Source of the DNA: Moraxella nasicaprae
GTDB taxonomy: Bacteria > Pseudomonadota > Gammaproteobacteria > Pseudomonadales > Moraxellaceae
Direction of reading: 5' to 3'
DNA: 32,000 nucleotides
NCBI RefSeq assembly: GCF_025643275.1
Contig: NZ_CP089977.1
Location: forward strand, 480,001-512,000
The position numbers were made by a program, and so were the translations under genes. The notes under the pieces are model-generated. The model made no database searches and was not told the origin of the DNA. It worked only from the letters and a program-made list of their open reading frames with translations. Below, piece after piece: positions 1-32,000 of the stretch. The stretch's first letter is position 1. Each line of letters starts with the position of its first letter.

Positions 1-61
1 TGGTTAGAGCACCACCTTGACATGGTGGGGGTCGATGGTTCGAGTCCGTTTACGCCTACCA
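1..61 (+). tRNA. tRNA-Val (anticodon GAC), 3' portion only; the 5' end lies left of the window
   Basis: Anticodon stem CCACC/GGTGG encloses the loop TTGACAT (anticodon GAC). T-arm contains GGTTCGAGTCC. Acceptor 3' strand ends in TACGCCTACCA at position 61. Confidence 0.85.
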
Positions 62-71
62 TCTTTGAACT

Positions 72-103
72 CCTTAAAATCAATAATTTTAAGGGGTTTT
101 TTC
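72..103 (+). terminator. Rho-independent terminator after tRNA-Val
   Basis: 9-bp stem CCTTAAAAT (72-80) / ATTTTAAGG (86-94) with a 5-nt loop, followed by GGTTTTTT. Confidence 0.7.
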
Positions 104-109
104 TTTATC

Positions 110-274
110 TCAAAGAAAGTTCTTACAAAATAAATACCGTTCATGTTTATGCAAACCACAACCACCGACAATACACAGCAAGATTATTAAAAAAATAACA
201 AAGCCAAAACCCATCACATCAGCACCACACCAAATAGCCACACCATCAAGACCACCAAATTTAGCCCAAATCAT
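110..274 (-). CDS. Hypothetical 54-aa hydrophobic peptide, below the ORF-track size cutoff
   Basis: Hand translation gives MIWAKFGGLDGVAIWCGADVMGFGFVIFLIILLCIVGGCGLHKHERYLFCKNFL. It has one predicted TM segment. No clear RBS and no family recognised. Confidence 0.2.
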   Translation of the reverse strand: MIWAKFGGLDGVAIWCGADVMGFGFVIFLIILLCIVGGCGLHKHERYLFCKNFL

Positions 275-296
275 CTAGGTATCATCAATAAAAATC

Positions 297-673
297 TGTG
301 GAACATTGTTTTATTAAAATGATTTATATATGTTAATTTTACTAAAACAATCGCACACTTTTTTCTCTTTTCAATCCTTACGGCATTGGCAAAACCTTGT
401 AATAACTTTATTTGGCTGCTTTTCCACAAAAACTGTGGATAACTTTGTGGAAAAGTAATGATTTTTTGTTGGCAAACCCCTAATTTCAAGGCTTGACACA
501 GAATTGTACAAAATTTGTACAATTTGTTAATAAAATAAAAATTATTGAATATCAATAACTTATAATATATTTTTCAATGATGATTGACTTTTTTAAACCA
601 AAGATATTTTACTTAGTCGCATGTCTTTAACACCATGTTTCACGGAGAAAAACTATTTTAAAGCTGTGGATAA
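297..673. promoter_or_regulatory. DnaA-box cluster with an AT-rich tract (candidate origin, DARS-like or datA-like element)
   Basis: Boxes: TGTGGAACA 297-305, TTTTCCACA 420-428, TGTGGATAA 434-442 (perfect), TGTGGAAAA 446-454, TGTGGATAA 665-673 (perfect). TTGTACAA occurs twice (504-511, 515-522). Positions ~523-600 are almost pure A/T. Confidence 0.45.
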
Positions 674-1154
674 TTTTTCAATCAATCTTAGATTATCTTT
701 ATGAACTTGGTAGATTTACCAATTCATCAATGTCAATCTTTTGATGACAATCCACTTCTTGACCTGTCCATCAGAACATCAATTATGGGTGATTTATTTG
801 GTGGTGCATGCCCTAAATGGCTTACTCACCGCATTCATTATTGGGCAATCTGGTGGCTGTTCTGCTGTATCGTATTGAATAAAAGCACGCATATAATCAT
901 TGAGCAAAGCCAACCTGCCAGAAAATAGCCGTGTCAATGGAATATCTATCTGCATGGCACAATAAAGCTGTGCGTTATGCTTACATCAAACAAAGCAATG
1001 CTAAAAATCTGGCAAGTTTATTACATTTTTTCAACCATTTTGGCGTGCTTAGTAATACAAATGAAAACCATTGTCATTATAATCAAAAACACGCATCAAT
1101 GCGTACCGCTTTATTCATATATTCATCTTTGATAATACAGTAAGGAGATTTTTG

Positions 1155-1623
1155 ATGAAAAAATTATTCGCTCTAACCGCAGTCGCAGTCGTCGCCATCA
1201 CAGGTTGTGCCAATCAAAACACCAGACACCCAGATGCACCCACATCATCATGATGGCAAAATGCACGCCCATCACCATCATGGACACCATCACAAACATC
1301 ATGACAAACATGGCAAGCCACATCGCCCGCAGCACTATGCTTGTGATGCCAATGCAACCGTGCAAGCCAATTACAATCCAGACGCTGACAATGTTCAGCT
1401 TAGCGTTACCGCCCCTAGTTGGAATCTGACCAATCAAGCATTGACGCTTAACGCTGCACCAACAGCATCTGGCATGCGTTTTGTCAATGGCAATGATACA
1501 AATAGTTTTGAATGGCATGTCAAAGACCCTATCGGCATGCTGACCGTCAAGACAGGTGGACAAGAACACACGCTAAACTGCGAACTGACCGCACCAGTCA
1601 AACCAACCCAAGCAAAATCCTAA
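1155..1623 (+). pseudogene. His-rich MliC/PliC-like lipoprotein, interrupted by a frameshift between the signal peptide and the mature part
   Basis: AAGGAG RBS precedes ATG 1155. The signal peptide MKKLFALTAVAVVAITGC (lipobox ITGC) runs into TGA at 1251. The mature part is open in the +1 frame (1177-1623). It has 17 His in 33 aa (1237-1335), then YACD...ASGMRF...EWHVKD...LNC typical of the MliC fold. Removing one A from the AAAA run at 1216-1219 joins the frames. Confidence 0.6.
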
Positions 1624-1815
1624 GAGTGATTGAACACCAATATGCAGGCATACACCAATGTCTGCATTTTTTATACGCAAAATCATGGAAAGATTGAATG
1701 AATATTAGGCAAAAGATACCAAATCTAAACGATTTTTTGGACATTTATTATGACAAATGGCAACCTTTGGCATTATAATACCCTTTATCTTTTTTATCAT
1801 ATCAGTGGTATTATT

Positions 1816-2286
1816 ATGAAAACGATTGCTAAACTTGGCATATTGACCACCCTACTTGGTCTAAGTGCCTGCTCGACTGTCAATTTACCAGAATTGCCAA
1901 GTCTATCAAAAAAATCCACCCAAAGCTCTCTGCCAGCCATCACAGTCAAATCAGGTACACAGTCATACAGCCGTTTTGATGCTCAAACAGGTAGTGTTGC
2001 CATTGATTATGTGTGTAACGAAGGAGCGGACATCACTGCTAAGCACCAAAGTAGCGGTCAGCTGACCTTGTTGGCAAGCATTCCTAGCTGGAACATTCCA
2101 AAGCAAGAGATTGCTTTTGAGCCAGATACCACCAAATCAAACGCCAAAAATGGCAATCGCTACACCAACAAAACCAATCCAAAAAGCCTGTATGTCTGGC
2201 AAACCAAAGGCACAGATGGTGTACTAAGTGTGGTGATTGATCGTCAAACTTATCAAATTCAATGCAAGGCATTGGCGACCAAATAA
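1816..2286 (+). CDS. MliC/PliC-like lipoprotein (putative lysozyme-inhibitor fold)
   Basis: Signal peptide MKTIAKLGILTTLLGLSAC with lipobox LSAC. Contains YVCNEG...NGNRYTN...YVWQTKGTDGVL...IQC. Shares the SWN(L/I) motif with the upstream paralog. Confidence 0.6.
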   Translation: MKTIAKLGILTTLLGLSACSTVNLPELPSLSKKSTQSSLPAITVKSGTQSYSRFDAQTGSVAIDYVCNEGADITAKHQSSGQLTLLASIPSWNIPKQEIAFEPDTTKSNAKNGNRYTNKTNPKSLYVWQTKGTDGVLSVVIDRQTYQIQCKALATK

Positions 2287-2300
2287 CACAAGGTCCATTT

Positions 2301-2756
2301 ATGAAAAAAATCATTCTACTTGGGCTAACCGCACCATTGTTACTGTCTGCTTGTGCCACTACTCAAAGTGCCAACAAGCCTGCATTGGATTGTAACCACC
2401 TAGACTGGCAAGCCATTGGGGTGCAAGACGGTCAGGCTGGTCGTTATCCCTACGAAATCAGCCGCCATCAAAAAAGCTGTCCTGCCATCAAAATCGACAG
2501 CCAAGTCCGTGCTGACTGGGAGGCTGGTCGTACACAAGGTCTAAAACATTACTGCACCAAAGCCAATGCCTACGCCTTGGGTCAATACGGTCATCAATTA
2601 AACCAAGTTTGTCCAGAAGAAGGTTTGCTTGAAATCCAGCAATCACACGCATTGGGCTACCAGCAGTATTATCAACGCAATCAACTTAATGACTGGTTCC
2701 ATCGTCCATTTTATTTATTTCCTTGGGAAGTGGATCGTCGTTATTACTATTGGTAA
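2301..2756 (+). CDS. Lipoprotein, DUF2799-like
   Basis: AAGG RBS precedes ATG 2301. Signal peptide MKKIILLGLTAPLLLSAC carries a lipobox. The Cys-containing DWQAIGVQDGQAGR and ADWEAGR repeats recall DUF2799 lipoproteins. Confidence 0.5.
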   Translation: MKKIILLGLTAPLLLSACATTQSANKPALDCNHLDWQAIGVQDGQAGRYPYEISRHQKSCPAIKIDSQVRADWEAGRTQGLKHYCTKANAYALGQYGHQLNQVCPEEGLLEIQQSHALGYQQYYQRNQLNDWFHRPFYLFPWEVDRRYYYW

Positions 2757-2838
2757 TCGTCAATCTATTGGCAAGTGTTATCTTATGTAAATAAGATTTG
2801 CTATTTTGTATAAAAGTTTCTCGCTAACACAAATAAAG

Positions 2839-2847
2839 TGTTATAAT
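2839..2847 (+). promoter_or_regulatory. Extended -10 element (TGTTATAAT) upstream of the 2894 gene
   Basis: TGnTATAAT match lies 47 nt upstream of ATG 2894. Confidence 0.3.
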
Positions 2848-2893
2848 GGCGGAGTAATTTACCGCAATCCATTATTATTTTTAGGATTTATTT

Positions 2894-3283
2894 ATGAAAA
2901 CTTCTCTAAAAGCCCTATTGGCAACTGCCGCTTTGGTTTCTTCTGTATCAGCCATGGCAGATGATAAAGCTGGTGCAATCAATGCTCCACATGTTGTACA
3001 CCCAGAAGCCACCTACACCTGCGAAAGCGGTCAAACTGTGACCACTCAGCGTGCTCCACACCAAGACCTACGCATCACTGTTGATGGTCAAACTGAAATC
3101 TTGGAGCGTAACAAGCGTTCTTCATGGCATCTATGGAGCCATGTGCGTGGCAACAACTATCTGCGTGCTCATTACAGCAACGCTAATGGCTTTGCTTGGA
3201 GCGACAATGGCGAAACTGGTACTTTGCACTTCCCACAAGAAGGCAAAACCCTTAAAACTCGTTGCCAAATCGCTCAATCTTAA
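2894..3283 (+). CDS. Secreted small protein, possibly MliC-like
   Basis: Sec signal peptide MKTSLKALLATAALVSSVSAMA. Mature part is bracketed by two Cys (TYTCESG...KTRCQ). The FAWSDNGETGTL segment resembles the MliC W-x-x-KG-x-x-A-x-L region. Confidence 0.55.
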   Translation: MKTSLKALLATAALVSSVSAMADDKAGAINAPHVVHPEATYTCESGQTVTTQRAPHQDLRITVDGQTEILERNKRSSWHLWSHVRGNNYLRAHYSNANGFAWSDNGETGTLHFPQEGKTLKTRCQIAQS

Positions 3284-3294
3284 TCAAAAGATGA

Positions 3295-3326
3295 GAAAAA
3301 AGCTCGCCGTTGGTGGGCTTTTTTTG
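3295..3326 (+). terminator. Rho-independent terminator
   Basis: AAGCTCGCC / GGTGGGCTT stem (two G-U pairs) with a 3-nt loop, followed by a T7 run. Confidence 0.55.
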
Positions 3327-3331
3327 GCAAT

Positions 3332-3360
3332 AAAAAACACCCAACCACTGGGTATTTTTT
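3332..3360. terminator. Bidirectional terminator shared with dedA
   Basis: A6 run, ACCCA / TGGGT stem, then a T6 run. Lies between convergent genes. Confidence 0.45.
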
Positions 3361-3375
3361 ATATCAATCATCGAC

Positions 3376-4023
3376 TTAATGTGATGATTTTTTTAGCTTT
3401 TCTTTAATAAAGGCAATCACAACTGGCAAAATACTGATGATAATGATACCAAAAATCACATAGGTAAAATTATCCTTAATCACAGGCTGATTACCAAAAA
3501 AATAACCAAGCAAAATAAAAGAGGTAATCCACAAAAACCCACCAATGACATTATAGGCAAGGAATTTTCCATAATTCATCGTCCCAGCCCCTGCCACAAA
3601 AGGAGCAAAGGTACGAGCAAAAGGTAAAAATCTGGCAAAAATCACCGTCTTGCCACCGTGTTTGTCAAAAAAGGCTTGGGTTTTTTGCAGATGATTTTGG
3701 TTAATCCACTTAGAATTACTGGCAAATACTTTTGCCCCTGTCGCCTTACCAATATGATAATTTAGGGTATCGCCAGCCACCGCCGCCACAAATAATAACG
3801 CAATCAGCAACGCAGGATTTAACGCCCCTGTTACCGCTGCCAACGCACCTGTGGCAAACAGCAAACTATCGCCTGGCAAGAACGGCATTACCACCAGACC
3901 TGTTTCCACAAAAATAATCAAAAACAAAATGCCATAAATCCACAAACCATAAGCGGTCAAAAACTCTGCCAAATGCTTATCGATGTGTAAGATAAAGTCA
4001 AATAAAGATAAAATAATGTCCAT
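3376..4023 (-). CDS. dedA: DedA-family inner membrane protein
   Basis: The N-terminus ...FLIIFVETGLVVMPFLPGDSLLFATGALAA is the DedA/SNARE-associated signature. Multiple TM segments. Confidence 0.88.
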   Translation of the reverse strand: MDIILSLFDFILHIDKHLAEFLTAYGLWIYGILFLIIFVETGLVVMPFLPGDSLLFATGALAAVTGALNPALLIALLFVAAVAGDTLNYHIGKATGAKVFASNSKWINQNHLQKTQAFFDKHGGKTVIFARFLPFARTFAPFVAGAGTMNYGKFLAYNVIGGFLWITSFILLGYFFGNQPVIKDNFTYVIFGIIIISILPVVIAFIKEKLKKSSH

Positions 4024-4268
4024 AGCAGCTCAGCAATAATCTTGGATAATCGTCATATCCTAGCAGAAATTTACCGATTTGTAAGTTGGTTTTTTATTAC
4101 ACAATGTTTTGGGAAATTGATTTTAATGGGGATTTGTTTTTATTCATGGCGTTCAATGAGCATTCTAATTGAATAAAAATCAATGATTTTTTATTATGAT
4201 GAAAATTTTTCACATTTATACCCAAAACAATGTTAAAATATATCATCAATCCAATCTGGGGAATAATA

Positions 4269-5165
4269 ATGCTTGAAATTCGCCATTTGCACATGCTGAG
4301 CATTCTAAAACGGCACGGCTCGCTTGCCACGACTGCCGAAGAGATGAATCTGACCGCCTCTGCTGTTTCTCATCAGCTCAAAGAGCTTGAAAATTATTAT
4401 GACATCAGTTTGGTTAATCGTCGTACTCGCCCCATCAGTTTTACACCAGCAGGTTTGCTTGTTTTACAGCTTGCCGACAGTATCTTACCCCAAGTGGCTC
4501 GCACCAAATCCGACATCAAACGGCTGGCACACGGGCAATCAGGGCGATTGCGTCTGGCAAGCGAATGCCATAGTTGTTTTGATTGGTTGATGCCAATCTT
4601 GAATGAATACCGTAAAAATTATGGTGATGTTGAGTTAGATTTTGCCACAGGTTTTGAGCCAGAGCCACACCAGATGCTCATTGATGGCGAGATTGATTTG
4701 CTCATCACTGCAAGCAACCTGCCCTTTGACAACATTCATTATCAGCCGCTATTCACCTACGAAAGCAGACTGGTACTCTCGCCTGCCCATCGTCTGGCCA
4801 GTCAAGATTTCATCAATGCCGAAGACTTGGCGGAACAGACGCTCATTGCTTATCCTGTCGAAGAACAACGGCTTGACATCATTGATAAATTCCTTGCTCC
4901 CAAAGGTATTTCTCCTGCCAAGATTCGCACCACAGAACTTACTGCAATGCTCATTCAGCTTGTCGCCAGCGAACGAGGCGTGGCAGCTCTGCCTGATTGG
5001 GTCAGTCAAGAATACGAACGCAAAGGCTGGGTAGTCTCTCGACCTTTGGGCGATGGCGTGCATTGTCAGTTGTACGCTGCCGTTCGTACGCCCAGTCGCA
5101 AACTGGACTATATGAAAGGGTTTTTGGCACTGCTCAAAAACATCAAAAAGCCCCATCGCCAATAA
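4269..5165 (+). CDS. metR: LysR-family transcriptional activator MetR
   Basis: MLEIRHL...SAVSHQLKELE HTH region. The ECHSCFDWLMPIL block and overall colinearity match E. coli MetR (ECHSCIQWLTPAL). Start set at the internal ATG 4269, which follows GGGGA. Confidence 0.8.
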   Translation: MLEIRHLHMLSILKRHGSLATTAEEMNLTASAVSHQLKELENYYDISLVNRRTRPISFTPAGLLVLQLADSILPQVARTKSDIKRLAHGQSGRLRLASECHSCFDWLMPILNEYRKNYGDVELDFATGFEPEPHQMLIDGEIDLLITASNLPFDNIHYQPLFTYESRLVLSPAHRLASQDFINAEDLAEQTLIAYPVEEQRLDIIDKFLAPKGISPAKIRTTELTAMLIQLVASERGVAALPDWVSQEYERKGWVVSRPLGDGVHCQLYAAVRTPSRKLDYMKGFLALLKNIKKPHRQ

Positions 5166-5226
5166 ATACTCATCAACGGCATATCAATCCATCGGTCAAT
5201 GTTATTAAGGCAGATGGATTGATGAT

Positions 5227-5661
5227 TTATTTGGTAGGTGGTAAGCGAACAAAAGTATAGGGGCGATTTGCCAGCATTGCCGTCAGTGTCCAAGCTCCTT
5301 CTTGATACTGCATTGATAAGCCTGATTTGAGCAAGGCTACCACCAAACTATCTGCTTGCATCAGATTTGGCTGGCACGCCATTCTGGTGGAGTAAACATC
5401 ATGCACTACCAGTCGCCCACCCTCAGCATGATAGTCTGCCCACACATGATTACAGCCGTTAATCAAAGCTATTGACCGCCCCACAGATAATCTTAAAGGC
5501 ATGCCATCACGCCCTGTCAGACTGGGTGTTTGAATTTGCCACCCTCCCAACCAATCGGAAGCTGTCATCATGACTGGTGGATTGATTGACGCTTGTGGTG
5601 ATGTGATGGTGCAACCTGTCAGCAATACGCCCATCATCAATATATAACACGCTGATTTCAT
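5227..5661 (-). CDS. META-domain (HslJ-like) lipoprotein
   Basis: Lipobox LLTGC. NGCNHVWADY...STRMAC META motif. Its start overlaps the upstream gene's stop (ATGA). Confidence 0.75.
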   Translation of the reverse strand: MKSACYILMMGVLLTGCTITSPQASINPPVMMTASDWLGGWQIQTPSLTGRDGMPLRLSVGRSIALINGCNHVWADYHAEGGRLVVHDVYSTRMACQPNLMQADSLVVALLKSGLSMQYQEGAWTLTAMLANRPYTFVRLPPTK

Positions 5662-6521
5662 GATGATTTTTTACCATCTATTTCCCAAGGCATTTGATTA
5701 CCCCAACCCTCGAAGCTAGTTTTTGCCATCAACCGAACGATTGCATGGCAGATTTCCTCTGCCTGCTCTGGGGTGGCGGATACTGGCGACTTTTGATATT
5801 CCTCAAAGATGCCTGACATTTGTTTTTTGGCATCAAACAAATAATTGACACTAAATGTTCGAGTGCATACACCCTTTTTTTGCAAATCATTTAAAAATCG
5901 ATATACATTTTTATCATTATGAAATCCAGTATGCCACGCAACTGCCAAAATCTTAGCCAGTGTCGTAGGGAAAAAATAGCAATTGGTGTCAATATGGTGC
6001 TTTGTTGATAGTTCATACTCATCTTTAAACACCTGACCATTAAGCTCAAATGACACATCCAGCGTTTCTGTTTGCCAGCCTGATGAATACTCCCCCAGAC
6101 TTTCATAAGTGTCTGGGCAAAGAAAATTGAGATTGACATCATAAAGATTTCGCATGGCATAAGCATAATCCGCCCCGCTTGCCAGCAACGCCTGTACGCC
6201 CTGCTCCACATGGCTAGGTTCATACCAATTGTCATCGTCCAAATAACAAACGATGTCTTCTTTGACCAAAAACGGTGCAATGGCATTGATACTGCTATTT
6301 GACCAGCCGCTTGCCCCTGTATTCATTGGCAGATAAGTCGCCACCACCTCAGGGTATTTATCCAAAATCGATTTTGCCGCCACCCAAAACTGCTCGCCAT
6401 CGACAAACACATAATGCTTGGCCTGATAGTGTTGATTTTTGACACTCAAAATTGCTCGTTCCAAATCATGGCGACCAATCGTTGAGGTAATGACAGCAAC
6501 GGTCGGGGTTTGACTTATCAT
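5658..6521 (-). CDS. Family 2 glycosyltransferase
   Basis: VAVITSTIGRHDLERAILSVKNQ N-terminal Rossmann-like segment and YLDDDNWY DxD motif. Start taken at ATG 6521, preceded by AAGGA. Confidence 0.7.
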   Translation of the reverse strand: MISQTPTVAVITSTIGRHDLERAILSVKNQHYQAKHYVFVDGEQFWVAAKSILDKYPEVVATYLPMNTGASGWSNSSINAIAPFLVKEDIVCYLDDDNWYEPSHVEQGVQALLASGADYAYAMRNLYDVNLNFLCPDTYESLGEYSSGWQTETLDVSFELNGQVFKDEYELSTKHHIDTNCYFFPTTLAKILAVAWHTGFHNDKNVYRFLNDLQKKGVCTRTFSVNYLFDAKKQMSGIFEEYQKSPVSATPEQAEEICHAIVRLMAKTSFEGWGNQMPWEIDGKKSS

Positions 6522-6780
6522 AAATAATTCCTTTGACAATTCATCTGCCAACCAAACAAATAAATGCCCTTCACTAAAAACCCAAAAAACAAACAAACCA
6601 AAATCAATGATTACTCATCATCTAAACTTTGGTATCGTGCTTTCATTGTAAAATAAACCACCGTCATTGTCTAGCAAATTCCTTAATATAAAAAAGTATT
6701 ATTATAAAATTTATAAATATAATCTTATCAATCAAATTGATGAAATGCAGACCAAAAAATCAAGTATAATAACACCCTTT

Positions 6781-6814
6781 TTGGTCAATGATGACTTTTG
6801 TTATCATTGACCAA
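6781..6814. promoter_or_regulatory. Perfect 12-bp inverted repeat upstream of the K+ efflux gene
   Basis: TTGGTCAATGAT (6781-6792) and ATCATTGACCAA (6803-6814) with a 10-nt spacer. Lies 27 nt before ATG 6841. No T-run on either side, so it is not a terminator. Confidence 0.35.
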
Positions 6815-6840
6815 CCAATTGATATATCTAGGAAAACACA

Positions 6841-8686
6841 ATGTCCGACAGTGCAAACAGTATTATGAGCGTGGTTACGCTACTTGGGGCGGCGGTGATT
6901 GCCGTGCCACTTTTTAAACGCTTAAATCTTGGCTCGGTCTTGGGCTATTTGGCGGCGGGGCTTGTGATTGGTCCATTTGGCTTAAAGCTTTTTGATGACC
7001 CACAAGCCATTATCCATTTGGCGGAATGGGGCGTGGTGATGTTTTTGTTCATCATCGGACTTGAAATGAAACCTGCTCATCTGTGGTCGCTACGACACCA
7101 AATCTTTGGCTTGGGGGCGTTGCAGGTATTGACCGCCATCTGTGTTTTGACGCTCATCGGCATCGCTTTTGGGGCAAAATGGCAAGTGGCGTTTGTGGGG
7201 GCATCGGGTTTTGTCTTAACTTCCACCGCCATTGTGATGCAGGTGTTGGGCGAAAAAGGCGAGCTTGCCACACCATCAGGGCAAAAGATGGTGTCTATTT
7301 TGCTGTTTGAAGATTTGATGATTGTTCCGCTTTTGACGATTGTTGCCTTACTTGCCCCCACCGACCCCAATATGAGTGAACATCACAGCTTTGGCTATGC
7401 ACTGGGTTTGGCTATACTATCGCTTGGGACGCTCGTTGTCGTTGGTAAATTTGTCCTAAATCCGATTTTTGGGATTTTGGCAAAATCAAAAGCCCGTGAG
7501 GTGATGACCGCCGCCGCCCTTTTGGTGGTGCTGGGTTCGGCAATTTTAATGGAAAAAGGCGGACTGTCCACCGCAATGGGGGGCGTTTGTCGCTGGTGTG
7601 CTTTTGTCTGAAAGTGTGTTTCGTCATCAGCTAGAAGCAGACATTGAGCCGTTTCGTGGGCTTTTGCTTGGTCTGTTTTTCTTGGGCGTGGGAATGGCAC
7701 TGGATTTGTCGGTGGTCGCCCAAAATTTAGGCTGGATTGTCGCAGGCGTGTTTGCCTTGATGTTTGCCAAAGCCCTTTGTATCTTTATCGTTGCCAAAGT
7801 CGCCAAGCATTCCACAGGCGAGGCGATAGAGCGAGCGGTTTTGATGGCACAAGGGGGCGAGTTTGCTTTTGTGCTGTATTCGGCGGCGGCAAGTCAAGGG
7901 ATTTTGGATAGTACCGTCCACGCCAATCTGACCGCCATTGTGGTACTGTCAATGGTTTTGACACCGCTGTTTTTAATCATTCACGACCGCTTGATTGTCC
8001 CAAGATTAAAAGACCACGCAAACCGTCGTGCCGATGATGAAATCTTAGAACACAAGCCAATCATCGTCATCGGCATGGGGCGTTTTGGGCAAATTGTGGC
8101 GGACATTTTGTTGATGAGCGGTCGTGAATTGACGATTATCGACAAAAACCCTGTGATGGTGGACGGTATGAGTGCCTATGGCGTTAAGACCCATTTTGGT
8201 GATGCCACACGCCCTGAAATGCTACACGCATTGGGGCTTGAAAATGCCAAAATGCTGATTGTCGCCATTGATGATAAGGCACAAGCGGTGCAGATTGTGC
8301 ATTTTGCCAGAAGTGTCAGCCCCCATTTGACCATCATCGCACGAGCCTTTGACCGCATTCATACTTATGATTTGTACAAAGCAGGGGCAAATGAGATTAT
8401 CCGTGAGACCTTTGATGGGGCGGTCAGAACAGGCAAATCCGCTCTAAAAATGAGCGGTATGGATAAGCACAAAGCCGATGAAGTGGCGGATTTATTTTTC
8501 CGCCGTGATAGGGATATGCTCATCAAAATGGTGGAGCATTACGACCCCAATGCAGGACTGTTCCAAAACAAAGCAATGCTTGATGAATCCAAAAAACACG
8601 ATGAAGAAACTCGCCAGATGATACAGGCTCTCATCAATGATGAGGTGGTACTGTGGGAGAATGATGAAAGTGATGATAACGGCTAA
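6841..8686 (+). pseudogene. kefC: KefB/KefC-type glutathione-regulated K+ efflux / CPA2 antiporter with C-terminal KTN (RCK) domain, frameshifted in a G6 run
   Basis: ORFs 6841-7611 and 7598-8686 overlap in different frames. Together they give about 618 aa, which is KefC size. Deleting one G from GGGGGG 7578-7583 reads ...[25 protein letters not shown]... continuously. IVIGMGRFGQ is the NAD-type fold of the KTN domain. Confidence 0.8.
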
Positions 8687-8721
8687 ATCCATCTAACCAC
8701 AATCCAACCATAAGCCACGCT

Positions 8722-8753
8722 AAAACCGCTCAAAATCAATTTGAGCGGTTTTT
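8722..8753 (+). terminator. Rho-independent terminator of the kef gene
   Basis: 13-bp stem AAAACCGCTCAAA / TTTGAGCGGTTTT with loop ATCAA and a T-run. Confidence 0.8.
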
Positions 8754-8836
8754 GTCATCTGACCAGCATGGGACGATGGGAAAAGCTGATAGGTGTGATT
8801 TTTTTCAGGCAGTCTTAAAAAGTTTATTTTACCCAT

Positions 8837-8875
8837 TTTAAAAAGAAAAACACCGCTTTCATCAAAAACGGTGCT
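8837..8875 (-). terminator. Terminator of the aldehyde dehydrogenase gene, sharing a 22-nt tail with the terminator at 11269-11307
   Basis: On the minus strand, a CACCG...CGGTG hairpin is followed by TTTTTCTTTTTAAA. The 22-mer TTTAAAAAGAAAAACACCGCTT (8837-8858) recurs identically at 11269-11290. Confidence 0.45.
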
Positions 8876-8889
8876 TTCCCTGTCAATAA

Positions 8890-10215
8890 TCAAATAATCG
8901 TGCGTTTTACCACTGATTTTTGATGACTGAATGTATAAAAACTGTGCTTGCCGTGATACGCCCCCATTCCACTGTCGCCCACACCGCCAAACGGCAGATT
9001 GGGATTGGAAAAATGAGCCAACACGCTGTTTACCACACCACCGCCAAACGAAATTTGCGACAAGGTTTTTTCAATCGCTTTTTCATCTTGGGCGAACAGA
9101 TACAAAGCAAGCGGTTTGGCTCTTTGACCGACTGTTGCCAATGCCGTATCCAAATCATCAAAACCAAGCACAGGCGTGATTGAGCCAAAAATCTCTTCAT
9201 TCATCACAGGGCTGTCCCACGACACTTCGTCCAGCAAAGTCATCAATATCTGCTGTTTTTCATCATCAAATGCCCCGCCTGCTACGATTTTGCCGTCCGT
9301 CAAAAAGTTTTTTAAGCGTTCATAATGGCGTGGGCTGACAATTTTTGCATAGTCGGTTTGTGCATCAGCAAAAGGATTTTCGCCGAAAGTTTGAATAAGG
9401 GCGTGATTAACCAGTTGAATAAACTCATCTTTAACCGAATTATCAATCAACACATAATCAGGGGCAATGCAGGTTTGACCGCTGTTTAACACCTTGCCAA
9501 AAATCAAAGACTGCACCGCTTCTTGTAAATTGGCACTTTTGTCCACGATAAAGGGGCTTTTGCCACCCAATTCCAGCGTAACAGGCGTTAAATGCTCGCT
9601 TGCCGATTTCATCACGATTTTACCTACCGCCACACTGCCTGTAAAAAAGATGTAATCAAATTTCTCTGCCAACAAGGCTTGGTTGGTCTCAATGCCACCC
9701 TCCACCACCGCAAAAATTTCAGTCTCAAAATAATCCGCTACCAACTTGGCAAGCAATGATGATGTGTTCGGCGTTAATTCAGACGGCTTTAAAATGGCGG
9801 TATTGCCTGCCGAAATCGCCCCAATCACAGGCGACAATGACAATTGCACAGGATAATTCCAAGGCGAAATGTTCAAAGTTACGCCAAAAGGCTCATAAAT
9901 GATTTGGCTTTGATATTCGCCCTTGCCAAAAAACTGCAACTCATCAGGGCTTACCACCGTTTTAGGCTGTGCCAACTCGTGCAAATGCTCGCTCAAAATA
10001 TGAATTTCGTGCAGTAGCGGAGCAATTTCAGACAAATAAGCATGTTCGGTCGGCTTGTTTAAGTCCAATTTTAAGGCTTGCAAAATCGTCTCTTGGTTTT
10101 CAGACAGCATCGCCCCCAAACGGCTTAATTGGGTCTTACGAAACTCAATGGATTTGGTCGCACCACTTTGAAAAAATTGGCGTTGAGCGTGAATAAGTGA
10201 TTGAATGTGGGTCAT
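8890..10215 (-). CDS. NAD(P)-dependent aldehyde dehydrogenase (class-3 / coniferyl-aldehyde-DH-like)
   Basis: ELGGKSP and GQTCIAPDY catalytic motifs. 441 aa. AGGA RBS. Confidence 0.9.
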   Translation of the reverse strand: MTHIQSLIHAQRQFFQSGATKSIEFRKTQLSRLGAMLSENQETILQALKLDLNKPTEHAYLSEIAPLLHEIHILSEHLHELAQPKTVVSPDELQFFGKGEYQSQIIYEPFGVTLNISPWNYPVQLSLSPVIGAISAGNTAILKPSELTPNTSSLLAKLVADYFETEIFAVVEGGIETNQALLAEKFDYIFFTGSVAVGKIVMKSASEHLTPVTLELGGKSPFIVDKSANLQEAVQSLIFGKVLNSGQTCIAPDYVLIDNSVKDEFIQLVNHALIQTFGENPFADAQTDYAKIVSPRHYERLKNFLTDGKIVAGGAFDDEKQQILMTLLDEVSWDSPVMNEEIFGSITPVLGFDDLDTALATVGQRAKPLALYLFAQDEKAIEKTLSQISFGGGVVNSVLAHFSNPNLPFGGVGDSGMGAYHGKHSFYTFSHQKSVVKRTII

Positions 10216-10357
10216 TTTTGATAAATTCCTATGTGGTTAAAAGATGTGTTTATTATAAGTTGTTTGGCAAAACCACTTTAACACAAACCGCCAAAAAATT
10301 TGCCTAATTCTCTAAATTTTTTTATAATCAGCAAAATTATTGCCAAGCAAAACAACA

Positions 10358-11233
10358 ATGCCACAAGAAAAATTATTACAAAAAGTATTGGATTTTTATC
10401 AAAAAAATACCCCAAAAGATACAAATTCAATGCTTGAAACGCCGATTGCCGATTTTGGTATTTTTGTTCGTCATCAAAACGAGCAAAACCACTATGCCTT
10501 GCAACAGGCTGGATTTGTTCTAATTCTCCAAAATCACAAAATCGTACAAATCGGCACAGACCGCCAATTTATCCAACAGGCAGGGCAATACGCTTGTTAT
10601 TCGGTGGCAATGCCGATTGTGTCAGATTATTTTGCAACACCCAATCTGCCTTATGTTGATGTGCGTATGTATTTGGATTTGGTTTTATTACGCCAAGTGG
10701 CACAAGAATTAAAAGAAAACGGCTTTGAATTCGGGCAGATGAATGGGGAAAATGTGGCAAATGCTGGTAATGAACTTATGCAATTGTTTGTTTTATTGCT
10801 AGATTTGTTTGATAAGCCCAAAGACATCGCCATTCTTGCCCCGCCTTTAAAAAAGATGATTTATTACTATCTGCTCACGGGCAAACAAGGGGCAATGCTC
10901 TATGAAATGGTCAATCAAAACAGTCATTTAAATAAAATCACCCAAGCGGTAGATTGGCTCAAACAGCATTATAACGAACCGTTTGATGTTCATCATTTGG
11001 CAAGCCGTTTGGGTATGTCGTCCTCTGGATTTTATGCGTATTTTCGTGAATTTGTCGGCACAAGCCCTTTGCAATATCAAAAAAGCCTGCGTTTATTTGA
11101 AGCCAAACGGCTGATTTTAATCAAAAAAAAGAACCTATCGCAAATCGCTTACGAAGTGGGCTATGAAAGCGTAAGCCAATTTAGCCGTGAATACAAACGG
11201 CAATTTGGGGTAAGTCCGAGTTTGGATAAATAG
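10358..11233 (+). CDS. AraC-family transcriptional regulator, divergent from the ALDH gene
   Basis: C-terminal double HTH: LASRLGMSSSGFYAYFREFVGTSPLQYQ ... IAYEVGYESVSQFSREYKRQFGVSPS. Start taken at ATG 10358; TTG 10340 is also possible. Confidence 0.85.
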   Translation: MPQEKLLQKVLDFYQKNTPKDTNSMLETPIADFGIFVRHQNEQNHYALQQAGFVLILQNHKIVQIGTDRQFIQQAGQYACYSVAMPIVSDYFATPNLPYVDVRMYLDLVLLRQVAQELKENGFEFGQMNGENVANAGNELMQLFVLLLDLFDKPKDIAILAPPLKKMIYYYLLTGKQGAMLYEMVNQNSHLNKITQAVDWLKQHYNEPFDVHHLASRLGMSSSGFYAYFREFVGTSPLQYQKSLRLFEAKRLILIKKKNLSQIAYEVGYESVSQFSREYKRQFGVSPSLDK

Positions 11234-11236
11234 GGT

Positions 11237-11254
11237 TTCAGGCTGCCTGAAAGG
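11237..11254. repeat. Near-perfect palindrome TTTCAGGCTGCCTGAAA containing a Neisseriaceae-DUS-like 12-mer
   Basis: AGGCTGCCTGAA lies at 11240-11251 on the plus strand, and AGGCAGCCTGAA on the minus strand. It sits 4 nt after the AraC stop. A related copy, TTCAGGCAGTCT, lies at 8804-8815. Confidence 0.4.
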
Positions 11255-11268
11255 GTTATTTTGTAAAA

Positions 11269-11307
11269 TTTAAAAAGAAAAACACCGCTTGCCTTTCAAC
11301 AAGCGGT
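11269..11307 (-). terminator. Rho-independent terminator of the MBL hydrolase gene
   Basis: 8-bp stem ACCGCTTG (11284-11291) / CAAGCGGT (11300-11307). On the minus strand it is followed by GTTTTTCTTTTT. Confidence 0.65.
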
Positions 11308-11316
11308 CATTTCCCC

Positions 11317-12159
11317 TTAATTTTTTACCACCGTAAACACCTTATTTTTCAGACGATATTCACTTTTTTCATCGTGGGCAAATTGGATAATGGTTGGCTT
11401 GCGTTTACACAATTCACGCATTTTTGCGGTGCTTTGTTGGTGCAAATGTCCGTCAATGCACACGCCGTCAATGTTACCAGCAAGCATATCTTGTTCGCTG
11501 TATGACGCATCTCCGCCAATCAAAATATCATACTCGCCCATATCCACCACTACCGCCAAATGCCCCAGCGTATGTCCTGCGGTTGGTACAAGGCGGATTT
11601 TGCCGTCTTTGGTCAATTTATGACTTTGTTCAAAACTTTCAAACGCCCCATCATTAAAGGCAATGCCATCAGGCTTAAACCAATCAGGATAGTGCATTGT
11701 TAAATAGCCGTTCATCACCGCATTTGGGGCGTTGATTGCCTGTTTTTCCATCTCACTCATCACAAATCGGCTGTTTGGAAAATGGGCAATACCACCTGCG
11801 TGGTCGCCGTGCATATGGGTCATTACCACCGTGTCAATACGCAGGGGGTCAAAGCCGTTTGCTTTTAAAATTTCGCCCACTTCTTCGTGTTTTTTGACCC
11901 CACGCCGTTCGCAAAACTGCATAAATGGGTGCCACCACGGCTGATAGCCCTTGTCATTGGCACGGCTACTCTCGCCTGTATCCACCAAAATCAACCCTTC
12001 TGGGTGTTCAATCAGCCAGCAACCAATCGGCAGTTTGGGCGACCATTTTTTATCGGTCAGCACATCAAGCACACGGGCAGGACGGGCAAAAAAGCGTGCC
12101 ACTTGATGATGAATTTTGATTTGTACCCAACCTGTTGTCAGACAATGCACTTTAATCAT
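11317..12159 (-). CDS. MBL-fold metallo-hydrolase (AHL-lactonase-like)
   Basis: HMHGDHAGG (HxHxDH) motif, plus later TAGHTLGH and FAHD metal ligands. 280 aa. Confidence 0.85.
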   Translation of the reverse strand: MIKVHCLTTGWVQIKIHHQVARFFARPARVLDVLTDKKWSPKLPIGCWLIEHPEGLILVDTGESSRANDKGYQPWWHPFMQFCERRGVKKHEEVGEILKANGFDPLRIDTVVMTHMHGDHAGGIAHFPNSRFVMSEMEKQAINAPNAVMNGYLTMHYPDWFKPDGIAFNDGAFESFEQSHKLTKDGKIRLVPTAGHTLGHLAVVVDMGEYDILIGGDASYSEQDMLAGNIDGVCIDGHLHQQSTAKMRELCKRKPTIIQFAHDEKSEYRLKNKVFTVVKN

Positions 12160-12196
12160 TTTGTGTTCTCATTAAAAAATCGTGGGCATATTGTAG

Positions 12197-12212
12197 AAAG
12201 TGCGGTCACTTT
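12197..12212. promoter_or_regulatory. Candidate TetR operator palindrome in the MBL/TetR divergent region
   Basis: AAAGTG-CGGT-CACTTT (6+4+6) lies between divergent starts 12159 and 12290. Confidence 0.3.
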
Positions 12213-12289
12213 TCACAAACATTAAAAAGCTCGTATTTGGCTGGATATGCAGATAAAATTAGAAAAATGTATGCTTATTTTGAAAAAAG

Positions 12290-12850
12290 ATGAACGATTT
12301 AAGAGTAATCAAAACCCATCTGGCAATCCAAAGCGCTTTGATTGAATTATTAGATGAAAAGCCGTTTGAAAAAGTGCAAGTACAAGAAATCATTGAAAAA
12401 GCCTTGATTAACCGCACCACTTTTTACCGTTATTATTCGGGCAAAAGCGATTTGGTCGGCAAATTGATAAAAGAAGTGAAAGCGGAATATCAAGACCTGC
12501 TCAAAAAGCGTTTTGAAAGCGACAATTTACTGCGATTTATGCAAACTATCGGCAACCGCTTATTGGAAAAAAGACGGCTGATTTTGGCACTTTGGCAAAT
12601 CAAAACCCCACGCCATCATTTGTATGACGATATGCACAGGCTGTTAAAAAACGCCTTTATCGCCCACGCCAAACGGATAACATCAGATGATAAAAATTGG
12701 GCTGAGAAAAATTGGGATTACCAAGCCCATATTTTTGCCACCATCGCCCTTGAAAGCCATAAATATTATTTTGAACAAGGCAAACTTTTGCCCATTCCAC
12801 AGGTGTTTGAGGCGTGGATAGAAATGGTGCAGGTGTTAAAAAGCGTTTAG
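12290..12850 (+). CDS. TetR/AcrR-family transcriptional regulator
   Basis: N-terminal HTH ...VQVQEIIEKALINRTTFYRYYSGKSDL. 186 aa. Divergent from the MBL hydrolase. Confidence 0.85.
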   Translation: MNDLRVIKTHLAIQSALIELLDEKPFEKVQVQEIIEKALINRTTFYRYYSGKSDLVGKLIKEVKAEYQDLLKKRFESDNLLRFMQTIGNRLLEKRRLILALWQIKTPRHHLYDDMHRLLKNAFIAHAKRITSDDKNWAEKNWDYQAHIFATIALESHKYYFEQGKLLPIPQVFEAWIEMVQVLKSV

Positions 12851-12881
12851 GAGTAGCTGGTAAAATACCACACACAAAAAA

Positions 12882-12902
12882 ACACCATCAAATCGATGGT
12901 GT
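12882..12902. terminator. Bidirectional terminator between convergent genes
   Basis: ACACCATC / GATGGTGT stem flanked by an A-run on the left. Confidence 0.5.
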
Positions 12903-12910
12903 ATATCATA

Positions 12911-13150
12911 TTAAGGTGCGTCTGCGGCGTTTCGCTGGGCATGGTAGCGAGCCTGACCTGTACTTCTTACTTCTGCCTCGTTGTTAGACTGCAATACTGA
13001 CTGGCTCTTTGATACATCTGATTCATCTTGCTGTTTGGTTACGTTCGCTGACTCTGTATCAGCAATCTGAACCGTTTCAGGTTTTGCTTGAGCAACACCA
13101 ATATTGAACACCAACAAAGACATGGTGCTGATAAAAACTTTTTTCATCAT
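12911..13150 (-). CDS. Small secreted acidic/Ser-rich protein, no family recognised
   Basis: Signal peptide MMKKVFISTMSLLVFNIGVAQA. The mature part is low-complexity. Confidence 0.5.
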   Translation of the reverse strand: MMKKVFISTMSLLVFNIGVAQAKPETVQIADTESANVTKQQDESDVSKSQSVLQSNNEAEVRSTGQARYHAQRNAADAP

Positions 13151-13313
13151 TATTTATTTACCTTATTTAAAAAATTAACCACCTGATTAAGGTGTCAATT
13201 TGGATACTGTCTTTGGCATGAAACACACCTTAATCATCTTTTTGCTATTATATGAAAAAAATTTAATTTTGAACAATATTATTTTTGAAAACTTATTTTG
13301 CAAAAATGCAAAC

Positions 13314-13351
13314 ATAAAAAAATACCGCCCATCAGTACGATGAACGGTATT
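13314..13351 (-). terminator. Rho-independent terminator of the MarR/OhrR gene
   Basis: On the minus strand, an ATACCG...CGGTAT hairpin is followed by a T6 run. It lies 15 nt downstream of the stop at 13366. Confidence 0.55.
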
Positions 13352-13365
13352 TTATCAGCGGTGAA

Positions 13366-13779
13366 TTACAATAAGCGGTCGATGACCTTTTTAAACACCG
13401 CCACTTCCTCAGCTGATAAATTGATACAATGACCAATTTCACAAGGAATATGTACAGCTTGATTTTCCAAACGCTGCCCATCATCTGTCAGACTGATGAC
13501 CACGCTTCGTTCGTCTTTTTGGGAGCGTTTGCGTTCTACCAAGCCCTTAGCCTGCAAGCGTTTTAGCAAAGGCGTGAGCGTACCGCTATCCAAATACAGC
13601 TTTTGCCCAATCTCGCCCACACTCTGTTCGCCAAACTCCCACAAAATAAGCATCACCAGATATTGAGGGTAAGTCAAATCCAATTTGTCCAAAAATGGCG
13701 TGTACTGGCGAATGATTTCCTTAGAAATGGCATACAACGGAAAACACAGCTGATTGGTCAGTCTTAATTGTTCATGCAT
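13366..13779 (-). CDS. ohrR: MarR-family regulator of the OhrR (organic hydroperoxide) type
   Basis: NQLCFPLYA sensing-Cys motif, and LTYPQYLVMLILWE...LDSGTLTPLLKRLQAKGLVERKR. Start taken at ATG 13779 (MHEQLRL). Confidence 0.75.
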   Translation of the reverse strand: MHEQLRLTNQLCFPLYAISKEIIRQYTPFLDKLDLTYPQYLVMLILWEFGEQSVGEIGQKLYLDSGTLTPLLKRLQAKGLVERKRSQKDERSVVISLTDDGQRLENQAVHIPCEIGHCINLSAEEVAVFKKVIDRLL

Positions 13780-13861
13780 CGATGATGCTCCAATAAATAA
13801 TAGTGTAAAATTTAATTTTATCAAATTTTATTAGAACATATCAAGTAATTTTCATCATCAT

Positions 13862-14686
13862 TCATAGATGTAAATCATGCCCACATCGGTCGCAAAATTT
13901 AGCATTGGTGGCGTGTCCAAATTTACCACATTTTGGGCAGGAGACAGGTTGTAACTGAGGACGCATTGTTTTGGTTAATTCAGCGGTAAAAATCCCAGTT
14001 GGCACAGCAATGATGGCATAACCTGTAATCATCACCATGCTCGCAATCGCCTGACCAAGCGGTGTTTTTGGCGACATATCGCCATAGCCCACCGTCGTTA
14101 GCGTGACCACCGCCCAATAAATCGATAATGGAATGCTGGTAAAGCCGTTTTCAGGGCCTTCGACCACATACAGCACCGCACCAAAAATCGTCACCAACAA
14201 CAACAAAGATAAGAAAAAAACCGCAATTTTGTGCTGACTGGTCTTAAATGCTGCCGTCAAAAAGCCCGCCTGCTGCATATACGAACGCAAACGAAACACT
14301 CGAAACACTCGCAAAATACGCAAAATACGCACCACCAGCAGATAATGCGTTCCCATAAAAAACAGACTTAGATAGGTCGGTAATAATGCCAACAAATCCA
14401 CCACACCAAAAAAACTGGTGGCATACGCCTTTCTGTTTGGGGCAGAATACAGTCGTAACACATACTCAATCGTGAACAACCCTGTAAAAATCCATTCCGC
14501 ATAAGAGAAAATTCGCCCATACTGCAATCTTAAATACAGCACGCTATCTAACATCACCACCAGCACGCTGGCAATGATTGCAATCAAAATCAAGACATCA
14601 AACAGCTTGCCTGCTGGGGTGTCCGTACCCTCGATGACGACATGAATTTGCTCTTTGAGCGTTTGATTTTTTTGGAATGGTTGCAT
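13862..14686 (-). CDS. Voltage-gated-type (6TM) K+ channel with a C-terminal zinc-ribbon
   Basis: S4 segment VVRILRILRVFRVFRLR, selectivity filter TTVGYGD, C-terminal CPKCG...CDRCG. Confidence 0.85.
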   Translation of the reverse strand: MQPFQKNQTLKEQIHVVIEGTDTPAGKLFDVLILIAIIASVLVVMLDSVLYLRLQYGRIFSYAEWIFTGLFTIEYVLRLYSAPNRKAYATSFFGVVDLLALLPTYLSLFFMGTHYLLVVRILRILRVFRVFRLRSYMQQAGFLTAAFKTSQHKIAVFFLSLLLLVTIFGAVLYVVEGPENGFTSIPLSIYWAVVTLTTVGYGDMSPKTPLGQAIASMVMITGYAIIAVPTGIFTAELTKTMRPQLQPVSCPKCGKFGHATNAKFCDRCGHDLHL

Positions 14687-14702
14687 AAAAGATACTTAAA
14701 TT

Positions 14703-15740
14703 TTATTCAAAAATGGGTTGGGTAAAGGGGGAGAATTGTGCCATCAAACGGTCGTAAGCAAATCTTTCTTGGACATTTTGACCAACGGACAGCTCAATAT
14801 CATCAAGCAATGTGAATAAATCTTGTAAATAATCAAAACCAATGGACAAAGAGCCTACCTGCTCGCTCACTGATAAATCAGCATGCAAACTAGGCAATCC
14901 AAGCAATACTCGCCAAATATCCATCAGCATCGCTCTACTAAGCTGGCAAAACTGTGATAAATTCAGCACTCCTTGCCAATACTCACTGGCGGCGGTGGCG
15001 GTTCGTTGTTGGCGATATAGTGCCACAAAAGTAATCAGCCAAGTTTTGCGATGGGCAAACCACGCCTGATTTGGCAAATCCAATGCCTTTAAGACCGCAC
15101 CATCACTGAGTGTCAGATAGCCATCTGCTTGTACTGCATCAAACCCCTGCCCCATCAGATACGCCATCGCCTCCTGTCTGTCAATGGGGCTTAGTGGCAG
15201 GTACTGTACACGGCTTTTGATGGTTGGTAATAACTTGGCAGGATTATCACTAATGAGTATCAAAAAAACATCATCAGGTGGCTCTTCTAGGGTTTTTAAT
15301 AAAGCATTTGCTGCAGCAACGGTCAGATTTTCAGCATCATCTAGCACCACGATACGCACATTGGCGGACTTGGTCTGACAGTACACTTGCAAATTACGAA
15401 TGTCATCAATCTTAATGCTTTGCGGCTCATCTTCGCTGTTTGGCATGGCAGACGCTGGCAAAACCAGCAAATCAGGGTGAGTGCCACTACTAAGCCAATG
15501 ACAATCATCGCATTGCCCACAGGCGGCATCAGGCGTGCGATTTTGGCACAATAAATACGCCACCAATCGCCAAACAAACGCCCTTTTGCCAATCCCTGCC
15601 ATACCTCCTGCAAGCAAGGCGTGCGATAATCGACGATTGGCAATCTGCCCGACAAGCTGCTGCCATGCCGTAGCTTGCCATGGTAAAATTGGCAAAAAAT
15701 ACGGCAAAGTATTGGTATGATTATCCATATCAACCATCAA
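14703..15740 (-). CDS. holB: DNA polymerase III delta' subunit
   Basis: LPWQ...HALLAGGMAGIGK, Zn module CGQCDDCHW, SRVQ sensor motif. Its ATG overlaps the kdsB stop (ATGA). Confidence 0.85.
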   Translation of the reverse strand: MMVDMDNHTNTLPYFLPILPWQATAWQQLVGQIANRRLSHALLAGGMAGIGKRAFVWRLVAYLLCQNRTPDAACGQCDDCHWLSSGTHPDLLVLPASAMPNSEDEPQSIKIDDIRNLQVYCQTKSANVRIVVLDDAENLTVAAANALLKTLEEPPDDVFLILISDNPAKLLPTIKSRVQYLPLSPIDRQEAMAYLMGQGFDAVQADGYLTLSDGAVLKALDLPNQAWFAHRKTWLITFVALYRQQRTATAASEYWQGVLNLSQFCQLSRAMLMDIWRVLLGLPSLHADLSVSEQVGSLSIGFDYLQDLFTLLDDIELSVGQNVQERFAYDRLMAQFSPFTQPIFE

Positions 15741-16498
15741 TAGCTAAGCAGCTCATCAAGACTCATGGCATTTAGCCGCTCCAAATCATCTTGGGTATCC
15801 ACGCCAGCAGGCAAGGTGGTCTTTGCCACAGCAATGGCGATGCGTTCGCCATTTTCTAGCACCCTAAGCTGTTCTAGGCTTTCTAATTTTTCTAATACAC
15901 CCTGCTCCCAACCTGTGAACGCTTTGAGCATACGCACACGATAAGCATACAAACCCAGATGTCGATAGGCGTGCTGTGGCAAGCTATCTGCTTGGGCATC
16001 TCTGTCATGCGGAATGCTGGCACGACTAAAATACAAGGCTCTGCCTGCATTATCCTTGACCACCTTCACCACCGATGAGCGATGAAACTCTTCATGATTG
16101 CTGATGGGTTCGCACAATGTTGCCATCGCACAATCTGGATTATCCACCAAAAGCTGCATGACTTGTTCAAGCAATACCGCAGGCACCAAAGGCTCATCGC
16201 CTTGCATATTGATGACAATGTCATCATCATCAAATGTCAGCAACTGTGCCACCTGAGCCAATCTATCTGTGCCTGATGGGTGATTGTCTGCGGTCATGAT
16301 GACAGGAATATTGGCATTCTTGACCACTTCATAAATGCGGTCATCATCGGTTGCCACACAAACCGTATCTGCAAACGAAGCTTGCAAGGCTTTTTGTGCC
16401 GTCCACAAAATCATCGGCTTACCATGAATGTTTAACAATGGCTTGGCAGGTAAGCGAGTGGATTTGTAGCGAGCAGGAATGATGAGATGGATTTTCAT
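15737..16498 (-). CDS. kdsB: 3-deoxy-manno-octulosonate cytidylyltransferase (CMP-KDO synthetase)
   Basis: IIPARYKSTRLPAKPL N-terminus and NMQGDEPL motif. Start taken at ATG 16498. Confidence 0.9.
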   Translation of the reverse strand: MKIHLIIPARYKSTRLPAKPLLNIHGKPMILWTAQKALQASFADTVCVATDDDRIYEVVKNANIPVIMTADNHPSGTDRLAQVAQLLTFDDDDIVINMQGDEPLVPAVLLEQVMQLLVDNPDCAMATLCEPISNHEEFHRSSVVKVVKDNAGRALYFSRASIPHDRDAQADSLPQHAYRHLGLYAYRVRMLKAFTGWEQGVLEKLESLEQLRVLENGERIAIAVAKTTLPAGVDTQDDLERLNAMSLDELLSY

Positions 16499-16789
16499 AA
16501 GTATTACATTAAGCAAATAATCATGGTCTTAATTATAAAGCAAAATCTGACAAACGGAAAGGGTTGCCATCAATCTGTACATCGTTCATGGCTAAAATCA
16601 TGCACATTTGATACATTCATATTTTATCATTCATCAACAATTTTTCGCCCCAAAATACTTGCAACAAAAAATCCAACCCAATCTGCACAAACCATCACCC
16701 AACATCACTCTTATCAATACAATCGCCTGTGGCTTATCAGTATGACATGCCAAGAAATAAAGGCAGTTACTACAAAGATAACAGTATGC

Positions 16790-17102
16790 GACAAATTGGT
16801 GATGAGTGCATGACTTGCCCAAGCAAGGCTTGCTAGGAGCTAAAAAGATAAATGAGGTTTTATTGATACAGCAGATAAGCTGATGGTCGCTGTTTGGTAT
16901 GATGATGTTTGGGATTTTGATGAAAATTTGGCAAAGGTCAAACAAAGCGGTAAGGCTGGCTTTATTGACAATACAGATTAAATGATTACTCCTGTACGGT
17001 TGATGATGCTGGTATTTTGGCGAAGGTTTGTTAAACTCTGGGTTAGATGAAAAAGCCTTTTATATTGACAAAACAGGCAAATTGGTTCGATGGATTTATT
17101 AA
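16790..17102 (+). pseudogene. Decayed WG-repeat (KWG-type) protein gene remnant
   Basis: Hand translation shows repeat units QGLLGAKK / KDK*GFIDTADKLMVAVWYDDVWDFDENLAKVKQSGKAGFIDNTD* / YFGEGLLNSGLDEKAFYIDKTGKLV spread across three frames. TGA at 16853-16855 sits where the WG tryptophan is expected. The 5' limit is uncertain. Confidence 0.4.
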
Positions 17103-17107
17103 ATACA

Positions 17108-17130
17108 ACAGGCAGACCGCCCTGTTTTTT
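17108..17130 (+). terminator. Weak terminator after the WG-repeat remnant, abutting the lpxK stop
   Basis: ACAGG / CCTGT stem with an 8-nt loop, followed by T6. Confidence 0.35.
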
Positions 17131-18139
17131 AGTCAATGCCAAACTTTAAAAGCAACTCGTCCATCTTATCGCACACCGCCTGTGATAGCACCGACTGCAC
17201 AGGCAATACCCAAACATTTTCAAAAATCGAATGAGATGTCTGTTTGGCAAGTGTGCGAAGTTTGACAGCATCTTTGCTGGTCGTTATGATGGGCAAATCA
17301 GATAAAGACACCAAATCATCAAGGGTAAAATCATGATGGTCGCCAAAGGGCTTTTTAACCACAGTAAAGTGCAAATCAGCCAAAGTCTGAAAAAATCTAT
17401 CAGGATAACCAATACCGCTAACCCCATAGACCTGCTGGGTTGGTAGTGATTGACAACCACCCAAAAGCGGTACAGGCTGACTGGGTGCCAGATACATTCT
17501 CATCGTCTTATCATCATACAGATGTGTGCGTGCATCATGATAGACGACCATCGCCCCATCAAGACGAGACAATGGCTCACGCAAAAAGCCCTGCGGAAAT
17601 AGCTTACCATTACCAAAACCTCGTACACCGTCCACCACAATCCACTCAGCATCACGGTGCAAGGCGTAGTGTTGCAGACCATCATCACTGATGATTAGTT
17701 GCAAATCAGGATAATGCTGTAACAGCAACTCAATGGCTTGTCCACGATTTGCCCCTACCGCCATCGGCACGCCTGTCTCGCCCACAATCAAACACGGCTC
17801 ATCACCCACCGCTTGTGGCGTGCTGTCTGCCTGCACCAAAGCTGGCGTACTCTGCTTGCGTCCATAGCCACGACTAATCACCCCAACGGATATGCTTTTG
17901 GTTTGCAAATATTTGACCAAAGCGATGATGAGTGGTGTTTTACCACTACCGCCCACCGTGATGTTGCCAACGACCAGCACAGGCACAGGAGCGTGATAAC
18001 TTTGTTTTTTGTGAGTCAGATATAGCGATTTGCGATACTGGCTGATACCGCCATATAAAGCAGATAAAGGCGATAATAATTTGAGCATGGGCGAGTTTTT
18101 TTGCCACGCCTGCGTGAGTGCCAATTCCAATTTTTTCAT
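17129..18139 (-). CDS. lpxK: Tetraacyldisaccharide 4'-kinase
   Basis: VGNITVGGSGKTP P-loop, 336 aa. Starts 3 nt after the msbA stop. Confidence 0.9.
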   Translation of the reverse strand: MKKLELALTQAWQKNSPMLKLLSPLSALYGGISQYRKSLYLTHKKQSYHAPVPVLVVGNITVGGSGKTPLIIALVKYLQTKSISVGVISRGYGRKQSTPALVQADSTPQAVGDEPCLIVGETGVPMAVGANRGQAIELLLQHYPDLQLIISDDGLQHYALHRDAEWIVVDGVRGFGNGKLFPQGFLREPLSRLDGAMVVYHDARTHLYDDKTMRMYLAPSQPVPLLGGCQSLPTQQVYGVSGIGYPDRFFQTLADLHFTVVKKPFGDHHDFTLDDLVSLSDLPIITTSKDAVKLRTLAKQTSHSIFENVWVLPVQSVLSQAVCDKMDELLLKFGID

Positions 18140-18142
18140 CGG

Positions 18143-19933
18143 TCAATCTTCTTGGTTTGTGGCATGGTTTGTCAATACTACATCAAGGTCATCGGCAAAA
18201 CTGCGTTCGTACATCGTTGCATACATGCCTTGCTGTTTTAGCAGCTCTTGATGCGTTCCCATTTCGATGATGCGTCCAGCGTCCATTACCACAATACGGT
18301 CAGCATTTTCAATGGTGGAAAGTCGATGAGCAATGACAATAGTTGTGCGATTTTGCATCACTGTTTCTAAGGCTTTTTGGATATAAAATTCGCTTTCATT
18401 GTCCAATGCAGAAGTCGCCTCGTCTAAAATCAAAATCGGTGCGTCTTTTAATAATGCCCGGGCAATCGACAATCTTTGACGCTGACCACCTGATAATTGC
18501 AAGCCGTCCGCCCCAATAAAGCTATCATAACCCTTAGGTAAACGAGTGATGAAATCATGTGCATAGGCAGCTTTGGCGGCATTGACGACTTGCTCGTGTG
18601 TCTTATCGCTCAATGCACCATAGGCGATGTTGTTTGTCACCGTGTCCAAAAATAGCGTTACTTGTTGATTGACCATCGCAATTTGTTGTCTAAGGCTATC
18701 AAGTGCAATCTCGTCAATGGGTATGTCATCTATCAAAATCCGACCATCGCTGGCTTGCAAATCTCTGGTAATCAGATTGACAAGGCTGCTTTTGCCCGAA
18801 CCTGACCGACCGACAATCGCAATCGTCTCGCCCGCCTTGATGTCCAAACTAAATCCATCAATGGCTCGCACACCGCCATCATAGGTTAAGCCCACATTCT
18901 CAAAACGAATGTTGCCTGCAAGCGTTGGTTTTAGACCGCCTTGATTATTTTCTTCCACTTCGTCCAATAGACCAAAAATAGAAATACCAGCAGCAAGCCC
19001 TCTTTGTAATTTGGGATTGACATCAGTCAATGCTTTGACAGGAGCACTGAGCAATCCTGCGGCAGTCAGATAAGCCACAAACTGACCTGCACTGGTATCC
19101 CCCAATATCTCAGGACGCAAAGACAGCCAAATCACAAAACACAGCCCCATCGCCATCAAAAACTGAATCAGCGGTGTGTTAATGGCAGATAATACGGTAA
19201 TTTTTAAACCTTTTTCTAGGTTTTGTTTAGAGGCTTGCTCGAAGCGTTTGGATTCATAGGCTTGACCGCCGTAGTTTTTGACCACACGGTAGCCAGACAC
19301 CGCCTCATTGGTGATGTGGCTGATTTCTGACATTGAATCTTGAATGCTTAATGATAGATTTGAAAATTTCTTTGAAGCCTGTCTAATCAAATAAAAAATC
19401 GGTGGTAACATCAGCATCAATATCAAAGTCAGTCGCCAACTAGTGTACAACAAAAAACCAAATAAAGAGATGACCTTGATACCGTCTTTTAGTAAGGTTG
19501 TCAATGATTCGGTGCTGGCGGCAGTTACCTGCTCCACATCAAAAATCAGCTTACTGCTTAATGCACCCGAAGGATTATTGAGATAAAAAATCGATGGCAA
19601 TGTCAGCAACTTATTAAACACCTCAATTCTAAGCACATACACCAAGTTACGAGCCATCAATGCTGAATAATAATTGCCCAAAAATGAGCCAACACCACGC
19701 ATAAAAAATAGCCCCAACACCAAAAATGGAAACCACAGCTTTTTGGTGGTATCATCATGGCTAATACCTTCAATGATATATTGCAATAATTTGACTGACG
19801 ACACCTCTGCCGCACCGCCAATGGCAAAACCAATGACAGAAAGCAAAAATGCCCACCAAAAGGGTTTGAGGTAGGAAATCAGACGGATAAAAATGGCAAC
19901 TTTATTGGTTGATGGTTGCGTGCTGGCGGTCAT
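18143..19933 (-). CDS. msbA: Lipid A export ABC transporter (permease/ATPase) MsbA
   Basis: Six-TM N-terminal domain. GRSGSGKSS Walker A, LSGGQRQR signature, ILILDEATSALD Walker B. Adjacent to lpxK. Confidence 0.9.
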   Translation of the reverse strand: MTASTQPSTNKVAIFIRLISYLKPFWWAFLLSVIGFAIGGAAEVSSVKLLQYIIEGISHDDTTKKLWFPFLVLGLFFMRGVGSFLGNYYSALMARNLVYVLRIEVFNKLLTLPSIFYLNNPSGALSSKLIFDVEQVTAASTESLTTLLKDGIKVISLFGFLLYTSWRLTLILMLMLPPIFYLIRQASKKFSNLSLSIQDSMSEISHITNEAVSGYRVVKNYGGQAYESKRFEQASKQNLEKGLKITVLSAINTPLIQFLMAMGLCFVIWLSLRPEILGDTSAGQFVAYLTAAGLLSAPVKALTDVNPKLQRGLAAGISIFGLLDEVEENNQGGLKPTLAGNIRFENVGLTYDGGVRAIDGFSLDIKAGETIAIVGRSGSGKSSLVNLITRDLQASDGRILIDDIPIDEIALDSLRQQIAMVNQQVTLFLDTVTNNIAYGALSDKTHEQVVNAAKAAYAHDFITRLPKGYDSFIGADGLQLSGGQRQRLSIARALLKDAPILILDEATSALDNESEFYIQKALETVMQNRTTIVIAHRLSTIENADRIVVMDAGRIIEMGTHQELLKQQGMYATMYERSFADDLDVVLTNHATNQED

Positions 19934-19944
19934 AAAACTACTCT

Positions 19945-20919
19945 TTAATGGCTTAATTTATCAATCAGCTCGCTCAGTTCATCGTGGCTATAAAAGAATA
20001 TTTCCACGCTACCCTTGCCGTCTTTGCCTTGTTTTAGTTTGACGGTTGCACCCAGTGCGTCTGAAATTTGTTGGCTTAATGCCAGCACTTCATGGTCAAT
20101 GATGGGAGCGATTTTTGGCTCTGGATTGATGATGGATTTGACAAGCTTTTCGGTGTCTCTGACCGTTAAGTGACCGTCAATGATTTTTTTGGCAATGATG
20201 GGTTGCTGTGCATTAGGCAAAGATAGCAAAGCACGAGCATGACCCATGTCCAATAACCCTTGCAGCATGTAATCCTTGACCGTATCGTGCAGCTGGTTTA
20301 GTCGCAACAGGTTGGTAACCGTTGCACGAGCCTTACCCACAACCGAAGCAATGGTGGCATGACTCATGCCAAATTCGGTATGAAAACGCTGCAATGCGGC
20401 CGCCTGCTCCAAAACATTCAAATCCTCTCGCTGAATGTTCTCAATCAATGCCAACGCAATGGCAATCTCATCATCAAGCACTCGCTCGATGGCAGGAATG
20501 CTATCAAGCCCAGCCAATTTGGCAGCTCGCCAACGCCGCTCGCCTGCGATGATTTCATGCGTGACGGTCTGACTGGTCTTATCTTCATCAGACAACAAGG
20601 GGCGAATGACGATTGGCTGCATCACGCCATGCTGACGGATTGAGGCAGCAAGTTCGGCAAGTGCCTCTTCTTTCATTTCTTTTCTGGGTTGGTATTTACC
20701 AGATTGCAAACGATTGGTGGCGATTTGCACCAAAGCCACTTTTTCTCCATCTTGGGTCAGCACCATGTCCGCTTGATTATCAACGATGGTCTTTTTATTG
20801 TTTGGTGTGTCGGTTTTTTTTGGGGTTAATTGCCCTTGTGCGATTTGCTTTTCTAGATTGACCTTAGAAAGCAATGCGTCCAAACCCTTATTTACTCCCA
20901 ATCCTCGTTTTTTTACCAT
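19945..20919 (-). CDS. parB: Chromosome partitioning protein ParB
   Basis: N-terminal KKRGLGVNKGLDALL peptide, GERRWRAAKLAG ParB box, HTH SHATIASVVGKARATVTN. Start taken at ATG 20919, preceded by AGGAAGG. Confidence 0.9.
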   Translation of the reverse strand: MVKKRGLGVNKGLDALLSKVNLEKQIAQGQLTPKKTDTPNNKKTIVDNQADMVLTQDGEKVALVQIATNRLQSGKYQPRKEMKEEALAELAASIRQHGVMQPIVIRPLLSDEDKTSQTVTHEIIAGERRWRAAKLAGLDSIPAIERVLDDEIAIALALIENIQREDLNVLEQAAALQRFHTEFGMSHATIASVVGKARATVTNLLRLNQLHDTVKDYMLQGLLDMGHARALLSLPNAQQPIIAKKIIDGHLTVRDTEKLVKSIINPEPKIAPIIDHEVLALSQQISDALGATVKLKQGKDGKGSVEIFFYSHDELSELIDKLSH

Positions 20920-20929
20920 AATCGCCTTC

Positions 20930-21358
20930 CTAACCATTGTCATTCATTGTCTGCAAATTGCTCTTGACCGCCATGTCGCCAAAACCATATTGCCAAAACA
21001 GCTCTATTTGTTGCCATTGTGCATTATCCAAATACACATTTGGCACAAACTGGGAGGAATTATCAGCCGACACATCATCTTGCTGCGTGGTGGTTGAGTG
21101 CGTCTTTGTATCAGGCTGCCCATCAGGCTCATCGGACTGGCAAAGTATCTGACTGACATCAGCACTGTCATCACTTGACACACAGTCTGGCTCAGCCAAA
21201 TCCTGCTCCTCATTGATTGACACCACCTCATCGCTCATCGACGCCAGCTCAGACTGCTCTGCCATCTGTACCGTCTGTGCCACTTGCCGACCGACTCTGA
21301 TGTTGGCAAGCAATGCGTCCAGTCCACGATTACCGCCCAGTCCTCGTTTTTTTGTCAT
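20930..21358 (-). CDS. Hypothetical protein: ParB N-terminal peptide duplicate fused to an acidic tail (orfX)
   Basis: MTKKRGLGGNRGLDALLANIRVGRQVAQ compares with ParB MVKKRGLGVNKGLDALLSKVNLEKQIAQ. The rest is D/E/S-rich, without a ParB box or HTH. The ORF fills the parA-parB gap. Confidence 0.5.
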   Translation of the reverse strand: MTKKRGLGGNRGLDALLANIRVGRQVAQTVQMAEQSELASMSDEVVSINEEQDLAEPDCVSSDDSADVSQILCQSDEPDGQPDTKTHSTTTQQDDVSADNSSQFVPNVYLDNAQWQQIELFWQYGFGDMAVKSNLQTMNDNG

Positions 21359-21369
21359 CTTATGCTACT

Positions 21370-22152
21370 CTATTTTGTTTGATGGGCAGATTGGGCAAGC
21401 ACTTCGTTCATCAGCTGCTGATAAGCGATTGCCCCTTTGGACGATTTTTCATAAGTAAAAATCGACTGCCCAAAACTTGGTGCTTCCGCCAGACGCACAT
21501 TGCGTGGAATGTAGGTTTTATAGACCAAATCGCCAAAGTGATTTTCAAGTTCATACGAGACATCATTGGCAAGCGTATTTCTATTATCAAACAAAGTACG
21601 CACCACCCCTCGAATGTGTAGTTTTGAGTTGATACTGCTTAGCTTGTCAATGGTGGCAATCAAATCCGCCACACCTTCAAGAGCGTAATATTCACACTGC
21701 ATCGGAATGATGACGCCATCAGTTGCTGCAAAGGCATTGACCGTAATCAAACTTAGGCTTGGGGCACAATCCATCACGATATAGTCATAATCAAGCCTGC
21801 CCTCAGCCTGTGCCTGCATCATCGCCTCTTTGAGCAAAAATGGGGCATTTTCTACGCCCGCCAAAGACACATCAATCCCTGCCAAATCACGGTTTGCCCC
21901 GATGACATCAATGCCCACAGGCGAAGTCAAAATCGCCTCAGCAAATGGCACGCCATCAAGCAATACATCAGCCATCGTGTATTGTAGGTTGTTTTTGTCC
22001 ACGCCCACGCTGGTAGTCGCATTGCCTTGTGAATCTAGGTCGATGAGCAATACTTTTTTGTGAGCAATCAAATGTAATGCCGCCGCCAAATTCACGGTCG
22101 TTGTGGTCTTGCCGACCCCACCTTTTTGGTTAGCGATTGCAATGATTTCCAT
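21370..22152 (-). CDS. parA: Chromosome partitioning ATPase ParA/Soj
   Basis: Deviant Walker A NQKGGVGKTTT. 260 aa. Positioned between rsmG and parB. Confidence 0.92.
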   Translation of the reverse strand: MEIIAIANQKGGVGKTTTTVNLAAALHLIAHKKVLLIDLDSQGNATTSVGVDKNNLQYTMADVLLDGVPFAEAILTSPVGIDVIGANRDLAGIDVSLAGVENAPFLLKEAMMQAQAEGRLDYDYIVMDCAPSLSLITVNAFAATDGVIIPMQCEYYALEGVADLIATIDKLSSINSKLHIRGVVRTLFDNRNTLANDVSYELENHFGDLVYKTYIPRNVRLAEAPSFGQSIFTYEKSSKGAIAYQQLMNEVLAQSAHQTK

Positions 22153-22186
22153 AATACAAACCTTTGGATAACTTTATTTTGATGAA

Positions 22187-22864
22187 TTATTTTTGTAAAT
22201 AGACCACACAGCGACTGTCGTCAAGTTGCGGTACGCTGATGGGTTTGACGCTGATGTGCCAATCTGCCAAAGAAGCCAGCTCTTCGTCCGTTGGGTTTTT
22301 GCCCTTCATCGCATACAGCACGCCATCTTCCGCCAAACAAGGCGTGGCAAGTGCTACAAAATCCTGCAACGAAGCAAAAGCTCGTGAAGTAATGACTTGA
22401 TAAGTCTTGGCAAAATCAGCGTGATGATGCTCAATGCGACTGGCGATGGGCATGATATTTTTTAGGGCAAGCTCACTTGCCAGCTGTCGAATAAAGCGGA
22501 TTTTCTTTTGATTACTATCCAATGCCGACACCTGCCAATCAGGTCGCAAAATGGCAATAATCACCGATGGCAAGCCTGCCCCTGTGCCGATGTCCAACAA
22601 ACGCACCCGACCACGGTCAGCCAATGGCAAATCTGGCACGATTGCCATACAGTCAAAAATGTGCTTAATCAAGGCCTCTTTTGGGTCGGTAATGGCGGTC
22701 AAATTATACGCCTTGCCCCAAAGCAGCAGCCCATCTAAATATCGTAAAATTGCCAGCACCTGCTCATCATCAATCGACAAGCCAAGCACCTGAGCTGCTT
22801 GCATGATTTGGGTGGCAAATTCATCTGCCTGCTGAGAAATCTTAGAAAATCGGACGGTTGTCAT
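22187..22864 (-). CDS. rsmG: 16S rRNA (guanine527-N7)-methyltransferase RsmG (GidB)
   Basis: WGKAYNLTAI and LLDIGTGAGLP SAM motif. Conserved position upstream of parA. Confidence 0.9.
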   Translation of the reverse strand: MTTVRFSKISQQADEFATQIMQAAQVLGLSIDDEQVLAILRYLDGLLLWGKAYNLTAITDPKEALIKHIFDCMAIVPDLPLADRGRVRLLDIGTGAGLPSVIIAILRPDWQVSALDSNQKKIRFIRQLASELALKNIMPIASRIEHHHADFAKTYQVITSRAFASLQDFVALATPCLAEDGVLYAMKGKNPTDEELASLADWHISVKPISVPQLDDSRCVVYLQK

Positions 22865-23057
22865 AGTGATTGCTTAGATTGGTATTTAAATCATCTATTT
22901 TAGCACGGTTTTGCAGTGTGATATAGCTTTTTTTGGCGTAATCAGATTTTTACCAAACTTTCCTTGCTGAATGCCAAAAGACCCCAATCATCGCTCACTT
23001 GATGCACCGTAAATCATCTTTGTAACCATAAGCAATCTCATCACCATTTTATCTCTT

Positions 23058-23074
23058 GGCTTATCCAAGATAAG
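23058..23074. promoter_or_regulatory. Palindrome GCTTATC-CAA-GATAAGC in the rsmG / Lon-like divergent region
   Basis: 7-bp arms with a 3-nt spacer. Function unknown. Confidence 0.2.
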
Positions 23075-23192
23075 CTGACAAATGTTCATTTCTCATTACT
23101 TTGTCATTCATTACCAAAAATTTTACCCTTTTTGCTTGATTTTGGGTTAAAATTGGGGCAATTTTCTCTTTATCATTCATCATCTATTGCCA

Positions 23193-25517
23193 ATGCAAAA
23201 ACTTAGTCCAGCCGACCTAAAACGCACCACCAATCCAAATCATCTGCCCAAAAATAGCCGTGCCAAACTCCCCAAGCCAGAGCTTAGTTTTGGTCAGCAG
23301 CGTGCCATCAAAGCCATCAACACCGCCCTAAACATTCGTGCCAATGGCTATCATATTTTTGCGGTCGGAGAAAATGGCTTGGGCAAACGCACCCTCATCA
23401 CTCGCCTACTGACCGAACGAGCCAAATCACAAAATACACCAAACGACCTTGTCTATGTGCATAATTTTGTGGACTCTCGCCGTCCCATCGCCATCGATTT
23501 ACCCACAGGTGCGGCATTTGCTTTCCAACAAAAAATCTACAAACTGTGGCAAACCGCCAAGCTTAAACTGACCGCCAAACTGCTTGGAGAGGTACATCAA
23601 AAACACATCAGCACCATCAAAGCATCGGTCAACGACACCCAAAATCAGTATTTTGATGACATCAACAAAAAAGGCAAGGCACACAACCTGTGCATTCAGC
23701 TACATCTGGACGGTCAGCCAAAATTGGTCGCCATTGATGATAAGCAAGAGATTGACCAAAAAATCTACCAAAAACTTAGCCAAGAGCTGACCCAAATTGA
23801 GCTAAAACTTGAAGACCTAGAAGACAGTCTGCATCAGCAGCTGGACGAGCTGCATCAAACTTCTGCCCTAAAAGTGCTTGAACCGCTATTTCGTCCGCTA
23901 CTTAGCACCTATCAAGCCAGCCCCAAAGCCATCGCTCATCTACAAGCCATGCAGGCAGACATGGTCAAAAATGTGGCACACATCATCAATGAAGATGATA
24001 ATGATTTTGTGGCGGCGGTGCTAAGCGAAGTGCCCAGTCGCTATGCGGTCAATATTCTGGTCAGTCATAAGGCAGGCAGTGGTGCTCCGATTATTTTTGA
24101 GGATTTGCCTACCCATCTAAACTTGCTTGGGCATATCGAGTACACCACCGAGCTTGGTACGGTTTTGACCGATGTGAGCATGATACGAGCGGGGGCGTTA
24201 CACCGAGCCAATGGTGGCTATCTTATCCTAGAAGCCAGTAGTCTATTAGAACACCCTTATGCATGGCAAGGGCTAAAACGAGCCTTGCAGTCTAAGCAAA
24301 TCAAAATATCCAGCCTAGAACAAATGCTGACCTTAACAGGTTCTTTATCGCTAGAACCTGACAGCATTGGGCTTGATGTCAAAGTTATTTTGCTTGGCGA
24401 AGCGGATTTGTATTATGAACTGCTCGAATTTGAACCAGAATTTAATGCCGTCTTTAAAATCCGTGCCGATTTTCATCATGACATCAGACGAGATGAACAA
24501 AGTGAGTTAGGCTTAGTCATCAAAATGGTGGACATGATTAAGGCATACCAACTGCCAACCTTTGACAACACCGCTTTTGCCGCCATCATCGATAAACTAA
24601 GCGAAATCGCTGATGATAAGCATAAGATTGACCTGCACGCCGACCGTCTGGCAAGTCTGCTGGTTGAATCTGCACAGCACGCCACGCAAGCAGGCAAAAG
24701 CACGGTTACCGCCACCGAAGTCGCCGCTGCCTTAGCTGACATTCACGAACGCACCAGCTATCTACAAGAGCTGTATTGGCAAGAGATTCACGGTGGGCAG
24801 CAAGTCATCAGCACCACAGGAAAAGCCGTTGGGCAAATCAATGCCTTGACCGTGATTAGCTATGCTGACAGCGAATTTGGTATGCCAGCTCGTCTAACCG
24901 CCCTAATCGCACCACGCTTTGGCCATGGCGAAATCCTAGACATCGAACGAGATGTTGAGCTTGGCGGTAGTCTGCACGCCAAAGGTATGCTGATTATGAC
25001 CAATTTTCTAAGGTCTTTGTTTAGTGAATTTTATGAGTTGAATTTTAGTGCCTCACTTGCCTTTGAACAAAGCTACGCCCATATTGATGGCGATAGTGCG
25101 ACTTTGGCAGAATGCTGTGCCTTATTTTCAGCACTCAGCGGTGTGCCCATCGCCCAAAATCTTGCCATTACAGGTTCAATGAATCAGCTTGGCGAAGCCC
25201 AAGCGGTCGGCGGAGTCAATGCCAAAATCGCAGGATTTTTTGATGCTTGTGTCGCCAAAGGATTGACAGGCAATCAGGGCGTGATTTTGCCACGCACCAA
25301 CCTAGACCAACTCATGCTTCGAGATGATATCATCAAGGCTGTGGCACGAGGTGAGTTTACCATTCATGTCATTGATAATATTTATCAAGCCCTAGAGCTT
25401 TTGACCGACATGCCTGTCAATGACAAAAATAAAAAAGGCGACTACAAAAAAGGCACGCTGTTCTACAAAGTGGTCAAACGCCTAGCCTCATGGAAGGACA
25501 AAGATGATAAGGAATAG
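23193..25517 (+). CDS. Lon-family protease homolog (AsrA/YcbZ-like; AAA-like domain plus Lon S16 proteolytic domain)
   Basis: P-loop-like GENGLGKRT (23367-23393). Coiled-coil-like insert LSQELTQIELKLEDLEDSLHQQLDELHQ. C-terminal IDGDSATLAE (Ser) and GGVNAKIAGF (Lys) match the Lon catalytic dyad context. Confidence 0.85.
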   Translation: MQKLSPADLKRTTNPNHLPKNSRAKLPKPELSFGQQRAIKAINTALNIRANGYHIFAVGENGLGKRTLITRLLTERAKSQNTPNDLVYVHNFVDSRRPIAIDLPTGAAFAFQQKIYKLWQTAKLKLTAKLLGEVHQKHISTIKASVNDTQNQYFDDINKKGKAHNLCIQLHLDGQPKLVAIDDKQEIDQKIYQKLSQELTQIELKLEDLEDSLHQQLDELHQTSALKVLEPLFRPLLSTYQASPKAIAHLQAMQADMVKNVAHIINEDDNDFVAAVLSEVPSRYAVNILVSHKAGSGAPIIFEDLPTHLNLLGHIEYTTELGTVLTDVSMIRAGALHRANGGYLILEASSLLEHPYAWQGLKRALQSKQIKISSLEQMLTLTGSLSLEPDSIGLDVKVILLGEADLYYELLEFEPEFNAVFKIRADFHHDIRRDEQSELGLVIKMVDMIKAYQLPTFDNTAFAAIIDKLSEIADDKHKIDLHADRLASLLVESAQHATQAGKSTVTATEVAAALADIHERTSYLQELYWQEIHGGQQVISTTGKAVGQINALTVISYADSEFGMPARLTALIAPRFGHGEILDIERDVELGGSLHAKGMLIMTNFLRSLFSEFYELNFSASLAFEQSYAHIDGDSATLAECCALFSALSGVPIAQNLAITGSMNQLGEAQAVGGVNAKIAGFFDACVAKGLTGNQGVILPRTNLDQLMLRDDIIKAVARGEFTIHVIDNIYQALELLTDMPVNDKNKKGDYKKGTLFYKVVKRLASWKDKDDKE

Positions 25518-26094
25518 CCTGTGCCATTGGTGCTTATGTAGCGTACTGAGTGGCGTGCTGATTGCTCTATCATCAGGCTGTCAAGATGTTCATCACACCT
25601 CTGCCAATCATGATGGCACTCAAACCACCCATGATGAGCAATTTCACTTTATGCTCAATGATACTATCGACCAATTTGTCGCACACACTTGGCAATTTGA
25701 AAAAGGCGAAAACATAAGCAATGAATGGCTTAGCAAATTAGACGACAGAGCGATGGTAAATTTTGCTCGCCATACTGATAATCCCAATGATTTGACCGCC
25801 CCTACCCCCAATGATGATTTGGTATTTTTGGGATTTTCAGCTTATGTTGGCTGTGCCAGTGTCAATGGCGTGATTGGACTTGATAAAACAACAGCCAAGT
25901 TTTATAAAACGAATGCAGGGTATTTTGGCAACGCACCACATTGTGGCGACATCACACAAATGGAAAATGAATTGGCGTATTTTGTGGGGCGTGGCAATAT
26001 TGAATATGAATTTAAAGACAATCGCTTGATATTGCGTGATGATACTCAGCAAACGCTGTATTTTAAAGCAAGCAAATATCAATCTACGCCATAA
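25504..26094 (+). CDS. Lipoprotein, possibly META-domain-like
   Basis: Lipobox LSSGC. VGCASVNGVIGLD...HCGD pattern. Its ATG overlaps the last 14 nt of the Lon-like gene. Confidence 0.55.
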   Translation: MIRNSLCHWCLCSVLSGVLIALSSGCQDVHHTSANHDGTQTTHDEQFHFMLNDTIDQFVAHTWQFEKGENISNEWLSKLDDRAMVNFARHTDNPNDLTAPTPNDDLVFLGFSAYVGCASVNGVIGLDKTTAKFYKTNAGYFGNAPHCGDITQMENELAYFVGRGNIEYEFKDNRLILRDDTQQTLYFKASKYQSTP

Positions 26095-26108
26095 TCAAAT
26101 CAAGCTAT

Positions 26109-26714
26109 TTAGTGACAACCAATGATTGGTCTATCTTTATATTCAAACGGATAGGCAATGCTGATGATGTTATCATTGATGATTTTTTGTTTAAAATAAA
26201 ACTCACCAATATGATGATTGACATAGCCACTATCTTGATTGATAAAAACAGCATTTAATTGATTCAAAGGCATACGAATACCAATACCAGAGGCTTTTAA
26301 TACCGCCTCTTTAATCGTCCAATAGGCAAACCATAAAGTTTTATCACAATCATTTTTTTGCCAATGATGATATTCATCTTGATGAAAATAGCGTTTTGCC
26401 AAACCATCAAAATTCACTTGACGATGAATATTTTCAATATCCACGCCAATATTCTGCACGGTCAAAGAATAAATTAAGGCATAATCACTTTGGCTGTGTG
26501 AATGATTAAAATGCAAATGGGCAATATTGGTGCAATAAGGTTTGCCATACTCATCTTTGGCAAACGCAGGTTTTGGCAAATCACAATCCCCACAAAAATC
26601 ACTCAAAATTCGCTCACGATAATCTGCAAACACTCGCTTAGATACCGCCCCGTCTTGCATGATGCTGGTCAGCGGTGCATGGTGCAAATAAATCATTTTT
26701 TCAATCGACATCAT
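26109..26714 (-). CDS. 4'-phosphopantetheinyl transferase (Sfp/EntD type)
   Basis: GKPYC...HFNHSHS, IGVDIE and WTIKEAVLKASGIG motifs. Start uncertain: ATG at 26714, 26711 or 26696. The track start at 26795 would overlap nth. Confidence 0.78.
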   Translation of the reverse strand: MMSIEKMIYLHHAPLTSIMQDGAVSKRVFADYRERILSDFCGDCDLPKPAFAKDEYGKPYCTNIAHLHFNHSHSQSDYALIYSLTVQNIGVDIENIHRQVNFDGLAKRYFHQDEYHHWQKNDCDKTLWFAYWTIKEAVLKASGIGIRMPLNQLNAVFINQDSGYVNHHIGEFYFKQKIINDNIISIAYPFEYKDRPIIGCH

Positions 26715-26793
26715 CAAAAAATCACAAATACCCAAGATAATAAATTGTGCTACAATACACGCCATTTTTGATTTGTACAATATAAATTTTATC

Positions 26794-27558
26794 ATGACTC
26801 AAAAAACCATCAAATCCAAAGCCATCAGCCTAAGCAAAAAGCCAACCGCAACAACAAAATCGCCAAAATTGGAAATCGCCAAAACTGCCGATACCCCAGC
26901 CTCTCGCCCAATGAATGCTGACAATCGCTTAAAATTTTTTGAAAAATTAAGCCAGCATATCAAAGAGCCTGTGACCGAACTTCACTACTCCAACGACTTT
27001 GAGCTGCTCATTGCGGTCATGCTTTCTGCCCAAGCCACTGATAAGAGTGTCAATATCGCCACCGATAAATTATTTAAAGTTGCCAATACGCCACAGGCAA
27101 TACTGGATTTGGGGCTTGACGGTTTAAAGTCCTACATCAATTCCATCGGACTTTATAATTCAAAGGCTGCCAATGTGATGAAAACTTGTCAGGATTTGCT
27201 TGACAAGCACGGCGGACAAGTCCCACGCACCAGAAGTGAGCTGGAAGCCTTAGCAGGCGTTGGACGAAAAACCGCCAATGTGGTGCTAAATACCGCTTTT
27301 GGACAGCCTGTCATGGCGGTGGACACCCATATTTTTCGGGTGGGTAATCGCACAGGGCTTGCCACAGGCAAAACGGTGCTGGCGGTCGAAAAAGCCCTGA
27401 TGAAACGCATTCCTAGTCAATATTTGGTGGACGCTCATCATTATTTGATTTTGCACGGTCGCTATACTTGTATGGCAAGAAGTCCAAAATGCGGTGCGTG
27501 CGTGGTCTTTGATGAATGTATGTTTAAAGATAAGGAAAAATGGGCAGAATTGGCATAA
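26794..27558 (+). CDS. nth: Endonuclease III
   Basis: ELLIAVMLSAQATD, GVGRKTANVVLN HhH-GPD motif, and C-terminal 4Fe-4S cluster CMARSPKCGACVVFDEC. The start could instead be ATG 26911 (MNADNRLKFF), which aligns with the E. coli N-terminus. Confidence 0.9.
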   Translation: MTQKTIKSKAISLSKKPTATTKSPKLEIAKTADTPASRPMNADNRLKFFEKLSQHIKEPVTELHYSNDFELLIAVMLSAQATDKSVNIATDKLFKVANTPQAILDLGLDGLKSYINSIGLYNSKAANVMKTCQDLLDKHGGQVPRTRSELEALAGVGRKTANVVLNTAFGQPVMAVDTHIFRVGNRTGLATGKTVLAVEKALMKRIPSQYLVDAHHYLILHGRYTCMARSPKCGACVVFDECMFKDKEKWAELA

Positions 27559-27667
27559 AGCGGTCAGCTTGACCTTGATTTTTGCTTGGTATCTTGCGAT
27601 AAAAATTAACATTTTAGCCAAAAAACCGCTATAATAGATGGTTTTAGTGGATAACAAAAGGCAGCTT

Positions 27668-29395
27668 ATGAACATTCAGCAATTACTCTCCGCTCCAATT
27701 CAACAGGCAATGATTACCGCTGGTGCAGACCAAGATGTACAAGCATTGGTTCGCCAGTCAAGCAAAGCACAATTTGGCGACTATCAAGCCAATGGCATCA
27801 TGGCTGCCGCCAAAAAACTGGGGCAAAATCCTCGTGAATTTGCTCAGCAGGTGCTTAGTCATCTGGATTTGGGCGAGATGGTTGATAAGCTGGAAATTGC
27901 AGGACCGGGTTTTATCAATATTTTTCTTAATAAAGATTGGCTTGCCAAAGAAAGCCTAAATGCCGCCTTTGATGATAAATTGGGCATCAACACACACCAA
28001 AACCAAACCATCGTGGTGGATTATTCCTCGCCTAATGTCGCCAAAGAAATGCATGTAGGACATCTGCGTTCCACCATCATTGGCGATAGCGTGGTACGCA
28101 CGCTTGAATTTTTGGGCAATACCGTCATTCGTGCCAACCATGTGGGTGACTGGGGTACGCAGTTTGGTATGTTGATTGCTTACCTTGAAAAAATGCAAAA
28201 TGACAACGCCAGCGGCATGGATTTATCCGACATTGAAGAGTTTTATCGCCAAGCCAAAGCTGAGTTTGATAGCAATGCTGCATTTGCTGAGACTGCCCGC
28301 CAATATGTCGTCAAGCTACAAAGTGGCGATACTCATTGCCTAACCCTATGGCAAAAACTGGTGGACATCACCATGAATCAATGCCAAGCCACTTATGATA
28401 GACTCAATGTTACCCTAACCCAAGCCGATACAATGGGCGAAAGTCTGTACAACCCCATGCTACAAGGCATCGTAGATGACCTAAAAAATCAAGGACTTGC
28501 GGTCGAAGACAATGGGGCAACGGTCGTGTTCTTGGACGAATTTAAAAACAAAGAAGGCGAACCGATGGGTGTCATCATCCAAAAAAATGACGGAGGTTTT
28601 TTATACACCACCACCGACATTGCCGCCGCCACTTATCGTTGCCACACCCTAAAAGCCAACAAGGCCTATGTCTTTACTGACGCTCGCCAAAGCCAGCATA
28701 TGCAACAAGCATGGCTCATCACTCGCAAGGGTAAATTTATCCCTGATGAGTTTGAGCTTAAACACTTTACCTTTGGCATGATGCTTGGTAAAGATGGCAA
28801 GCCATTCAAAACTCGTACTGGTGGCACGGTCAAACTGACCGACCTGCTAGACGAAGCGGTTGAGCGTGCCACAGCACTCATCAACCAAAAAAATCCTGAT
28901 TTAAGCGAACAAGAAAAACAAGCGGTCATCGAGGCGGTTGCCATTGGAGCGGTCAAATACGCCGACCTATCGAAAAACCGCACCACCGACTATGTATTTG
29001 ATTGGGATAACATGCTTTCCTTTGAGGGTAATACCGCCCCATACATGCAGTATGCCTATACTCGCATTCGCTCCATTTTTGCCAAGGCACAGATTGACCC
29101 TGCCACACTAGACGGTCAAATCATGCTGTCTGATGACAAAGAGAGAGCATTGGCGGTCAAATTATTACAATTTGAAGAGGTGCTACTGACGGTATCAGAA
29201 GATGGCCTGCCACATCTGTTATGTCAATATCTTTTTGAATTGGCTGGCATCTTTTCTAGTTTCTATGAAGCCTGCCCGATTTTGACAACCCAAGAACCGA
29301 CCAAAACCAGTCGCCTACTACTTGCCAAATTAACCGCAAACACCCTACAAAAAGGACTGGATTTGCTGGGCATCAAAACGGTCGAAAAAATGTAA
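27668..29395 (+). CDS. argS: Arginine--tRNA ligase
   Basis: [16 protein letters not shown] (HIGH region). Length about 575 aa from ATG 27668. Ends in the conserved class I anticodon-binding tail. Confidence 0.95.
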
Positions 29396-29406
29396 TGACC
29401 CAACCA

Positions 29407-29442
29407 AAAAGCATCTTTATAAGACAATAAAGATGCTTTTTT
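29407..29442. terminator. Bidirectional rho-independent terminator (argS / AraC convergent pair)
   Basis: 14-bp perfect stem AAAAGCATCTTTAT / ATAAAGATGCTTTT with a 6-nt loop, flanked by A- and T-runs. Confidence 0.85.
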
Positions 29443-29471
29443 ATCATTTAGCTTGTTATGATATGAGCGTG

Positions 29472-30314
29472 TCAAGAGAGTATCTTCGCCTCGTTGGCAT
29501 GAGTCACGCCATCAAGCCACTCGCTTGGGGTTTTTCCAATCTCTTTGACAAAAGCTCGTGTCAAAGAGGCATTATGGCTGTACCCTACTTTCTCGGCAAC
29601 CAATGCCACGGATAAGCCTTTTTTTAGAAGCATTTGGGCAAGGCTAATCCGCCAAGTCGTCAAATAATCACTGGGCGACACCCCCATCACTTCCTTAAAA
29701 TAGTTGCCAAACTTAGCTTTGGACATAAACACCCTATCCGACATCGTTTGCAAATCCCAATTGTTAGCAGGATTTTGATGAATATCCAGCAGCAGCGGAG
29801 CAAGAGCGGTGTCGGTCAAGCCTCTTAACAACCCCACCTTAATCAACCCTCGTGCCAAGCACTCACGCACCACCAAAATCAGCACATAGCCGCACAGATA
29901 TGAGATTAACGCCTGATGACCGCATTTTGGCGACTGGCTTTCTTTGAAAATCTCTTTGGCAATCGTCATCAAATGTGGCAGTTCATCAAGCCACAGCGTC
30001 ACGATTTGACTGACATCATAAATGAGCGGATTTTGAATGCCTTGACCAAAATCAAAATTGACACAAAACACCGCCAAATCCTCACTCACAGGCTCAATGC
30101 GATGCAGGCAATTTGTGGGCGAAAATAGCACACAGGGACGGTCAATGATGATGGGTGGTTGTCCTTTTTGAATCAGGCGACAACTGCCCTGATAGATAAA
30201 ATGCAAATAGCCTTTATTGGGTTCATCAAACTGCCCCATACGGCACAGCAACCCCACAAAAAATAGCTCAGTACGGAAGGAAAATTGGGTAAATAAATGG
30301 GTTAAAGCGTCCAT
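29472..30314 (-). CDS. AraC-family transcriptional regulator (cupin-like N-domain)
   Basis: C-terminal HTH MSDRVFMSKAKFGNYFKEVMGVSPSDY ... VAEKVGYSHNASLTRAFVKEIGKTPSEW. Start taken at ATG 30314. Confidence 0.85.
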   Translation of the reverse strand: MDALTHLFTQFSFRTELFFVGLLCRMGQFDEPNKGYLHFIYQGSCRLIQKGQPPIIIDRPCVLFSPTNCLHRIEPVSEDLAVFCVNFDFGQGIQNPLIYDVSQIVTLWLDELPHLMTIAKEIFKESQSPKCGHQALISYLCGYVLILVVRECLARGLIKVGLLRGLTDTALAPLLLDIHQNPANNWDLQTMSDRVFMSKAKFGNYFKEVMGVSPSDYLTTWRISLAQMLLKKGLSVALVAEKVGYSHNASLTRAFVKEIGKTPSEWLDGVTHANEAKILS

Positions 30315-30340
30315 AAGCAAACTTTAATTATTGGCAATAA

Positions 30341-30490
30341 GAATTATTCGGTATTGTTAATTGAGTATACTTTTCTAGAAAACCGTTCGTGGTGAGCTTG
30401 TCGAACCGCCACTGTTTTCCTAGACTTCGACAAGCTCAGTCCGAACGGAAAACCTTAAAATCTATCTTTATTTAACAATACCAATTATTC
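30341..30490. mobile_element. MITE-like / REP-like 150-bp palindromic element
   Basis: Terminal inverted repeats GAATTATTCGGTATTGTTAA (30341-30360) and TTAACAATACCAATTATTC (30472-30490). Internal hairpin: 13-bp perfect arms TGAGCTTGTCGAA (30393-30405) / TTCGACAAGCTCA (30426-30438), plus 7-bp CCGTTCG (30383-30389) / CGAACGG (30442-30448). Confidence 0.5.
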
Positions 30491-30527
30491 TAACAAAAAC
30501 CGCCCATAGCAACAACCAAATTGCATT

Positions 30528-30583
30528 TTGGTTAAATCATCGATGTGATTGGTTAAATCGATGAAAAAATAAGTCGGTATAAT
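30528..30583 (+). promoter_or_regulatory. Candidate AraC-activated promoter of the isochorismatase-family gene
   Basis: Direct repeats TTGGTTAAATC(AT)CGATG at 30528-30545 and 30549-30563, with a 21-bp register, abut the -35 position. TATAAT lies at 30578-30583. Confidence 0.4.
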
Positions 30584-30662
30584 ACGCACCAAGTTTGATG
30601 AATTTGATTTATCAAATGATTGATGTTAAATAAAATTGTATATTCAATAATAAGGTATCATT

Positions 30663-31526
30663 ATGTCAGAACAAACCTTTAATCCAGAACAAGAAAACAT
30701 CGATACTTCTCGCCGTAGTGCGATTGGTGCAGGTGCAAAAATTGCCATGAGTGCAGGCGTGCTAGGAGCGATGGGTCTAAGCAGCATTGCCAATGCCGCC
30801 ACCAAACCAGCTGCGGTTCAAGAGCCAAAGAAAAGCCCTTATGCTGAGCCTGAGCAGTATGGTCTTGAACGCCCTGGTATGAAAATTGACCCAAAGCGAG
30901 TGGCGTTGGTCATCGTTGACCCACAAAACGACTTTTTAAGCCCAAATGGCGTGATGTGGGGCGTGCTAAAAGATAGTATCATTGAAAACAACACCGTTGA
31001 AAACATTGAAAGTCTATTTAAGGCTGCCAAAGCGGTGGATATGCCCGTCATCGTCTCGCCCCACTATTATTACCCAACCGACCACCAATGGGAGTTTATG
31101 GCACCAGGTGAAAACTTTATGCACAAAACCAATATGTTTGCTCGCAAAAGTGCATACAGCATGGACGGTTTCGAAGGCTCTGGGGCGGACTTTGTGGAAC
31201 GCTATAAGCCTTATATTTTTGACGGCAAAACCACCATCTGTTCACCACACAAAATCTTTGGCCCTGAAACCAGCGATGTGGTGTTACAGCTTAGAAAACG
31301 CAAAATTGACCAAGTGATTTTGGCAGGCATGGCAGCCAACTTGTGCATTGAGTCGCACTTGCGTGAGCTTGTAGAACAAGGCTTTGAAGTTACTGTGGTT
31401 AAAGATGCCACCGCAGGACCTCGTATTCCAGAAGGCGATGGTTATTTGGCGGCTTTGGTAAACTTCCGTCTGATTGCCAACGACTTGTGGACAACTGAAC
31501 AAGCCGTGAAAAACATGGGTGCATAA
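30663..31526 (+). CDS. Isochorismatase-family cysteine hydrolase with a Tat signal peptide
   Basis: TSRRSAIGAGAKIAMSAGVLGAMGLSSIANA twin-arginine leader (RR codons at 30711-30716). VALVIVDPQNDF and ILAGMAANLCIESH (catalytic Cys) are isochorismatase motifs. Confidence 0.85.
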   Translation: MSEQTFNPEQENIDTSRRSAIGAGAKIAMSAGVLGAMGLSSIANAATKPAAVQEPKKSPYAEPEQYGLERPGMKIDPKRVALVIVDPQNDFLSPNGVMWGVLKDSIIENNTVENIESLFKAAKAVDMPVIVSPHYYYPTDHQWEFMAPGENFMHKTNMFARKSAYSMDGFEGSGADFVERYKPYIFDGKTTICSPHKIFGPETSDVVLQLRKRKIDQVILAGMAANLCIESHLRELVEQGFEVTVVKDATAGPRIPEGDGYLAALVNFRLIANDLWTTEQAVKNMGA

Positions 31527-31548
31527 TCCCCATCAATAACTATCCAAG

Positions 31549-31582
31549 CCGTCTTTTGTATCATTTGGCAAAAGACGGTTTT
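31549..31582 (+). terminator. Rho-independent terminator
   Basis: 10-bp stem CCGTCTTTTG / CAAAAGACGG, followed by TTTT. Confidence 0.75.
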
Positions 31583-31767
31583 GGCGTTGGTAAAATCCAA
31601 TAAAAACAATGATGGTCAATCAAACTTAAAATACACCACACTGGTTTTTTATTCATAATAAAACCAGTAACCGTCTTTCGATGGAGCTTAGACGAACAAT
31701 TTGGGTGTTTTTTGAAGTTAATTGACGATAAGATACAGACTTTCTAATAAAAAAATAATGGCATACC

Positions 31768-32000
31768 ATGAACACCGATAAACTGATATTTTTAAATAAA
31801 ACACCTTTGTCAGCCTCATTTTTTGCTATGCCACTTGGTCTTGGGGCGTTTGCTTTGGCTTGGCATCACGCCAGTCAGATTACCAATGTTGCCGACACCA
31901 TCAGTCATGTGCTTGGCGGACTGGCGATGGCTTTTTGGTTATTATTTTTAGGATTATACCTACATAAAGCCATCAATCATCGCAAACATTGGCTTGATGA
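31768..32000 (+). CDS. TehA/TDT-family (tellurite-resistance / dicarboxylate transporter-like) membrane protein, 5' part only
   Basis: Hand translation gives MNTDKLIFLNKTPLSASFFAMPLGLGAFALAWHHASQ..., parallel to the E. coli TehA N-terminus ([24 protein letters not shown]). The ORF runs off the window. Confidence 0.65.
   Translation, partial: MNTDKLIFLNKTPLSASFFAMPLGLGAFALAWHHASQITNVADTISHVLGGLAMAFWLLFLGLYLHKAINHRKHWLD

Follow-up and report, generated by a model that had tools for sequence, protein, structure and literature searches.

The window, the whole stretch of 32,000 nucleotides of the Moraxella nasicaprae genome that was analysed, harbours the gene order rsmG-parA-X-parB on its minus strand, in which X is our label for an open reading frame of 142 amino acids located between parA and parB (20930..21358, minus strand). 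The cluster starts with rsmG (gidB; 22187..22864, minus strand; Pfam GidB 3.7e-45) and continues with parA (21370..22152, minus strand), encoding a protein of 260 amino acids with Pfam matches to AAA_31 (7e-55) and CbiA (3e-25), the presumed target of X. Downstream of X lies a full length parB (19945..20919, minus strand; 324 amino acids) with the three Pfam domains ParB_N (4e-33), HTH_ParB (7e-31) and ParB_C (2e-12). The parB start at 20919 (MVKKRGLG) is backed by all ParB orthologues. ParB keeps its own N-terminal ParA-binding motif (20869-20919), and this N-terminus, MVKKRGLGVNKGLDALL, is present in all X-bearing genomes. The rsmG-parA-X-parB order was also found in L005 and L086, and its wider context is rsmG-parA-X-parB-msbA-lpxK. 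X is 100% identical to the M. nasicaprae protein WP_263076793, which is annotated in the databases as "hypothetical protein" only. In the literature on Moraxella parA and parB and on paralogues of the ParB motif no description of X was found.

The gene is tightly packed between its neighbours, as the earlier sequence-only reading of this DNA had described. The parA stop codon occupies 21372-21370 and X starts at 21358, 11 nt further on. The TAG stop codon of X (20932-20930) overlaps the Shine-Dalgarno sequence of parB, AGGAAGG (20925..20931, minus strand, read from the sequence), located 5 nt upstream of the parB ATG. The Shine-Dalgarno sequence upstream of X itself is weak in the window. No terminator-like sites were detected at either junction flanking X; on this strand they occur only inside rsmG, parA and parB. 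No match to parS, TGTTTCACGTGAAACA, was found in the open reading frame or elsewhere in the window with up to 3 mismatches allowed, and the window harbours no ATPase gene besides parA. It had also been claimed that the codon choice of X differs from that of the flanking genes. This was seen only for glutamate, with GAA/GAG counts of 0/8 in X, 9/3 in parA and 12/9 in parB; the remainder of the claim did not hold. The GC3 of X is ordinary (0.52, versus 0.48-0.50 for parA and parB), and a foreign codon usage was therefore rejected.

Two conserved modules, one at each end, and a variable acidic linker make up the X protein. In the N module (residues 1-34; 21257..21358, minus strand; net charge +4) a ParA-binding motif derived from ParB precedes a helix specific for X, KVGRQV..V. 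Similarity to the N-terminus of the downstream ParB, noted before, was confirmed at several levels: 17 of 28 residues are identical and 23 of 28 similar (BLASTP E 2e-9), and 40 of the first 51 nt of X are identical to parB in the window. Profile-profile alignment of the X and ParB families by hhalign (probability 97.2%, E 3.7e-11) was confined to columns 1-27, in agreement with the end of similarity proposed previously at about residue 30. The motif of the family reads KRGLG..RGLDALL, which is of the ParB type, followed by the X-specific KVGRQV helix. Invariant residues of the N module are M1, G12, L13, L16, L17, V22, R24, Q25, V26 and A33. Residues 20-34 (KVGRQVxxV..A) are kept throughout the X family, while ParB has I..EK.I at this location. 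The net charge of the module is +3 to +5 in all members with an intact N-terminus; in P0070, which starts at the RGLD motif, it is 0. AlphaFold2 (AF2) modelled the N module with low confidence and with short helices only.

The core of this module, KRGLGGNRGLDALL (residues 4-17; 21308..21349, minus strand), could be mapped onto ParB of Myxococcus xanthus. Experiments with the latter protein have shown that L15, L18 and I19 mediate binding to ParA while R13 is responsible for ATPase stimulation (PMC12462528). The three binding residues correspond to the family-invariant L13, L16 and L17 of X, forming its hydrophobic face, and R13 corresponds to R11, the equivalent of the activating arginine, which is present in the window version. 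Arg is found at this position in most members, and Tyr in M. catarrhalis and M. canis, so that binding to ParA, rather than stimulation of its ATPase, appears to be the conserved property. The data support an assignment of the N-terminus of X as a ParA-docking peptide, as judged from motif conservation. Everything that follows this peptide in ParB is missing. X showed no Pfam or NCBIfam match, even at E <= 1, to the ParB/Srx domain with its GERRxRA box (PF02195), and the parS-binding HTH (PF17762) and the C-terminal dimerisation domain (PF23552), both present in the downstream ParB, are absent; the earlier statement that X lacks a ParB box and an HTH is thus correct.

The linker (residues 35-109; 21032..21256, minus strand) is acidic, as had been recognised, and disordered according to AF2. 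In the window it has a net charge of -18, with 25% D/E and 1% K/R. Its pLDDT is ~40-54 (<50 for residues 42-76 and 78-95), and no secondary structure was predicted except for residues 35-39, the end of a helix spanning residues 22-39. Linkers in the family range from 41 to 147 amino acids and are always negatively charged (-5 to -41), but their sequence is not conserved; they evolve fast and contain tandem repeats.

The C module, LDNAQWQQIELFWQYGF (residues 110-126; 20981..21031, minus strand), is a conserved aromatic helix with an invariant Trp. X had been described as the ParB peptide fused to nothing but an acidic tail; the peptide and the acidic stretch are indeed there, but this description missed both the C module and the helix at residues 20-34. 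The aromatic patch noticed at the end of the protein, WQQIELFWQYGF, is present and turned out to be part of this second conserved module. Its consensus is L..YQQxQIxLFWQxGL, in which L110, F121, W122 and G125 are invariant and I118, L120 and position 126 nearly so. AF2 predicted a helix for residues 112-124 (pLDDT ~87). The remaining residues 127-142 with the TAG stop codon (20930..20980, minus strand) form a C-terminal tail specific for the nasicaprae group, with a helix at residues 127-135 predicted at moderate confidence; orthologues outside this group finish 2-10 residues past the C module. In the AF2 monomer models helices are restricted to the two end modules, with disorder in between. 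A compact hairpin of the second N-terminal helix and the C-terminal helix was not supported (pTM 0.22 for the 142 amino acid and 0.23 for the 93 amino acid form).

Several candidate origins and functions of the C module were considered. A profile search matched X proteins only. Derivation from a segment of ParB was rejected since hhalign aligns columns 1-27 only, and derivation from the C-terminal tail of ParA by a duplication at the junction was rejected since the YQQ of the window is missing in ParA of other species (AYHKLMNEV). Similarity to HTH domains of the sigma-70 region 4/LuxR type was limited to NCBIfam matches with E values of 0.003-0.05 and 13 bits, versus cut-offs of 43-208, in 3 of 16 members; these sub-threshold matches concern porci-type members only and are kept as a weak lead. 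Neither Pfam nor PDB yielded support for such an HTH, and most members stop a few residues after the helix. Comparison by eye with the beta-clamp-binding motif QL[SD]LF, a short motif with a conserved Gln at position 1 and no further constraints, gave no match: the 12 lineages are split evenly at this position, 6 having Gln and 6 Glu, and the invariant F, W and G extend beyond the motif. The hydrophobic moment of the C-module segment (0.36-0.39) is similar to that of MinD targeting sequences, but a membrane-targeting amphipathic helix is unlikely, because the segment (net charge -6 to +1) has no cationic flank.

X was found in all sampled members of one Moraxella clade, comprising seven named species (nasicaprae, pluranimalium, canis, catarrhalis, porci, cuniculi and sp. 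ZJ142) and five metagenomic lineages, and in 12 of 12 lineages it is located between parA and parB, directly downstream of parA. The gene is absent from M. bovoculi, M. caviae, M. oculi, M. oblonga and Psychrobacter. In these relatives parA and parB are separated by ~100-280 nt without an open reading frame, or by 480 nt without a relevant one in P. lutiphocae. When 1.84 billion representative proteins were searched with the family profile, nothing besides X proteins and two broken ParBs was retrieved. An origin from a plasmid or phage found no support, as tblastn gave no match in 72,556 plasmids or 50,697 phages. The length of X varies between 93 and 202 amino acids. M. catarrhalis has the 93 amino acid form, intact on >2,000 contigs; three frameshifted variants were seen, each on one or two contigs. 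The whole-gene dN/dS against close relatives is 0.36-0.42, and nearly all substitutions lie in the linker, where dN/dS is ~0.3-0.5. Against three close relatives the N module shows no nonsynonymous changes and the C module at most one (against L087). Between species, pN is 0.05-0.36 where pS is 0.3-0.84 for the N module, and 0.03-0.40 where pS is 0.55-1.1 for the C module. In summary, pN is 0.07-0.36 at a pS of 0.5-1.0, far below saturated pS in both end modules, which are thus under strong purifying selection. Identity between X and parB of the same genome over the first 51 nt ranges from 27 to 44 positions, with a between-genome mean of 35, and is raised in the nasicaprae (40) and P0005 (44) lineages only; ongoing gene conversion between X and parB is therefore weak at best.

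These comparative data bear directly on the possibility, also raised in the sequence-only reading, that X is a non-functional scar of a partial duplication of the parB 5' end, or else an incidental open reading frame in a regulatory spacer. The nucleotide identity to parB in the window, the annotation as a mere hypothetical protein and the fast-evolving, repeat-containing linker would all fit such a scar. However, the frame has stayed open in 12 lineages although their X proteins differ two-fold in length, conservation of the C-terminal module is seen only in the translated frame, and intact copies in M. catarrhalis vastly outnumber frameshifted ones. Synteny, intactness and dN/dS had been named as the means of deciding this point; X occupies the same slot, intact, in every sampled member of the clade and its dN/dS is not near 1. 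The short parA-parB spacer of relatives lacking X furthermore indicates that no large regulatory DNA is needed there. The scar is effectively refuted by these data, and we give it hardly any chance. In a second alternative ParA is not the target of the N module, which would act, for instance, on the N-terminal region or clamp of ParB or on another ParA/MinD-type ATPase elsewhere in the genome, and X would regulate ParB loading or an unrelated positioning system. Conservation of residues 20-34 in a form unlike ParB would point to a specificity of X's own. The structure of ParA might be seen as a further argument. The best PDB match of the ParA encoded in the window is M. xanthus ParA (8RAY, E 1.6e-61), and six positions of the hydrophobic pocket that binds ParB were mapped. 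V/I116, L150, L/M152, V/I155 and I/L192 are conserved or conservatively replaced, and the L187 column, which adjoins an alignment gap, has K or R in Moraxellaceae. Equivalents of the Arg-pocket residues Y81 and E117 are missing in Moraxellaceae ParA (Y81 is replaced by A and E117 by S or T), so that activation chemistry in this family may be atypical. However, these changes are common to all Moraxellaceae, with or without X, and co-evolution of the ParA pocket with X was rejected. The position of X in the parAB operon and the invariance of exactly those residues that contact ParA favour ParA as the target, and the window offers no other ATPase. A target other than ParA is consequently regarded as improbable.

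The strongest competitor is a soluble modulator or decoy that acts on ParA dimers away from the partition complex, with the C module serving self-association or stability instead of a separate cargo. Such a protein would trigger ATP hydrolysis and release from the nucleoid, or block access of ParB, and would thereby tune the ParA gradient. X carries the same ParA-binding motif as ParB, and presumed co-transcription with its two neighbours, parA and parB, would keep its amount in constant proportion to theirs. DNA on the basic face of ParA could be mimicked by the acidic linker, and the Tyr that M. catarrhalis and M. canis have instead of the activating Arg fits a non-activating competitor. Efficient engagement of ParA was reported to need two juxtaposed peptides on the closed ParB clamp (Schnabel et al.). 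Monomeric X might therefore bind ParA weakly, in the 1-100 uM range, and a dimerising C helix would make sense. Against this, neither packing nor oligomerisation is apparent from the AF2 monomer models, and the very strong conservation of a particular aromatic sequence (invariant L, F, W and G) would be more usual for a specific contact with a heterologous partner. The idea of a decoy had been put forward before; the N-terminus as a ParA-docking peptide, with G12, L13, L16 and L17 invariant, stands, but a pure decoy needs neither the C module nor the helix at residues 20-34. X is for that reason better read as a two-ended partner or adaptor, and a modulator or decoy is considered rather unlikely, though clearly less so than a target other than ParA.

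X is thus probably a second, DNA-free partner of the ParA motor, as far as can be judged from comparative analysis. More specifically, we give about even chances to X being an expressed, lineage-specific third protein of the rsmG-parA-X-parB operon that acts as a two-ended partner of ParA. The N-terminal motif KRGLG-GN-RGLDALL would have arisen, in the ancestor of a single Moraxella clade, as a copy of the parB 5' end. Its conservation suggests that it forms a short helix docking in the hydrophobic pocket at the interface of the ParA-ATP dimer, the site used by ParB, and that X would compete with, or act beside, ParB with no need for parS, DNA or CTP. The window version, with R11 present, should also stimulate the ParA ATPase, while X of M. 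catarrhalis and M. canis, with Tyr at this position, may bind ParA without activating it. The conserved composition of the acidic disordered linker suggests a flexible spacer whose negative charge may keep X off the nucleoid. The C-terminal Trp helix would provide a second specific contact, either to a putative cargo or anchor or to X itself, in the latter case pairing two N-terminal peptides, and would hitch ParA to something other than the ParB-parS complex. Several points speak against the two-ended partner: monomeric X might bind ParA only weakly, as noted above, the AF2 monomers lack a compact fold or any sign of self-association, the activating Arg is replaced in M. catarrhalis and M. 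canis, and the Shine-Dalgarno sequence upstream of X is weak. The proposed cargo is hypothetical, since no protein outside the X family was found to contain the C module.

In the general view a ParA/MinD ATPase has a single cognate activating partner, which for chromosomal ParA is ParB on parS. Going further than the two-ended partner, it may be speculated, with somewhat less than even confidence, that the chromosomal ParA motor serves two clients in the M. catarrhalis clade, the ParB tag having been copied onto the DNA-free X, whose Trp helix would hook a non-chromosomal cargo or anchor. If this is true, it would represent the first case in nature of a chromosomal ParABS operon that encodes a second partner of its own, derived from duplication of the ParA-binding motif, and X and ParB would compete for one site on ParA. 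In X, a copy of the ParA-docking peptide of ParB sits on an unrelated, disordered acidic protein of the same operon, in an arrangement that is natural and conserved. Binding of X to ParA would make this a ready-made system for studying how the ParA gradient is reshaped by a partner that carries the peptide in free form, be it as competitor, anchor or second cargo, and would imply that new ParA clients can arise by tag duplication. It would also add an unstudied component to chromosome segregation in M. catarrhalis, a tractable human pathogen whose 93 amino acid X is a minimal and compact form of the protein. The putative partner of X could be approached directly through the conserved Trp helix at the C-terminus.

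Among known systems, the ParA-binding motif at the N-terminus of chromosomal ParB/Spo0J is the prototype of ATPase-activating peptides. The N-terminal 27 residues of X are homologous to it, the hydrophobic face (L13, L16, L17) is shared, as is the central Arg in most members, and X is encoded beside parA. Unlike ParB, X lacks the CTPase domain (GERRWRA), the parS-binding HTH and the C-terminal dimerisation domain, so that clamp formation, parS binding and spreading are all beyond it; its own conserved helix (residues 20-34) and C module are found instead. ParG and omega, small centromere-binding proteins of type Ib systems, combine an unstructured N-terminal tail that stimulates ParA with a small DNA-binding fold. 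X is also small, with a flexible N-terminal tail proposed to act on the ParA ATPase, but has no detectable DNA-binding domain, and its strongly acidic character argues against DNA binding. PadC-bactofilin, PopZ, TipN and HubP are factors that sequester or anchor ParA. They bind the chromosomal ParA without involvement of parS and attach it to a structure of the cell, and by analogy this is one possible role for X. To our knowledge none of these proteins uses a copy of the ParB N-terminal motif, and we know of none that is encoded between parA and parB; in sequence they are unrelated to X. In M. xanthus, a single ParA/MinD ATPase, PomZ, has two activating proteins, PomX and PomY. These proteins are not homologous to X and are predicted to use two different sites on PomZ, whereas X carries ParB's motif and should use ParB's site on ParA; moreover, the PomXYZ system positions the division site.

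In general, partners of ParA/MinD ATPases use a short, positively charged, disordered N-terminal peptide (PMC10241942, PMC13170346), this charged peptide acting on the ATPase and the rest of the protein on the cargo (PMC10241942), and synthetic biologists have proposed that such peptides could serve as a "luggage tag" for ParA clients (PMC10241942). X shares with these partner proteins the charged N-terminal peptide and the adjacency to the ATPase gene. Among them McdB has an N-terminal tag of 20 residues, a disordered region and a short C-terminal motif with an invariant Trp that makes the second contact. The alpha-McdB of Halothiobacillus is fully disordered, with a body of 51-169 amino acids, and is an adaptor between McdA and carboxysomes. 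McdB has no sequence homology to X (search of 1.84 billion proteins), and W122 of X lies within a helix, LFWQxGL, 5-22 residues from the end and without WPD. The presumed ATPase of X is the chromosomal ParA, already partnered by ParB, at a locus without carboxysome or other BMC genes; its cargo is putative and its hosts are host-associated heterotrophs. The layout of X is nevertheless that of McdB, with a putative N-terminal ATPase tag, a disordered body of variable length and an invariant Trp in its C-terminal part, encoded by a gene beside that of its presumed ATPase.

In the window, chromosomal DNA of Moraxella nasicaprae, the 142-aa ORF (20930-21358, minus strand), here called X, lies between parA (21370-22152) and parB (19945-20919). 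On the same strand, rsmG/gidB (22187-22864) lies ahead of parA in gene order and msbA-like, lpxK, kdsB and holB genes follow parB. X starts 11 nt past the parA stop and its TAG (20932-20930) overlaps the AGGAAGG preceding the parB ATG at 20919, as the sequence-only reading had described. No terminator-like sites were found at the parA-X or X-parB junction; same-strand sites occur only inside rsmG, parA and parB. A gene coding for a 776-aa Lon-like protease (23187-25517, plus strand; domains LonC_helical, AAA_32, LonB LID and Lon_C) is divergent from rsmG, an arrangement also seen in the Moraxellaceae par loci L005 and L086. The product of X matches with 100% identity a protein that is annotated as 'hypothetical protein [Moraxella nasicaprae]' and has no Pfam or NCBIfam domain, and its neighbour scores as a complete ParB. 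The reported likeness to the ParB N-terminus was borne out: over residues 1-28, X and ParB have 17 identical and 23 similar residues (E 2e-9), and their first 51 nt agree at 40 positions. The claimed deviation in codon choice was borne out only in part: GAG/GAA is 8/0 in X, but its GC3 is 0.52 versus 0.48-0.50 in the neighbours.

A word-indexed search revealed close relatives of X at 90-93% identity, and two longer proteins whose likeness to X is confined to the first ~30 residues and a short motif at the C-terminal end; the contigs of these two also display the order parA-X-parB. With a ParB-query scan of one genome per species, 80 Moraxellaceae par loci were collected and parA, parB and X-like sequence were located in each. 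The parA-parB interval harbours an X orthologue in M. pluranimalium, M. canis, M. catarrhalis, M. porci, Moraxella sp. ZJ142 and M. cuniculi, the six genomes with the ParB closest to that of the window. No X-like ORF was found in the spacer of M. bovoculi, M. caviae, M. oculi, M. oblonga, several Moraxella MAGs and all Psychrobacter, where the spacer measures ~100-280 nt. Psychrobacter lutiphocae has an unusually long spacer of ~480 nt (locus L085, 3021-3501) in which the only ORFs are short (32-45 aa) and hydrophobic. In M. lacunata, M. nonliquefaciens, M. caprae and M. equi (loci L017, L018, L020, L022 and L029) no parA is present within 3.5 kb upstream of parB, which means that the operon parAB is either split in this group or lacks parA. 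A profile search gave 74 matches at E <= 0.01, all unnamed or 'hypothetical protein': one full-length ParB and 73 X-family proteins or fragments, all without Pfam domain. Among 1.84 billion representative proteins 13 matches were obtained, consisting of two broken ParBs and the X family, including the more divergent members P0075 and P0076, whose genes likewise lie between parA and parB. No relatives were found in plasmids and phages, and the X clade is small. X of M. catarrhalis (93 aa) is intact on >2,000 contigs. Its frameshifted variants (P0069, P0071 and P0073), one of which has an extra Lys at A-rich KKR codons, occur on one or two contigs each and could be either errors of sequencing or natural but rare disruptions.

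A family alignment divides X into an N module (residues 1-34), an acidic linker and a C module near the C-terminus. The N module follows the pattern M-x-KKRGLG-xx-RGLDALL-xxx-KVGRQV-xx-V-xx-A, with M1, G12, L13, L16, L17, V22, R24, Q25, V26 and A33 invariant and K4, R5, L7 and G8 nearly invariant. Its net charge is +3 to +5, except in P0070, a member starting at the RGLD motif, where it is 0. The ParB motif makes up the first half of the module, and the second half (GRQV..V) is specific for X; ParB has ..EK.I.. there. In both Moraxellaceae ParB and X the motif KRGLG-xN-RGLDALL contains the unit 'RGL' twice; compared with the usual spacing, LG-R-GL..LL, 2 residues are inserted (window 20869-20919 and 21308-21358; ParB N-termini of loci L006-L085).

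The linker comprises 41-147 residues without any sequence conservation, its length, to judge from the sequences, evidently changing through repeat expansion. Its net charge is negative in every member (-5 to -41); S, T, Q, N, P, G and A are abundant and K and R nearly absent. The linker of Moraxella sp. ZJ142 (L010, about 3120-3340) contains an in-frame (DEI)n tandem repeat of ~24 copies, and that of M. pluranimalium (L006, about 3130-3370) a masked run of Ns between EPV repeats. The C module has the pattern L-x3-[YWH]-Q-x-x-[QE]-I-x-L-F-W-Q-x-G-L, of which L, F, W and G are invariant; behind it lie another 2-22 residues, which are variable. AlphaFold2 models of the 142-aa and 93-aa forms, built with the family alignment, showed helices only in the N and C modules (C helix pLDDT ~84-87; pTM 0.22-0.23), with disorder between them. 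The C module is related neither to any part of ParB nor to the ParA tail, and both origins were rejected; profile searches, including that of the 1.84 billion representative proteins, did not find it in other proteins. In M. porci-type X (P0011, P0008 and P0015), residues about 150-199 gave repeated sub-threshold matches to sigma-70/ECF NCBIfam models (E 0.003-0.05), and the pattern L..L..xQREI.LFWQYGLS is similar to that of helix 1 in sigma region 4. Neither Pfam nor PDB searches backed this match. These matches, like a resemblance of the C module to motifs for clamp binding or membrane targeting, are no more than unconfirmed leads.

The possibility that X is a relic of a partial 5' parB duplication is effectively excluded by the conserved gene, slot, frame and modules. 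Compared with three close relatives, nonsynonymous changes number 0 in parA, 1-4 in parB and 10-15.5 in X, all of the latter in the linker but one (C module, locus L087) and none in the N module. The dN/dS is 0.36-0.42 for whole X and ~0.3-0.5 for the linker. In comparisons across species, synonymous divergence has reached saturation (pS mostly 0.5-1.0), and nonsynonymous divergence remains at 0.07-0.36 for the N module and 0.10-0.40 for the C module. That a motif at the C-terminus is conserved although the linker before it varies 3.5-fold in length requires translation in the X frame. The duplication from which X apparently arose is old: X N-termini resemble one another and share X-specific residues, and nucleotide identity of X to parB of the same genome is 27-44 of 51, with a between-genome mean of 35 that only two lineages, nasicaprae (40) and P0005 (44), clearly exceed.

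The window ParA is closely homologous to M. xanthus ParA, of which there is a crystal structure (8RAY, E 1.6e-61). Five of six mapped positions of its hydrophobic pocket are conserved or conservatively replaced across Moraxellaceae (V/I116, L150, L/M152, V/I155 and I/L192); the sixth column, L187, adjoins an alignment gap and is K/R in Moraxellaceae. The invariant residues of X include G12 and the equivalents of M. xanthus ParB L15, L18 and I19, namely L13, L16 and L17. Because these ParA-binding residues are invariant and the pocket is largely conserved, X probably docks at the ParB site on ParA-ATP dimers; its tag being a verbatim relative of that of ParB, both proteins should compete for one site. 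In M. xanthus, ParB R13 is not needed for binding but is needed for ATPase stimulation, and ParA is productively engaged only if two ParB peptides lie side by side on the closed clamp (Schnabel et al. 2025, PMC12462528). The equivalent R11 is found in the window protein and most orthologues. M. catarrhalis (L008, 3150-3431) and M. canis (L007, 2953-3432) X have a Tyr (KYGLD) where ParB and other X orthologues have the central Arg/Lys needed for stimulation, and may bind ParA without activating it. We infer that the family-wide property of X is ParA binding, not necessarily activation. Y81 and E117 are described as invariant residues of the M. xanthus ParA pocket receiving the activating ParB Arg (PMC12462528); they are replaced by Ala and Ser/Thr, respectively, in all Moraxellaceae ParA examined (window 21370-22152; L001-L090), with or without X.

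The suggestion that X is a ParA decoy agrees with the presence of a ParB-type peptide. However, a decoy needs the peptide alone, and the conservation of helix 20-34 and of the invariant-Trp C module as well indicates a second specific contact. Our preferred reading, which we give an even chance, is that X serves ParA as a partner or adaptor with two ends: the tag derived from ParB would sit on ParA, the acidic spacer would hold X away from DNA, and the Trp helix would touch a cargo or anchor, or X itself. Its main rival, a soluble modulator or competitor in which the C helix merely pairs two tags, appears rather unlikely.

A gene like X was not described in the literature searched. X is of interest because of its expected competition with ParB and its place inside a chromosomal par operon, and because a tractable pathogen, M. 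catarrhalis, has it in a minimal 93-aa form. X is not a ParB, since it lacks the CTPase domain, HTH and dimerisation domain. Its best architectural analogue is McdB, with a comparable three-part layout: an N-terminal ATPase tag of ~20 residues, a disordered body that varies greatly in length, and an invariant-Trp motif at the C-terminus that binds cargo. X is nevertheless not an McdB, since there is no homology and the ATPase, genomic context and C motif all differ. As a general rule, partners of ParA/MinD ATPases engage the ATPase through a charged N-terminus and use the rest of the protein for cargo (PMC10241942). A case of two partners acting on a single ATPase is already known from PomX and PomY (PMC13170346).
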